NCBI GenBank assembly: GCA_045863235.1
Contig: BTUM01000001.1
Coordinates: 256,001-320,000, forward strand
Source: Candidatus Xenobia bacterium
GTDB taxonomy: Bacteria; Vulcanimicrobiota; Xenobia; Xenobiales; QWHO01
DNA length: 64,000 nt
Direction of reading: 5' to 3'
In this document: positions 1 through 64,000 of the stretch, piece after piece
How the letters are laid out: the number at the start of each line of letters is the position of its first letter
How positions within the stretch are numbered: position 1 is the first letter of the stretch
Notes under the pieces: generated by a model
What the model was told of the DNA's origin: nothing
The model's database searches: none
The model's input: the letters and a program-made list of their open reading frames with translations, nothing else
Made by a program: the position numbers and the translations under genes

Positions 1-254
1 CCATCGGGAGCCAGGAAAACGACCGAAGTCACGACTTGACCGGGCTCGAGCTCGATCCGTCCTGTCAGGACCCGGCCTGGAAGGGCCGGGGCGACATCGT
101 CCAGCGCCCCCCCCGCGGCAGGGTCGGACCCGCTGCAGGCAGTGAGGCTCAGAGAAAGGAGAATCAGACAGAGAAACAGGCGAGCAGGAAGAGTGAACAA
201 AGATGCTCCAGGTGCGAAGTTGACCGATATGATTCGAAAAGGACGGACGGACTC

Positions 255-460
255 CTCTCACAGTTGCATCGCGGAGCGTGTTGAGCGAAGCCAACTCGGA
301 GGGCATACATCCCCAAGGCAGACGGCCGGCAACGGCCGCTGGGAGTCGCGTCTCTCGAGGACAAGACCGCCCAGAGGGCTGTGGTGGAGGGTGGAGGTGC
401 TGAATGCTATCTACGAGGTGGATTTTCTCGGCTTCTCATACGGTTTGCGGCGAGGTCGTT
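255..460 (+). pseudogene. Group II intron reverse transcriptase (IEP) fragment, degenerate
   Basis: Reads [40 protein letters not shown], then in another frame [21 protein letters not shown] (RT motifs 1-2a). In-frame stop at 282-284 and a 7-nt duplication GTGGAGG (384-397) that shifts the frame. Confidence 0.88.
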
Positions 461-612
461 GGGGGTCATGCTCGAGTTCGCCGATAAGTAGAGAGTCGAT
501 TCGCAACAAGAAGATTTTTCTCATCGTCCTGGAGGTACTATCAGCTTGAGGGCCTCCGGTGGAATGTCTTTGCCCAGTTCGAGAGCATTGACGCAAAGAG
601 GTGCTCTTGTGC

Positions 613-1734
613 CTAGCAGGTCAGGGCGGCCGGGTAAGTGAAGTAGCGCCCCAACTGCGGGCCGCGCTGGTGCATGTAGTGGCTCTTGATGTCCACTCCG
701 TAGATCTTGTCGGGCTCCTTGAGCAGCGACTCGTAGACCATCTTGCAGATGGGCTGACCGTGACGGAACAGCACGTCTTCGTGGGGGGCCACTTCGAGCA
801 CGGCGGGAGTTCCCAGCACTTCGCCCTCCTGGCCGTAGCCAAAGCCCGGGTCGAAGAAACCGGCGTAGTGCGAGCGGAACTCCCCGCTGTGGATGTCGTA
901 GGCCACCATCTCGACGGCGTGCATGGGCGGGACGCGGAGAAACTCGCGGGTGCACATGATGTAGAAGTGGTCCCGGCGCAGCAACACCTCCTGGTGACCG
1001 CTGGGCTCCAGGGGGCGAAAGAACTCCTCGGCCGGGTGGGCCTCGGGCGAGGTCAGGTCGACCACCTGCATGGAGGCGATGGCTTCATAGCCCACCACGG
1101 GCTGGTCCAGGTCGACGCTGAGCAGCAGGCCCTTGTCGAACTCGGGATTGAGCTTGCGTCCCTCGCGGTCGTAGACCAGGCCGATTTTCTGGTGGGCCAT
1201 CTCCAGCTCGAGATCGGAGAGCCGGTTGTCGCCGAGCAGGAACCGGGCCTGGTTCAGGCACACCCCGGTGGAGACCCGGATGGGCCAGGAGCGCGGCGTG
1301 ATCATGACATAGGCCTTGCCCCGGTAGCCGGGCGGGATCTTGTCGAAGCGGGGCAGCCGGTCGACCAGCGTGCGCACCCAGATGTTGGTGCGACCGGTGG
1401 AGCTCTTGTTGTTCGTGTAGGCGTGCACCGACTCGGGTAAAGAGAACGACTCCATCAGCTCCAGCACATAGGTGTGATTGAGCTTGAGCACGGTGCTGGA
1501 GGTGAGGTCGAAGCTCTCCTCGGCGGTGGCTTTGAGCGCTTCCTCGATGGTTTCGCCAGCCTTGGGCAGAAAGGCAGCTCGCACTCGATGCCCGCGAGTG
1601 CCCAGGCGCAGGTCCAGGCTGGCGGGTTGGAGGTTCTTGGCGGGCACGCTCAGCTCGGATGTGATGCTGCCGTTATCGAGGAATTCCTGGATGATCTGGG
1701 AGGGAATGGCACCCTGACGACGCATGCCCGTCAA
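613..1734 (-). CDS. dcd: dCTP deaminase (long, duplicated-domain type)
   Basis: LQPASLDLRLG, NKSSTGR and HYAGFFDPGFG motifs; 373 aa. Confidence 0.9.
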   Translation of the reverse strand: MTGMRRQGAIPSQIIQEFLDNGSITSELSVPAKNLQPASLDLRLGTRGHRVRAAFLPKAGETIEEALKATAEESFDLTSSTVLKLNHTYVLELMESFSLPESVHAYTNNKSSTGRTNIWVRTLVDRLPRFDKIPPGYRGKAYVMITPRSWPIRVSTGVCLNQARFLLGDNRLSDLELEMAHQKIGLVYDREGRKLNPEFDKGLLLSVDLDQPVVGYEAIASMQVVDLTSPEAHPAEEFFRPLEPSGHQEVLLRRDHFYIMCTREFLRVPPMHAVEMVAYDIHSGEFRSHYAGFFDPGFGYGQEGEVLGTPAVLEVAPHEDVLFRHGQPICKMVYESLLKEPDKIYGVDIKSHYMHQRGPQLGRYFTYPAALTC

Positions 1735-1757
1735 TCTCCTTCGCTGCGCGGTTCACC

Positions 1758-1835
1758 TATAGGTTTGGGCTACGCTCGCAAGCTCGCTGCGCGCTTCGCT
1801 TATATGTTTGGACTACGCTCGCAAGCTCGCTGCGC
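1758..1835. repeat. Tandem 35-nt imperfect direct repeat (period 43 nt) in the dcd-rodA divergent intergenic region
   Basis: tataggtttgggctacgctcgcaagctcgctgcgc (1758-1792) vs tatatgtttggactacgctcgcaagctcgctgcgc (1801-1835), 2 mismatches. Confidence 0.85.
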
Positions 1836-1917
1836 TTGCAGTTCGCCTTGCGTCGGCGCAAACCTGCGCGTATACTGACGCCCATGCCGATTCCCGCAGG
1901 AGAGCGCTGAGTCGTCC

Positions 1918-3036
1918 GTGCAACGGTTCGACCTGCCACTGGCCCTGGTCATCCTGGTGCTTGCCGGCCTCGGATTGATGGCCATCTACAGCGCCACGGG
2001 TCAGGATCTGTCCCCTGAAGGCGAGTTCCGTCGCCAGCTGCAGTTCGCCCTGCTGGGCCTGGTTTTATTCGTGCTCTGCGCCTGGAGCGATTACGAGACT
2101 TGGGGAAGGCTGCACTGGCTGCTCTACTTGCTGGCGGTCGGCTTTCTGATCGCGGTGGACGTGGCCGGGCACACCGCCCGCGGATCACAACGCTGGCTGT
2201 CGCTGGGCCCGATCGCCTTTCAGCCCTCCGAACTGGCCAAGCTGGCCGTGCTCAACAGCCTGGCTCGCGTGCTGGCCGTCGAGCCAGGGCGCCGGCTCCC
2301 CTGGGGCCAGGCATTGCTGCTGGCCGGAGTGCCGATTCTGCTGATCTTCCTCCAGCCCGACCTGGGCACCGCCCTGGTGGTCGTGGCCGTGTTGCTGGTG
2401 CTGCTCTACGCTCAGGGCGTGAGCCCTCTCTGGCTGGGCGCCATCGCCCTGGCCGGCTTGCTGGCCGGGCCGCTGGTGCTGCACGACTACCAGCGCGAGC
2501 GTCTGCTCACGTTCATGCACCCCGAGCGCGATCCCACCGGCGCCGGCTGGAACCTGATCCAGTCCCAGATCGCCGTGGGATCGGGCGAGATCTGGGGCAA
2601 AGGCCTGTTTCAGGGCACGCAAAACCAGTTCAACTTCGTGCCCGAGCACCACACCGACTTCATCTTCACCGTCATCGCCGAGGAGCTGGGTCTGGTGGGA
2701 AGCGTCTCGGTGCTGCTGCTCTACCTCTACGTGCTCAGCTCGGGCCTGGTCACCGCCCGGGTGGCCCGGGACCGCTACGGAAGCTTGCTGGCTCTCGGTA
2801 TCGTGACGGTGCTCGGATTTCACGTGGTGGTGAACATCGGCATGGTGATCGGTCTGATGCCGGTCACCGGGGTCCCTCTGCCGCTCTTGAGCTATGGCGG
2901 CAGCTCGCTCTGGATCACGATGATCATGCTGGGCCTGTTGTTCTCGATTAGGGCTCGTCGGCCCAAGCGAGAGCCCCTGCCCGAGCCCGAGTTCGGTCTT
3001 CCCGACGACCAGGACCTCCACGACCGCTCGAGCTGA
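1918..3036 (+). CDS. rodA: Rod shape-determining protein RodA (SEDS family)
   Basis: Multi-TM; GSQRWL, FQPSELAK, LQPDLGTA, PEHHTDFIF and TGVPLPLLSYGGSS motifs. Confidence 0.93.
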   Translation: MQRFDLPLALVILVLAGLGLMAIYSATGQDLSPEGEFRRQLQFALLGLVLFVLCAWSDYETWGRLHWLLYLLAVGFLIAVDVAGHTARGSQRWLSLGPIAFQPSELAKLAVLNSLARVLAVEPGRRLPWGQALLLAGVPILLIFLQPDLGTALVVVAVLLVLLYAQGVSPLWLGAIALAGLLAGPLVLHDYQRERLLTFMHPERDPTGAGWNLIQSQIAVGSGEIWGKGLFQGTQNQFNFVPEHHTDFIFTVIAEELGLVGSVSVLLLYLYVLSSGLVTARVARDRYGSLLALGIVTVLGFHVVVNIGMVIGLMPVTGVPLPLLSYGGSSLWITMIMLGLLFSIRARRPKREPLPEPEFGLPDDQDLHDRSS

Positions 3037-3072
3037 GAGGGCTTCCCCCCGGGGCCTTAGAAAGCCAGAGCC

Positions 3073-4725
3073 ATGAACAGAACCATTGTGCGCGCTGCCC
3101 GTGGAATCGACCTCTCCTGCCAGGCCTGGCCACAGGAAGCCGCTCTGCGGATGCTGATGAACAACCTCGACCCGGAAGTCGCCGAAGACCCCGAGAACCT
3201 GATCGTCTATGGCGGCACCGGCAAGGCGGCCCGGAACTGGGAGAGCTTCGAGGCCATCGTGCGCTGCCTCAAGAGCCTCAAATCGAACGAGACCCTGCTG
3301 GTGCAGTCGGGTAAGCCGGTGGGGGTCCTGCCGAGCCACCCGCTGGCTCCCCGCGTGCTGCTGGTGAACTCCATGCTGGTTCCGGCCTGGGCCACCTGGG
3401 AGAAGTTCCGTGAGCTGGAGCGGGCCGGGCTGACCATGTACGGCCAGATGACGGCCGGCTCCTGGATCTACATCGGAACCCAGGGCATCCTGCAGGGAAC
3501 CTACGAGACCCTGGCCGAGTTGGCCCGGCGCCACTTCGGGGGAAGTCTGAAAGGCCGCCTGGTGCTGACCGCTGGCCTGGGAGGGATGGGTGGAGCCCAG
3601 CCCCTGGCCGTGACCTTCAACGAGGGGGTCGCCCTGGTGGCCGAGGTCGATCCTCAGCGGGCTCAGCGCCGCGTGGAGACGGGCTACTGCGACCGGCTGA
3701 CCCACTCGCTGGACGAGGCGCTGGCCTGGGTGGCTCAAGCTCGCGAGCAGGGCGAGGCGCTCTCGGTGGGGCTGGTGGGCAACGCGGCCGAGGTGTTCCC
3801 CGAGGTGCATCGCCGCGGGGTGAAGCCTGATGTGGTCACCGACCAGACCAGCGCCCACGACATGCTGCAGGGCTACGTTCCTCACGGGATCTCGCTGGGC
3901 GAGGCACTGGAGCTGCGCCGCTTTGATCCGGCCGAGTACGAGCGCCGCTCCTTCGCGTCAGCGGCTCTTCACGTGCGGGCCATGCTCGACTTGCAGAAGG
4001 CCGGCTCGGTCGTCTTCGACTACGGCAACAACCTTCGCGCCCAGGCCCAGAAGGCGGGCGTGACCGACGCCTTCGACTTTCCCGGTTTCGTACCGGCTTA
4101 TATCCGGCCTCTGTTCTGCGAGGGGAAGGGTCCTTTCCGGTGGGTGGCTCTCTCGGGCGATCCGGAGGATATCTACGTGACCGATCGGGCCGTGCTGGAG
4201 ACCTTTCCCGAGGACACGGCCCTGCGACGCTGGATTGAGAAAGCCCGGGAAAAGGTCCAGTTCCAGGGCCTGCCAGCCCGGATCTGCTGGCTGGGCTACC
4301 GCGAGCGCGAGAAGATGGGGCTGGTCTTCAACGAGCTGGTGCGCACCGGCCAGGTCAAAGCACCCATCGTGATCGGGCGCGACCACCTCGATTCAGGCTC
4401 GGTGGCCTCTCCCAACCGCGAGACCGAGGCCATGCAGGACGGCTCCGACGCTATCGGCGACTGGCCCATTCTGAACGCCCTGATCAACTCGGTGTGCGGA
4501 GCTCACTGGGTGAGCGTGCACCACGGAGGCGGCGTGGGGATCGGCTACTCGCTGCACGCCGGGATGGTGGTGGTGGCGGATGGCAGCGCGGAGGCCGAGC
4601 AGCGACTGAGAATGGTGCTCAACTCCGATCCCGCGATGGGGGTCTTGCGCCACGCCGACGCTGGCTACGAGCGCGCTCTGGAGGTGGCTCGCGAGCGGGG
4701 CGTGCGGGTGCCGATGCAGGAATGA
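3073..4725 (+). CDS. hutU: Urocanate hydratase
   Basis: [33 protein letters not shown] and [18 protein letters not shown] motifs. Confidence 0.97.
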
Positions 4726-4787
4726 AGAGGCCAGGCTTGCACGCCTGGCCTGCTCTGATCCGTTGAGCGTTCCATCGGGGACGCGTT

Positions 4788-5426
4788 CTACATCATCTCG
4801 TCTTGCAGCAACTGGATCATCTTGCGGGCATACTGGTCGTTGGGCTCGACCTGCAGGACCTTCTGGAACTGCACCCGGGCCTCTTCGAAATCGCCCAGCT
4901 TGTAGCACATCAGGGCCAGGTTGTAGTGGGCCTCTTTGTGCGTCGAATCGTACTTGAGCGCGAGTTGGAACTCGCTCTTGGCCTGATCGAGAAAGCTCTC
5001 GTTCTCGGACATGGAGAGCCCGAGCATGAAGTGCACGTCGGCCTGCTTGGGATCAGGCTTGTTGGCCCCGTCATCCTTCTTCTTCATGAAGGGGGAGAGC
5101 AGTTGCTCGAGCAGGGACTTTTGCTTCTTCTCAGGCTTCTTGAACAAAGAGGCTTTGTCCATGGCCTTGCTGCGTGCCGAGTTCTTGGAGAAACGGCGCA
5201 TCTGGAACTGCGGCTGGGCGTCGTAAGCCTTGCGCTTGGCGTTATCGTTGAGCGTGTTATAGGCCTCGACGAGCTCTTTCATCTTCTCGTCGGAGACCGT
5301 TTTCATGTCCGGATTGAGGTCAGGGTGGTACTTTTTGGAAAGGTTCCGGTAGGCTTTCTTGATCTCGTCAGGGGGCGAGATGGGGGGAATCGATAGTACC
5401 AAATAGTAGTCCCGCTTGTGAGCCAA
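4788..5426 (-). CDS. J-domain protein with C-terminal TPR repeats
   Basis: [22 protein letters not shown] (HPD motif) plus TPR-like helices ([13 protein letters not shown]). Start placed at TTG 5426 by inference; the ORF track extension to 5813 overlaps the next gene. Confidence 0.85.
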
Positions 5427-5542
5427 CCTGAATACGTCTCGCTTTCCCAAAAGTATGGTGATTTGGGCTTCAGCCCGGGAGGGGTGACCGCTTCCATGAT
5501 TCTTTGCGCTCCCGGAGGCTCCTGTTCCTCCTGGGAAGCCGA

Positions 5543-6349
5543 CTATCCGGCCAGAAAAGCTTCCATCCCCACGGCCGCAAGACCGAGTTCCACCCGAAGG
5601 CTCTGCTCTGCGCCGGCCACCTGTCCGGATCCTTCCATCACCACACGCTCGATTTCGGGATCGGTGCGCAGAGCGTAGCTCTTGTTGATTTTCTGGTCGC
5701 CCAGTTGCCCTTCCACCAGAACCTGGGCCAGACCGTCTCCACGCTCCAGGCTCGGGGCCAGGCTGGCCTGAGCTTTGTAAGGCAGGCCGCCGACCGTTCC
5801 CCGGACGTCGCACCAGGTCTGGGCCTGGCCAGGCAGGGGATTCTGATCCACCTGGCGGTTCTGCCAGCCCAGGGAATACTGAAGGTCAATCTCCAGCCCA
5901 TTGGCCTTGCCGGTCAGGCGCAGCCCGTGGTCAGTCAGTTTGACCAGGATGTTCTCTTGAACCGCCCCAAAACGTCCGAACAGCCGTACCCGGTCGGAGC
6001 CGACCGGCCGCACGGTCTCGGCCACGGTGCGCTCGTCCACGGTGCCGCGGGCGTCCATTCCCTGCCGGTCGAAGTCGTAGTTGACCTGGGCCACGCGGCC
6101 GTCCAGCACCGCCTTGAGGGTGGGCGCCGCGGCAGCCAGGCCGGCCCCTCCTCCCATGCCGCCGATGACGCTGGCCATCATTACGGTGGCGCACACGGCC
6201 GGGTCGAGGATGGGGAGAAGGGCCACCTCCCGACCGGCATCGAGCAGGGCCTGATCAACCGGTTCGGGGAGCGGGGTCGTGGTTGTTGCCGATGGGGCGG
6301 CCACGGCCGGCCTCGGCTGAGTGAGCGGGAGATGAGCTCCGATGCGCAT
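5543..6349 (-). CDS. Hypothetical protein
   Basis: Open frame; ATG at 6349 overlaps the TGA of the upstream gene (translational coupling). Confidence 0.7.
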
Positions 6350-8010
6350 CAGATCCGCCCTCCCCGAGCCCACAGGTCGATACTGGCTTCATCCAGCACC
6401 ACCACCGCCTGCTCGCTGGTATGGGGGTCGGCCTGGTAGACCGCCTTCTCGTCGATGGGCGGCAGATTCTGGAAGGCGCTGAACTCGGGGCGAGCGGCCA
6501 GGTCGGACTTGATCTTGTCCAGCACGAGGTTGGCCACGACCGCATGGCCGGTATCGCTGGGGTGGACTCCGTCGTAGCTGAAGAGCCCGTCGCGGCCCTG
6601 CTCGTCGAGGGCGCCGGTCATCCCGGTGCCAACCGTCAGGTCCTCACCCTGGCCACGCAGCGCTCGGCCTTCCTGGCGTGCCTGGTTGAAGGCCGAGTGC
6701 ACGTCCACCACGTGGACTCGCCCGTCCAGGCTGGCGGCTTCCTCGATGGCGGCGTTGTAGGACGCGATGCGCGAGCTGATGGTCCCCAACTCGTCCGGGT
6801 CGAGCACGTCGTCCTCACCCAGCAGCGCGTCCTGCGAGGCGATGCGGGCGGCCAGGTCTTCTCGACTGCGCGGAGCTCCCGTGCTGGTGAGCTTCTGTAC
6901 CAGCACGGCCAGATTGACCCGCGTCCCGGGGGGGAACTGGGTGCGCCCTCCCGCCCCCGTACCGGCCACCTGGTCGGGGATGACCATGGTTTCCAGCTCT
7001 TCGGTCACGTCCTCCCCGTTCTTGAGCACCACCCGGAAGGGCAGGTCGCCCACCGGCTTGCCCACCTCGCGCAGAAGCGGCACCACGTGGACGTCGGGAA
7101 TGTTGAGCAGCATGATCTCGGCCCGGGTATCCCGCAGCATGCGGCCTACCAGCCCATAAGGACCCAGGAGCTGCGAGCGGAAGCCCTCTCGCGGCCCCTC
7201 GTCCACTCGGGTGTGGGTCTGGCCCGTAATCGGATTGGCCACCTGGTAGACCCACTGGCGATCCTCGGTCGGGGTGAGCACGGCGTCGTCGATGCGGCCC
7301 GAGAGGATGCCCGCCAGGGCGTCGCTGTTGCCGGCCCAGATGACCGCCAGGTGGGGGTCCTTGGCAATGGCCTGCTCGGCCTGAGAGCCGTTGCCCGCGG
7401 TCTTGCCGTTGCCCAGGGTGGCCCGGATGAGCGGCACCTCCTGGGTCAAGGAAGGCAGACCCTCCAGGCCCTGGTGGACTTCGCGCAGGTAGTCGTTCAT
7501 GGTGTGGGTATCCTGCAGATGGCGCAACTCGTGCCCGGCCATGGCGAAGTTCGACTGGGGGTTCTCGGGAGTGTCCCTGGACTCGAGGGTGCGCTTGCCG
7601 AAGTCAGGCACCGCCTCCCAGACCGGTACCACCCAGTTGGGCGAGCCCACGAAGTGGGTGTAGAGAGCCAGGGGGGCCACCGCCACCCCCAGCTTGAGCA
7701 GTTGGCGCTGGCTCTGGCCCGAATCGGCGTCCTCGCCCTGAAACGGCCCGAAGGGGATGCCCTGACCGCTCAGGTAGGGCATGTTGAATCGGATGCCGGC
7801 GTGGTCGGCCAACTGCTTGACGTAGACTTTCTGCTGGCGGGCTTCGACGGTGACGCCGTCCTGGGCGCCGCTGGTGAACCCGTCGCCCAGGCTGACCATG
7901 CGGAAACCATCCGAGCGCCCCGCTGTGGGAGCCTCGGAGTCGTCGGTGGCCAGAGCGCCCTCCGGGACAGGCCCCCGGCCGGCGACCCCTCCCATGGCTT
8001 GAATGCGCAT
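6349..8010 (-). CDS. SGNH/GDSL hydrolase-like protein (block I Ser appears replaced by Gly)
   Basis: SLGDGFTSG, WAGNSD and DGVHPSDTGH motifs; start inferred at MRIQAM (8010). Confidence 0.75.
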   Translation of the reverse strand: MRIQAMGGVAGRGPVPEGALATDDSEAPTAGRSDGFRMVSLGDGFTSGAQDGVTVEARQQKVYVKQLADHAGIRFNMPYLSGQGIPFGPFQGEDADSGQSQRQLLKLGVAVAPLALYTHFVGSPNWVVPVWEAVPDFGKRTLESRDTPENPQSNFAMAGHELRHLQDTHTMNDYLREVHQGLEGLPSLTQEVPLIRATLGNGKTAGNGSQAEQAIAKDPHLAVIWAGNSDALAGILSGRIDDAVLTPTEDRQWVYQVANPITGQTHTRVDEGPREGFRSQLLGPYGLVGRMLRDTRAEIMLLNIPDVHVVPLLREVGKPVGDLPFRVVLKNGEDVTEELETMVIPDQVAGTGAGGRTQFPPGTRVNLAVLVQKLTSTGAPRSREDLAARIASQDALLGEDDVLDPDELGTISSRIASYNAAIEEAASLDGRVHVVDVHSAFNQARQEGRALRGQGEDLTVGTGMTGALDEQGRDGLFSYDGVHPSDTGHAVVANLVLDKIKSDLAARPEFSAFQNLPPIDEKAVYQADPHTSEQAVVVLDEASIDLWARGGRI

Positions 8011-8085
8011 GGACAGGATACTAGGCTGGTCCTGTCCGGCTTGCCAGATCCAGGATGTTACATCCTCGGTCGGGAATCTGGCCGG

Positions 8086-8358
8086 ATGAAGGTGGCGGCT
8101 GCCCTGCTGGGTTTGTTCTGGTTGGCCACGCTGGTCCCCGCAGCACTGGCCATAGCGGCCACGCCCGTCCTGCTCCAGATGCCGACCCTTCGTTCCTTGG
8201 CCCTGGTGGCCTCGGTCTGGACCTATCCTCTCACTGTGCTGGCAGCTCTGGCGCTGACCTGGCGCGGCTGGCCGCGTGCCCGCCCTCTCTGGCTGCCGGC
8301 CGCGCACCTGGGCCTGGTGATGGCCATCCTGTTCCTGGGCATCGGGGTGGCTCGATGA
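8086..8358 (+). CDS. Small membrane protein
   Basis: MKVAAALLGLFW..., about three hydrophobic segments; stop overlaps the next ATG (ATGA). Confidence 0.65.
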   Translation: MKVAAALLGLFWLATLVPAALAIAATPVLLQMPTLRSLALVASVWTYPLTVLAALALTWRGWPRARPLWLPAAHLGLVMAILFLGIGVAR

Positions 8359-9317
8359 AGCCGTTTCCCGTGCCCTATGACCTGGAGGAGGGCTCTCGGG
8401 TCCTGGTGGCAGGCTGCGGCGGCGGCTACGACGTGGTTTGCGCCCTGCCCATCGCGCTCGAGCTGCGTCGTCTCGGTCACACCGTCCACCTGGCCAGCTA
8501 CGGCTTCACCGAGCTCACCCGGGTCGGGGGGGTGGAGCAGCCGCGCCCGGGCCTCTACTCGATTCACTCGGGCTGTGAGCCGCCTCCCAACGGCTACTTT
8601 CCCGAGGGTTTCCTGAGCAAGTGGTGGGATCGAACTTTCCAAGAGGAGAAGCCCGTTTGGGCCTACCGCCGGGTGGGCGTGCTGGAGCTCAAGGAGCACT
8701 TTGAGTACCTGACCGAGCAGCTTGGCTTGAACGCCATCGTCATCGTGGACGGCGGCGTGGATTCCCTGTTCTTCGGCGATGAGCACGACGAGGGCACCCC
8801 CACGTTGGATGCCATCTCGCTGATCGCCGCTTACGCCCAACGCGATCTGCGCCGTTACTTCGCGCTGACCGCTTTTGGCACGGAGGGCACCGGTCATTCC
8901 GTGCGTCACTACGATGCGCTCGAGCACATGGCTGCCCTGGAGAGGCAGCGTGGAGCCTTGCTGGGAGTCTCGGCGCTGGTGCGGGGCTCGGAGCCGGGCG
9001 AACGGTTCTTGTCGGCCCTGGAGTACATCCACGAGCGGATGGATCGCGTCTGGCATTCCAACATGGCCAGCTCCATCGCCGCCGCCATGCGAGGAGTGTT
9101 CGGGCACGCCCCCATCACCGTCAAGGCCGAGACCACGCCCATCTGGGTCAGCCCGCTGCAGCAGCTTTACTGGTTCTATGAGCTCGACCCGGTGGCCGAG
9201 GCCAAGCCCTATCTGCAGCAGGCTTTGAAGACCGAGGGAGTGGGCCAGATGCAGGCTCTCATTCAGGACTATCGCGACCGGCAGGGGATCAAAGCCTCGC
9301 GCGATATCCCCATCTAG
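8355..9317 (+). CDS. DUF1152-like protein
   Basis: VLVAGCGGGYDV..ALP and VDGGVDSL.FGDE motifs characteristic of this family. Confidence 0.75.
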   Translation: MKPFPVPYDLEEGSRVLVAGCGGGYDVVCALPIALELRRLGHTVHLASYGFTELTRVGGVEQPRPGLYSIHSGCEPPPNGYFPEGFLSKWWDRTFQEEKPVWAYRRVGVLELKEHFEYLTEQLGLNAIVIVDGGVDSLFFGDEHDEGTPTLDAISLIAAYAQRDLRRYFALTAFGTEGTGHSVRHYDALEHMAALERQRGALLGVSALVRGSEPGERFLSALEYIHERMDRVWHSNMASSIAAAMRGVFGHAPITVKAETTPIWVSPLQQLYWFYELDPVAEAKPYLQQALKTEGVGQMQALIQDYRDRQGIKASRDIPI

Positions 9318-9502
9318 GAGCGCGGCCGGCCACAGGGGGGTTTGCGTCCGGACTTCTAGGAGCGCAGCCGGAAACCCCCTTGACACGGTTTTCCGGCTGC
9401 GTGACGCCCAACATGTTGTGCTAGAAGTTCGGCCGCCTACAGTATCTTGTGGTGGCGGAGGTTCCCTCCGACACCACGGGGGGTTTGCGGCCGGACTTCT
9501 AG
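9314..9502. repeat. Intergenic repeat cluster (direct and inverted copies), related to the element near 49514-49568
   Basis: ggggggtttgcg(t/g)ccggacttctag at 9335-9359 and 9478-9502; inverted partial copy at 9421-9436; ctaggagcgc(g/a)gccgg at 9314 and 9357. Confidence 0.8.
9406..9452 (+). promoter_or_regulatory. Putative tandem NrdR boxes
   Basis: GCCCAACATGTTGTGC (9406-9421) and CTACAGTATCTTGTGG (9437-9452) match acaCwAtATaTwGtgt and lie 31 bp apart. Confidence 0.55.
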
Positions 9503-9574
9503 CTAGGCAGGAATCCCTGACCTCGGGTCATGAAGCTGTGCTCGAGTTGATCACGCTGTGAAGGAGCCATCCCC

Positions 9575-10219
9575 ATGAAAGCTTCCCTGTTTGGGGCCGT
9601 GCTGGCCTCGGCCCTGTCCCTGGGCGTCCTGGCTCAGACCGACGACCAGAAAGTTCAGGTGGTGGCTCTGCCCGTGCAGATCCAGGGCGATTACCGTCCG
9701 GTTCAGGCGGATCGCTTTCAGAAGCTGCTCGAGGAGAATGTGGAGAAGCTCGCTCCCAGGGCGGACATGGTCTGGGTGGACCCCAAGGACCCGCGACTTT
9801 CGGGGATCGACCTCAGCTTTTCGATGGATCCCGACCAGGTGGCCGCCATCGGGCAGAGGTTCAAGGCGCCTCTGGTGGTCTGGGTCAGCGTCCATTTCGA
9901 AAAGGAGAGCAAACTGGTCAGCGGCGTCGGTGATCTCAATCCCAACCAGTCCAATCCGGCCGGAGTCCAGATGAGCAATCCCTACCGTTACGTGGTGACC
10001 GTGGGTGGGCTGGGGCATCTGCAGGTGGTGGACGTGGCCAAACAGACCGCTCTGATCGACGGGCCGGTGGCACTGTTTCGCAGCGACGTGACCCAGCACC
10101 CTGATGACGGGGAGGGGTTCGGCGGGTTGGAGGAAGAGCTGGCCGCCCAGTCGACCGACGAGCTGGCCGAGCGCATCGTCAAGGTGGCCCAGAAGTACGT
10201 GCGGGCCAACGAGCCCTGA
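9575..10219 (+). CDS. Secreted hypothetical protein
   Basis: AAGGAG RBS; Sec-type signal MKASLFGAVLASALSLGVLA. Confidence 0.8.
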   Translation: MKASLFGAVLASALSLGVLAQTDDQKVQVVALPVQIQGDYRPVQADRFQKLLEENVEKLAPRADMVWVDPKDPRLSGIDLSFSMDPDQVAAIGQRFKAPLVVWVSVHFEKESKLVSGVGDLNPNQSNPAGVQMSNPYRYVVTVGGLGHLQVVDVAKQTALIDGPVALFRSDVTQHPDDGEGFGGLEEELAAQSTDELAERIVKVAQKYVRANEP

Positions 10220-10243
10220 GCACCCGCGGCCCGGGAAACGAGG

Positions 10244-10639
10244 TTACTCGTGCTGGTAAGCCCGCACGGCCTCCACGTCCTTGACCCCGCCGGGCACTCT
10301 CACCACCGCTTTGGCCTCGAATTCGTGGTCGGCGGCCAGGGCCCGGAGCTTGGCGTTGTTCTCCTCGAAAAAGTCCCGCGAGACCCGGTAGCCCGGCTGC
10401 ACGAAGGCGATGTCGTTCCAGGTGCGGATCTTCTCCCAGGGGGCGGAGGCATCGTCGCGGACGTAGAGGTCGATCACCACCGGGCCGGCCTGGCGATGGG
10501 TGCCGGGGTTGCGGACGGTGACCCGGATGTTGACGTCCTCCCCCTTCATCCGAACCAGCAACTGCTCGATCTCGATGTCGGCCCGGGCTGGTAGGAACAG
10601 CAGCAGGCCGAGAACCAGGCCAAAGAAGCTTGATCTCAC
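10244..10639 (-). CDS. Secreted hypothetical protein (beta-rich)
   Basis: GTG start downstream of AAAGGA; signal peptide ending ARA-D. Confidence 0.7.
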   Translation of the reverse strand: MRSSFFGLVLGLLLFLPARADIEIEQLLVRMKGEDVNIRVTVRNPGTHRQAGPVVIDLYVRDDASAPWEKIRTWNDIAFVQPGYRVSRDFFEENNAKLRALAADHEFEAKAVVRVPGGVKDVEAVRAYQHE

Positions 10640-10652
10640 GGGCTGGGTCCTT

Positions 10653-11135
10653 TCAGTGATGGTGGTGATGGCCGCCCGGCCCGTGCACGTGGCCATGGGC
10701 GATCTCTTCCGGCGAGCCTGGGCGGAGCTTGACCACCTCTACCTCGAAGAAGAGCTTCTGTCCTGCCAGCGGGTGGTTGGCGTCGAGCAGCACTTCTTCG
10801 CCTTTGATCTCGATGATACGGGCTCGGATCGTCTCGCCGCCGGGGCCCTGCAGGCCGACCATGGCGCCCTCCTTGATAGGATGGCCGCCGAAATCGGCCT
10901 TCTTCATTCCGAAGCGCAGGTCGGCCCGGACTTCGCCATAGCCATCCTTGGGCTCGACCGTGAAGCTCTTCTTCTCGCCCGGCTGCATGCCGGTCATTTG
11001 CTTCTCGAAGCCCGGAATCAAGTTCTGGTGGCCATGGAGATAAGCCAGCGGCTCCTCGCGCGTCTGGTCCAAGATCTTGCCTTCCTGGTCGCGCAGAGTG
11101 TAGTTGATCTCGACCACGATGTCGTTGGCGATCAC
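10653..11135 (-). CDS. slyD: FKBP-type peptidyl-prolyl isomerase SlyD
   Basis: YLHGHQNLIPGFE, DANHPLAG and a His-rich C-terminus. Confidence 0.93.
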   Translation of the reverse strand: MIANDIVVEINYTLRDQEGKILDQTREEPLAYLHGHQNLIPGFEKQMTGMQPGEKKSFTVEPKDGYGEVRADLRFGMKKADFGGHPIKEGAMVGLQGPGGETIRARIIEIKGEEVLLDANHPLAGQKLFFEVEVVKLRPGSPEEIAHGHVHGPGGHHHHH

Positions 11136-11461
11136 GGGAGCGGGCCGCCCTTTCCTTTTAAAGTGTCGTTAATCACGATCTGATTGTCCACTTTGGCCAC
11201 CCCGTGGACGCCTCGCGCCAGTTGCTCGGCCTTCTTCTTGGAGGCTTCGTCGGGAACCTCGCCCTTGATCACCACCTGATCGTGCTTTGCTTCGGCGGTC
11301 AGCACGCAGCCCGCCAGGATCGGGTCCTGCTTCAAAGCGACGTTGACGGCGGTCAGGGTGGCCTTATCGATGGGCTCGATGGTGGAGGGAGGTGGGGTGG
11401 CCGGGGCTGCGCAGCCCACCAGTACCAGGGCCGCCATGATGGCCAGCAGAATCCTCGGCAT
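11132..11461 (-). CDS. BON-domain lipoprotein
   Basis: Lipobox LVGC; AEQLARGVHGVAKVDNQI BON motif. Confidence 0.88.
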   Translation of the reverse strand: MPRILLAIMAALVLVGCAAPATPPPSTIEPIDKATLTAVNVALKQDPILAGCVLTAEAKHDQVVIKGEVPDEASKKKAEQLARGVHGVAKVDNQIVINDTLKGKGGPLP

Positions 11462-11517
11462 GCCCCATTCTTCGCACCCCCGCCAGGGATCCCTGGTCTA
11501 CCCGGGAAGCGGTTCAG

Positions 11518-12702
11518 ATGGGTCCTCTGGAAGGGTTGCGAGTGCTGGAGCTGGCCGGAATCCTGGCTGGCCCGGCGGTGGGCTCGTTTTTCGCCGAACT
11601 GGGGGCGGACGTGGTCAAGGTCGAGAATCCGGCCACCGGGGGCGACCCCACGCGAGGCTGGAGGTTGGCAGGAGAGACAAGCCCCGAGGGGCTCAGCGCC
11701 TACTTCTGCTCGGTCAATTGGGGTAAACGCTCGCTGGCGCTCGATTTCACCAACCAGCGCCCGTTGCTCGACCGTTTGCTGGAGCGGGCCGACGTGGCGC
11801 TGGTGAACTTCCGGCCCGGCAGCGGGATCGACCCGGCCGGACTGGCCAGGGACTATCCGCGCCTGGTGGTTGGCTCGGTGACCGGATACGGCCCTGCCGA
11901 TCCTCGTCCGGGCTTTGACGCCCTGATTCAGGCCGAGTCCGGCTTCATGGAACTGACCGGTCCCCCCGGCGGGCCGGCCTGCAAGCTGCCGGTGGCCTTG
12001 CTCGATCTGCTGGCCGCTCACCAGCTGAAGGAGGGTTTACTGCTGGCACTTTTGGGGCGGGAGAAGACCGGACAGGGAGCGCTGGTGCAGGTCTCCCTCT
12101 GGGAGACGGCTCTGGCCTCGCTGGCCAACGTGGCCACCAACGTTCTGATGGCTGGCTGGGAGCCCTGCAGGTTGGGGAGCGAGCACGCCAATCTGTTTCC
12201 TTACGGCACCCTGCTGCCATGCTCGGATGGGGCGGTTCTGTTGGCGATCGGGACCGACCGCCAGTTCAGCGCCCTGTGTACCGCCCTGGATCGCTCCGAC
12301 CTGACGCGGCTCTATGCCACCAACCGTTTGCGGGTCGAAAAGCGCGAGGAGCTGCGGTCGGAGTTGGAAGCGGCCTGCTCGAGCCTCTCCACCCAGCTTC
12401 TGTTGGAGCGACTTCTCGCCGCTCAGGTGCCGGCCGGCCGAGTGCAGAACGTGCGCCAGGCCCTGGAGAGCCCGGCCGCGCAGGCCCTCCTTCTGGAGGA
12501 TGGTCCCCTGCGTGGCTTGCGCAGTCTCGTTTTCAGCGGGGTGGAGCGGGTCCGTCTGGCTTCCCCGCCGGCTCTGGGGGCTCACAGCCAGGAGGTGGTG
12601 GCCCAGTGGCTTCAGGGAACCTTCTCCAGCGAAGGCTCACCGGCGGGTTCATCGAGCAGCACTTCGCCGGGGGTCAGCCGGTGTCCGCAGAAAGGACAGT
12701 AA
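11518..12702 (+). CDS. Family III CoA transferase (CaiB/BaiF)
   Basis: PLEGLRVLEL..LAGP, LGADVVKVE, NWGKRSLALD and GFDALIQAESG motifs. Confidence 0.9.
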   Translation: MGPLEGLRVLELAGILAGPAVGSFFAELGADVVKVENPATGGDPTRGWRLAGETSPEGLSAYFCSVNWGKRSLALDFTNQRPLLDRLLERADVALVNFRPGSGIDPAGLARDYPRLVVGSVTGYGPADPRPGFDALIQAESGFMELTGPPGGPACKLPVALLDLLAAHQLKEGLLLALLGREKTGQGALVQVSLWETALASLANVATNVLMAGWEPCRLGSEHANLFPYGTLLPCSDGAVLLAIGTDRQFSALCTALDRSDLTRLYATNRLRVEKREELRSELEAACSSLSTQLLLERLLAAQVPAGRVQNVRQALESPAAQALLLEDGPLRGLRSLVFSGVERVRLASPPALGAHSQEVVAQWLQGTFSSEGSPAGSSSSTSPGVSRCPQKGQ

Positions 12703-13226
12703 TCCTGGGGCTGGGTGATGTTCCGCCCGCAGGAGGGGCAGTCCAGGGCGCTCGCATCCGATTCGGGGTCTTCCGTCTCGCCTATGGTGGGGGCTTGAGC
12801 GGCGGCCCCGATCATCGAGAGCAGCACCGAACCCAGGAAAAGGTAGGGCACGCACAGCGCCAGCAAAACGGCCGGAGTCAGTCCTGAGGCGGGTTGGGGC
12901 CGCCAGGCCTGGATCTCCACCTCCTTCTTGGTCAGCAGGGTCAGCGCCAGTGCGGGGTCGGGAACCTCCACCCGCACGATCCCTCCTGCCTGGCGCTCCA
13001 GGTAGAAGATCTGGCCGTCCACCCAGGCACGCCTGTAAAGGCTCTCCTGGGCTTCGGTCCAGAACTGGTTGTAGCCCAGACGCTCGGCCTGATTGAACGG
13101 CGTGGCCAGCCGGGTCAAGGAAAGGGCCAGGGTGGCCAGCAGGATCAGTCCGATCAGCACCACCCCGATGCGAAGAATTCGCCGGCTGTTGTTACGCCGG
13201 CGCCGAGCGTGTCGTTTATCGGTCAC
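12612..13226 (-). CDS. Membrane protein with C-terminal zinc ribbon
   Basis: Two TM segments; CPSCG...YCPFCG. Confidence 0.75.
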   Translation of the reverse strand: MTDKRHARRRRNNSRRILRIGVVLIGLILLATLALSLTRLATPFNQAERLGYNQFWTEAQESLYRRAWVDGQIFYLERQAGGIVRVEVPDPALALTLLTKKEVEIQAWRPQPASGLTPAVLLALCVPYLFLGSVLLSMIGAAAQAPTIGETEDPESDASALDCPSCGRNITQPQDYCPFCGHRLTPGEVLLDEPAGEPSLEKVP

Positions 13227-13972
13227 GTTTGCTCCTGAAGGGTTACCGGCGCAGGCTCGTCGGGGGCCGGTGGCTCGGGTTCGGGGGATCTGGTGCTGGC
13301 TCGACTGGCTTCAGCCAGAAGTCGCGCCGACCAGGTGGGAATCCCGGGGGTGAAAGATGGCAACGTGTCGGGGAGCGGGTCTTCCAGGACCAGCGGCCGC
13401 AGGCTGACGTCGAGCAATCGCTGCAGCTCGAGCAGTCTGGTCATCAGGGAATCGAGCTGTTCGTCGCGCGGGGAGGCGGGTAAAAGGTGCAGCGCGGCCA
13501 CCAGCTCGGAGAGCAAGCGACCCTGGTGCTGCAGCTCCGCAAGCGAAGTCGCCAGCTGGCTGGCCACCACCTCGGAGGCCCCCAGCTCCTTCAGGTGCGC
13601 GCTCCACAGGTCTTCTTGTCGGGCTCGCTCCTCTTGATGTTGGCCCTGGTGGTCGCGGGCCCCCTCCCCTGATTGACGGGACCCTTTGACGCGGACTTCG
13701 ACCTGCTGGATCATCGTCTCCAGAGGCTCAAGCGTTCGTTGCACCTGGAAACCAAGCTCCTGGCAGGCTTGCCGGAACATCAAGTGCAGAGCCAGGCGGT
13801 CAGACGCCGAACGGCTGGCGTCCAGAGCCGACTCAAGGACACCCAATGCGAATTCGCAGCGGTGGGTGAGATGGGAAATCTGGCTGGCGGCGCGGACCGC
13901 TCCCAGCAAGCCCAGCTCGGGCAAACTGAGGCGCTCGGCCAGGGACAGCGCATTTTGCGCGCCGGTTTGCAC
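13223..13972 (-). CDS. Hypothetical helical/coiled-coil protein
   Basis: GGAGGT RBS before GTG; operon-like overlap with the downstream gene. Confidence 0.65.
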   Translation of the reverse strand: MQTGAQNALSLAERLSLPELGLLGAVRAASQISHLTHRCEFALGVLESALDASRSASDRLALHLMFRQACQELGFQVQRTLEPLETMIQQVEVRVKGSRQSGEGARDHQGQHQEERARQEDLWSAHLKELGASEVVASQLATSLAELQHQGRLLSELVAALHLLPASPRDEQLDSLMTRLLELQRLLDVSLRPLVLEDPLPDTLPSFTPGIPTWSARLLAEASRASTRSPEPEPPAPDEPAPVTLQEQT

Positions 13973-13989
13973 AGCGTTACCTCCAGACC

Positions 13990-16836
13990 TTACGAGCGGG
14001 CCTCGGCGAAGGGGAAAAGGCGCAACAACTCGGAACGCAGGTCTTCCCCGCTGGACTGAGCGTCCAATGCTCTGATCCGCTCCGCCAGACCCGTGTCTTT
14101 CAGTTCGTTTTCCACCCAGTTGGAGAAATCCCCCCGCTCGAGGTGGTAGGCCAGCGAGCCGGGCTCGATGTAGAGCAGGGTGTCCACAAACTCCCGATAG
14201 CTGCGGGCTCGGACTCCCAGGTAACGACCCGGGGTCCAGAAGTGAAAGGCGCGATCTTCGGGCAGCAGCGAATCGTCCAGGGGAGGCTCCATGGCCAGAT
14301 CCACCGGCGAGGGGCGCTCGTTGGCATCCACCTCGCCGCTGATGCTCGACTGCAGCCGCACGACCGCGTCGTGGTAGCTGGTCAAGAGCTCCCGGCTCAA
14401 CTCGGGGGTCGGCCCTTCCGCCCAGAGCTGAAGCTGGGGCTGGGTGGGGTCGGGCAAGACCAGGGCCCAGGAGTCGCCCCGGATGATCTTGACGCCTTCC
14501 AGCATCTGCAACTCGGCTTCTCGATTCTCCTCGATCAAGAGCCGCATGACCCGGCCCTTCTGTTGCCAGGTGCAGGGCACCGACTCCTCCAGCACGTGCA
14601 CGGAGGGTACCTGGGCCACCACCTCGGAAAGTGGCACCTGCTCACCCGCCAGCAGCTCGAGCAGGCGGGCGAAGGCGAACATGGCGTCAAATCCGGGCGA
14701 GAATCCGGGGAAAATGAAGCCCCCGGTGGGGGTGCCGGCCAGTTGGATCCGGCGTTGGCCGACGCTGGCGGTATGCATCAGCGACCGGGTATCCGTGCGG
14801 GTGCGGATCACCCGCCCGTCGTAGTCACGGGCCAGTTTCTCCAGCACCGAGGTGGCCTGGATGGGAGCCGCCACCAGGCTCCCGGGCGTGTGCCGGAAGA
14901 CCATCATGGAGAAGGCGGCCAGAAGCTCGCTGCCCGAGAGGATGCGGCCGGTTTCGTCCACCACCACCAGCTTCTCGACGTCAGTGTCCATCAGCACGCC
15001 CATGTCGGCCTTGAGGGTCATCACGATGTTGGAGAGCGCTTCCAACGACCGGCGAGGCTGCACTTCGGTGGCCTTCTGGGGGTCGAGGTAAGCGTTCAAG
15101 CTCACGGTCTCGCAGCCGAGCTGACCCAGGATGCTCGGCAGGGCCACCGAGGCCTTCCCGTAGCAGTAGTCGATGACCACCCGAAAGCCGGCCTTGCGCA
15201 CCTGATCGACGTCCATGCTGGCCGCGAAGCCCTCCAGGTAACGCTCCAGGGTGCGGGCCGGAAAGTCGATGTGGCCCACCTCATCCATGGTGGTGCGACG
15301 GAAGTCTTCTCGAAAGAAACGGTTCTCGATGCGGCGCTCCATGCCCTTATCGATGTTGATGCCCCGCTCGTCGTAGAACTCGATCTGCAGCGAACGCGGG
15401 TCCTCGGGAGAGACGCGGGTATGAATGCCCCCGGCCGCGGTGCTGTTCTTGAGCACCGTTCGGCTGATGGGCGCGGGGGTAATGCGCAGGTCGCGCACGT
15501 TACATCCGACCGATATCAGGCCGCACATCAGGGCACGATTGGTCATTCGGGCGGCGGGGTGAGAGTCACGCGAGCTGGTGATCACGGAGCCCTTCTCCAG
15601 CGAGGCGCCAAAGGCGGCTCCGAGCTTCAAGGCGAATTCGGGCGTGATCTCGATGTTGCCCAGGCCCGCGATGCCCTCCAGCCCAAAGAGCGAGCCCGGC
15701 CAGCGCTTGCCCCAGATCAGGCTGAGGGAAACGTTGGCTCCCGCCTCGATGTTCTTGTCCGGCCAGACCTTGACCTTGGGCTGCAAAATGGCGCCGGTGC
15801 CAACGAAGACGGCATCGCCCAGAACCACCCCGTCGCCCACCGAGACGTTGTTCTTCAAAGTGGTGTGACGCCCCACGATGCTGCCCGCCAGACGGGTGTT
15901 CTTGCCGACATAGACGTCGCTCCAGAGCACGTCGCGCTGGAGTTGAGCCCCTTCCTCGATGACGCAGTCGTCGCCCAGGACGGTGAAGGACGAGAGGCGG
16001 GCGTTCTCGCGTATGCGGCAGTTCTTTCCTACCACCACGGGGCCCTCGATGTAGGCTGAAGGATGAATCTGACAGCCCTGCCCCATCCAGATCTTGTCTG
16101 AGACGAACTCGCCCGGAGGCTGGTGCTGGACCCGGCCCTCGAGCAGGTCGAGTTGGGCCTGGCGGTACTGCTGAAGGTTGCCCACGTCGCACCAGTAGCC
16201 ATCCACCACGCAGCCGTAGATCGCCTTGCCCCGATCCATGGCGGCCGGAAACAGGTCTTGCGAGAAGTCGTAGGGACGATCATTCTCCATCTGGTCGAGC
16301 AACTCGGGCTCGAGCACGTAGATGCCCGTGTTGACGGTATCCGAGAAGACCTCCGACCAGGTCGGTTTCTCCAGGAAGCGCTCCACCCGGCCGGTGTCGT
16401 CGGTGATGACCACGCCGAATTCGAGCGGGCTCTCGACTCGCGCCAGAGCGATCGTCGCCACTGCCTGCTTGGCGCGATGGAACTCGATGACCCTGGTCAG
16501 GTCGATGTCGGTAAAGGCGTCCCCGCTCAAGACCAGGAAGGTGGAGTCGAGATAGGGTTGCACCTTCTTGATGCTGCCCGCGGTGCCGAGCGGGTCGGCC
16601 TCGATGGAGTAGGTGATCTGCACGCCCCAGTCGGTGCCATCACCGAAGTATGTCATCACCTCGTCGGCCAGATAGTGCAGGGTGACGATCAGGTTGGTCA
16701 CGCCGTGCCGCTTGAGCAGGTCGACCACGTATTCCATCATGGGGCGGTTGCAGATGGGGACCAGCGGCTTGGGCCGATTGCACGTCAGGGGTCGCAGCCG
16801 GGCACCCTGGCCGCCCGCCATCACCACCGCCTTCAC
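13990..16836 (-). CDS. Mannose-1-phosphate guanylyltransferase / phosphomannomutase-like fusion with C-terminal DUF5752-like domain
   Basis: [25 protein letters not shown]-transferase domain, hexapeptide repeats, PGM/PMM-like domains, and a C-terminal [12 protein letters not shown] motif. Confidence 0.88.
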
Positions 16837-17132
16837 GTCACCCGTCCTCCGTCCCGTCTGACCGGCGTGATTTGAGGCCGCAGGCCCCCTCGCCGAGGTT
16901 CAGGCCTGGGTGTTCCACGGTTCCAGGGGGACTCCTGTCAGGCCGGGACAACCCCTGTTCGTTCGGAACAGGCCGCGAGAGGCCGCTCCTTCGGCGCCGT
17001 GGAGGCGGCCAGTTGTTCGGGGGAAGGAGGTTCTCGCACAAGCGAGAAAACCCTGAACCATTGCTCCCGAGGGCTCATTTTTCGCAATCCAGTGGGCCCT
17101 CGGAGACCTAAAAAGGCGGACGTCCCCAAACG

Positions 17133-18887
17133 ATGCTCAAGATTCTTCAACGCCGACTTCCGGTGCAGCTGCGTCCTGAGGAGGCCTATCAGGTCCAGCA
17201 GAGCCTGCAGGCGCGCTTCAACAGCTTGTTGGCCGGTGTGCGGCTTGAGTACCTGCGTCGCCTGGGTCTTTCGTCCGAGCCGGCGGGGATGTCGGGTCCA
17301 CCTCAGGGGTCGAGCCTGGCTGCCGGTGAGCTGTTCATGCCCGAGCCAGGTACCATCTTCTACATCAAGTATCCGCGCCAGGGTGAAGCTTTCGAGGCCG
17401 GCGCCATCTCCCGGCAGCGCGACGCCGATTTTGGCCATTTTTTCAGCGAGGTCAAGGAGGCCGTGCTGGAAGTGCACGGCTCGGCCGGGGAGTGGCAGGC
17501 TGTTGGCGGAGCTGGCGAGTTGCAGGTCGAGGAGGCCCGCCCGGCCGACATCAATGTTTCCCAGAAAGAAATGGAAGCCTCGCGCGAGATCATGAACGAG
17601 CGCTCGAAAGCGCTTCTCGAGCTGCTGGCCCGAGGGGAATCGATGCTGTTCAAGCAGCTGGAGGAGGGCAACCGCAAAGATGCCGCGGCTCTGCTCAGCA
17701 CCCTGGAAGAGCTCGATCTGGTTCGTAAAGATTACGCCGTCCTCGATCCCGAGAGCGGCCAGCAGATCTTGCGGGTGGCCAGCCGCGAGACCATCGAGGA
17801 ATACTCGCAGAAGGGCTTCAACTGGTTCGTCAGCGGCAAGTCCGTGTCTGACATGGAAGTGGATGAGGTGCTCAGCTGCACACCCTTCTGTCGAGGCTTG
17901 CTGGAGAACGACCAGTGGCTGTTGGTCATCTTGCTCGGCGCCCTGAAGAGCCTGGGATTCAGCAACGAGGACGTGCAGGTCTGCCAACAGCCCAATGCCC
18001 CGATCCAGCTGTTCTTGAGCCTCAATCACCAGAACTTCCTGGTCGTGCTCACCAATAACAAGCTGACTCTGGATGACTCCTATCTGATCAGCGCTCAGGT
18101 AGCCGCCTACGGCCTGTCCCATGTGCTGGTCATCTCCAACCAGAAGATCTCTCGCTTGATGAAGCACCATCTCAGCCAGACGAATGCTGACGTTTCGTTC
18201 AACTTCATCGACTCGCTTAACGAGCTCGAGGAGACCGTCCAGACGGTATTTCTGGAGAAGCAGCGGGCCTATCTCAAGGACGTTCTTGCCCCGATCTCCG
18301 AGATGACTCCGGTCAAGATCGAAGAGCTGGTGATCGAGAAAATGGCCCCTCGCGCCGAAGCGCTGGCTCCGGCTGAGGAAGTCGTTCCTCCGGCCGCCAC
18401 CAGTTTCGGAGCCGACATGTTTGATACCGCCGAGCCCGAGCCGGCGCCTCGCAGCACCCCTGCTGCTCCGGCTGTCCAGCCTGCTCAGGAGTACATGGAG
18501 GATTTCTCGCCCGAAGCCGTCCCTGAGATCCCCGGCTTTTCCGAGGGTCAGGGAGAAGCCGAGCCCGTGGGAGAGGATTTCGAGGTGGCCACCTTCTTCG
18601 AGGACTTGATGCAGCCAGCCGAGGAATCGGGTGGGGAAGAGGCGGGCTACGAGGACGAAGAGCAGGACTCCGCCGGCGAGGGGCCAGCCGAGATGGAGGC
18701 CGTGCCCAGTCGCCTGGCCATGGGCCAGGCGCCCATCCCGCGCAGTCTGCCCCCGAGCGCCAGTCCGATTCGCCCGGCCGGTGCCGCTCCCGCTCCCGCT
18801 CCCGCGATGCGCCCCCCCGGAGCCCCTCCCCCCTCGGGCGGCTTGCCGCCAGGGATGCCCGGGATGCCTCCGCGCCGTCCGTCCTGA
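17133..18887 (+). CDS. Hypothetical protein with acidic and Pro-rich disordered C-terminus
   Basis: 584-aa ORF with coding-like codon use; no family recognised. Confidence 0.75.
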   Translation: MLKILQRRLPVQLRPEEAYQVQQSLQARFNSLLAGVRLEYLRRLGLSSEPAGMSGPPQGSSLAAGELFMPEPGTIFYIKYPRQGEAFEAGAISRQRDADFGHFFSEVKEAVLEVHGSAGEWQAVGGAGELQVEEARPADINVSQKEMEASREIMNERSKALLELLARGESMLFKQLEEGNRKDAAALLSTLEELDLVRKDYAVLDPESGQQILRVASRETIEEYSQKGFNWFVSGKSVSDMEVDEVLSCTPFCRGLLENDQWLLVILLGALKSLGFSNEDVQVCQQPNAPIQLFLSLNHQNFLVVLTNNKLTLDDSYLISAQVAAYGLSHVLVISNQKISRLMKHHLSQTNADVSFNFIDSLNELEETVQTVFLEKQRAYLKDVLAPISEMTPVKIEELVIEKMAPRAEALAPAEEVVPPAATSFGADMFDTAEPEPAPRSTPAAPAVQPAQEYMEDFSPEAVPEIPGFSEGQGEAEPVGEDFEVATFFEDLMQPAEESGGEEAGYEDEEQDSAGEGPAEMEAVPSRLAMGQAPIPRSLPPSASPIRPAGAAPAPAPAMRPPGAPPPSGGLPPGMPGMPPRRPS

Positions 18888-18907
18888 CGCGTGCTATAGT
18901 ATAGTTT

Positions 18908-19480
18908 ATGCTGCGCCTGATCCGGCGGGACCCGCTTGCTCTGCCCAGTCCGGGAGGACGGGTCATCTTGCGCCCGCTCTTGCCTGCCCACATCGCTTTG
19001 ATTCGGCAGTGGCTCAATGACCCCGAGGTGACCCGCCTGGCCTTTGGCACTCAGGCGACCGGCGAGGTGCTCGACAAGCTGGTTCGGGAGTATTGTCGCG
19101 AGATCAAGTTGGGTCGCAAGAACAGTCTGGCTATCGATGTGTCGACCGGGGGAGTGGTCGGTTTCGTGCGCTTCAGCCTGCGCAACGCCGCACGCGGGCG
19201 CACCGCCCGCGTAGGCATCTTGATCGGCAATCGCCGCTACTGGAATCTGGGTCTGGGGACCGAGGCCATGACCGCCCTGCTCCACCACCTGTTTGATTCA
19301 GGGATGGATGTCATCGAGCTGGACACCGCCGATTTCAACGAGCGCGCGCAGCGTTGCTTCGAGAAAAGTGGATTCGTGCGTTGCGGCGAGCAGGGTCAGC
19401 TCGATCCGGAAGGCGGGCCGGGCTGCCGAAAGATCTGGATGGAGATCACTCGCCAGCGTTGGATTCAGCTGCAGCGCTGA
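18908..19480 (+). CDS. RimL/RimJ-type GNAT N-acetyltransferase
   Basis: YWNLGLGTEAM and NERAQRCFEKSGF motifs. Confidence 0.88.
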   Translation: MLRLIRRDPLALPSPGGRVILRPLLPAHIALIRQWLNDPEVTRLAFGTQATGEVLDKLVREYCREIKLGRKNSLAIDVSTGGVVGFVRFSLRNAARGRTARVGILIGNRRYWNLGLGTEAMTALLHHLFDSGMDVIELDTADFNERAQRCFEKSGFVRCGEQGQLDPEGGPGCRKIWMEITRQRWIQLQR

Positions 19481-20882
19481 AATTCTCGGGCAGCTCCGCA
19501 TCCCACGCGATGCCGTCGTTCTCTGCCTCCGGGTCCAACTCGCCGGCCGTCAGAGTGGGAGGCTCGGGCGAACTGTCAGGCTGGCTCGGACTCAGCTCGG
19601 CCACCACCCAGAGACCTCCCTGGCTCGGGCCCGCCGCCCAGCGCAGGGACTGGAGACGCTGTCCGCGGCGTAGCTTCAGCCAGCCGGCGGCACCGGGTTG
19701 ACCGGGAAGCTGCGCCGGCAAAAGCTCTTCTCCAGCCTGTCGTGAATCGCCCGGCAGCTCAGTGCCCAGGGCCAGGTCCAATCGACCCTCCTGCAGACGA
19801 GCCTGCCCCATTTTCTGCAGGCCTACCCGGCGGTGCAGCACCGGCGAGCCGGCCAGGAACTCGTTCCCGGTTCTCTCGTCGACCAGGATGCTGGCCTGCA
19901 AGGTCGTGCGCCCCGCCTTGAGCAGGTTCCAGGCCGCGGGTCCCTCCAGGAGCCAGTCCGAGCTGACAGCCAGCGCGCCCCGGGTGAGCCGGGCCAGGCT
20001 CTCCGCCAGGTGGCGCTCCTCGGCCTGGCTGAGGCCAGTGAAACGAAGCCCCGCCGGCAGCTCGATCAAGCCCGGTTGCACGGCCAGAGCACAGTTAGCC
20101 TCGCTGCTCAGACGGCCCAGGGCTTCCAGGATGGCTTCTCGTGACGGCTCCGGCAATGGATGAGGTTGCTTCGCTTTCAACTCGAGCTCCAGTCGGTCGG
20201 ACAGGCAGGTCCCTTCCACCGAGGCGTAGGGCCATTGCTCGAGGGCAGGACCTTCGAGGTGAAAACGCAGGGCCTGAGTCTGACAGGTCTCGCGCCAGAC
20301 GGCCGCGAGCAGCTCTTCATGCTGCGAGCGGGTCTTGCGATCCAGGCCTCGCACTTCGGGTGCGGGTCCCGAGCCGATCAGAACGGCGGTACGGCAGGTC
20401 GGGCCCTGCAGCCCTTCCAGGGAGTTGTAACGAAGCCCGCTCGAGCAGGTGAGCTCGAAGTCCTCTCCCTGGCAACGGTAGGTCAGGTTGCAGCACCCCC
20501 CGGGTTGAGCTGGCAGGCTTTCGGGGTAGGCCCCGGTTTCGGCCACCTGTTCCTCGAGGGCATCCACGGCCGCCTCCAGCTGGGCTCGGCAAGAGTCGGC
20601 GCCGTTCCAGGGCGAGCCGGGGAGGAGCACGACGGCGACTCGAGAGCTCGGGGGAACGTCCACCAGGGCTCTGCGGGCCCAGGCGACCAGCTCGGGGTTG
20701 AACGGCTCGAGCACGCCCAGAGCCGGCCATGCGCTGTGCGGGCCGCAGAGAACGATCGGGGCCCCCTGGACGAAGCCTGGTGGGGCTTCAGGCCGTGCTT
20801 CTCCCCCTCGAAATCCAGCTGCGCAAGCCCCCATCAGGGCCAGGAAGACAAGGATACGTCCCGGGCGCAGCCAGCCAGACAT
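19446..20882 (-). CDS. Hypothetical exported protein
   Basis: N-terminal hydrophobic segment, 478 aa; no family recognised. Confidence 0.6.
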   Translation of the reverse strand: MSGWLRPGRILVFLALMGACAAGFRGGEARPEAPPGFVQGAPIVLCGPHSAWPALGVLEPFNPELVAWARRALVDVPPSSRVAVVLLPGSPWNGADSCRAQLEAAVDALEEQVAETGAYPESLPAQPGGCCNLTYRCQGEDFELTCSSGLRYNSLEGLQGPTCRTAVLIGSGPAPEVRGLDRKTRSQHEELLAAVWRETCQTQALRFHLEGPALEQWPYASVEGTCLSDRLELELKAKQPHPLPEPSREAILEALGRLSSEANCALAVQPGLIELPAGLRFTGLSQAEERHLAESLARLTRGALAVSSDWLLEGPAAWNLLKAGRTTLQASILVDERTGNEFLAGSPVLHRRVGLQKMGQARLQEGRLDLALGTELPGDSRQAGEELLPAQLPGQPGAAGWLKLRRGQRLQSLRWAAGPSQGGLWVVAELSPSQPDSSPEPPTLTAGELDPEAENDGIAWDAELPENFSAAAESNAGE

Positions 20883-21113
20883 TATGAATTGCGTTCAAGG
20901 TGATCGCCCTGGACTCCTGCTTGGAATGATATGAGACAAAGGTTCTGGAGGCCAACGCCGAGCCGATTGTTTCCCTGTCGAGGGGAGACAACGAAGGTGT
21001 TGTGGAAATTTCAGAACCGCCATTCGGGCCCGCAAACTCAGTCGCACCAGAATCCAGCCACAAGCGGTGGTGGAATCGGAAGAGGTTTTTCAATTCGGAC
21101 TTTTGCAGGGCAA

Positions 21114-22160
21114 TCAGCTGGCGAAGAGCTGGGTGAGGTAGTCGAACATCAGGGGATCCTTGTGGCGCAAGATGTCACGCGCTCCCGCTTCGAAGAAGGC
21201 TTCCACCGACTCGGCGAACCATTCCTGCGGGTTGACCTCGGCATACTGGCTGACCTTCCCGGAACGTTCCCTGGCGAAGCGGTTGTAGAGCTGGACCGAC
21301 AGGGGGTGGGTGCGCGACTCCTTGTCCTGCACGTAGTGGTCGTAGGCGTGGGCGAATTCATGCCGCGCCGCCGAGCGCCCCTGATTACCCAGAAGCTCTT
21401 CTCCCACCACCAGAAGCCTGCGGCTCTGGTCATACAGGCCGCGCACAACGCTCCAGGGGCGTCCGTCGAAGGTGCGCTCGCCCGGAGCCACCACCTTCAT
21501 CCCCTTGATGGTCAGGTCGGTCAGGGCCATCTGTTTTTCCAGGACGATGACGTTCAGACCCCACTGTTTCATCTTCTGCACGATGGTCAGGCCCATGGGC
21601 TCGAGCTCGCGGACGATCTTGTTGCGCGCTTCGCCCGAGGGGGCGTGGCGGATCATCTTCTGCAGCACTTCGGCGGTCGGGCTGGAGCTGGACCCTGATT
21701 CGGAGCCGGCCGTAGTTGGGGCCCCCGGCTGGCGCGGGACGTAGCTCGAGAGCTGGATGATGGAGGGGAAGACCGGCTCGGAGGGCAGCTCTTCCTGCTG
21801 CCCCTCGTACTCCTCGCGCTGAAGGTCCTCGCGGTAGCTCTCCAGACCCGAGAGCAAGGCCTCGAAGTCTTGTTTGCTCGAGTAGGCAAAGCCTTTGCTC
21901 TTGCCCTCGTCGCGCATCCTCTTGCGCAGTTTGTAGAGATACTCGCGGGCATCGGGAGAGAGATCGAGGGTGTCGGTGGTGAGCAGATAGTGCAGCTTCT
22001 GCTCGTCGTCGAGCGTCTCGAGCTGGCGCAGGACGTTGGGCTTGACGCTGCGGGCGAGCTCGCGCTGGACGGCCCCGATGTGGGCAGCATCGTAACCCTG
22101 GAAGTTTGGGCCTCGAATCTCCATGGGATATGGCATGATTAGACGCGGCGAAACAAACAC
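21114..22160 (-). CDS. Zinc metallopeptidase, anthrax lethal factor (ATLF)/Pro-Pro endopeptidase-like C-terminal domain
   Basis: HEFAH zinc motif and YAEVNPQEWFAE; true start may be ATG 22124 (MEIRG). Confidence 0.75.
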   Translation of the reverse strand: MFVSPRLIMPYPMEIRGPNFQGYDAAHIGAVQRELARSVKPNVLRQLETLDDEQKLHYLLTTDTLDLSPDAREYLYKLRKRMRDEGKSKGFAYSSKQDFEALLSGLESYREDLQREEYEGQQEELPSEPVFPSIIQLSSYVPRQPGAPTTAGSESGSSSSPTAEVLQKMIRHAPSGEARNKIVRELEPMGLTIVQKMKQWGLNVIVLEKQMALTDLTIKGMKVVAPGERTFDGRPWSVVRGLYDQSRRLLVVGEELLGNQGRSAARHEFAHAYDHYVQDKESRTHPLSVQLYNRFARERSGKVSQYAEVNPQEWFAESVEAFFEAGARDILRHKDPLMFDYLTQLFAS

Positions 22161-22189
22161 CTTGTCTTGAATGTTATACTGGTGTGACA

Positions 22190-22678
22190 GTGAAACGATT
22201 GTTCCTGGTTCTGGCTGTGGCTGGCTGGCTCTGGCTCCCTGCGCGGGCCGCCGGGGTCGGAGATGCGGCTCCGGCCGTCAACCTGCCGTCACTGGGCGGT
22301 GGGCAGGTTCAACTGCACGCCTTGCTCCCCAATGGACCGGTGTTGCTCTGGTTTACGGCCGTGACCTCCGATGACATGGCCCAGGCGGCAGCTCTGCACC
22401 AGTTGGCCTCGCAGCACGGGGCCCAGCTGGTGATCGTCCCGGTGGTCGGTGCCGACCAGGTTCGCGCACAGCAGATTGCAGGCCAGGTTCCGGGTGCCAT
22501 CGTGCTGCTCGACCTGGATGGGCGGGTAGTCCTGAGCTATGCCGGGGAGTATATCGTGGGCGTCTGCCCCAATCCCAATCTCTTCGTTGTTACCCGCACG
22601 GGAGCCATCGCCGCGGCGCGCCAGTATCCGGGCATTCCCCCCTCAAACTTGAGCGAGGTGCTATCCCGGTCCCGCTAG
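22190..22678 (+). CDS. Exported redoxin/thioredoxin-fold protein lacking CxxC
   Basis: Signal peptide; VGDAAPAVNLPSLGG..GPVLLWF and PNLFVVTRTG redoxin-like pattern. Confidence 0.65.
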   Translation: MKRLFLVLAVAGWLWLPARAAGVGDAAPAVNLPSLGGGQVQLHALLPNGPVLLWFTAVTSDDMAQAAALHQLASQHGAQLVIVPVVGADQVRAQQIAGQVPGAIVLLDLDGRVVLSYAGEYIVGVCPNPNLFVVTRTGAIAAARQYPGIPPSNLSEVLSRSR

Positions 22679-22716
22679 CCTGAAGCCGCTATGGCTGCTC
22701 GGCGTCCGGTTCTTAA

Positions 22717-22745
22717 GCCCCCGTCGTCGACGGAGGGCATTTTTT
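22717..22745 (+). terminator. Intrinsic terminator at the left edge of the island
   Basis: gcccccgtc-gtc-gacggagggc stem followed by a T run. Confidence 0.6.
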
Positions 22746-23064
22746 GATGGTCCCATTTTGTCGGTCTGGTCTCAATCGACCGTGGCACCCTATCGCCTTC
22801 CGTTTAACCGAGCGCATGCCGAGAGGTCACAAACTTTGTTTGCCGCGGCTGGGGGAGACCGCGCTCTGGGTGAGCGGCGCGCACCTCTGGGGCCGTCCCG
22901 AGCATGGGGGGCGGCTCTCTTACGGATACCTCAGCCGGATGGTGCACCGGTATGCCTTGCGGGCGGGTCTGGAACCCTTCGGGATGCACATGCTGCGCCA
23001 CGCCTGGTATCAGATCGTGAACTCCTCCTTCCAAAAGCAGATTTACAAAAGGTCGCGTCGTCGT

Positions 23065-23150
23065 GCCTGTGGGAAGTGTGGGCAGCTTTGCTGTCCAAGC
23101 CCTGTGGGAAACTCGAAGAGTTTTCCATCGGGGCGTCACTTTCCACAGGC
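23065..23150. repeat. Palindromic MITE/REP-like element inside the IS110 non-coding end
   Basis: Terminal inverted repeats gcctgtgggaagtg / cactttccacaggc (13/14) with two internal hairpins. Confidence 0.7.
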
Positions 23151-23199
23151 CTTGTCGGCCAGCGGACGTCGCCAGGTTTCCTGGTGCTGTCCACAAGTC

Positions 23200-23528
23200 T
23201 TTCAGGTTTTGGCCTCCCGTGGCGGAGTGGACCGCCCCTGGTTTCCGAGTCCTCACTTGGTATCCTGAGTCACCGCGAGAGACTCGCGGGCTCCAACTTC
23301 CTTCATCCTGGGTGCTCGGGAGGCGGAGGTTCACTTCTTCGCTTCGGAGTCGCCTTGGAGGGCGCTCGCCTTCGTGTGCCGCCAGAATCCTCTGCCACCA
23401 GAGAACAAAAACCTGACTTGACTCAACTTAGAGGGGTTCTGACCGCGGGCCACGTCTACGCTTCGGAGTCGCCTTCGACGGCGCTCGCCTTCGTGTGCCG
23501 CCGGGCTCCGCAGTCTCAACCCCAAACT
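23200..23528 (-). ncRNA. Candidate IS110 bridge/seek-type guide RNA region
   Basis: Non-coding region downstream of the transposase with three GAAGG..GAGC-hairpin-GACTC modules and donor-like segments (see findings). Boundaries are approximate. Confidence 0.55.
23340..23502. repeat. 44-nt direct repeat pair with a 75-nt spacer
   Basis: 23340-23383 and 23459-23502, 42/44 identical. Confidence 0.95.
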
Positions 23529-24354
23529 CTATGCCGCTTTGCTCCTCCTGTCCGTCAGGCGTGCTTTGAGGCTCACGACGTCGTCAGCGGCTCTGTCGCG
23601 GTGGCGGAACTGGCTCCGACTCTTGCAGATCGTCAGGACGATCCGGAGCAACCGGCACATGTTGGCGACCAGCGCCTTCACGGTGGCTTTGCTCTCTAAG
23701 CGCAGCGACAGATATGATGTCATCAGCGTCTCGTTGTGACGCAGAGTGGTTACAGCCATCTGGTAGAGCAGGTGGCGAAGCAACGGCCTGCCCATCCGGG
23801 AGATCCGCTTTACGCTCTCCCGCTTCGCCCCGGGTTTCCCGCCGGATGTCGCTCGACCAGGTTGAGGCCGGCCAGCTTGACGAGCTCTTTGGCGTTTCGA
23901 TACTGCGCCGGATCGCCGATTTCGCCAAGCAGACAGGCCGCGCCCAACTCGCTGACGCCGGGAATGCTGGCGATCAGCTCGGCATAGCCGGTCTGGCACA
24001 CCAGCGCAAGCAGCTGACTCTCGATGCGAGCCAGTTGGTCGTTGAGCATCCGGCACTGCTCGACCGACTCCAGCAGCTCCGCGCGTGCGGACAGGAGGCC
24101 CTCGCGGACTCCGATGGAATCCCGCGCCGCCTCGACCAGCGCTTCGGCCACCTTGCGGCCTCGCCGCCGGCGCTCGCATCAGCCCAGAGCTTGTCGAAGG
24201 AAGCCCGGTCCTGGCCCATTTTGAAGGGCTTGCCGAGCAGCATCCCATCGGGTAGCATAAAGGAAACCAGATGGGTGCTCTTGGCCAGGTCGAGCCCAAT
24301 CGCCAGCTTGTTCTTTACCATCTGCTTCTTCTGGTTCAGTTTTGCAAAGTTCAT
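23529..24354 (-). pseudogene. IS110-family transposase/recombinase with internal deletion and frameshifts
   Basis: IGLDLAKSTH (RuvC DEDD start); SIPGVSELGAACLLGEIGD..LVKLAGLN; SG..ISRMGRPLLRHLLY. Spread over three frames; most of the DEDD domain is missing. Confidence 0.9.
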
Positions 24355-24616
24355 CCCGGTCGCTCCGTTCTCTTGACTGTAGGAAGCCACGAGATACCAG
24401 GGTGCCCGGGATGATCCTTTTCCCGGCCACCATTTCCTTATAGGAGTTCTGCGCGACCCATCTCCTCGAGCGCGGCGCCGACCTTCGCGCCGTCCAGGAG
24501 TTGCTGGGCCACGACTGTCTCGACTCCACCCAGATCTACACGCAGCTCCGCCCGATCGCTCTCGAGCACGAGCACCGGCGCACCCACCCGCGCGCCCGGC
24601 GCAGCAAGGAGGCCTG

Positions 24617-25382
24617 ATGACCTGGGAAGCGCTCTGGACCGCCTATCTCCAACACCTGGAGGGAACTCGTCTTGGGACTGCCACGCGCATGGCGGTGGCC
24701 ATCTGGGTGCCACGCTTCATCGCGCTGTGCCAGCGGCGCCAGGCCGAGCACGTGCGGGCCTATGAGCTGGAGCTGCCGTGGCAGCCCGGCCCACGCGGCC
24801 GGCTGTATGCGGCCAACACCGTGGACCAGGCGCTCCGGACGGTGCGGACCTTCCTGCGCTGGGCCCACGGCCAGGGAATTCTCCCGCGTGACCCGGCGGG
24901 GCACCTGGTGCTGGGGCGACCGGTGCAGCCCAGCTCGCGTGTGCTGACCCCGGAGGAGGTGGAGCGGGTCCTGGGCCAGCCCGATCTGAGCGGCCCGCTC
25001 GGACTAAGGGACCGCTGCATTCTCGAGCTGGTGTACGTGACGGGAATGAGCAGCCAGGAGCTCTGCGGGCTCGACCTGGCCGACCTGTGCCTGGCCGAGC
25101 GCCTGGTGCTGGCGCGCCAGGGCGGCGGCCTCCCCGCGCGGCCCTACGGCCTGACCGCACGCCTCCAGGAGTTGCTGGGGCTGTACTGCTGGAGGTCTCG
25201 CCCCGACCTGGCGCCTGAACCTCCCAGGCGGCGCTATTCGTGAACAAGCGCGGCGGCCGGCTGTGCCATCACCGGGTGCTGGCCGTGACCCGGCAGTGCG
25301 GCGAGCGGGCCGGGCTTCCCGGAAAGCTCACGGTGCTGTGTTTGCGGCGGGCGCACAAGGTGCACAGGCCTCTCTCCCTTAA
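24617..25382 (+). pseudogene. Second Xer-like tyrosine recombinase, frameshifted and 3'-degenerate
   Basis: SAM-like N-terminus; GLRDRCILELVYVTGM..EL..LDL.D; after a frameshift near 25225 reads ALFVNKRGGRL..AGLPGKLTVLCLRRA. Start overlaps the previous stop (TGATG). Confidence 0.82.
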
Positions 25383-25430
25383 CCGAGAATCGAAATCGTG
25401 CTAGACTGTGAGCGTATCCGAGGAGGCGAC

Positions 25431-25673
25431 GTGACCGACAAAGCCCGACAGATCGTGGAAATGGTTCTTGAGCTGGACTTCAGGGAGCGCAACGAGGTGA
25501 TCTCCCAGTTGCTGGCCAGCATCGATGAAGCTGTGGACGAGGATGCCGACGCCGCCTGGGACGCCGAGATCGGTCGTCGAGTTGAGGCGTTGGAAGCCGG
25601 GACAGCGCAAACCATGCCGGTTTCCGAGGCTCTGAGCAAGCTCGAAGCAGCCAACAAACAGGCCGCTCGTTGA
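25431..25673 (+). CDS. Addiction-module antitoxin (Unstab_antitox-like)
   Basis: LDFRER..LLASID..DAAWDAEIGRRVEALEAG; GGAGG RBS; TGcTAGACT -10 element upstream. Confidence 0.85.
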   Translation: MTDKARQIVEMVLELDFRERNEVISQLLASIDEAVDEDADAAWDAEIGRRVEALEAGTAQTMPVSEALSKLEAANKQAAR

Positions 25674-25969
25674 CCTTTGAAGTCTTTCTCGAGGCCTACG
25701 ACGAGGCCGAAGAAGCTCGCCTTCGCTATTTCGAAGAAGACCCCGATCTGGCCGTCGACTTCGTAGCCGAGCTCCGGGCCACGCTCGGACGCATCCAGAG
25801 CACTCCGGACTTCTTCCCGAAGGAACGCCACCGAACCCGAAAGGCGTTCCTACACCGGTTTCCCTTCAAGGTGATTTACAGGGCGGCGCCCGATCAGCTA
25901 ACCATCATAGCTGTGGCCCACATGAGCCGGAAACCCGGTTACTGGCGCGAGCGGCTCGAGCGGATCTAA
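25670..25969 (+). CDS. RelE/ParE-family toxin
   Basis: LHRFPFKVIYR..IIAVAHMSRKPGYW; start overlaps the antitoxin stop. Confidence 0.88.
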   Translation: MTFEVFLEAYDEAEEARLRYFEEDPDLAVDFVAELRATLGRIQSTPDFFPKERHRTRKAFLHRFPFKVIYRAAPDQLTIIAVAHMSRKPGYWRERLERI

Positions 25970-25984
25970 GGTGTAATCGAAGAC

Positions 25985-26962
25985 GTGAGCGCTCGTGCCC
26001 GACCTCTACTGAAGAATCCTCAATGGCACTGGCCCCATGACGCATTGGGCTCGGTCCGGGCCATCACGGATAACACTGGGGCTGTCGTTGGGAGTTACAG
26101 CTACGGGGCTTGGGGCGAGACTATGTCGGCCTCGGACCCGAGCGGCTTCACGATACCCTACTTGTTCGTGGGCGCGCTGGGGGTCCGGTATGACAGCGCG
26201 ACCGGGCTGCACTACTGCAGAAACCGCTGGCTCGATGCGGCAGGGCTTCAGTGTTTCCTGAGCAGGGACGTAATCAAGTCCCCGAATCGTTACGTCTATT
26301 GCCACAACGCACCTACGCAGTATATCGACCCCAACGGGCGTTTCCCTGAAAGCCCTGAACTGAGACAGACCTACCGTCGACTCTACGACCGCTGGCGCAA
26401 TGATTACACTGCGTCGGGAGATTATCTGGTTCGCAACCGAGGTGGCGGGCTGTGGAGTTTGTGCCGTATGCTCCACGAAATCTCCGACTCCGTCACATCC
26501 AACGAAGACTTTCTTCAGCTCCTGCAGGCGCTCTTTGTGAACAACTCTAGCGTAGGCACGATTAACCAGTTCGTCGAGACGCTCACTCTGAACCAGACTT
26601 CCATGACAACACTGAGCGAAAGTCAAATGCAGGGGCCGCGGAGAGCCTATGCTCCAGGTCGAAGGGATTGGAATCACAATTACCAGGATGATGTTGAGCC
26701 CCATCAAGACCAGACCCACCACTTGGTAGCTTTCATCATCGCTGGCTACAAGCACGGTGATCGCGTGGCCGAAGGCTTAGGTACACTCCTGGATCTACCA
26801 CAAGGCAATATCGGCGATATGAATGTCACCACGCAAGGCGCGATCTTTGGAGACCTGCTCAGGTTTCACAATGACCTGGACAAGGGTGACCCGGAGAAAA
26901 TGAAGTGTTATCGCCGGAGTTGGATAACCTCACTGTGTAGTCGGTTGAATACCGGTCCATAG
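25985..26962 (+). CDS. Orphan Rhs module: Rhs core plus unknown C-terminal toxin domain
   Basis: DALGSVRAITD, YSYGAWG, TGLHYCRNRW, FLSRD and NRYVYCHNAP..IDPNG core motifs; YD repeats absent. Confidence 0.85.
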   Translation: MSARARPLLKNPQWHWPHDALGSVRAITDNTGAVVGSYSYGAWGETMSASDPSGFTIPYLFVGALGVRYDSATGLHYCRNRWLDAAGLQCFLSRDVIKSPNRYVYCHNAPTQYIDPNGRFPESPELRQTYRRLYDRWRNDYTASGDYLVRNRGGGLWSLCRMLHEISDSVTSNEDFLQLLQALFVNNSSVGTINQFVETLTLNQTSMTTLSESQMQGPRRAYAPGRRDWNHNYQDDVEPHQDQTHHLVAFIIAGYKHGDRVAEGLGTLLDLPQGNIGDMNVTTQGAIFGDLLRFHNDLDKGDPEKMKCYRRSWITSLCSRLNTGP

Positions 26963-26963
26963 C

Positions 26964-27503
26964 ATGAATCCCGCGACCTGGAGAAGAGCGAGTCAAGCTG
27001 GTTCTGGAGTCACCTGGGTCCTCGTTGCGACCGTTGTTTGCCTCCTGCTTTTCGTCCTTTGCAGCCGGTTTTGGCCTGGAACAGCCGGGGATTTGGACTG
27101 GGAGTTGATGTCCGTCGATTCGGTCCAACTCGGTGCAACAGAGCCAGCCGTTTGGAAACTAAAGCGTAAGGCTGACTACGGGGGCGAGCGAGGAAAAGCA
27201 CCAAATAGCCAGATTTGGATGCACAGCGCAGGCAGCCCATCTTTCATCGAGTTTGTGCATGGCAAGGTAAGACTGGTCACAGGTACCTCGCTATCCGTGA
27301 ATGGTCAGGTGATCCTCTCCAATAAGGACGGACCTGAAAAAGTCAAGAGTCTGTTTGGAAGTCGGGCCTCAGTGTATAGGCAATTGGACGGCGAAACGTG
27401 GGCTTACCACAAGGGCGATATTTACGTTAGCTGCTATGTCATTGTCATGCCAGATGGTTCTCCCGGTATTCGGAGCATCACGCTGCGGCAAGGATGGCCG
27501 TAG
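26964..27503 (+). CDS. Putative Rhs immunity protein (membrane-anchored)
   Basis: Starts 1 nt after the Rhs stop; N-terminal TM segment; visibly lower GC than the flanks. Confidence 0.55.
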   Translation: MNPATWRRASQAGSGVTWVLVATVVCLLLFVLCSRFWPGTAGDLDWELMSVDSVQLGATEPAVWKLKRKADYGGERGKAPNSQIWMHSAGSPSFIEFVHGKVRLVTGTSLSVNGQVILSNKDGPEKVKSLFGSRASVYRQLDGETWAYHKGDIYVSCYVIVMPDGSPGIRSITLRQGWP

Positions 27504-27734
27504 CCTCACCGTCGCGGTCGTCGCCCATTGGCCCAATGTGCGACTCACGCTCATCGGAACCTCAGCCGTAGGCGGTAGACCGGACGCGGAGGCTCTTTGG
27601 GGTCTCGTCGAGGGGCGGCCTTCACTCGCAAGCCGCGTCGTCAGGACACCGTTGACGACACGGCGACGCGGCTTGTTGGTTACCCTGGCCGGGTGGGGCC
27701 CCTGCGGGGCCCTTGGGTTCTCGAGGCGGAGGTT

Positions 27735-27864
27735 TCGTCCGCATCACCGGCGCTCTGCCAGGCGGTGCTTGGTGCTTGGGCATGCGCGCCTGTCCACCAC
27801 CGAGATCTATACCCATCCCAGTCGCGAGTTGGTGGCCGCCTCGGTGGCCCGCCTGGCGCGCTGA
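27735..27864 (+). pseudogene. Tyrosine recombinase C-terminal fragment
   Basis: ASPALCQAV / VLGHARLSTTEIYTH, frameshifted by a 7-nt duplication GTGCTTG (27765-27778). Confidence 0.75.
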
Positions 27865-28012
27865 GGCGCCCCGGCCCGGGCGTGGCCGGGCCTTTCTCGT
27901 CGCCAGGGCACCCGGCTTCGACGACCCCTGCGCCACCGGGCAGGAGTTGGGCGCAGGGGCCGCCTCGGCCGGGTGGGGGCCGGAGACCGTACTGCCCAAC
28001 CGCTCTTGCCGG

Positions 28013-28380
28013 TGTCCGTGTCAACTGAAAATGCCCCCACCGTGCGGGCTGAAAAAGCCCCCACCCTCTGAGCAATCTAACCTTCCTTTTTCTTCTCCCG
28101 CTTGCTGTTCTTGAGCCTCTGCCGGAATCGGTAGGACTCCCCTTCGATTGGCAAGATGTGAGACTGATGGGTGAGCCTGTCCACGAGCGCACCCGTCATC
28201 ATCTCGTCCCCCAGAACCTCTGTCCACCGGCCGAATTCGAGGTTAGTGGTCAGGAGAGTGGACCGGCGCTCATACCGGGACGCCACCAGGTTAAAGAGAA
28301 GCTCGGCTCCGTCACGCGGGAAGGGCACGAATCCGAACTCGTCCAGGATCAAGAGATCGATCCGCTGGTAATACGCCTGT
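28013..28380 (-). mobile_element. IS21-family right-end remnant
   Basis: Terminal TGTCCGTGTCAAC at 28013; subterminal repeats ctgaaaa(t/a)gcccccacc at 28025-28041 and 28049-28065; istB tail. Confidence 0.85.
28077..28380 (-). pseudogene. istB: IstB ATPase C-terminal fragment
   Basis: DLLILDEFGFVP, RYERRSTLLTTN, ALVDRLTH and GESYR motifs. Confidence 0.9.
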
Positions 28381-28395
28381 AGCCTACATGCCGGC

Positions 28396-28514
28396 CGCCC
28401 TCGCCCGCCGGGAGGTAGCGCAAGCCACGGATCCCCGTCAAGACGCCTTCGCCAGCACTTCGCGTCTTGACGGGGCCCCGCGTCTTGCGCTGGGAAGAGA
28501 GCGGGGCGAGGGCG
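28396..28514. repeat. Long imperfect hairpin
   Basis: Perfect 14-bp inner stem ccccgtcaagacgc / gcgtcttgacgggg, plus agcgcaag/cttgcgct and cgccctcgccc/gggcgagggcg arms. Confidence 0.75.
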
Positions 28515-28822
28515 TCCGACCGGGCAAGGAGCGGGCCGGGGCAGTCCGTCTCCGGCCCCTGGATCACCGGGGGGGCTCTGGCGAACCGCCAGGCAAGAGG
28601 CGGATAGAGGGCCGAATTCGGCCGCCGGGCCCGACCGGGTCTCCCAGGCCCCCCGGGCGAGAACGGAGGCTTCCAGGGGCCTTCTGCGCGGCCACAGCCG
28701 AAGCGGAAACCATGATGGCCGCTGGATCTGCGCGGCGATAGAGGGTCCCGTGAAGGGGTGGACAGAGCCCCGGGGGTTCTCGTGGCGGAGGCTGGTTGGC
28801 CGGCTGCGCCGGCCTTGCACTT

Positions 28823-29484
28823 GTGTGCCAGGCATGGCACGAGGTTCCAGGGGAACCTGAAACTCGATAACTGGCGAGCGAAAGCGAACCAGGAAGTGAC
28901 TTGGAGGTGAAAGTCCTCTGGGGGCCCTGATGGTGGGTACCCCTAGCTGATCGGCAGCTGCGTCGCCGCGAGGCGGGGTGGGAAGGAAGCCGTAGGCAAA
29001 GCTCTGGCCTGAGGGACACGAAGCGCATATGAGGCGGTCGTTGATGGGCAAGGGGACAGGTGCTACCCGAACCCAAGACCATCCGGGAATCAGCGGGCGT
29101 AGATGCGACAGGTAGATGGAGCGAAGGTCACGTGCCTTACCCTGGGAGACCTGCACGGTGCCTTGTGCGAGCCCGAGCCGAAAGGCCGGGTCCAACCGGG
29201 CAGGGGTCAGCAGAGGTCATAGTAGCCGCAGCGCACGGCGGTGAAGGACCGAACATTGTGAACGAACCAGCGCGGAGCGTTCGATGGGTGAAAGAGAAGC
29301 AGACATAAAGCCTGAAATGGCTGGGCGGTCTCGGCAGATAGGCAGCGGAACTGCTGAACTTAAGGGAACCGCGCATCAAGCGCCCACGGCACGAGACGGC
29401 ACCGCTGGGGACAAGCAGCCGTGTTTACTTGAGATAGCGTTGCGCCGAGAGAACATGCTCGCGGCCTACAAACGCGTGGTGAGG
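28823..29484 (+). mobile_element. Class C (IIC) group II intron, 5' part only (domains I-III and start of IEP ORF)
   Basis: GTGTGCCAGGCATGG 5' end just after a GC hairpin; GGTGAAAGTCC, CTTACCCTGGGAGA and GTCAGCAGAGGTCATAGTA..GAAGGACCGAAC motifs. Confidence 0.85.
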
Positions 29485-29502
29485 TATTCCCGCTCAGCCT
29501 AA
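29284..29502 (+). pseudogene. Truncated intron-encoded RT (RT0 start only)
   Basis: LLEIALRRENMLAAYKRVV, then abrupt loss of similarity and a stop. Confidence 0.8.
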
Positions 29503-29582
29503 AAGGCCAGGATCCTCAACTTTTAACCCAAGATCTGAAGTTTCTCACCGCACGTTTCGTGGCACGGTCGATGCGACGAAGT

Positions 29583-29735
29583 TTAGTCGCCCCCTCCGCC
29601 GGAGTCGCCACCGTAGTCACCGCTATCAGGCTCGATGCCGTGGTCGCTCGCCCCTCCCCCGCCTCCGCCGGCCAGGCTGAAGAGGAAGAACAGGGCAACC
29701 GCGCCCAGAGCCGCCAGAACCAACATAGCCATCAT
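29583..29735 (-). CDS. Small single-TM protein with Gly/Asp-rich tail
   Basis: MMAMLVLAALGAVALFFLFSLAGGGG...GGDSGGGGD; TGcTACCCT -10 element 6 nt upstream. Confidence 0.5.
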   Translation of the reverse strand: MMAMLVLAALGAVALFFLFSLAGGGGGGASDHGIEPDSGDYGGDSGGGGD

Positions 29736-29792
29736 AGGATCAGGGTAGCACAAAAAGGAAGGCTTTGCGGGGGCGCGAACGCGGGGCCAACC

Positions 29793-31577
29793 ATGGACAT
29801 CCGAGGAACCACCGTACTCGTTCTGGGCGGAGGCGGAATGGTCGGGCGCGCCGTCTGCCGCGAGCTGCTCGACCAGGCCCCCCGCTGCATCGTGCTGGCC
29901 TCCTTCTCCGAGCACGAGACCCGAGCCGCGCTGACCACCCTGGAGGAGGAGTTCGCCCACCTGCGCCGCTTCAATCCCGGGCTACCGGAAGTCGAGCTGC
30001 GCGGTGAATGGGGCAACCTGTTCGTGCGCGACACTTACAGCCACTGCCACTTCAACGACATCCTGGCCCAGCCCGAAGGGCGCGCCGCCCTGATCGAGGA
30101 TACCTTCGTCCCCCTCCAGCAGAGCACGCTCGAGCGCATGACGCTTTATCAGATCATCACCCGCAACCGCCCCGACATCATCGTGGACGCGGTCAACACC
30201 GCCACCGGCATCGCCTACAGCGATGTCTTCGCGCAGGCGCGCAAGGTTTGGGGCCAGCTCAAGGCCTCCGATGGCCCTCCCAGCCGCGAGTCGGTCGAGC
30301 AATTGATGTGCGCCTCCTACATCCCCCAGCTGATCCGCCACGTGGAGATCCTGTATCGCTCCATGGTCAAGGTGGACACCAAGGCCTACATCAAGGTGGG
30401 CACCTCGGGCACGGGGGGCATGGGTTGGAACATTCCGTACACCCACGGGGAGGAGCGCCCCTCGCTGCTGCTCCTGTCCAAGAGCGCGGTGGCGGGGGCC
30501 CAGACCCTGCTCTTGTTCCTGCTCGCCCGCACTCCGGCCGTGCCCACCTTCGATCCCGAAGACGCCGAGCTGATCCACCTCAAACGCCCGCCAGCCACCA
30601 AGGAGATCAAGCCGGCAGCCATGATCGGCTGGCGCGAGATCGGTTATGGCGACATCCGCCGCAAGGGCAAGCCGGTGGCGCTGGAAGACGTGCGCCTGGA
30701 AGAGGCCAGCAGCCTGCGGCCGGGCGACCAGCTGCTGCTCGACGACCCGGCTCGCGAGGCCCGGCTGCTGGGCAAGAACCTGCGCACGGTCTACGTGGAC
30801 ACGGGCGAGAACGGCATGTTCAGCACCGAGGAGTTCGTGGCCATCACCTCCCCGGGGCAGATGGGTTTCGTGACCCCCGAGGAGATCGCGCGCAACATCG
30901 CTGACGAGATCCGGGGGGTCAACACCGGCAAGGACGTGATCAACGCCCTCAACGTGACCTGCATGGGACCCACCTACCGGGCCGGCTTCCAGCGCGAGCG
31001 GGCCATCGCCAAGCTGCGCGAGCTGGAGAAGACCCACCAGACCGACTCGGTGGCCTTCGAGATCCTGGGGCCGCCCCGACTGAGCAAGCTGCTCTTCGAA
31101 GCTCACCTGCTGCGACGCCACTGCGGCACGCTCGAGCGGGTGGCTACCTCCGACCCCGAGGAGCTGTCCTCGGCCTGCCTGGCCATCCTGCGGGCCGACC
31201 CCGAGCTGCTGGCTACGCCCGTTACCCTGGGCATTCCCATCTTGTTCGAGCAGGAGGGTGGACTGCGGCTGGTGCGCGGTCGGCTCATCAAGACCCCGCC
31301 CCAACACGGCAGCGCCCTGGTGAGCGCCGGCGAGCGGGAGATCGAAGAGTGGGCAGGCGCGGGCTGGATCGACCTGAGGGTGGCCAACATGGCCCACTGG
31401 AAGCGGCGCATCCAGAGCATCCTGACCGAGGTGGATTCGATCCCCTCCTCGGACAGCTCAAGTCGCTACGTGCGCGACCGCCACTTCTGGCAAGAGCGCG
31501 GGGGGGTCATCAACCCGGGCGAGCTGGTGGCCTGGATCTTCAACACGGAAGATCGCGGGGAGCGCGGCCGAGAGTAA
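29793..31577 (+). CDS. NAD(P)-binding Rossmann-fold protein (long SDR-like)
   Basis: VLVLGGGGMVG N-terminal motif; KVGTSGTGGMGWNIPYTH block; start inferred at MDIRG. Confidence 0.7.
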   Translation: MDIRGTTVLVLGGGGMVGRAVCRELLDQAPRCIVLASFSEHETRAALTTLEEEFAHLRRFNPGLPEVELRGEWGNLFVRDTYSHCHFNDILAQPEGRAALIEDTFVPLQQSTLERMTLYQIITRNRPDIIVDAVNTATGIAYSDVFAQARKVWGQLKASDGPPSRESVEQLMCASYIPQLIRHVEILYRSMVKVDTKAYIKVGTSGTGGMGWNIPYTHGEERPSLLLLSKSAVAGAQTLLLFLLARTPAVPTFDPEDAELIHLKRPPATKEIKPAAMIGWREIGYGDIRRKGKPVALEDVRLEEASSLRPGDQLLLDDPAREARLLGKNLRTVYVDTGENGMFSTEEFVAITSPGQMGFVTPEEIARNIADEIRGVNTGKDVINALNVTCMGPTYRAGFQRERAIAKLRELEKTHQTDSVAFEILGPPRLSKLLFEAHLLRRHCGTLERVATSDPEELSSACLAILRADPELLATPVTLGIPILFEQEGGLRLVRGRLIKTPPQHGSALVSAGEREIEEWAGAGWIDLRVANMAHWKRRIQSILTEVDSIPSSDSSSRYVRDRHFWQERGGVINPGELVAWIFNTEDRGERGRE

Positions 31578-32238
31578 GCTCCTCCAGGGCGCCGCGATCG
31601 ATGATGCGGATGCGTCGGCCCTTCAGCCCCAACACTCCCTTGCGACCCAGACTGCGCAGGGTGCGCGAGACCGACTCGATGGTCGTGCCGGCGATCTGAG
31701 CCAGCTCTTCCCGGGTCAGGGGAGCCACCTGGCCCTGGTCTTCGCACTCGAGCAGCAGGCTTGCGATGCGTCCCGAGGCGCTCAGGCGGGCCAGCTCCAG
31801 CATCCGAGCCTCGGCCCGCTCCAACGCGTGAGCCATGGACGTCATCACGTTCTGGGCCACCTGACGGTCCTCTTGCAGGGAAGCCAGCAACACGTCGCGC
31901 TCCACCAGGCAAATCAGGGCCTCTTGCACCACTTCGGCCGTGTTGGCCTGGGGCTGGCCGGTCAACAGCTCGCGGTGCCCCAGAAAGTCCCCTGGCCCGG
32001 CCAGGCTGACCACCTGCACCTGTCCGGCCGGATTGGCGCGGTAAAGCTTGACCCGACCCGAGCTGATGCAGTAGAGACCGCGCCCCAACTCGCCCTGTCG
32101 GAACACCAACGTCCCCCGCTTGTAGCGAGTCGAGCTCTTGCCCGAGTCGAACGCATCCACCACGGCGCTGGTCGCGCCGCAGAGAATGCCCTTGCCCTCA
32201 CGATGGCAAAGATGACAGCTGGGGGCGCACGGATCCAG
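31540..32238 (-). CDS. Crp/Fnr-family regulator, probably FNR-like with N-terminal Cys cluster (CTG start)
   Basis: cNMP-binding domain and HTH (TREELAQIAGTTIESVSR). In-frame upstream extension from CTG 32238, behind a GGAAAGGAG RBS, adds CAPSCHLCHREGKGILC. Confidence 0.85.
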   Translation of the reverse strand: MDPCAPSCHLCHREGKGILCGATSAVVDAFDSGKSSTRYKRGTLVFRQGELGRGLYCISSGRVKLYRANPAGQVQVVSLAGPGDFLGHRELLTGQPQANTAEVVQEALICLVERDVLLASLQEDRQVAQNVMTSMAHALERAEARMLELARLSASGRIASLLLECEDQGQVAPLTREELAQIAGTTIESVSRTLRSLGRKGVLGLKGRRIRIIDRGALEELTLGRAPRDLPC

Positions 32239-32294
32239 CGGAACAGTCTCCTTTCCTTGACTCTCCCAGTGTAGCAGAGTCGAGCAAGAACGAA

Positions 32295-32308
32295 ATGACC
32301 TGGATCAT
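32295..32308. promoter_or_regulatory. Putative FNR/Crp-type box
   Basis: ATGAC-CTGG-ATCAT resembles TTGAT-N4-ATCAA; lies in the divergent promoter region of the Crp/Fnr gene. Confidence 0.45.
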
Positions 32309-32358
32309 GTCGGCCCTTTCAGGCCGATTTGAGCCGGCCGGGATACCCTCAGCATACC

Positions 32359-33678
32359 ATGCAAGTCGCCACGGCCAATCCCAACCTGAGCGGCAAGAAC
32401 CTTCTCGGTCGCGCCACCCATGGCGGTCTGCCGCCGAAGCTCTGGGAGAAGGCCCAGCACACCCGCGAGCACCTGGTCAGCCTCGAGTCCGAGCAAGAGC
32501 TGCAGCGCTTCGACGCGCTCTACACCAGAGCCGCCGAAAAGAGCATGAACGAGACGGGCGATTCTCTCATTCACGACGCCGCCCTGGGAGCGGCTGGATT
32601 GACCCTGTTGGCGGCCGGCGCCATGGCGGGTGCATCCGGGCTGGGAGGAGGGGTCTCGCTGCTGGCCCAGGCTCTCGGGGCCGGAGCCGAGACAGTCGAG
32701 GGACTGGCCATGCTCAGCGGCATGTTTGGCCTGTTTGCGGGCGCGCTCGCCTTGCCGATCGGAGCCGTCTCGCTGGCGTGCCTGCCGATCAAGTCGCGCG
32801 ACGAGAAGGCGCTCGACCAGTACTGCGATCAGGTCTTCACCCCGGGATGGAGACCCTCCCAGAGCGGCCCTCTGGACCGTGGCGAGGTGGTGGACCGGTG
32901 GCTCAACGACCGGCCCTCGCAGGCCTCGCGCCAGGCTGGCAGGATCCTGGGTGGGTTGCTCGGCGGAGCTCTACTGGCTCCCTGCGGAGCGATTGGCGGA
33001 CCCTTCGCCTGCCTGACCGTTCCAGCCGCCGGAGTGTTGGGTCTCACCAAAGGTGGCGAGGAGGGGTACCAGCGAGGAATCGGCGCTCTGGTCCCGCTGG
33101 CCACCGGGACCCTGATGGGGGTGGGCACCGGGGCCTTGCTGGCTTTCACCACGGTGGGCCCCGGCTGGCCCGTGGCTCTGGGGGCGGCGACCGCCGGCAT
33201 CCTGGGAGCCGCCCTGGGCGGCTTTCTGGGCGAGGCCGGCCGGACTCCACTGGAGCGTGACCTCGACAGCCTGGCCCTCTGGCTGGGCAAGGAATCACGC
33301 TATGAGGCGGTGGATGACCCCGCTCTGCACAAGTTGATCCGCTGGCTGGTGGCCCACCCTCAGCTCACTCCCGATCAGCAGAAATTCCTGGTCCAGATGA
33401 TGCGTCACGCTCAGCCGGACGATCGCAAGGGCTTCTTCGAATCGCTGCGCGGACAGATCGCCAGCCAGAAGCTCGACCAGGATGGCTGTGGGCAGCTCCT
33501 CCAGCGCCTGACCCGCCACGGCCTGACCAGCCAGAAGCTCTGCGACGCGCTTGAACGCGCCCTGCAAGGGGACGTGCCGGGGGCTCAGGGGGTCGAGGAG
33601 ACGTCTGGCCGGGTCGTGCTGGGCGGTATCTCCGTGCGGCGCAAGAGCTTGGCCAGCCAGGAGGGCCGCCCACAGTAG
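32359..33678 (+). CDS. Hypothetical membrane protein (Gly-rich hydrophobic segments)
   Basis: Several Gly/Ala-rich helices; C-terminal VEETSGRVVLGGISVRRK tail. Confidence 0.7.
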   Translation: MQVATANPNLSGKNLLGRATHGGLPPKLWEKAQHTREHLVSLESEQELQRFDALYTRAAEKSMNETGDSLIHDAALGAAGLTLLAAGAMAGASGLGGGVSLLAQALGAGAETVEGLAMLSGMFGLFAGALALPIGAVSLACLPIKSRDEKALDQYCDQVFTPGWRPSQSGPLDRGEVVDRWLNDRPSQASRQAGRILGGLLGGALLAPCGAIGGPFACLTVPAAGVLGLTKGGEEGYQRGIGALVPLATGTLMGVGTGALLAFTTVGPGWPVALGAATAGILGAALGGFLGEAGRTPLERDLDSLALWLGKESRYEAVDDPALHKLIRWLVAHPQLTPDQQKFLVQMMRHAQPDDRKGFFESLRGQIASQKLDQDGCGQLLQRLTRHGLTSQKLCDALERALQGDVPGAQGVEETSGRVVLGGISVRRKSLASQEGRPQ

Positions 33679-33720
33679 ACCCGAGGGCTGTGCCGATCAA
33701 CCCATGGTTGGCGCAAACCC

Positions 33721-34683
33721 TCAGGTCCCCACGCTGGCGGGAGCGTGGCTGGCCAGGAACTCCTCGGCTTCCATGGCGGCCATGCAGCCCATCCCAGCGG
33801 CGGAGATGGCCTGGCGGAAGCGCCGGTCAACCACATCCCCGCAGGCAAACAGGCCCGGAGTGCGGGTCTTGACAATCTCGGTAGGAGTGTGGCCCGGGAC
33901 GGTGCGGATGTAGCCGTCCTCGTCTCGGTCCACCAGGTCCTTGACGAAATCGGAGTTGGGCACGTGGCCGATGCCCAGGAAGAGGCCATCGGTTTTGAAG
34001 AGCTCGGGGGGCTTGTCCTTGCTCGAGACCATGACGCCGGTCACGCCTTCCTCGGGGGTTCCCTTGACCTCGGACACCCAGCTGTTCCACAGGAAAGCGA
34101 TCTTGGGGTGCTTGAGGGCCCGGTCCTGCATGATCTTGCTGGCCCGGAGCGCGTCACGGCGGTGAATGACGGTCACCTTGTTGGCAAAGCGGGTCAGGAA
34201 GAGCGCCTCCTCCATGGCCGAATCGCCACCACCCACCACAACAACCTCGCGCTCGCGGTAGAAGGCACCGTCGCAGGTGGCGCAGCTCGACACACCCTGG
34301 CCGAACAGCTCAGCCTCGCCCGGCACCTCGAGCTTTCTGGCCCGGGCCCCGGTGGCCACGATCAGGGTGCGGGTCTTGAGCACCTGACCATCCTCCATGT
34401 GCACGACGAAGTGGGAGCCCTCCTTTTGGACCTCGCGAATGCGACCGTACTGGTAGGTCGCGCCAAACTTCTGGGCCTGCTTCTTCATGCGCTCGATGAG
34501 CTCGAAGCCGCCTACCCCGTCGGGAAATCCGGGGAAGTTCTCTACCTCGGATGTGAGCGAGAGCTGGCCGCCCGGCTCATCTCCCTCGAACACCAGCGGA
34601 GCGAGGTCGGCGCGAGCCGCGTAAATGGCTGCGGTGTGGCCGGCGCAGCCCGATCCGGCGATGATGACGTTCTGTTCGCTCAA
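33721..34683 (-). CDS. trxB: Thioredoxin-disulfide reductase
   Basis: GSGCAGHTAAIYAAR, VSSCATCDG and GGGDSAMEEA motifs; TTG start after GAGGAG. Confidence 0.95.
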   Translation of the reverse strand: MSEQNVIIAGSGCAGHTAAIYAARADLAPLVFEGDEPGGQLSLTSEVENFPGFPDGVGGFELIERMKKQAQKFGATYQYGRIREVQKEGSHFVVHMEDGQVLKTRTLIVATGARARKLEVPGEAELFGQGVSSCATCDGAFYREREVVVVGGGDSAMEEALFLTRFANKVTVIHRRDALRASKIMQDRALKHPKIAFLWNSWVSEVKGTPEEGVTGVMVSSKDKPPELFKTDGLFLGIGHVPNSDFVKDLVDRDEDGYIRTVPGHTPTEIVKTRTPGLFACGDVVDRRFRQAISAAGMGCMAAMEAEEFLASHAPASVGT

Positions 34684-34774
34684 GACAAGAGACTCCTCGG
34701 AAAAGTTTGGGGGGCGGTAAGCGAGCTTGCATTCCCCGCCAGGGCTGGATGTCCTCCGGCGAGAAGGGCCTGTG

Positions 34775-35671
34775 ATGCGCATCTTTCTCGCTCTCTGCCT
34801 GGCCCTGACCCTGGCCCTGCCCGCCTGGTCTCAGCCCAAAGGGGTCATCCAGAAGAAGCTCAAGCCGATCGGGGGCATACCGGTCTACCAGTGGGTTTAC
34901 CCCAGCGGTGGCCTCAAGGTCCGCGGACTGCTATTCCTGCCCGCCTCCAAGACGCCGCTGCCGCTGGTCATCTTCAACCACGACGGCACTTCGGGCATCT
35001 CCCGCGAGCACAAGCTGGCCAGCGCCCGGCTGGCCAAAGCCGGTTATGCCGTCTTCTCGCCCTCTTATCGGGGAGAAGACGGCTCACAGGGCGAGATTGA
35101 GATCGCCGCCGGCGAGGTGCAGGATGTTCTCAACGTGGTGCCGCTGCTGGCCCAGGTGAAGGGGATCGATGCCGAGCGTCTGGCTTTCGTGGGCGCCTCC
35201 CACGGCGCCCTCATCAGCGTGCTGGCGGCGGCCGACCATCCCGGCGTGGACGCGGTCGTGGCTGCCTACGGGGTGATGGACATCTATAGCTGGTATGACT
35301 ACCTCAAGAAGGCCGGCAAGCTGGGCGGGGACGCGCTCACCCGCAAGACCTACGGCGACGGCCCTCAAGATAAGCCCCAGAACTTCGCCGCCCGCCAGGC
35401 CCTGACGCGGGTCCCGCGCCTGAAAGCGCCGATCTTGATCTTGCAGGGCGCCAAGGACGACATCGTGCCGCCCGACCAGGCCCGCAAGATGAAAGCCGAG
35501 ATGGAGAAGCACGGCAAGAAGGTGACCATGAAGATCTATCCCAACTGCCTGCACGGCTTTCTGGTTTACGTGCCTTTCCTCAAGAGCGGCGTCGAGCCCG
35601 AGGAGCGCACCGAGACCGAGCTCGCCTGGCGCGACATGCTGGAGTTCCTGAAGCTTCACCTCAAGAGCTGA
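34775..35671 (+). CDS. Secreted alpha/beta hydrolase (S9 peptidase-like)
   Basis: Signal peptide; GASHG nucleophile, QGAKDD and HGF triad motifs. Confidence 0.85.
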   Translation: MRIFLALCLALTLALPAWSQPKGVIQKKLKPIGGIPVYQWVYPSGGLKVRGLLFLPASKTPLPLVIFNHDGTSGISREHKLASARLAKAGYAVFSPSYRGEDGSQGEIEIAAGEVQDVLNVVPLLAQVKGIDAERLAFVGASHGALISVLAAADHPGVDAVVAAYGVMDIYSWYDYLKKAGKLGGDALTRKTYGDGPQDKPQNFAARQALTRVPRLKAPILILQGAKDDIVPPDQARKMKAEMEKHGKKVTMKIYPNCLHGFLVYVPFLKSGVEPEERTETELAWRDMLEFLKLHLKS

Positions 35672-35683
35672 GGAGCGCCTCGC

Positions 35684-36289
35684 TCACACGCCCAGGCCCA
35701 GCTCGGCCAGGCGAGCGCGGGTCGACTCGTAGCCCGTGTGATGCACGCCGCGAATCCCCAGCCCGCCGGCCACCTCGATGAAGAGCGACCGGTCGTCCAC
35801 GTAGATGACCTCCTCGGGGGCGACCTGAGAGATGTCCAGGGCCAGCTTCCAGATACCCGGGTCAGGCTTGCGCATGCCCACGAAACACGAGGAGACAAAA
35901 GTGTCCACCAGCTCGCCCAGCCGGAAGGTCTGCACTCGATGCAGGGTCAGCTCGCGACCTTCGTTGGAGACCACCGTGACCCGCAGCCCATAGGTCTGGC
36001 GCAGACGACGCAAGAGCTCGAGCATCTCGGGGAACGGTTTGGACTGCTCCAGCATGAACTGCTTGAAATCAGCCGGCGTGAAGTCTCGCGGCTTGTAGAA
36101 GACGGTGCGGGCGAGATACTCATCCAGGCTAAGCTTGCCCTCCTCGTAGGTGTCGAAGGTCATCCGATGGCGCTCGTCAACCTCCGCGCCATCGAGTTGA
36201 AACTGCTCGCAGGCCTTCATCCGCCCGGCCCGATCCCATCCGTTGGTCAACAGCACGTTGCCCACGTCGAAGAACAGCGCTTTGACCAT
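35684..36289 (-). CDS. HAD-superfamily phosphatase
   Basis: FFDVGNVL, SNEG, RKPD and YVDD motifs. Confidence 0.9.
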   Translation of the reverse strand: MVKALFFDVGNVLLTNGWDRAGRMKACEQFQLDGAEVDERHRMTFDTYEEGKLSLDEYLARTVFYKPRDFTPADFKQFMLEQSKPFPEMLELLRRLRQTYGLRVTVVSNEGRELTLHRVQTFRLGELVDTFVSSCFVGMRKPDPGIWKLALDISQVAPEEVIYVDDRSLFIEVAGGLGIRGVHHTGYESTRARLAELGLGV

Positions 36290-37437
36290 TACTGCTCACC
36301 GCCTCCAGTCCAATGATTGACGGCGTACTGCGTTCCCGAGCCGATCTGGTAAAGCAACGTTTGCTGCAACTCGCGACGCGTGCCCGGGGGAAGCAGGGTG
36401 CGACTCTGGCTGGTCTTCAGGCTGACGACGTAAATGTCGTCGTCCACTCCCTGCCGGGAATGATAAGCCGCCCAGTTGCCCCTGGAGGAAACCGCCAGAT
36501 CCTGCACCAGCCGCCCTGCCCGCACCCGGTCGAGAATCCGCTCGGCCACCAGGCTGAAGGGGTGAAACGCCAGCACGGTGTTGTTCTGAAGCAGCAACAG
36601 ACGGTCCGAGTCGCGCGGCCAGAAGGGCAGGCAGGCGCTGCTGGAAGGGGTGGACAGCCGGGTGAACTGGCCTTCCTCCACGTCGGTCAGCATGTAAAGC
36701 TCACAGCGCGTGCCCAACTCGGCCGCGGCCGCCAGGCCGCGCGAGTCGGACGACCAGGTGGTGCGCAGGGATCTGCCCTCGGTGGAGATGAAGCTGTAGC
36801 GAAGGGTCCGACTGGCCCGGTCGTAGATCCAGACGCCCCGGGTCGAGCCGCTGGCCACCACCACGGCCAGCTTGTTGCCATCGGGGGAGGGCGAGACCTC
36901 TTCCAGGTTGAGCTGCTCGGCGCTGGTCGAGGGGAAGCGGGCCACGGGGCGAAAGATCCTCTCCCCCGGAGACCATGAGAGCAGCGTCACCGCACCTTTC
37001 AGGCTGCGCTGAAAGAAGACCTCGCCGCCCCGCACGCCGATCAGCTGCAGATCGACCTGCTCGAAGCGTACCGTGCGGCGGAAGCTGCCGTCGGTGGCCA
37101 CCTGGATGAGGACGGGGGGCTGGCCCGGTTGCTGGGGAGGTTGCAGCAAGATGCTGCTGTCGTTCTCGATCCAGGCTGCGATGCGCAGCTCGCCGGGGGG
37201 AAATTCGGCTACCAGCCGGCGCTCGCTGCCGATCCGATCGGCCCACCAGAGCTGGCGACAGGTGTAGGCGCCCCCGCCGGGAGGCATCAGAAGCCGGAAG
37301 TAAGCCAGGCGCGACTCGTCCTCCGACCAGACGGGCTGCTCGTAGTGGAGAATAGGGAGTGAGTCGGTGCGTTCAGCCCGTCGCTCGAGATAGGCCAGGC
37401 TGCCCGTAAAGGCGCCCAGCATCAACAACACGAACAC
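36289..37437 (-). CDS. TolB-like beta-propeller protein, membrane-anchored
   Basis: PD40-like repeats (PVWSEDE, SPSPDGNKLA, WSSDSR); N-terminal TM; start uncertain. Confidence 0.7.
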   Translation of the reverse strand: MFVLLMLGAFTGSLAYLERRAERTDSLPILHYEQPVWSEDESRLAYFRLLMPPGGGAYTCRQLWWADRIGSERRLVAEFPPGELRIAAWIENDSSILLQPPQQPGQPPVLIQVATDGSFRRTVRFEQVDLQLIGVRGGEVFFQRSLKGAVTLLSWSPGERIFRPVARFPSTSAEQLNLEEVSPSPDGNKLAVVVASGSTRGVWIYDRASRTLRYSFISTEGRSLRTTWSSDSRGLAAAAELGTRCELYMLTDVEEGQFTRLSTPSSSACLPFWPRDSDRLLLLQNNTVLAFHPFSLVAERILDRVRAGRLVQDLAVSSRGNWAAYHSRQGVDDDIYVVSLKTSQSRTLLPPGTRRELQQTLLYQIGSGTQYAVNHWTGGGEQ

Positions 37438-37739
37438 ACCACCGATCAGTAGATCGCGAACGGTCTTACTGAATGGACTCCCTCCTCTCCGACAAAGGGG
37501 CCCGGCCGAACAGGCCGAGCCTCAAGAATTGTAGTCCCCACAGCTGGCGAACCGCGCCACGGGCTTGCCCAAGCTTTCCCGGCAAACTGGCTGGCGGCCA
37601 ACCTGAACCTGGAAAGTAAAATTTCACAAGCCTCGGGGGTACTCCTTCGAACGAAAAGTTCATCCTGAGTTCACCCATCGGTAACACCGCTCGGATCATG
37701 ATGCTCCCTGGACACCCCAGCACTTCCGGGAGGTAGCCG

Positions 37740-39224
37740 ATGACCACCACCGCCTGCTCCACCAATCAGACCCTCTGCAAATTCTGGCCCTGGCCCAAGC
37801 CCGACCCGCCGGCTCCGCCGCCGCCCTCCGGTGACGTCGAGTTCAGCTACAACCCGCAGGATCGCAGCGTTCTGGACGCAGGCACCGTGGTCATCGGCGG
37901 GGTGGGAGCCGGGCCCACGGTGGAGAAGGCCAAGCTCAACGGCGCCAATCCAGCCAAGGACGGCAAGTATGTCTTCGCCCCCGGAGAGCAGGGCTTCGTG
38001 GGCGCCCTGGCATTCTCGAGCGTGGCCAGGACCATCAAGATCTTCGAAGAGGCTCTGGGTGAGCCCATCCGTTGGGCCTTCAACGGCACCCAGTTACGCA
38101 TCAACGCGGACGCGGGCCGCGACCTGAACGCCTTCTACAGCCGCCAGGGAAAGAGCCTGAACTTCTTCCATGAGACCGACCCGGTCACGCGCCAGGTGGT
38201 CTACTCGGGCGGATCGGGCGAAGTCGCCGCCCACGAAGCCGGACACGCCATCCTGGATGGCTTGCGTCCCGGCTACCTGGGAGCCTGGTCGCCCGACCCG
38301 GGCGGCTTCCACGAGTCGTTCGGCGACGTGCTGGCCATGCTGGTCTGCCTGCAAGACGACCGCTGCCTGCAACGGGTGGTGGAGCAGACGGGCGGTGACC
38401 TGTCCATCCCCAACATGGCCTCCCACCTGGGCGAAGAGCTGGGCACGGCCATCAACAACACCACTGGCAAGAACGTGACCGGGGGCAACTACACCCGCAC
38501 GGCCATCAACAGTTTCGTCTGGCAAGACCCCAGCACGCTACCCGAGAAGGGCGGCCCGGACCAGCTCGGAAGGGCGGTGCACAGCTACTCTCGCCTCTGG
38601 ACCGGGTCGTTCTACGATGTCCTCAAGGGCATGGTCAACTCCAACCGCGAGCAGGGGATGGAGCCGTTCCAGGCCATCCGGGCGGCCTCCACCGAGGCCC
38701 TCAAGCTCTACGGTGGCCTGATGAAGACCGCTCCTCGGGGCGACCACACCTATCGAGACATGGCCCGGGCCCTGGTGGCGGCCGACCGTCAGTACAACAA
38801 CGGCGCCCGCTCCGAGTTGATCACCCGGGTCTTCACCGACCGCCGGATCCTGAACGGACGAGAGGATGCCGAGACTCCCTCCTTTGCCCAGGCCGATGCC
38901 CGCGTCTACCAGAGCGAAGAAGAGAGCACCCGTCCCCAGCGCGTCCTGCTCCAGGGACCCGAGTTCCGGCAGTTCGATGGGGCCGTGGTGGACAACCTGG
39001 TGGACAAGAGCGCCTCCATGTTCCAGGAAGCCGAGAGCGCCGATCGGGTGAAAGACAGCCTCAAGCACCTGATCGCGGCCGGGCGCATCCTCTACACCGA
39101 CCCCGGCAAGCCGGTCAGCGAGAAAGATCTCTTCGACCCCCACGGCCAGCCTTACACCGGCGTGGTGCGCTGGGAGAACGGCCAGATGGTGATCGAGCGC
39201 GTCAAGATTCTGTCGACTCGGTAA
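37740..39224 (+). CDS. Zinc metallopeptidase (M4/M36-like)
   Basis: NAFY, HEAGH and GGFHESFGD motifs; GGAGGT RBS. Confidence 0.82.
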   Translation: MTTTACSTNQTLCKFWPWPKPDPPAPPPPSGDVEFSYNPQDRSVLDAGTVVIGGVGAGPTVEKAKLNGANPAKDGKYVFAPGEQGFVGALAFSSVARTIKIFEEALGEPIRWAFNGTQLRINADAGRDLNAFYSRQGKSLNFFHETDPVTRQVVYSGGSGEVAAHEAGHAILDGLRPGYLGAWSPDPGGFHESFGDVLAMLVCLQDDRCLQRVVEQTGGDLSIPNMASHLGEELGTAINNTTGKNVTGGNYTRTAINSFVWQDPSTLPEKGGPDQLGRAVHSYSRLWTGSFYDVLKGMVNSNREQGMEPFQAIRAASTEALKLYGGLMKTAPRGDHTYRDMARALVAADRQYNNGARSELITRVFTDRRILNGREDAETPSFAQADARVYQSEEESTRPQRVLLQGPEFRQFDGAVVDNLVDKSASMFQEAESADRVKDSLKHLIAAGRILYTDPGKPVSEKDLFDPHGQPYTGVVRWENGQMVIERVKILSTR

Positions 39225-39359
39225 GGCGCCGCGCGTTGGGCTTTCAGGAAGCAACTGGCAACAGGTCGCGACTACGCATTCCCCTGATACTGAACAGGTG
39301 AACGCGCGGGAGTGTAACACCGCTGAAATGTTTCCAGCCTCCCCCCGCGGTAGCATGCA

Positions 39360-39488
39360 GACATCGAGGTTGAGCCCGGGAGCAACCGGCCACCCGAAGG
39401 CCTGCAAGGCTGAACAAGAGCAGGCCCGGATGGATTCGGCGGGGAGGGTGGTATGCCCCAGCTCCCCAAGGGGCCTTCCTGCCACCTG
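39360..39488 (+). ncRNA. Unassigned structured RNA or leader element
   Basis: Stems ggcctgc/gcaggcc and ggcggggagg/ccttcctgcc (G-U compatible on + strand), followed by a strong terminator. Confidence 0.45.
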
Positions 39489-39516
39489 ACCCTCGGTCTT
39501 TTGACCGAGGGTTTTT
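39489..39516 (+). terminator. Intrinsic terminator
   Basis: Perfect 10-bp stem accctcggtc-tttt-gaccgagggt plus a T run. Confidence 0.85.
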
Positions 39517-39540
39517 CATTTGCCCTGCGAAGCCCTGAGA

Positions 39541-40287
39541 GTGAGCCACGAAGCTGCCCAGAGGGCACACTACGAACAGATCGGCGCAGCCTATGAAGTA
39601 CACTACTCCGACCCCACCAGCCGCGAGTACCGTGACCGGTTCCTGCACGCGCCTCTTTTCGCGGGACTGAACCTGACCGGAATGCGGGCCCTGGATGCGA
39701 TGAGCGGCAGTGGCTCGCTTTCTGACTATCTTCAACGCAAGGGCGCTCGGGTCACAGGGCTGGACATCTCGCCGACCCAGATTGCCATGTATCAAGAAAA
39801 GCTGCCCGATTGCCAGGCAGTGTGCGGCTCCATGCTCGAGAGCGGCCTACCCGATGCCAGTTTTGACCTGGTCGCCGTGGTCGGCGGGCTGCACCACCTG
39901 CACCCCAACGTGCTCGCTGCAATCGACGAGGTACACCGCCTGCTGCGTCCGGGGGGCTACTTCTGCTTTACCGAGCCCCATTCAGGCTCGCTGCCGGACA
40001 TCTTACGCCAGCTCTGGTACCGCTTCGACCCGCTTTTCGAGGAAAACGAGGCAGCCATCGACGTCAGCCAGCTCAAGAGGGCCAATCAGCACCGATTCGA
40101 CTTCGAAATCGAGCGTTACGTGGGCAATGTGGCCTACATCGTGGTGCTCAACTCCATGGTTCTGCGGCTTCCTGTGGGCCTCAAGAAGTACTATGCCGGC
40201 CCGGCCATGCAACTCGAATCGCTGCTGAACCGCATCCTGCCAAGGTTACTGGCATGCTATACCATCTGCAGATGGCGCAAGCTCTAA
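39541..40287 (+). CDS. Class I SAM-dependent methyltransferase
   Basis: ALDAMSGSG, GLDIS, FDLV..LHH and RLLRPGG motifs. Confidence 0.88.
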   Translation: MSHEAAQRAHYEQIGAAYEVHYSDPTSREYRDRFLHAPLFAGLNLTGMRALDAMSGSGSLSDYLQRKGARVTGLDISPTQIAMYQEKLPDCQAVCGSMLESGLPDASFDLVAVVGGLHHLHPNVLAAIDEVHRLLRPGGYFCFTEPHSGSLPDILRQLWYRFDPLFEENEAAIDVSQLKRANQHRFDFEIERYVGNVAYIVVLNSMVLRLPVGLKKYYAGPAMQLESLLNRILPRLLACYTICRWRKL

Positions 40288-40492
40288 AGCGACGCGCAAA
40301 GGCTTAACCGTCTCATCGGTGCGTGTCTAACACTTTTCTAACAGTTCGCAAACTCAACTCACACGCGCCCGCCGCTAAGCTACCAGGTGGCCGTGCTACG
40401 CCATTTTAGAGTGCAGTCGTGAAGGTTTTGCAGGGATCCGCGTCGACAGACCCGTGGGGAGGCGTCCCTGAAGAGAGCAAGACCTTCATCAC

Positions 40493-41089
40493 ATGACGCT
40501 CAACAGCAGAGAAGACGAGGTGCCAGCGGACTTGAGTCAGGAAGAAGTCCAGCTCGAAGAACCCGAAGCCGTCGAGGAAGCCGATTCCAACTCGGGAGTG
40601 GCCGAGTTGTCCGAGTTGCTGCGCACCCGTGACGCCGAGATCGTAGAGCTCAAAGAGCAGGTGCGACGCGTGGCAGCGGACTTTGAGAACTTCCGCCGTC
40701 GCCAGGAAGAAGAGCAGAAGCGCCGATTGCAGCACCTCAAGGAAGACCTCTTCCGCCAGCTGCTCACCATCCTGGACAGCTTCGAGCGCGGTCTGGCGGC
40801 CGCTCAGGCCAGTCCCTCCATCGAAAGCCTGACCCAGGGTATGGAGATGGTGACCCGCGAGTATCACAAGCTCCTGCAAAATCACGGCGTGGAGCCGATC
40901 CAAACCGAAGGCGTGCTGTTTGACCCCAACTTGCATGAGGCCATGATGCTCGAGGAACGCGATGACGTGCCCGATCAGGCGATCGTGGCCGAGTTACAGC
41001 GCGGTTATCGCATGGCTGACCGCGTGCTGCGGCCAAGCCTGGTCAAGGTGGCCAGCAACAATCAACCCCAAGCAACAACGGAGGCTTGA
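40493..41089 (+). CDS. grpE: Nucleotide exchange factor GrpE
   Basis: [17 protein letters not shown] and [10 protein letters not shown] motifs. Confidence 0.95.
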
Positions 41090-41093
41090 CCCA

Positions 41094-42944
41094 ATGGCTA
41101 AAGTGGTAGGAATCGACCTGGGCACCACCAACTCGGTGGTGGCCATCATGGAGGGTGGCAAGCCCACCGTCATCGCCAATGCCGAGGGAAGCCGCACGAC
41201 GCCCTCGGTGGTGGGATTCAGCAAGTCGGGCGAACGGTTGGTTGGCGAGCTGGCCAAGCGCCAGGCCGTCAGCAACCCCGACCGCACCATCCGGTCGATC
41301 AAGCGCCACATGGGCACCGACTTCCGAGTCGAAATCGACGAGAAGAATTACTCGCCCGAGGAAATCTCGGCGATGATCCTGCAGAAGCTCAAGCATGACG
41401 CCGAGCAGTATCTGGGCGAGCAGGTCAAGCAGGCGGTCATCACGGTTCCAGCCTACTTCAATGACTCCCAGCGCCAGGCCACCAAGAACGCCGGCACCAT
41501 CGCCGGTCTGGACGTGCTGCGGATCATCAACGAGCCCACCGCGGCCGCCCTGGCTTACGGCCTGGACAAGCAGAACGAATCGTTGACCGTGGTCGTGTTC
41601 GACCTGGGCGGAGGCACCTTCGACGTCTCCGTGCTGGAGATCTCAGAAGGCGTCTTCGAGGTGAAAGCCACCGCCGGCGACACCCATCTGGGAGGCGACG
41701 ACTGGGACCACCGGGTCATGGAGTATGTGGCCGAGCAGTTCCAAAAGGAGAACGGCATCGACCTGCTGGCCGACAAGATGGCCGCCCAGCGCCTGCGCGA
41801 CGCCGCCGAGAAGGCCAAGATCGAGCTCAGCCAGGTGTCCCAGACCAACATCAATCTGCCCTTCATCACGGCCGACGCGTCCGGGCCCAAACACCTGGAT
41901 GTCACCCTCAGCCGCTCCAAGTTCGAAGAGCTGACCCACGATCTGCTCGACCGCTGCGCCGCTCCCTGTAAGCGCGCCCTGGACGATGCCAAAATCGAGA
42001 TTGCTGCCATCGACCGTGTGCTGCTGGTGGGCGGCTCGACCCGCATGCCGATGATCACCGAGTTCGTCAAGCGCCGCTTCGGCAAGGAGCCTTCCAAGGA
42101 CATCAACCCCGACGAATGCGTGGCTCTGGGCGCTGCAGTGCAAGGCGCCGTGCTCTCGGGTGAGGTCAAGGACGTGGTGCTGGTCGACGTCACCCCGCTC
42201 ACCCTCGGCATCGAGACGCTGGGCGGCGTGATGACCAAACTGATCCCGCGAAATACCGCCATCCCGACCTCCAAGGCCGAGACCTTCACCACCGCAGCCG
42301 ACATGCAGACCAGTGTCGAGGTGAACGTGCTCCAGGGCGAGCGCGAGCTGGCCCGGGACAATAAATCGCTGGGGACCTTCAAGCTCACGGACATCCCACC
42401 GGCCCCGCGCGGAGTGCCCCAGGTCGAGGTGACTTTCGACATCGACTCCAACGGCATCTTGAACGTGACCGCCAAGGACAAGGCCACGGGCAAGTCGCAG
42501 AAGATCACCATCACGGCCAGCACCAACCTCTCCAAGGATGACGTCGATCGCATGGTCCGCGAGGCCGACACCAACGCTCAGGAAGACAAACGTCGACGCG
42601 AGGAGATCGAGCTGAAGAACCAGGCTGACAGCCTCATCTACAGCTCGGAGAAAACCCTCAAGGACGCAGGCGACAAGGTGACGCCCGACCTGAGGGCCAA
42701 GGTGGAAACCGCACGCGAGAAGCTCAAGAACGCAGTGGAGGCTTCCAGCATCGATCAGGCCCAGGTCAAATCCGGCCTGGAGGAGCTGACCAACGCCATC
42801 TACGAGGTTTCCAAAATGCTCTACGGTCAACAGGGCGAGCCTGGTCCGCACGGTGGACCGGGTGGCCCCAACGGCGCTCAGGCATCCGAGAACGGCGCCA
42901 GCGAAGGTGACGTGGTGGATGCCGAATACGAGGTAAAGGACTGA
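41094..42944 (+). CDS. dnaK: Chaperone DnaK
   Basis: [23 protein letters not shown] and DLGGGTFD motifs. Confidence 0.98.
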
Positions 42945-42956
42945 GCCGACTCCTCG

Positions 42957-43934
42957 ATGGAGTTCAAGGACTACTATAAGACGCTGGGCGTTTCCAAGAC
43001 AGCCAGCGAAAAAGAGATCAAGCAAGCCTACCGCAAGCTTGCTCGCGAGAACCATCCCGATGTCAAGAAAGGCGACCGGGACGCCGAGGTCAAGTTCCGC
43101 GAGATCAACGAAGCCTACGAAGTGCTCTCCGACGCCGAGAAGCGTCAGAAGTACGACCAGCTCGGAATGTACTGGAACCAGCCCCAGGGCGGACCGCGCG
43201 GGGGTGGCCAGTGGTCGGGCGCCCAGGGGTTCGATTTCCAGGATCTCGGCGACCTCTTCGGCGGAGCCGGCGGCGGCTCAGGCTTCTCGAGCTTTTTCGA
43301 GCACTTCTTTGGCGGCCAGATGGGGGGCGGTGGCGGTGGTCGAGGGCGCGGCCGGGGTCCGCAAAAGCCCCCCGAAAGCGAGGCCGAGATCGAGGTCTCT
43401 TTGGAGGAAGCCATCCAGGGCAGCACGCGCACGCTGACCCTGGACCAGCGCGAGGCCTGTCCCCAGTGCCACGGCTCGGGCCTGACCGACCAGGGGATCT
43501 GCCCCACCTGTCGTGGCCAGGGCCAACTGCGCCGCCCCCAGACCCTCGAGGTCAAGATTCCAGCCGGCGTCAAGGACGGCTCCAAAATTCGCCTGCGCGA
43601 GCACAGCCTGGTGCTGGTCATGCGTCTCAAGCCCGACCCGGTCTACGAGGTGAAGGGTCACGACCTGCACCGCGAGGTGCCGGTGCCGGTCTACACGGCC
43701 GTACTGGGCGGCAAGGTAAACTTCCGCACCCCTCGCGGCCAGGTCGACCTGAAGATCCCACCCCGTACTCAGGCCGGCCGGCAGTTTCGCCTGACCGGCC
43801 AGGGGCTGCCTCGCATGAAAGGCGAGCCGGCCGGCGACCTCTACGCCCGCGTCAAGCTCGACGTGCCCGGCGACCTCTCCAGCGAGGAGCTTGAGCTGAT
43901 CGAGCGCTGGAAGGCCCTGCGCAACGGGAACTAA
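42957..43934 (+). CDS. dnaJ: DnaJ/CbpA-type co-chaperone with a single zinc finger
   Basis: J domain with HPD, G/F region, two CxxCxGxG motifs and a DnaJ_C domain. Confidence 0.88.
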   Translation: MEFKDYYKTLGVSKTASEKEIKQAYRKLARENHPDVKKGDRDAEVKFREINEAYEVLSDAEKRQKYDQLGMYWNQPQGGPRGGGQWSGAQGFDFQDLGDLFGGAGGGSGFSSFFEHFFGGQMGGGGGGRGRGRGPQKPPESEAEIEVSLEEAIQGSTRTLTLDQREACPQCHGSGLTDQGICPTCRGQGQLRRPQTLEVKIPAGVKDGSKIRLREHSLVLVMRLKPDPVYEVKGHDLHREVPVPVYTAVLGGKVNFRTPRGQVDLKIPPRTQAGRQFRLTGQGLPRMKGEPAGDLYARVKLDVPGDLSSEELELIERWKALRNGN

Positions 43935-43990
43935 CCCGGTCGCTCGGACGTCTTTGAAAACGAACTTCTGAAACCGGAGGTGGATTACTC

Positions 43991-45097
43991 TTGAATCCAA
44001 TTCAAAGAGGCCGCCTGGTGGCCTCGACACTCAGTCTTGTCCTGATTGTGGGGCTTATGCTGGGGGCCTTTCAACTGGGAGCACGCTATGCCGTCGCCCA
44101 GCCAAAAGATGAGACCCAGGCCCAGGTGCAGCGCGAGCTGGGTACCTTTGCCCGGCTGGCCAAACAGCTCAAGCCTTCGGTGGTCAACATCTCGGTCGTC
44201 AAACAGCGTCGATTTGCGCTGGAAAACCCATTCCTGGACGCGGAGCCCAGCTCCGGTCAGGGAAGCGGCGTGATCATCAGCCCTGATGGCTACGTGCTGA
44301 CCAATAACCACGTGGTGGCAGAGCGCGGCGAAGTGCGCGTGACCTTGATGGACGACACCGAGCTGAAAGCCACCCTGGTGGGCACCGATCCCAACACCGA
44401 TCTGGCTCTGCTCAAGTTGAGCGCGGACAGGCCTCTGCCGGCCGCTCGTCTGGGCGACTCAAAAGCCATGGAGGTAGGTGACTGGGTCATGGCCATCGGC
44501 AACCCCTTTGGCCTGGAGGCTACCGTGACCGTGGGAGTGCTGAGCGGCACGGGCCGCACCATCGGGGCCAGCCCCTACGACGACTTTCTACAGACCGACG
44601 CAGCCATCAATCCGGGCAACTCGGGCGGGCCGCTCTTCAACACCGCCGGCGAAGTGGTTGGGATCAATACGGCCATCCTGCCCGCCGGCCAGGGCATCGG
44701 CTTTGCCGTGCCCATCAATCTGGCCCGGGAGGTCGTCGAGCAGCTCAAGCAGCAGGGCAAGGTGGTGCGCGGCTTTGTGGGCATCGGCATCGCCCCTATC
44801 ACGGCTGAGGTGCGCGAGAAGCTCAGCCTGGCGCCCGACCAGCGAGGCGCCCTGGTGGCCAGTGTCATCCCGGGCGGACCGGCCGAGCAAGCCGGAGCCC
44901 AGGTGCAGGACGTGGTGACCGGCATCAATGGGCGCGCGGTGGATTCGGATCGCGACCTGCTCAACCAGATCGCGGCCACCCCGGTGGGCTCAACGGCCGA
45001 TCTCAACGTGCTGCGCGACGGGAGGCAGGTCACCCTGAAGGTCAGTGTGGCAGAGCGTCCCGAGCAGGTGCGCAACCGGGTGCGGGTGCGTCGCTGA
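43991..45097 (+). CDS. htrA: HtrA/DegP-family serine protease with one PDZ domain
   Basis: TNNHVV, DLAL and QTDAAINPGNSGGP motifs; PDZ domain. Confidence 0.92.
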   Translation: MNPIQRGRLVASTLSLVLIVGLMLGAFQLGARYAVAQPKDETQAQVQRELGTFARLAKQLKPSVVNISVVKQRRFALENPFLDAEPSSGQGSGVIISPDGYVLTNNHVVAERGEVRVTLMDDTELKATLVGTDPNTDLALLKLSADRPLPAARLGDSKAMEVGDWVMAIGNPFGLEATVTVGVLSGTGRTIGASPYDDFLQTDAAINPGNSGGPLFNTAGEVVGINTAILPAGQGIGFAVPINLAREVVEQLKQQGKVVRGFVGIGIAPITAEVREKLSLAPDQRGALVASVIPGGPAEQAGAQVQDVVTGINGRAVDSDRDLLNQIAATPVGSTADLNVLRDGRQVTLKVSVAERPEQVRNRVRVRR

Positions 45098-45192
45098 AAC
45101 TTCGTCGCCTTGACCGTGCCACGAAACGTGCGGTGAGAAACTTGTTTCGAACCGCTTCCAAAGTGTTGTGGCACGGGCGAGGCGACGAAGTT
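45098..45192. repeat. 95-nt nested palindrome directly after the htrA stop
   Basis: aacttcgtcgcct/aggcgacgaagtt, ccgtgccac/gtggcacgg and an inner gcggt..gaaac/gtttc..accgc stem. Confidence 0.8.
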
Positions 45193-45366
45193 CTACCTCT
45201 TGAGAATTCATCGCACAGTCAATGCGCGGGACTGTAGTGTGCTCACACCCTGGTTTTGCACATTAGCAGGCGCCCCGGCTCCGACAGCTTCAGCGACGAC
45301 CAGAAGCGGTCGACAATTTCTCCGCTCGAGCAGGCGTAGCCCCTTCGGGCGCTAAACTCCCCGCCC

Positions 45367-46734
45367 ATGCCCCCGCGCCGACCGCTGACCTCGCAAGAGC
45401 CCTCTTTGTTCGACTCGAGCTTCGACCCCAAAGCACCGCTGGCCGCCCGCATGCGACCTCGCAACCTGGACGAGTATGTAGGCCAGCAGCACCTGCTGGG
45501 GCCGGGCAAAATGCTGCGCCGGGCCATCGAGCAAGACAACCTGCACAGTTCGATGATCCTGTATGGCCCTCCCGGCACGGGCAAGACGAGTCTGGCCCGG
45601 GTCATCTCCCTGCACACCCGGGCCGAGTTCTTCACCTTGAGCGCGGTCCTCTCGGGTGTGGCCGACCTTCGCCGCGAGGTGGCCCGGGCGGCCGAGCTCA
45701 AGCAGTCGGGGCGGCGCAGCATCCTGCTGGTGGATGAGATCCACCGCTTCAACAAGGCCCAGCAGGACGCGTTGCTGCCGCATGTGGAGGATGGAACCAT
45801 CCTGCTGATCGGCGCCACCACCGAGAACCCGTTCTTCGAGGTGATCGGAGCCCTGGTGAGCCGCAGCCGCATCTTTCGTCTGCAGGCTTTGACCGAGTCC
45901 GACCTGGAGCACATGCTGCGCCGCGCCCTGACCGACGAGCGCGGCTACGGCGGTCGCGGCGTGGAGGCTCAGGACGAAGCGCTCAAGTTTCTGGCCGAGA
46001 TGGCCGGGGGCGACGCCCGCACCGCCCTGAACGCGCTGGAGCTGGCTGTGGAATCGGCCCCGGGCGAGCCAGTCACGCTGGAGCGAGCCCAGGAGGCCCT
46101 GCAACGCAAGGCCCTGCGCTATGACGCCAGCGGTGATCTGCACTACGACACCGTCTCGGCCTTCATCAAGTCTGTGCGCGGCTCGGATGTGGACGCTTCG
46201 CTCTTCTACCTGGCCCGAATGCTGGAAGCGGGCGAGGATCCCCGTTTCATCATGCGGCGTCTCTTCATCCTGGCCGGCGAGGATGTCGGTCTGGCGGACC
46301 CCCAGGGGGTCGTGATCGTGGCCTCCTGCGCTCGGGCCCTGGAGTGGTGCGGGTTGCCCGAAGCCCGGTATCACCTGGCCATGGCCACCGTCTACCTGGC
46401 GGCCGCCCCCAAATCCAACAGCATGACAGGTTACTTCGCCGCTGAGGCCGCCGCCCTCGAGCACCCCGACGCTCCCGTGCCGGTCCACCTGCGCGATGCT
46501 CACTACAAGGGTGCCGCCCGACTCGGACACGGCAAGGGCTACCGCTACCCGCACGACTTTCCAGGCCACTGGACGGCCCAGCAGTACCTGCCCGACAAGC
46601 TCGCGGGCCGTCAGTTCTACCAGCCCGGCCCGCTTGGCTACGAGCAAAAGATCGCCCAGCGACTTCAGGTCTACCGTCCCTCCCAAGAAGGAAGCATGGG
46701 CGGGCCGGGTGGAAGTTCACCCCAACCAGGATAA
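45367..46734 (+). CDS. rarA: Replication-associated recombination protein RarA/MgsA
   Basis: PLAARMRP, GPPGTGKT, DEIHRFNKAQQD and SAFIKSVRGSD motifs. Confidence 0.95.
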   Translation: MPPRRPLTSQEPSLFDSSFDPKAPLAARMRPRNLDEYVGQQHLLGPGKMLRRAIEQDNLHSSMILYGPPGTGKTSLARVISLHTRAEFFTLSAVLSGVADLRREVARAAELKQSGRRSILLVDEIHRFNKAQQDALLPHVEDGTILLIGATTENPFFEVIGALVSRSRIFRLQALTESDLEHMLRRALTDERGYGGRGVEAQDEALKFLAEMAGGDARTALNALELAVESAPGEPVTLERAQEALQRKALRYDASGDLHYDTVSAFIKSVRGSDVDASLFYLARMLEAGEDPRFIMRRLFILAGEDVGLADPQGVVIVASCARALEWCGLPEARYHLAMATVYLAAAPKSNSMTGYFAAEAAALEHPDAPVPVHLRDAHYKGAARLGHGKGYRYPHDFPGHWTAQQYLPDKLAGRQFYQPGPLGYEQKIAQRLQVYRPSQEGSMGGPGGSSPQPG

Positions 46735-46748
46735 AGGAGCCCGCAGCC

Positions 46749-47129
46749 CTGTACAACATCGCTTCTCGGCTGAACCAGATCCGCCAGGCCATCGACCAGG
46801 TGCTCTCGGGCGAAATGAGCCCGGAAGCCTTCCGCGACTTTTTGAACACCACCCACGAAGCTCTGCTCGAGAAGGGCCGCGCCAACCGCGAATGGCTCGA
46901 GGAAAGCGGCTACGCCGCCTCGGCACCGGCCGAAGCCGAGCAGGCCTACGCCGCCATGGATCTCTACGAGGAGGGCATGACCGAAATTCGCCGTTACCTC
47001 GACGACCAGAACCCCCAGCACCTCGAGGACGGGTTCAACCTCTGCAAAGACGGCAACACCAAGATGAACAAGGCCATGACCATCAACCGCGATAGCTACG
47101 AGGAGCTGGAAATCAACTTCCAGATGTAG
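46749..47129 (+). CDS. Small helical hypothetical protein (probable CTG start)
   Basis: AAGGAG (46734-46739) is 9 nt before an in-frame CTG; otherwise GTG 46800. Confidence 0.7.
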   Translation: MYNIASRLNQIRQAIDQVLSGEMSPEAFRDFLNTTHEALLEKGRANREWLEESGYAASAPAEAEQAYAAMDLYEEGMTEIRRYLDDQNPQHLEDGFNLCKDGNTKMNKAMTINRDSYEELEINFQM

Positions 47130-47132
47130 CTC

Positions 47133-48527
47133 CTGGACCTCACCCGCGAACCGCTTCAGCGGGCTCTGCTGCGCCTTTCGCTCCCGATCATGGGAGCGAT
47201 GTTGCTCGAGACCCTGTTCAATCTGCTCAATGCCTTCTGGGTCGGCAAGTTGGGCACGCTGGCTTTCGCCGCCGTCAACCTGGCCAGCTTCACGGTCTGG
47301 CTCCTGTTTGCCCTGGCGGCCATCGTCACCACCGGCACCAATTCGGTGGTGGCTCAGCGCATCGGAGCTGGCGATCCGGTGCAGGCGCGGCGGGCCGCCC
47401 ACGTGGGCATCCTCACCTCCTTTTGCCTGGGCGTCGTGGTGGCTTTTCCCGTGCTCCTCTTCTCCGACGACTTGCTGGGCTGGATGGCGGGGAACACCCC
47501 GGAGGGCCGCGAGGCGGTGCGCATCGGCACGGGCTATCTCGGTCTGATCTTCCTCTGGGCTCCCATCCACTGCCTCAACGATACCCTGTCGGCCATCTTC
47601 CGGGCCGCCGGCGACACGCGCACCCCGCTGCGAGTTTACGCGTTCGGCTTTGCGGTCAACTTCGTACTCGATCCCCTGCTGATCTTCGGACTGGGACCAT
47701 TTCCGCGACTGGAAGTGGTGGGCGCAGCCCTGGCCACGAATCTATCCTTCACTCTGGTCACGGTCCTCTACGTTACCCGGCTCAAGGACCTCCCCTTCCA
47801 ACTCGGGCGCCGTCCCGGAGAGGACCTGCGCAAGGTGTTCAGCCGCCACTGGCTCTATGAGATCTTGCGCATCGGTATCCCCCCCTCCATAGCGTTCGTG
47901 ACCTTCTGCCTGGTCTACATGCTGATCGCCCCCATCGTCGGGGCGTTCGGTCCCGCGGCCCTGGCCGCGCTGGGTATCGGTCATCGCTGCGAAAGCCTGT
48001 CTTATCTTGTCTGCCACGGCCTCTCGCTGGCCGCCATCACGCTGGTGGGGCAGAACATCGGCGCCGGAGAGTTGGAGCGGGCTCGCCGGGCCGCTTGGGT
48101 GGCGGTACGCATCGTCATGCTGGCCAGTCTGGGGACGACCACCCTTTACCTGGTGGGCGCGCCCCTGTGGGTGAGCCTGTTCTCGAGCGACCCCGAAGTG
48201 CTGGCCGTGGGAGTTCCTTATCTTCGCATCATGGCCTTCGCCCAACTGCCCATGGGGGTGGCCATGGTGCTGCAGGGCGCGTTCTCGGGGGCGGGCGTGA
48301 CCGTGCCGCCCACCATCGTGGCCACCACCTCAGCTCTGCTGCGCGTCCCGCTGGCCCGCTGGCTGGCCCTCACCAACGGGCTGGGGCTGAACAGCATCTG
48401 GTGGGCCATCGTGGGCCTTACCTCGTTGCAGAGTCTGGTGATGGCCGCCCTGTTCCATGCCGGCCTCTGGAGGAAAGGGGGAAGGCGGCTTGAACCGCCC
48501 TCCAACCCAACCGGAGGAACGCCATGA
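47133..48527 (+). CDS. MATE-family efflux transporter (probable CTG start)
   Basis: Multi-TM; GDTRTP, NFVLDPLLIFG and VGQNIGAG motifs; N-terminal DLTREP..LLRLSLP lies upstream of the first ATG (47190). Confidence 0.9.
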   Translation: MDLTREPLQRALLRLSLPIMGAMLLETLFNLLNAFWVGKLGTLAFAAVNLASFTVWLLFALAAIVTTGTNSVVAQRIGAGDPVQARRAAHVGILTSFCLGVVVAFPVLLFSDDLLGWMAGNTPEGREAVRIGTGYLGLIFLWAPIHCLNDTLSAIFRAAGDTRTPLRVYAFGFAVNFVLDPLLIFGLGPFPRLEVVGAALATNLSFTLVTVLYVTRLKDLPFQLGRRPGEDLRKVFSRHWLYEILRIGIPPSIAFVTFCLVYMLIAPIVGAFGPAALAALGIGHRCESLSYLVCHGLSLAAITLVGQNIGAGELERARRAAWVAVRIVMLASLGTTTLYLVGAPLWVSLFSSDPEVLAVGVPYLRIMAFAQLPMGVAMVLQGAFSGAGVTVPPTIVATTSALLRVPLARWLALTNGLGLNSIWWAIVGLTSLQSLVMAALFHAGLWRKGGRRLEPPSNPTGGTP

Positions 48528-49456
48528 AGACCTTATTCGGCCGCCACTTTCTCAGCTTCGACGAGTTGAGCTTCGATCAGATCATGCAGCTTTTCAAAAC
48601 CGCCGAGCTGCTCAAGGCCGAGACCCGCATGCGTCGATTCCAACCCCTGCTGGCCAACCGCACACTGGGCATGATCTTCGAGCAGACCTCCACCCGCACG
48701 CGAGTGAGCTTCGAGGTGGGCATGCGCCAGTTGGGCGGGCACGCGCTCTTTTTGTCGGCCAACGACCTCAAGCTGGCCAAGGGCGAGCCGATCTCGGATA
48801 CCTCGCGCGTGCTTTCGCGCATGCTCGACGCCATCATGGCGCGCATCTTCAGCCAGGCCAACCTGGAAACGCTGGCCGCCTACTCCAGCGTGCCGGTCAT
48901 CAATGCCATGACGGACATGTATCACCCCTGCCAGGCGCTGGCTGACATCTTCACCATCTGGGAGAAGAGGGGCAAGCTCGAAGGGCTCAAGTTTGCTTAC
49001 CTGGGCGACGGCAACAACGTGTGCCACACTGCCCTGATCAGCTGCGCCAAAGTGGGCATGAACGTCTATAGCGCCAGCCCCGAAGGGCATGATCCCGATC
49101 CGGCCGTGGTGGAGCGCTGCCGCGAGTACGCCCGGGCCTGGGGCTCGGAGGTCAAGCTCGTACGCGATCCCAGGGAGGCCTTCCAGGATGCCGACGTCAT
49201 CTACACCGATGTCTGGCTCAGCCCGGGCCAGCAGGGCAGCGAAGAAGAGCGCAAGGCCAAATTCATGCCCTATCAGGTCAACAAAGGGGCCATGAAACTG
49301 GCGCATCCCAAGTGCCTGTTCATGCACTGCCTGCCCGCCAAGAGGGAACTGGAAGTGACCGAAGAGGTCTTCGAAAGCGAGAACTCGGTGGTGTTCGAGG
49401 AGGCTGAGAACCGACTGCACGCTCAGAAAGCTCTCCTGGTACACCTCATTCCTTGA
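48524..49456 (+). CDS. argF: Ornithine carbamoyltransferase
   Basis: STRTR, HPCQALAD, HCLP and AENRLH motifs. Confidence 0.88.
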   Translation: MKTLFGRHFLSFDELSFDQIMQLFKTAELLKAETRMRRFQPLLANRTLGMIFEQTSTRTRVSFEVGMRQLGGHALFLSANDLKLAKGEPISDTSRVLSRMLDAIMARIFSQANLETLAAYSSVPVINAMTDMYHPCQALADIFTIWEKRGKLEGLKFAYLGDGNNVCHTALISCAKVGMNVYSASPEGHDPDPAVVERCREYARAWGSEVKLVRDPREAFQDADVIYTDVWLSPGQQGSEEERKAKFMPYQVNKGAMKLAHPKCLFMHCLPAKRELEVTEEVFESENSVVFEEAENRLHAQKALLVHLIP

Positions 49457-49513
49457 TCCCCGGCTCATGGAACAACATCTGTCAGGGGCGGAGGCGAGGG
49501 TAGAAGCCACCCA

Positions 49514-49568
49514 GCAGGGGGGTTGACGGCCCGTCTTCCAGGCTAGGAGCGCAGCCGGACCCCCTGCT
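49514..49568. repeat. Copy of the intergenic repeat seen at 9334-9373, between convergent genes
   Basis: ctaggagcgcagccgga (49543-49559) is identical to 9357-9373; both are preceded by caggggggtt. Confidence 0.7.
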
Positions 49569-49592
49569 CGACAATCTGTTGAGCGCAGGATG

Positions 49593-50312
49593 CTAGGGCT
49601 TCACCGCCAGGGCCACCAGCGAAAGACCGATGGGCAGCCCCGGACCGAGCACTACCGGCACCTCGGCGTAACAAAGCTGCGTAAGAGCCCAATTGACGGG
49701 TCGAGAGGGGATGCTCATCTCGACATGCGGCCGGCGCGGCAGGAGGGCCACCGCGAGGCGCACCCCGATCACTATCGGCAGCACCAGCATATTGACATAG
49801 GAGGCGTGCAGCAAACGGAAACCCGCCCTCTGGATGCGCTCTACCAGCTGACCCCGATAGTAACGTCGCTGGTGCTGCACGATGCGGTCGTGCTCGCCAT
49901 ACAGCCAGGGCAGGGCAGGCGTGTAGATCAGCAGCGCGCCCGAGGGGGCCAGCACCCGGTTCCACTCGCGCAGCGCTCCCTCGTCGTCGGCAATGTGCTC
50001 GATCACGTCAAAGGCTGTCACCAGGCCAAAGTGGCGGTCGGGGAAGGGAAGCTTCTCGGCACTCGCCTCCTGAACCCGTTGGGCGCCCCGCTTGCGACAG
50101 TAGTCCAGAGCCTCGGGAAAGGGATCCACCCCGTACGTTTCGCCGAACTCTTCCAAGAGCATGAGATTGTAGCCCGTGCCACAACCCACATCCAGCACCC
50201 GTCCTCGGGGGGCGTGACGGCGCAAGAGCTCGAAGCAGACGGTCCGGCGGCCACGATACCACCACATGTCCTGCTCGATCTCCCAGATCCGATCATAGGC
50301 AATCGCTTCCAT
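49593..50312 (-). CDS. Class I SAM-dependent methyltransferase
   Basis: VLDVGCGTG and FDVIEHI motifs. Confidence 0.9.
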   Translation of the reverse strand: MEAIAYDRIWEIEQDMWWYRGRRTVCFELLRRHAPRGRVLDVGCGTGYNLMLLEEFGETYGVDPFPEALDYCRKRGAQRVQEASAEKLPFPDRHFGLVTAFDVIEHIADDEGALREWNRVLAPSGALLIYTPALPWLYGEHDRIVQHQRRYYRGQLVERIQRAGFRLLHASYVNMLVLPIVIGVRLAVALLPRRPHVEMSIPSRPVNWALTQLCYAEVPVVLGPGLPIGLSLVALAVKP

Positions 50313-50316
50313 CTGG

Positions 50317-52182
50317 CTACTCCATCCAGCGTTCGTGCCACAACTGAAACATCAGCATGGTCCACAGGGGCTTGCGATGATCCACCTTACCGGCCAGGTG
50401 TTGCTGCACCATGCGCCCCAGGAAGGCGGGGTCGAACAATCCCTGCCGACGCAGCCGCTCGGGCTCCAGACAGCGGTCGAGCAAGGGCTTGAGGTCGGTC
50501 TTGAGCCACTGGGCCACGGGAATGCCGAAGCCCTTCTTGGGCCGCTTGAGAATACTGGCGGGCAAGCTGTCCTTCATGGCCTGCTTGAGAAGCCATTTGC
50601 CATTCATCCCGCGCAGCTTGAGCGGCATGGGTACGCGGGCCAACAGCTCGACGAGAGTGTGATCCAGGTAGGGCACGCGCCCCTCCAGGGAGACTGCCAT
50701 GGTGGCCCGATCGAGCTTCACCAGCAGGTCGTCGGGCAGATAGAAGTGGAGGTCCAGATGCTGGATGCCGGCGATCAGGTCGAGCCCGGCCAGCTCGGCC
50801 CGATGCTCCTCGAGGGGGCGCCAGGTGGCCTCGTGAGGCAGGCTGGCCTGAAAGGACGAGGTGTAGAGAAGGCGCTTGTCCTCGGCCGTAAATGAGCCCA
50901 TCCAGTGGAAGTGGCGCGGCATGACGGGCTCACTGGCATGCCGAAAGAAGCGCTTGAGCTTGAAGTCGAGGCTCAGGTAGCTGGTGGAGACTGGCATCCG
51001 ATTGACCGTCCAGGCGGCCACCCGGCTCAGAGGGCGGGGCAGCCAGGCGGCTACGGCGTGGGCCGGATAGGTGGGGTAGCCGGCCAGCAACTCGTCAGCC
51101 CCCTCCCCCGTCAGCACCACGGTTACCGATTGACGCGCGTAGCGGCTCAGGAGGTAGGTGGGCAGGATGGCGGCATCCCCGAGCGGCTCGTCGAGCTGGT
51201 CCACGACAGGATCGAGCACTTCCAGCGAGGCGCGCGGGTCGAGCAGCTCCTCATGGTGCTCGGTTCCCAGCTCTCTGGCGACCAGGCGGGCGTGGGAGGA
51301 CTCGTCGTAGGTGCGGTCCTGAAAACCGATGGAGAAAGTCTTCACCCGTCCGGTGGTCTCGCGGGCCAGGGCAGCCACCGCTGAGGAGTCGATTCCGCCG
51401 CTGAGGAAGACGCCCAGGGGAACTTCGCTGATCAACATGCGCTGCACGGATTGCTTGAGACTCTGGCGCAGCAGCCGTTGCCAATCGCGCGGCGAGAGGC
51501 TGCGATCTTGCTCGCGCAGCTTCAGCTCCCAGTAACACTGGACCAGGTTGGTGGCCGGGTCGCGCACTAGAATGTGCGCCGGAGGTAGCTTGGAGATGCC
51601 CTCCAGGATGCTTTCGGGGGCGGGCACGTACTCGAAGGTCAGGTACTGGTCCAGCGCCACCGGGTTAAGTCTCCTGGCGATCGTGGGCAGCTCGAGCAGG
51701 GCCTTCAGCTCGCTGGCAAAGGCGACCCCCCCGGGGATCTCGGCCGTGTAGAGGGGCTTGATGCCCAGCCGGTCACGAGCCAGAAAGAGTCGCTCCCTTT
51801 TCCGATCCCACAGGGCCAGAGCGAACATCCCGTTGAGGGCCTCGAGGCACTCCACCCCGCGCTCTTCGTAGAGGTGCACGATGACCTCGCCATCGGCGTG
51901 GGTGGCGAAGCGATGACCCCGCTCTTGCAGTCCGGCGCGCAACTCCTGGAAGTTGTAGATTTCCCCATTGAAGACGCAGACCAGGTCGCCTGTCTCGTTG
52001 CGATAGGGCTGATGGCCTCCGGCCACGTCGATGATGCTGAGCCGCTGGATGGCCAGGGCTACCGGACCTTCGGTAAACAGGCCCTGCTCGTCCGGCCCAC
52101 GATGGTGAATGCGGGCGGCCATGCGGCCCAACAGGTCGCTCTGGGGAGGGTGGTGACTGTACCAGCCGCAGATGCCGCACAC
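50317..52182 (-). CDS. asnB: Asparagine synthase (glutamine-hydrolysing) family amidotransferase
   Basis: MCGICG, HRGPD, FNGEIYN, FLSGGIDSS and GEGADEL motifs. Confidence 0.92.
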   Translation of the reverse strand: MCGICGWYSHHPPQSDLLGRMAARIHHRGPDEQGLFTEGPVALAIQRLSIIDVAGGHQPYRNETGDLVCVFNGEIYNFQELRAGLQERGHRFATHADGEVIVHLYEERGVECLEALNGMFALALWDRKRERLFLARDRLGIKPLYTAEIPGGVAFASELKALLELPTIARRLNPVALDQYLTFEYVPAPESILEGISKLPPAHILVRDPATNLVQCYWELKLREQDRSLSPRDWQRLLRQSLKQSVQRMLISEVPLGVFLSGGIDSSAVAALARETTGRVKTFSIGFQDRTYDESSHARLVARELGTEHHEELLDPRASLEVLDPVVDQLDEPLGDAAILPTYLLSRYARQSVTVVLTGEGADELLAGYPTYPAHAVAAWLPRPLSRVAAWTVNRMPVSTSYLSLDFKLKRFFRHASEPVMPRHFHWMGSFTAEDKRLLYTSSFQASLPHEATWRPLEEHRAELAGLDLIAGIQHLDLHFYLPDDLLVKLDRATMAVSLEGRVPYLDHTLVELLARVPMPLKLRGMNGKWLLKQAMKDSLPASILKRPKKGFGIPVAQWLKTDLKPLLDRCLEPERLRRQGLFDPAFLGRMVQQHLAGKVDHRKPLWTMLMFQLWHERWME

Positions 52183-52185
52183 GGT

Positions 52186-54012
52186 CTAGAGGCGCTCCAA
52201 CAGTCTCTGGGCTGGCTCGAACCTCAGGCGGGCAGCCTTCTCGGCTTCGCGCCGGGCATCGGTTGGCTTATTCAAGTTGAGATACACGACCGCCAGGTTG
52301 TAGTGGGCTACCGCCGAGTCGGGCCGCAGCGCCACGGCTTGCTTCAAGTCCGACAGAGCCCCTCCTGCATCGCCCAGGCCCAGGCGCGCCTGGCCGCGAC
52401 CCAGGTAAGCTCCAAAATCGTTGCGGTCCAGCTCAAGTGCACGCGTATAGGCCTCCAACGCCGGTTGCCAACGCTTCTCGCGCCCCTCCAGCTGTCCCAT
52501 CAGCCACCAGGTCAGGGGCGAGCCCGGATCGTCACCCAGCTTCGCTTCCACTTCCGACCGGGCAGCCAGGGTTCCCCGAGGGAAGGGGTCCGCCAGGGCA
52601 GGATTCACTGCCCGGTAAGCTGGCAGCCCCAGCGAGCTGGGCACGTAGAGAACAGCCACGTCGTCGAAGTAGACGAGCGACCAGCGCGGGTCTCTGGCCA
52701 GGCGGCCGGCCAACCAGGAGTGGGCCTCGGATGGGTCGGTGTAGTGCAGGAGGTAGGCACCGATCGAGTACTTTCTGGCCACCTCCTCCTGACGGACCGG
52801 GTCTTGCAGCGCATCCAGGTAGTCGTGCATCAAACTGTCGGGGAAGGTGCTCGTCATGCCGTGAATCATGACCGGGGCCTCGCGAAACACCAGATAGCCA
52901 CCCAGGTGGTAGCTGTTGAAGACGGTGCCCGGCACCTGGTGGGCGCGCAGGAATTCCAGGGCACCTTCCGGGTAGACTCGCCGAGGAATGTCCCGGCGAT
53001 TCCAGTCTCCCTCGCCGGGCCCGAGCAGCAAGACCCCGAGCAGAGCGATGAGCACCACCAGGTTGAGAGACTTGCGATCTGGCACAGACGGGCCCCAGGC
53101 GTAGGCGACCAGACCCGTGGTGGCAGCTCCAAACTCGCCCAGGGCGCGACCATGACGCGAAGCCGTAAAGAGCATCCCGAGGCAGGCGATGAGGTGACCC
53201 GGACGAAACCGCCCCTGTTTCCAGGCCACCACAAACCCCCCCAGCATGACCAGGACGAAGAGGCCCGGGGGACCGAGCCAGGATTCCAGCGGAATGGGAA
53301 GCCACTCGATATTGTTCTCCATCATGGCTTTGCGCGCGAAGGTCTTATGAACATAGACATAGATTTCCCAGCCGCCGGGGCGGACCATCGCGCCCAGAGC
53401 CGCGGCCACCAGGGCATAAAAATACAGGCGACGAAACCTCGAGCCCACCCAGATGGCCCCCAGCACCGCCAGTCCTGCCGCCAAACCCGCGTGGACGTTG
53501 GTCCAAAATGCGTAAACGCAGAACATCAGGGCGGGGAGAAAGACACGCTCACTGCGTTCCTGACGCAGCACGAGCCAGGTTTGCAGAGCCAGCAAAAGGT
53601 CGGAAACCAGGTGGGGGCGCAACATGAACCGCCCTTGCACCATCCAGAGCTCCAGGGCCACCAGAAGAACCGTCGCCCAGGGGGCCAGGCCCGCCAGGCG
53701 ACAGCCAAGGCAGAGCACCAGAGCCAGGAGAGCCAGCAACAAAGCTTTCGCCACCGCCAGGCCTGGCAAGCCAAAGTGTTGATAGATCTGCCAGGAGGCC
53801 CAGGCAAAGCCCCACTCGTCGTTGAGCCAGTGGGGCGCCTCAAAGAGGCTGGAACTGGCCAGAAAGGTTTCCTGATGAGGGATCGTTCCGGTGCTGGCGA
53901 TCTCCCGGCCCATGCGCAGATCGAACCAGAGATCGTAATCCAGGGGGGTGCTGAGGGTGCGCAGGAAGACGCAGGCCACCAGCAACCCGATCAAGAGCAC
54001 CGGAAGGCGCAT
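52186..54012 (-). CDS. Polytopic membrane protein with C-terminal TPR repeats (GT-C-like N-terminus possible)
   Basis: DYDLWFDLRMG, RPHL and WTNVHAG motifs; many TMs; TPR tail. Confidence 0.75.
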   Translation of the reverse strand: MRLPVLLIGLLVACVFLRTLSTPLDYDLWFDLRMGREIASTGTIPHQETFLASSSLFEAPHWLNDEWGFAWASWQIYQHFGLPGLAVAKALLLALLALVLCLGCRLAGLAPWATVLLVALELWMVQGRFMLRPHLVSDLLLALQTWLVLRQERSERVFLPALMFCVYAFWTNVHAGLAAGLAVLGAIWVGSRFRRLYFYALVAAALGAMVRPGGWEIYVYVHKTFARKAMMENNIEWLPIPLESWLGPPGLFVLVMLGGFVVAWKQGRFRPGHLIACLGMLFTASRHGRALGEFGAATTGLVAYAWGPSVPDRKSLNLVVLIALLGVLLLGPGEGDWNRRDIPRRVYPEGALEFLRAHQVPGTVFNSYHLGGYLVFREAPVMIHGMTSTFPDSLMHDYLDALQDPVRQEEVARKYSIGAYLLHYTDPSEAHSWLAGRLARDPRWSLVYFDDVAVLYVPSSLGLPAYRAVNPALADPFPRGTLAARSEVEAKLGDDPGSPLTWWLMGQLEGREKRWQPALEAYTRALELDRNDFGAYLGRGQARLGLGDAGGALSDLKQAVALRPDSAVAHYNLAVVYLNLNKPTDARREAEKAARLRFEPAQRLLERL

Positions 54013-54055
54013 AAGATGGGCCTTCTCCGAATGTCAAAGCCTTCCTGGTGCGCTG

Positions 54056-54084
54056 TTGACAGCCCGGGGGGCCTTTGCTAGAAT
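54056..54084 (+). promoter_or_regulatory. Sigma70-type promoter of rplM-rpsI
   Basis: TTGACA-N17-TAGAAT with an extended TG. Confidence 0.85.
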
Positions 54085-54148
54085 GGGCAGGCTTTTGACC
54101 AGGGCAGGTCTTTTCTCTTGCCCCCGGTCGATTCCCAGGAGGAACTCG

Positions 54149-54589
54149 ATGGATACCTACACCGTAAAGACAGAATCGGTGAAGAAAGATTGGTTCATTG
54201 TGGACGCCGACGGTCAGACCGTGGGGCGCCTGGCCACCCGCATCGCCGAAGTGCTGATCGGAAAGCACAAGCCCGAGTTTTCGACCCACGCCGACGTGGG
54301 CGACTTCGTGGTAGTCATCAATGCCGAGAAAGTTCGTTTCACCGGCCGCAAGTGGAGCCAGAAGCTCTATCGCCGCCACACCAACGGTCGCCCGGGCAGC
54401 CTGTTCGAAGTTCAAGCTGACGAGATGCACCGCAAGTTCCCCACTCGCGTGCTCGAGCACGCGGTCAAGGGGATGCTCCCCAAGAACAAGCTGCGCACCC
54501 CGCGCATGAACAAGTTGAAGATTTACCCCGGAGCCGAGCACCCGCACAAGTCGCAGCAGCCCAAGGCTCTCGAGTATTCGAAAGGTTAG
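54149..54589 (+). CDS. rplM: 50S ribosomal protein L13
   Basis: WFIVDADGQTVGRLAT, GDFVVVINAEKV and AVKGMLPKN motifs. Confidence 0.97.
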   Translation: MDTYTVKTESVKKDWFIVDADGQTVGRLATRIAEVLIGKHKPEFSTHADVGDFVVVINAEKVRFTGRKWSQKLYRRHTNGRPGSLFEVQADEMHRKFPTRVLEHAVKGMLPKNKLRTPRMNKLKIYPGAEHPHKSQQPKALEYSKG

Positions 54590-54598
54590 GAAGTAATC

Positions 54599-55012
54599 GT
54601 GGCCAACCAGAAGTTCTCGATCGGTTCGATCGTCTATGCTGCCACCGGGCGGCGCAAGCGTGCGGTAGCCCGGGTACGCCTTGTCCCCGGCGACGGCCGC
54701 ATCATCGTCAACGAGCGCACGGTGGAGGATTACTTCACCCGCGCCACCCAGTTGATGCTGATCCGTCAGCCCCTGGAGAGCACCCAGACGTTGACCAAGT
54801 TCAACATCCTGGCTCGCGTGCACGGCGGCGGCGTCTCCGGTCAAGCCGGCGCCCTGCGGCACGGCATCTCGCGCGCCCTGGTCGTGTTCGACGAGAACCT
54901 GAAGCCAAACCTTCGCCAGGGTGGCTTCCTTACCCGTGACCCACGCGAGAAAGAGCGCAAGAAGTACGGAAGAAAGCGCGCCCGGCGCGGCTTCCAGTGG
55001 ACCAAGCGTTAG
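54599..55012 (+). CDS. rpsI: 30S ribosomal protein S9
   Basis: GRRKRAVARV, GGGVSGQAGA and LTRDPREKERKKYG motifs. Confidence 0.97.
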   Translation: MANQKFSIGSIVYAATGRRKRAVARVRLVPGDGRIIVNERTVEDYFTRATQLMLIRQPLESTQTLTKFNILARVHGGGVSGQAGALRHGISRALVVFDENLKPNLRQGGFLTRDPREKERKKYGRKRARRGFQWTKR

Positions 55013-55024
55013 GCTGAGGACGCG

Positions 55025-55055
55025 AAACGGCCCTGCAAAAGGGCCGTTTTTCTTT
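55025..55055 (+). terminator. Intrinsic terminator after rpsI
   Basis: aaacggccct-gcaaa-agggccgttt stem plus a T run. Confidence 0.85.
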
Positions 55056-55073
55056 GGTCGCGAAGGCCCGGCC

Positions 55074-56564
55074 ATGCGCGTGGTCACCGGCCAGGAGATG
55101 GCCCAGATCGATCGTCACACCATCACCGAGCTGGGCCTGCCAGGCCTGGTATTGATGGAGAACGCGGGGCGAGCGGTCTACCGAGCCGCCCGGCGCGAGT
55201 GGCCTCAAGCCCGAACCTTCAGCATCCTTTGTGGTCCGGGCAACAACGGCGGCGATGGCTTCGTGCTGGCCCGCACCTTGATGCAGAACGGACTGCTCCC
55301 GCGCGTCGCCCTGCTCGGCGATCCGGAGCGCCTGACCGGGGACGCGCTGGCGCATTACGAGCTGCTCTGGAAGTTTGGTTGTCCGGTCGAAACCCTGACC
55401 GACCCGAGCTGGTTGGCGGAGGGCGAGGTCTTGGTGGACGCGCTGTTCGGGACCGGCCTGACCAGACCGCTCGAGGGCGTGGCCCGCCAGGCGGTGGAGG
55501 CCTGCCAGGGGAGGCCGGTCCTGGCCGTCGACATCCCCTCGGGCATCTGCTCGCGCACCGGCCAGGTCCTGGGAGCGGCCGTGCAAGCCCAGCTGACAGT
55601 CACCATGGGCCTGCCCAAGCGCGGTCTTCTGCTCCACCCGGGCGCCGCCCATACGGGCCGGCTCGTTGTGGCCGAGATCGGTTTCCCCCCGGCCCTGCTG
55701 AGCCAGGCAGGCCAGGGAGAGCAGCTGGAGCGAGCCCAGATTCGCTCCTGGCTTCCCGCCCGAGGACCAACCTCGCACAAAGGCAGCTGCGGACACGCCC
55801 TGCTCGTGGCCGGCTCGGACCGCTATCCCGGGGCTGCTTTCCTGGCCACCGAGGGCGCTCTGCGTGCGGGTGCCGGCCTGGTCACCCTGGCCACCGCCCC
55901 CGGAGTGCGTGCCGAGCTTGCCTCCAGGCTCTCCTCGCCCCTGTCGCTGCCCCTCTCGGGCCCCCGCCTTCATCCCGAGGACCGCGAGACCTTGCTGGCT
56001 CAGAAGGTGTCAGCCTACCTGATCGGCTGTGGGCTCGATCTCGAGCCTGGGGCCGAAGAACTCGTGCGCGAGCTGGCCCGAAGCTGGCAGCCTCTGGTAC
56101 TGGACGCCGGGGCCTTGCGCGTGGTCGCCGGTCACGGTCCGCTGGGTGAGGGGCGCGTGCTCACCCCGCATCCGGGCGAAATGGCGAGCCTGCTCGAACG
56201 TCCCGTAGCCGAGCTGGAGGCGGACCGGATCGAAAGCGCCCTGGAGTGCGCCCGGCGCTATCAGTGCGTGGTGGTCTTCAAGGGGGCCCCGACGGTGATC
56301 GCCGACCAGGGCCAATTCTGGGTGAATCCCACCGGTACAAACGTGCTGAGCCAGGGGGGGACGGGGGACGTGCTGGCCGGCCTGATCACCGGCCTGCTGG
56401 CCCAGGGGCTGGATTGCCAGCGGGCCGCCTGCTGCGGGGTCTACCTGCACGGACTGGCTGCTCGCCTGGCTGGCCGCCAGATCGGCCCGCGCGGGGTTTT
56501 TGCCGACGAAATCGCTGCCCGCGTGCCCCGGGCCCTGCGCAGGGTTCTCAGAGCCAGGACATGA
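55074..56564 (+). CDS. nnr: Bifunctional NAD(P)H-hydrate epimerase/dehydratase
   Basis: LMENAG, GPGNNGGDG, DALFGTG, TPHPGEM and GGTGDVLAG motifs. Confidence 0.93.
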   Translation: MRVVTGQEMAQIDRHTITELGLPGLVLMENAGRAVYRAARREWPQARTFSILCGPGNNGGDGFVLARTLMQNGLLPRVALLGDPERLTGDALAHYELLWKFGCPVETLTDPSWLAEGEVLVDALFGTGLTRPLEGVARQAVEACQGRPVLAVDIPSGICSRTGQVLGAAVQAQLTVTMGLPKRGLLLHPGAAHTGRLVVAEIGFPPALLSQAGQGEQLERAQIRSWLPARGPTSHKGSCGHALLVAGSDRYPGAAFLATEGALRAGAGLVTLATAPGVRAELASRLSSPLSLPLSGPRLHPEDRETLLAQKVSAYLIGCGLDLEPGAEELVRELARSWQPLVLDAGALRVVAGHGPLGEGRVLTPHPGEMASLLERPVAELEADRIESALECARRYQCVVVFKGAPTVIADQGQFWVNPTGTNVLSQGGTGDVLAGLITGLLAQGLDCQRAACCGVYLHGLAARLAGRQIGPRGVFADEIAARVPRALRRVLRART

Positions 56565-57810
56565 GGGGCGAGTCGTCGTCCATAAGGATGCTCGGCGTCG
56601 CGGCCTGAGACAGAGCCATCTCCGGCTGCTCTTCCATCACCGTCAGCTCGCTGGGATCGTCGAGCAGCTTGCCGGCCTCCTCGCGGTTGACCAGACCCAC
56701 ATCCACCATGCGGGACAGGTGCCGGCCCAGCGTCTGCATGTTCGCCTGGCGCATGGCCTCGTGCAGGCTGGAGGTCTCGCCCCGACCGATGCAGTCGGCC
56801 ACTTCCTCGTTGCACTCGAGGATCTCGAAGGCGGGGAGCTTGCCTCGGCCGTCGGCCCGGGGGACCAGGTACTGGCACACAACCAGTTTCAAGACCCTGG
56901 AGAAGAGACGCAGCATTCGATTGTCATTGTTGTTATAGAAAACTTCGACGATCTGGTCCACTGCCCGCACCGCTGAGGGGGCGTCCAGCATGGCCAGCAC
57001 CAGGTGTCCCCCGGCCGCAGCCTGGATGACCACCTCCACCGTGTCCGGGTCGGGCAGCTCGCCCACGGCCAGGATGTCCGGGTCCTGCAGCACGGCCTGG
57101 CGAATCCCGTGGACATACGTCTCGGTATCCACCCCGACTTCCCGCTGCACCACGGTGGCCTTCTTGCTTTCGTGCCAGAACTGGATGGGGGATTCCAGGG
57201 TCACAACCCGCACCCGCTGCTGCTCGTTGAGGTGCGAGATCAGCGAGGCGAACGAGTTGATCTTCCCGCAACGCGGACGTCCTACCAGCAAGATCAATCC
57301 CTGACGCTGATCCAGCAACTGCTCCAGGACGCTGCCCGACAGACCGAGCTGAGCCAGCGGAGGAATGTCGGTCCGGATGCGCCGGATGGAAGCGCCCAGG
57401 AGCCCCCGCTCTTGATAGACGTGAAAACGAAAACCCGCCCCATCCATGGCGTAGCCAAAGCCGACTTCCATGCCCCGGGCCAGGGCCAACAAGTGCTCCT
57501 GATTGAGAACCTGCGAGAGCAGGGCCTGGCATTCACGCGGAGAGATGGCGTGCTCGCCGACCGGCACCAGCTCGTGGTTAATGCGCAGCATCGGAAACGA
57601 TCCCCCGTTGAGGTGCAGGAAGGTTCCCCGGTGCTTGACCATGACCGAAAGCAACTGATCCAGGCTGAAGCTCAGCTTGGGCTTGCCACTCTTCTCGGCC
57701 AATCCCTCCACAGCCGCCGTCAGGCGCTGCAGGGTGGCATTCAGTTGCTCGTCGAGACTCAAAGCCGGTCCCTCAGTTGATGTCGGCTTCCAGTTCTTCC
57801 TCTTCGGCAC
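56548..57810 (-). CDS. PilT/PilU-like secretion ATPase with degenerate motifs
   Basis: PilT-like features (QREVGVDT, QDPDIL.VGE, MQTL) but Walker A GRPRCGKIN and altered Asp/His boxes. Confidence 0.8.
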   Translation of the reverse strand: MPKRKNWKPTSTEGPALSLDEQLNATLQRLTAAVEGLAEKSGKPKLSFSLDQLLSVMVKHRGTFLHLNGGSFPMLRINHELVPVGEHAISPRECQALLSQVLNQEHLLALARGMEVGFGYAMDGAGFRFHVYQERGLLGASIRRIRTDIPPLAQLGLSGSVLEQLLDQRQGLILLVGRPRCGKINSFASLISHLNEQQRVRVVTLESPIQFWHESKKATVVQREVGVDTETYVHGIRQAVLQDPDILAVGELPDPDTVEVVIQAAAGGHLVLAMLDAPSAVRAVDQIVEVFYNNNDNRMLRLFSRVLKLVVCQYLVPRADGRGKLPAFEILECNEEVADCIGRGETSSLHEAMRQANMQTLGRHLSRMVDVGLVNREEAGKLLDDPSELTVMEEQPEMALSQAATPSILMDDDSPLMSWL

Positions 57811-58096
57811 CTGAATCGGGGTCAGCGCTCAGGGCCCGCGACAGCGTGTCCTGTCCGTCCAGGTTGAGGTGGGGGAAGAAATCGTCGTCCTCGTTCGCCC
57901 CGCGGGTGACCGAGATCTTTCCAGCCGCAATCTCCCACAGAGCCTGGCTGACCGACTTGCGAGCGTTGGTCTCGGCCAGCACCGGGCTGCCATCGTTCAA
58001 CTGCCGGGCCCGCTTGAGAGCCAGCGTCACCAGTGCAAACTTGTTGTCCAGGGCTTCGTTGCTCAGCAGCAGGTCAAGATTGGGTTCTACCAGCAT
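57773..58096 (-). CDS. rpoZ: RNA polymerase omega subunit
   Basis: NKFALVTLALKRARQL..KSVSQALWEIAAG. Confidence 0.88.
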   Translation of the reverse strand: MLVEPNLDLLLSNEALDNKFALVTLALKRARQLNDGSPVLAETNARKSVSQALWEIAAGKISVTRGANEDDDFFPHLNLDGQDTLSRALSADPDSGAEEEELEADIN

Positions 58097-58207
58097 CGGG
58101 GTTCCTCCAGGGGCTTATGGGTTTTACGAACCAGCGAGGATACGCCACATCGCGTCAGGATTCCTGCAGGGAGGAGGGTATTCAAGCTTGATAGAAATTC
58201 TTTCGCT

Positions 58208-60670
58208 ATGCCATCTCAGCCACTGGAGAACCCGATCGAGGAGAGCCGGCCCAAGCGCCGCTCGAACCTGCAAGGGGGGGACAAACCGAACCGGAAGGCG
58301 CGTCGGCGCCCTAAGGCTCCGGGCGTCTCGGTCAGCTCCCCCTCGGTGGCCGCGCCCGCGGCCGGACTCGGCCTGTTGTTGGTGGGAGTACCTTTCCTGA
58401 CCGTCTGCCTGGCCGCTCCGCACGTGACCGGAGCCGTTGGCCTGGCCGTCTCGGCCACCCTGCACGCGGCTTTCGGCCGCTCGGCATGGCTCCTGCCCTG
58501 GCTGGGACTGGGCTGGAGCCTGCGTCTGGTCTCCCCAGGACTTCTCCAGGGCATGCAGGTGGGCTGGCCGGCGCTGCTGCTCTGGCTCGACCTCACCCTG
58601 CTGGCCCAGCGCATGGGGGGACAGGGGGGGCAGCTCGGTTACGGGCTCGACCTGCTGCTGGTGGGCGCCCTGGGACCGGCCGGCTCCTGGATCGTTGGGG
58701 GCGCCGGGCTGGCCGCGGGCCTGCTCATGGTCTGCCAGATTCCTCTCTCAGACGTGGGCCGAGTGCTGGCCGCGGGGGCGCGCCACGTGGGGCGGGCAAG
58801 CTGGAGGATGCTGCGCACGATGGGAGGCATGCTGGCCAGCCTCCACCCCGGACCCTGGGCCGAAGAGCCTTCCACCGAGGGCCAACCGGCCGTGGAGGTC
58901 TCCGAAGAAGCCCGCCCGCTGACCGTCTGGGAGACCACGCCGGGCTCCCCTGCCATCAGCGAGGAGGCCTATGAGACCGCGGTGGAGCCCAGCTTGCTCC
59001 CGGAGGAAGTCTTCAGTGACGAGGTCGATCTCGTCCCCTCGGAAGAGGCCAGCTATCATCCCGAGCCGTCCTTGAGTCACGAGCCGGAGCGATTGCCAGA
59101 GCCGACTGAGGAGGCTCCCCAGCCTTCCCTGGCCCCTTCTCCTCCGACCGCAGAAGACAAGCCGGCCCCCAGGCCGCCGCGCCCGGCACCCATTCAGAAC
59201 GGCGTTCTGGAAGACCCTGACGGCCAGCTGCGGCTGTTTCCGGGTCCGCCCCGCGTGCCGACGGCCACCTACAAACTGCCTCCCCTGTCTTTGCTCGACT
59301 CGCCCCCGGCCCAGGCCCGACGTCGTCCCGAGGAGGACAAGTCCCAGATCCTCATCGATACCCTGCAAAGCTTTGGCGTAGAAGCCCGCGTCATCCACAC
59401 GGTGCGCGGTCCGACCGTCACCCGCTACGAGCTGCAACCTGCCCGGGGCGTCAAGGTGAACCGCTTCACGGCCCTGACCAACGATATCGCGCTGGCCCTG
59501 GCCGCCACGGCGGTGCGCATCGAGGCCCCCATCCCGGGCAAGGCTGCCATCGGCATCGAGATCCCCAACCGCTCCACCGACCTGGTGGTGCTGCGCGACA
59601 TCCTGTCAGCCCAGGCCTTCAGCAAGTCCAACGGACTCACGCTGGGGCTCGGGCTCGATCTGACCGGACAGCCGGCCGTCACCGACCTGCAAAAGATGCC
59701 CCACCTGCTCGTCGCCGGCACCACCGGGTCGGGCAAGTCGGTCTGTATCAACACGCTCATTCTGAGCCTGCTCTATCGCTTCACCCCGCGCCAGTTGCAG
59801 ATGCTGATGATCGATCCCAAACAGGTCGAGTTGTCCATCTACGAGGGGCTGCCCCACCTGGTTGGCTTCTCCAACCAGAAACCGGGTCAGATCGTCGTCG
59901 ATCCCAAGAAGGCTGCCCTCACCCTCAACCAGGTGGTGGAGCTGATGGAGCAGCGCTACGCCACCTTCGCCGCCCTGCGGGTGCGCAACCTGGCCGAGTT
60001 CAACTCCAAGGCACCCGAGCCGCTGCCCTGGGTGGTGGTGATCATCGACGAGCTGGCCGACCTGATGATGGTGGCCTCCAAATCGGTCGAGACCAGCATC
60101 TGCCGGCTGGCCCAGAAGGCGCGAGCGGCCGGCATTCACGTGGTGGTGGCCACCCAGCGGCCGTCCACCGACGTGATCACCGGCCTGATCAAGGTCAACA
60201 TCCCCTCCCGCATCGCCTTCGCGGTCACCTCTCAGGTCGACTCGCGGGTCATCCTGGATACGGGTGGGGCCGAGCAACTGCTTGGCAAGGGCGATATGCT
60301 GTTCCTGCCGGTAGAGGCTTCCGACCCGCGCCGCCTGCAGGGCGCCTACGTCTCCAACGAGGAGATTCAAAGGGTGGTCGAGTTCTGGAAGGCCCAGGCC
60401 CACCCGGAGAACCTGATCGAGCTGGCCATCAACGAGAACGCCGGCCTGGAGGCCGAGGAAGAGGGCGGGGGGGACGAGGACGATGCTCTGCTGCAACAGG
60501 CCCTGGAAGTCGTGTTGCGCACCCAGCAGGCCTCCGCCTCCATGCTCCAGACCGAGTTGAAGGTGGGTTACGCACGCGCTCGACGCATTCTCACCTTGAT
60601 GGAGCGCAAAGGCTGGGTTGGCCCGGCCGAAGGCAGCAAGCCACGCAAGATTCTCTACAACGGCGGCTGA
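58208..60670 (+). CDS. ftsK: DNA translocase FtsK
   Basis: N-terminal TMs; PHLLVAGTTGSGKS, IDELADLMM and ATQRPS motifs; C-terminal gamma domain. Confidence 0.95.
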   Translation: MPSQPLENPIEESRPKRRSNLQGGDKPNRKARRRPKAPGVSVSSPSVAAPAAGLGLLLVGVPFLTVCLAAPHVTGAVGLAVSATLHAAFGRSAWLLPWLGLGWSLRLVSPGLLQGMQVGWPALLLWLDLTLLAQRMGGQGGQLGYGLDLLLVGALGPAGSWIVGGAGLAAGLLMVCQIPLSDVGRVLAAGARHVGRASWRMLRTMGGMLASLHPGPWAEEPSTEGQPAVEVSEEARPLTVWETTPGSPAISEEAYETAVEPSLLPEEVFSDEVDLVPSEEASYHPEPSLSHEPERLPEPTEEAPQPSLAPSPPTAEDKPAPRPPRPAPIQNGVLEDPDGQLRLFPGPPRVPTATYKLPPLSLLDSPPAQARRRPEEDKSQILIDTLQSFGVEARVIHTVRGPTVTRYELQPARGVKVNRFTALTNDIALALAATAVRIEAPIPGKAAIGIEIPNRSTDLVVLRDILSAQAFSKSNGLTLGLGLDLTGQPAVTDLQKMPHLLVAGTTGSGKSVCINTLILSLLYRFTPRQLQMLMIDPKQVELSIYEGLPHLVGFSNQKPGQIVVDPKKAALTLNQVVELMEQRYATFAALRVRNLAEFNSKAPEPLPWVVVIIDELADLMMVASKSVETSICRLAQKARAAGIHVVVATQRPSTDVITGLIKVNIPSRIAFAVTSQVDSRVILDTGGAEQLLGKGDMLFLPVEASDPRRLQGAYVSNEEIQRVVEFWKAQAHPENLIELAINENAGLEAEEEGGGDEDDALLQQALEVVLRTQQASASMLQTELKVGYARARRILTLMERKGWVGPAEGSKPRKILYNGG

Positions 60671-60733
60671 CAGGAATCCCGCCCAGGTTGGGGAACTCGC
60701 CCTCCTCATGTTGTCCTGAGTGAGGTATTCGCA

Positions 60734-61945
60734 ATGAATCGTTCTTTTCGATCCGTTCTGGTGGCCGCAGCCCTGTGTCTGACACTGCACAGCCCTTCCT
60801 GGGCCCAACCTGCGGTGGCGAAGGTGGTCGAGATCGATGGTCCCAAAATGACCTACGAGCGCAAGTCGGCCACCGCCCTGGCCTTTCCCTTCATGAACAC
60901 GATGGTGAAGGATGAATACCAGACCGACGCCTCCACCGTGGCGGCTCTCGAGTTTGTCACCGGAGGCCGGGTGGGCATCAACAAAGGCACCCGCATCGAG
61001 ATCGTCAGCGAAAGCGAGATCAAAGAGGAAGGCAAGCCCGTTGTCAAGCGGATCAAGATCAAGGGCGGACGGGTCTGGGCCAAGATGTCCAAGCGCAAGG
61101 AACCGCTCGAGATCGAGACGGCAGGCGGGGTCATGGGCATCAAGGGCACCGAATTCGTGATCGCCACAGAAGAGAACGGGGCCACCAGCCTGAACGTGCT
61201 GGAGGGCGAGGTGGAGGTGACCCCGGTCGGTGGGGGAGCTCCCATCTCGGCGAAAGCGGGCACCAAGGTAGACATTCCCTACCAGCAGATTCCAGTGGTC
61301 AAGCAATATGACGACCCGGAGGCTCTGCGCGAGGAGATCCTCAATTCCGGCGAGTGGCAGGACTTTCAAAAGGCCATGGATATCGTGCGCACCATCTCGA
61401 GCTACAGCTACATCCCGGGCAACATCGGCCTGGGCACCGCCGGGGAGGCCTTCTACTATGCCGGCACAGTCAGCGATTTCATCTCCAACCCCGAGCAGGC
61501 AGCGCTCGATCTGGCCGCCAGTTACGTGCCGGGCGGTGGCTACCTGGGTTACATCCCCCGCAACTCGGGACCCAAGAAGCCCGACTTTCCAACCAACCCG
61601 ATGCCGGCCAACAGCATGTCTGTTTCCGGCCCGCCCAGCTTCAGCTGGACCCAGGTCGACAAGGCCAAAGGCTATCTTCTGCTGCTCAGCCGAGAAGAGC
61701 AGATGAGCAACCTGGACTGGGCCACCAAGACCACCAGCACCAGCGTGAGCTATCCTACCGAAGGCGCGCCTCTGCCGGCCGGAACCTACTACTGGCGAGT
61801 CATGGGACTCGACGACGAAGGCAAGCCCATGGGGAAGGCTACCCAGAGCGTTTTCGTGACCGAAGGTTGGGGAGCCCCCCCGGCTCCCGACCCTGCCACC
61901 CCGCCCGTGCCCGATCCGTCCACCACGCCCGCTCCCACGCCTTGA
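60734..61945 (+). CDS. Exported FecR-domain protein with C-terminal Ig/FN3-like domain
   Basis: Signal peptide; ETAGGVMGIKGTEF..VLEGEVEV FecR motif; YYWRV. Confidence 0.82.
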   Translation: MNRSFRSVLVAAALCLTLHSPSWAQPAVAKVVEIDGPKMTYERKSATALAFPFMNTMVKDEYQTDASTVAALEFVTGGRVGINKGTRIEIVSESEIKEEGKPVVKRIKIKGGRVWAKMSKRKEPLEIETAGGVMGIKGTEFVIATEENGATSLNVLEGEVEVTPVGGGAPISAKAGTKVDIPYQQIPVVKQYDDPEALREEILNSGEWQDFQKAMDIVRTISSYSYIPGNIGLGTAGEAFYYAGTVSDFISNPEQAALDLAASYVPGGGYLGYIPRNSGPKKPDFPTNPMPANSMSVSGPPSFSWTQVDKAKGYLLLLSREEQMSNLDWATKTTSTSVSYPTEGAPLPAGTYYWRVMGLDDEGKPMGKATQSVFVTEGWGAPPAPDPATPPVPDPSTTPAPTP

Positions 61946-61958
61946 ACCTCGCCGCGCG

Positions 61959-63830
61959 ATGCTGAGTCGGCCCACCCTGGTTCTGGGTTGTGTCCTGCTC
62001 GGCGTCGCGCTTTCGTTTTTGCCCTGGCTGGACCGGTTGGAGCTATCCCTTTACGACTTCAGAATCGAGTTCATGCAGGAAGAGATGCGGAAGGTGGGGC
62101 TGCGCCTTCATCCCGCAATCCAGCTGGTGGGGATCGATGATGCGACCGTCCAGCTCGATCTCTATCCGCACTGGAGCCTCACCAAAGGGGAGCGATGGGG
62201 ACCCGACCAGCTGGCCCGCGTGATGGCCCAACTCTCCGGCCGTGGTGCCAGGGGCATTCTCTATCTTCAAGCCGAGCCCGACCGCTCGGTCAAGGAGAGC
62301 AAGGAACGCTGGCGCTTGCCGAATGCTCTGCACATGGTGCAGGAGGGAACCGGGCTTTTATCCCGAGGATTGCGCCTGCGCCAGCAAGATGGCAGTTATC
62401 TGAGCGACTGGCGGGAGCGACTCGCGGGCGATCCGATCCCGGCCTGCTCGGTCGACTTCCTGGCCGATCAGGACGGGGTGGTGCGGCAGGCCTACCTGGC
62501 AACTCGTCTGCCGGCGACCGCTCGCCCCGTTCCATCGGGTGCCCTGCTCCTCCTGGCCAGGCTGCTCGACGTTCAGCCCGAGGACATCCAGTACGGCCCC
62601 GATTGGATCCAGGTCGGTCCTCGCCTGATTCCAACTACACCGGACTACGCTCTCCGGATCCGTCCCCTCAGCCCGCGCAGCCTCAGCCTTGAAGAGCTCA
62701 AGGAACACGAGCTCGAGGGAATTCGGGTCGAATATCTCGCTCCGGTGTCAGCCGCCCGCTTGCTCGACCTCGAAGATCCCCTCTACCAGCTCATCTCCGG
62801 GCGCATCGTCGTGATGGGGAACTTCCAGCATGATGCGACCGAGCAGGTCATGACCTCCTACCACCGGATGAAAGTGATCCAGTTTCAGGCCTGCGTGCTC
62901 GACACTCTGTTGTCGGAATGGTACCTCCAGTCTCCTCCGCATTGGGTTCAAAGTGTCTTCCTGGTTGCCGGCACCTTTCTGATCGTTGCCCTGGCAGCGC
63001 TTCGTCGACCCTTGTTCGCCTTGCTGACGGTCACAGCGGGAATCATCCTGCTGCTAGCAGTCAACCTGGTCGCCTTCGAACAAGGCACCTACCTCAACCT
63101 GGCCCGCCCTCTGGTGGCTCTGATCGCCTCCTCGCTTGCCCTGGTGGCCCTGCAGTTGGTAACACTCATGCGCAGCCTGCGAAAATTCGGGGGCAAGAGC
63201 GCCTTCGAAGCAGCCAGAAGCCTGGATGAGTCGGGGTTGAACGTGATCCGAGAGCAAGTGGCCACGATCGTCTTCTGCAACGTGCCCGAACTGGTCAGGA
63301 ATCTGGAGAAGGCCGACTCAACTGACTACTTTCGGCGGCGCCAGGAGTTCTCGATGCTGCTCAATGATGTAGCCGTCGAGAACCGAGGCATGGTTCTGGA
63401 CTTTCAGGGAGACGCACCGATGATCGGGTTCAACGCCGAACTGGAACGAGCCGATCCTCAGCACGCCTACCACGCCGTACGGGCCTGTCTGGAAATTGTC
63501 GCCATGCGAGACAAGCTTCGCCACCTGTGGTGGGATATCGACGACGACGAGACCCTTACAATCCGATGTGGAGTGGCCACCGGGCCGGTTGCCATCGGTC
63601 AAGTCGGGGCCCGCTCCAGCAAACTGGCCTCGGCAGCTATCGGCGACACCACCAACGTGGCTGCCCGACTGCTCGGGGCCGCCAGGCGCCTGAACGTGGA
63701 GGTTCTGGTAGCTGAGGAAACCCGCAACCTTTGCCAAAATCGATTCCACTTCGAGGACCTGCCTCCCGTCGTCCTGAAAGGCAAAACCAAACCGGTTCCC
63801 GTAGCCCGGGTCAGATTGTCAGAGCTGTGA
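61959..63830 (+). CDS. CHASE2-domain adenylate/guanylate cyclase-like protein (degenerate active site)
   Basis: CHASE2 motifs (LVGIDD, DQDGVVR), three TMs, class III cyclase motifs (QGDA, IGDTTNVAARL). Confidence 0.85.
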   Translation: MLSRPTLVLGCVLLGVALSFLPWLDRLELSLYDFRIEFMQEEMRKVGLRLHPAIQLVGIDDATVQLDLYPHWSLTKGERWGPDQLARVMAQLSGRGARGILYLQAEPDRSVKESKERWRLPNALHMVQEGTGLLSRGLRLRQQDGSYLSDWRERLAGDPIPACSVDFLADQDGVVRQAYLATRLPATARPVPSGALLLLARLLDVQPEDIQYGPDWIQVGPRLIPTTPDYALRIRPLSPRSLSLEELKEHELEGIRVEYLAPVSAARLLDLEDPLYQLISGRIVVMGNFQHDATEQVMTSYHRMKVIQFQACVLDTLLSEWYLQSPPHWVQSVFLVAGTFLIVALAALRRPLFALLTVTAGIILLLAVNLVAFEQGTYLNLARPLVALIASSLALVALQLVTLMRSLRKFGGKSAFEAARSLDESGLNVIREQVATIVFCNVPELVRNLEKADSTDYFRRRQEFSMLLNDVAVENRGMVLDFQGDAPMIGFNAELERADPQHAYHAVRACLEIVAMRDKLRHLWWDIDDDETLTIRCGVATGPVAIGQVGARSSKLASAAIGDTTNVAARLLGAARRLNVEVLVAEETRNLCQNRFHFEDLPPVVLKGKTKPVPVARVRLSEL

Positions 63831-64000
63831 GAAGCTCGCGCCTCTACCGCACCTTCCTGCCTTTCCTCCTGGCCCTGCTCGGCTGGCTGGCCCGGATCTC
63901 CATGGAGGGGGCTCTCTCCCCTCTGGAAGCCTACCCGTATGATACAGCCCTGAAATACCTGATCCAACAGGAACAGGGAGCGAAGATCATCCTGGCCGGG
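63827..64000 (+). CDS. Partial second CHASE2-like membrane protein (runs off window)
   Basis: GTG overlaps the upstream stop; TM then LEAYPYD...IILAG, parallel to the start of the preceding gene. Confidence 0.55.
   Translation, partial: MRSSRLYRTFLPFLLALLGWLARISMEGALSPLEAYPYDTALKYLIQQEQGAKIILAG

Follow-up and report, generated by a model that had tools for sequence, protein, structure and literature searches.

The bridge RNA of IS110-family elements has previously been described as a molecule with one target-binding loop (TBL) and one donor-binding loop (DBL), as far as the available text of the reports goes (PMC11208160, PMC12045711, 10.64898/2026.10.21.760802). In IS621, the accessible parts of two studies describe a 5' hairpin, a TBL and a DBL with left and right guides and handshake letters, together with a promoter formed at the junction (PMC11208160, PMC11208158), and the non-cognate pairing rule for the handshake letters was derived from the same element (PMC11208158). 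The IS1111 group was reported to contain sub-terminal inverted repeats of 11–13 bp and transposases of 330–350 aa, and ISEc21 was reported to target the codons at the second D of the IS3 DDE motif (both in the available portion of PMC11187229). Split TBL and DBL RNAs were stated to work in IS622 (accessible text of 10.1101/2025.05.14.653916), and a TBL-only RNA was stated to make up 90% of the CazIS110-1 RNA (accessible text of 10.1101/2025.10.25.684509). The bridge RNA was also termed a single two-stem unit with the same ancestry as the repeated tandem-guide units of TIGR-Tas (available part of PMC12045711). Expanded IS110 loci were reported to carry tandem non-coding repeats beside the genes, and one such locus has several predicted DBLs (accessible text of 10.64898/2026.08.14.744561). 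The Ssr9 of ISPpu9 was described as a separate MITE-like passenger (PMC12288879, in its available sections).

In our study, an IS110-family element was analysed in a window of 64,000 nucleotides (the whole stretch of DNA under analysis, from a Candidatus Xenobia bacterium), and its features are given in Table 1. The element resembled IS621 in its recombinase with DEDD and Tnp domains (8WT6 was the closest solved structure, E 7e-10), its CT core, the 5' hairpin, TBL and DBL with their guides and handshake letters, and a predicted junction promoter. It differed from IS621 in that the RNA was located 3' of the gene with the guides flipped, the enzyme was 437 aa long, a second TBL was present, the first target core base was variable (C or G) and the target was a protein-coding motif. 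As in the ISEc21 seekRNA, the target consisted of the codons around a catalytic residue of the enzyme of another mobile element; however, ISEc21, as described in the accessible text, uses an upstream non-coding region, one target loop and DDE transposase genes, whereas the window element uses two loops and tyrosine recombinases. The Bacillota relatives (L262–L292) shared the inner stem, the 8-nt right strand, the AG core complement, the handshake letters and the DBL layout, but contained one TBL each and were mostly flanked by GGAG-rich sequence. A TBL-only RNA that works beside the DBL arises naturally by processing in CazIS110-1, according to the available text; there it is cut from one two-loop transcript, and in IS622 it was engineered, whereas the window encodes a second TBL. 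The expanded IS110 loci are a partial precedent for extra loops, and no duplicated target loop is named in the accessible text of that report, whose Fig. S9 and supplements may bear on novelty (10.64898/2026.08.14.744561).

The intact related recombinase (protein P0001) contained the DEDD RuvC-like and Transposase_20 domains with the catalytic D, E, D, D and S residues, the element had inserted site-specifically about a 2-nt core with no duplication of the target (empty site and four left junctions), and the non-coding end contained loops complementary to target and donor, as in IS110. The canonical arrangement of one TBL and one DBL was found neither in the window nor in L017. The long non-coding region downstream of the gene and the position of the top-strand match 5' of the bottom-strand match agreed with the IS1111 layout, but the size of 437 aa and the presence of only an 8-bp inverted match (23019–23026 against the left end; one change in L017, absent in G023) did not agree with the IS1111 group. 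The element is thus IS1111-like in layout, yet it is not filed in IS1111. It is not a TIGR-Tas system either: there was no regular array and no Tas protein, and the three units had unlike stems, one of them being a donor loop, beside a full IS110 recombinase.

Table 1. Coordinates of the features in the window, with the strand and the basis of each assignment.
Feature	Position	Strand	Basis or remark
5' relic of interrupted tyrosine-recombinase gene	22903–23005	+	PF00589 positions 101–137, E 0.0055
IS110-family element	23006–24450	-	CT core at 23004–23005 and 24449–24450; cut read as T|G
-35-like hexamer	23016–23021	-	junction sequence of joined ends
Palindromic block, distal right end	23065–23151	.	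separate from bridge RNA
Predicted 3' bridge RNA	23232–23515	-	downstream of gene; order TBL1, spacer, 5' hairpin, TBL2, DBL
DBL, donor-binding loop (predicted)	23232–23326	-	layout as in Bacillota relatives
DBL right guide	23259–23266	-	
DBL inner stem	23267–23293	-	
DBL left guide	23295–23302	-	
TBL2, canonical target-binding loop (predicted)	23329–23389	-	aligns with single TBL of G023
TBL2 core and handshake letters	23335–23338	-	
TBL2 right guide	23339–23346	-	
TBL2 inner stem	23347–23367	-	
TBL2 left guide	23374–23381	-	
5' hairpin, canonical bridge-RNA unit	23387–23406	-	folds in window, L017 and G023
TBL1, extra target-binding loop with own closing stem (predicted)	23441–23515	-	repeat comparison, folding
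TBL1 core and handshake letters	23454–23457	-	
TBL1 right guide	23458–23465	-	
TBL1 inner stem	23466–23486	-	
TBL1 left guide	23493–23500	-	
IS110 recombinase gene, broken	23529–24354	-	Pfam; alignment to intact L017
3' part of interrupted tyrosine-recombinase gene	24451–24617	+	PF00589 positions 136–169, E 2.9e-9; begins with right target half

The ends of the element were fixed because a contig of run X12 contained the empty site, in which 23003 is joined to 24449 and three letters fit either side; the boundaries of the original prediction were borne out by this contig. The same ends were seen in L017, G023 and G001. A TG core was considered and dropped, as the flanking AG of the Bacillota ends gives a CT core with the cut between T and G. 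The genome search found a single copy of the element in G000.

The assignment to IS110, which had been made from the sequence, held: fragments of PF01548 and PF02371 were found in the window copy by the Pfam search, and the intact relative P0001 (437 aa, identical to the L017 recombinase) matched the two families with E values of 4e-25 and 6e-21, respectively. In comparison with the intact L017 gene, the window gene contained a 487-nt internal deletion at about 24168–24170 and lacked one base at about 23846. The D22, E77, D121, D124 and S333 residues were invariant across 13 relatives of P0001; in the window copy the segment E77–D124 was removed by the internal deletion, and with its recombinase broken the window element would need an intact copy in trans. 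The intact form of the gene was present in contigs of runs X6 and X15, and the damage is therefore private to the window strain or to the assembly. At 23384, 23633, 23720 and 23998 the window letter differed from all four runs covering each position; these letters are either private to the window strain or assembly errors. The RNA-labelled runs (X15 and X18) contained contigs spanning the gene and its flanks, which indicates presence only.

The non-coding right end was 523 nt long, against 96 nt for the left end. Read by eye from the joined ends, the -35-like hexamer would lie 18 nt before a -10-like hexamer (24437–24442) only in the circle, and the joined ends of G023 read TTGACA-18-TATGAT, likewise by eye; in the promoter scan of the linear form, the junction hexamers were not scored. 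An inverted repeat at 24346–24419 covered the start codon and the left end, contained an 8-nt complement of the right-end tip that was also found in G023, and may hide the ribosome-binding site. The palindromic block of the distal right end differed at 3 of 105 columns between the window and L017. Related palindromic repeats were observed at L007 2170–2345, at L008 3891–3962 and in the right end of the distant Bacillota locus L292, the block being present twice in G023, and it may be a mobile repeat carried by IS ends.

The region is, with high confidence, predicted to be a bridge RNA with the TBL and DBL assignments of Table 1. The original prediction had reported a 44-nt direct repeat (23340–23383 and 23459–23502), and its copies were found to differ at two positions only (23357/23476 and 23360/23479), which lie in the hairpin loop as claimed. 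When the 527-nt end was shuffled 200 times, no 44-nt match exceeded 29 positions, against 42 observed. The repeat family extended to 59 nt, beyond the 44-nt edge given earlier, and a third difference at 23339/23458, just outside the 44 nt, was more telling than the loop differences; at this position the guides of the two target loops differ. The third module, with its hairpin, GATACCA (23258–23264) and AGGAAGTT (23295–23302), was found where it had been placed. The position of AGGAAGTT as left donor guide was right, but the match in the window was imperfect (AGGAGT in G023; 7/7 in the Bacillota relatives). The DBL right guide was complementary to the element end GGTATC in the window, L017 and G023.

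The order of inner stem, 8 nt, core complement and two handshake letters fitted all five TBLs and all three DBLs of the window, L017 and G023. The TBL handshake AA was complementary to the donor TT in three of the five TBLs, the canonical loop containing AA, and the TBL1 handshake was only half complementary (AC); the DBL handshake GT was complementary to the target AC. The 5' hairpin was unchanged between the window and L017. The TBL model R2 matched TBL1, which was part of its training set. In G023, the TBL matched its own target at 13 of 16 positions, a score reached in 35 of 200000 shuffles, whereas the swapped controls failed (191621 and 197653 of 200000 shuffles); the DBL score was 11/17 (5020 of 200000 shuffles), with the left part clipped by the limits of the scored segment. 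The three mismatches of the G023 guide fell, by eye, at third codon positions, so that guide and site encode the same five residues.

The modules could instead be REP-like DNA palindromes or chance repeats with no guide RNA. The Rfam search of the region gave no real match (one chance hit, E 2.4), and the fold of the whole region was no better than that of shuffled sequences (z -1.49), as such a reading would have it; module 1 alone folded better than shuffles (z -2.66), being the one segment among the eight folded with z < -2. The donor and target complementarity with its failed swapped controls, the single copy in G000, the exact homology of layout and the covariation of guide and flank across the relatives all argue against palindromes or chance, which we regard as very improbable and already largely refuted.

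Covariation between loops and insertion sites, named as a check in the original prediction, was found in the Bacillota IS110 relatives (28–38% identity). A search of 301 genomes in the phylum of G401 gave at least 30 such loci, with matches in 54 of the genomes. Guide and flank agreed at 92 of 120 positions over the last five bases of the right guide (24 of the 32 loci could be parsed), against a permutation mean of 47.3 with 0 of 100000 permutations reaching the observed value, although the relatedness of the loci inflates this significance. The covariation of the left guide was weak (34/68, mean 29.2, 1694/50000, 17 loci). The Bacillota elements shared the inner stem of the modules of the window, and the 3' strand of their target loop was composed of the stem, 8 nt, AG and two handshake letters. 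In these elements AG precedes the left end and follows the right end, which gives a CT core, as in IS621. By eye, these relatives were mostly located at GGAG-rich flanks resembling ribosome-binding sites; a 3' bridge RNA of two loops, with a CT core, was clearly recognisable in them. The homology and the covariation support the reading of module 3 as donor loop and of modules 1 and 2 as a duplicated target loop. The term array-like goes too far for an RNA with one donor loop, two target loops and outer stems that are unlike.

The target, which the original prediction had left unnamed, was found to be a codon string of the tyrosine-recombinase R-H-x-x-A motif. The 5' relic of the interrupted gene ended in the left target half CGCCACGCCT (22996–23005), and the insertions of the window, G023 and L017 all broke PF00589 at position 136, inside R-H-x-C-A. 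The target guides, read as codons, gave R-H-T-(C/Y/F)-A. In a contig of X15, the left end runs into further integrase-like sequence, which could be the L017 site or another. The G001 junction, one of the four left junctions, was in a PglZ-like gene and not in an integrase, yet it contained the same DNA motif; by analogy with the insertion from a half-match reported in the available text of 10.64898/2026.08.31.748434, a half-match insertion could explain this site. The copy in question (L009 141–599, minus strand, G001:C137) interrupts a PglZ-domain gene that is BREX-like. The pattern CG.CAC...T was present in all four left half-sites and at 2558 of 2860565 T positions of G000; the second core base T was constant at the four junctions, and the first was C or G.

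The guides of the window matched their own site loosely (6/8 on the left and 3/5 on the right, with a U-G pair possible in addition); between 2604 and 4227 sites of G000 reach the same score. The left half of L017 matched at 5/8. Only one of the 38 CGNCACNNNTGYGC sites in G000 was in the integrase motif. The guide alone does not account for the excess of integrase hits, since a match at the level of the window occurs at thousands of sites and so few CGNCACNNNTGYGC sites lie in the motif; the extra cause may be the loss of insertions in needed genes or further determinants. The surrounding segment 22744–29195 was observed to be a decayed mobile island with two broken tyrosine recombinases, an addiction antitoxin and a ParE-like toxin (25398–25969), an RHS-repeat remnant (25985–26962) and an IS21 istB. 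Outside it, a 348-aa protein (21114–22160, minus strand) contained a zinc-peptidase-like HEFAH motif and matched Pfam ATLF (E 3e-12) and Peptidase_M90.

The close clade comprised three full right ends, those of the window, L017 and G023 (L007, recombinase 54% identity), and the tip of a fourth (G001). L017 contained two target loops and G023 contained one. Over 643 aligned columns in the 3' part of the gene, the window and L017 differed at 12, seven of them within the last 35, and the right end was far more diverged. The onset of divergence was abrupt, in the last 35 nt of the gene (window 23528–23561, L017 1370–1404), and this suggests that the whole guide-bearing right end was exchanged, like a cassette, on a recombinase that is nearly identical in the two. 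A quick tree placed the window/L017 lineage with G023, P0002, P0012 and P0013 (support 95) and separately from the Bacillota elements, and because this clade sits apart a single target loop is taken as ancestral.

Further close relatives were few. The genome contigs gave three distant loci only, and among the 80 loci of the metagenome contigs L017 alone was close. The viral contigs gave none by protein, and the pattern matches there were only chance (80 of 118 loci and four further loci checked). In 401 genomes of the same phylum, the protein search found G000, G020 and G023 only, and the pattern search found 2 of 401; the pattern matches in G015, G019 and G033 were, on inspection, not IS ends. 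There was no relative in 251 genomes of the phylum of G402 and only four distant relatives in 201 genomes of the phylum of G403. Among the matches listed for plasmids and phages, only relatives of 21–35% identity were present, with no match to the RNA, and the RNA model R1 matched only G000 and G023 among 44 genomes.

On 42 loci, the TBL model gave two matches in the window (L001) and L017, one match in 35 loci and none (E < 0.05) in five, in a comparison whose training set included 28 of the 35 single-TBL loci and G023, so that a diverged extra loop could escape (TBL1 scored 22 bits). TBL1 is known from two alleles of one small lineage only. Between these alleles, the spacer and distal parts had changed at 33 of 156 columns and TBL1 at 4 of 76 (Fisher p 0.002, for regions drawn after the alignment had been seen). 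Two of the changes in TBL1 were loop letters, a third was in the stem and G-U-compatible, and the fourth was at the variable guide base; the stems were kept, and none of 78 pairs was changed on both sides between the window and L017. In the closing stem, two of three pairs were changed on both sides between TBL1 and TBL2. The hairpin loops differed in all four TBLs of the window and L017, and the remaining cores were nearly invariant.

TBL1 could be a non-functional, fairly recent duplicate beside an ordinary two-loop RNA, kept alike by youth or gene conversion. A single TBL suffices in each of the 35 relatives in which one was detected, IS110 genes are commonly accompanied by tandem non-coding repeats (n=468, in the available text of 10.64898/2026.08.14.744561), and the known alleles with TBL1 number only two. 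However, four unlike hairpin loops amid near-invariant cores form a pattern that conversion would not leave, the change between alleles was lower in TBL1 than in TBL2 with the hairpin (8 of 81 columns), and the closing stem of TBL1 is its own and compensated; we therefore consider a non-functional duplicate unlikely. Because its changes are few, its stems are kept, its closing stem is compensated and the four hairpin loops are unlike, the conservation of TBL1 is, judged from the alignments, purifying selection rather than youth or conversion, and TBL1 is probably functional.

The third difference, at 23339/23458, falls on the base of the guide that would face the first target base beyond the cut. 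This base was U/A in the two TBLs of the window, C/U in those of L017 and C in G023. By its pairing, C would select Cys codons, U would select Tyr codons (and, through wobble, those for Cys), and A would select Phe codons. The codon at the cut in the integrases of five related genomes was F in 11, C in 9, Y in 1 and another in 5 of 26 rows (30 of 63 matches were fetched, and 5 of 31 rows anchored on the wrong Arg were left out), and in the integrases of G000 it was F in 7, C in 3, H in 2 and T in 1. We tentatively propose, as a rather doubtful extension, that the two TBLs split the codon variants of the motif: the base by the cut would pick Cys, Tyr or Phe in R-H-x-[C/Y/F]-A, third-position mismatches would be tolerated, one IS would parasitise most tyrosine-recombinase genes of the islands, and the right end would be swapped as a cassette. 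No insertion at a Phe or Tyr codon was found among the sites read, Tyr being rare and the loops few (five); the right half-sites with letters read (window and G023) were both Cys sites and begin with G.

TBL1 could also work without a second specificity, by raising the dose of TBL RNA, by serving a direct-transfer step or as a decoy of the recombinase, with drift in the guide base. The left guides were identical over 8 nt in all four loops, the right half-sites read all start with the G of a Cys codon, C and U of L017 are both able to pair with G, Tyr at the cut is rare (1/26), and the TBL-only RNA of CazIS110-1 drives a distinct step in the accessible text of 10.1101/2025.10.25.684509. Against drift, the same guide position differed between the loops in both alleles and was changed in both loops, and the letters seen (C, U, A) fit Cys, Tyr and Phe, Phe and Cys together being 20 of the 26 codons of the relatives and 10 of 13 in G000. 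A role in dose, transfer or decoy is a serious but still somewhat unlikely alternative, and it overlaps the best explanation, which claims only that TBL1 works.

The best explanation as a whole, namely a bridge RNA, the targeting of integrase codons and TBL1 as a selected second working loop, is likely, as a prediction. Following IS621, IS622 and CazIS110-1, excision would join the ends and form a junction promoter transcribing the gene and the RNA, and processing of the RNA would release separate loops. As in IS621, the DBL would pair with the joined ends around the CT core, and the TBL would pair with CGNCAC left of the cut and about five bases on the right. These bases are codons of R-H-(T/S/A)-(C/F/Y)-A in tyrosine recombinases, and the element accordingly lands in the integrase genes of mobile islands, as seen from the sequence matches and the insertion sites. 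In the window/L017 lineage, TBL1 would have arisen from a duplication, and selection would maintain it as a second functional target loop. Again by comparison with IS621, IS622 and CazIS110-1, it would most likely act on its own, together with a recombinase dimer that has bound the DBL.

In the literature searched, which lay outside subscription journals and preprint supplements, no IS110 element with two TBLs and no IS110 element aimed at tyrosine recombinases was found, and the accessible text of a review (PMC13604230) contained nothing on the subject. Tools for genome writing are being developed from bridge recombinases, whose RNA is described as having a single target loop and a single donor loop. 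An element in nature whose two target loops are both under selection would supply a starting scaffold for targeting several sites, and it would allow the action of extra loops in cis to be tested directly. The guides and sites also form a natural series for measuring mismatch tolerance, the first core base included. Guides that spell the active-site codons of integrases would extend the ISEc21 case to a second enzyme class. If the split of specificity is true, the RNA would be a naturally multiplexed bridge RNA in which two target loops share one donor loop, part of the way from the two-loop form to a guide array.
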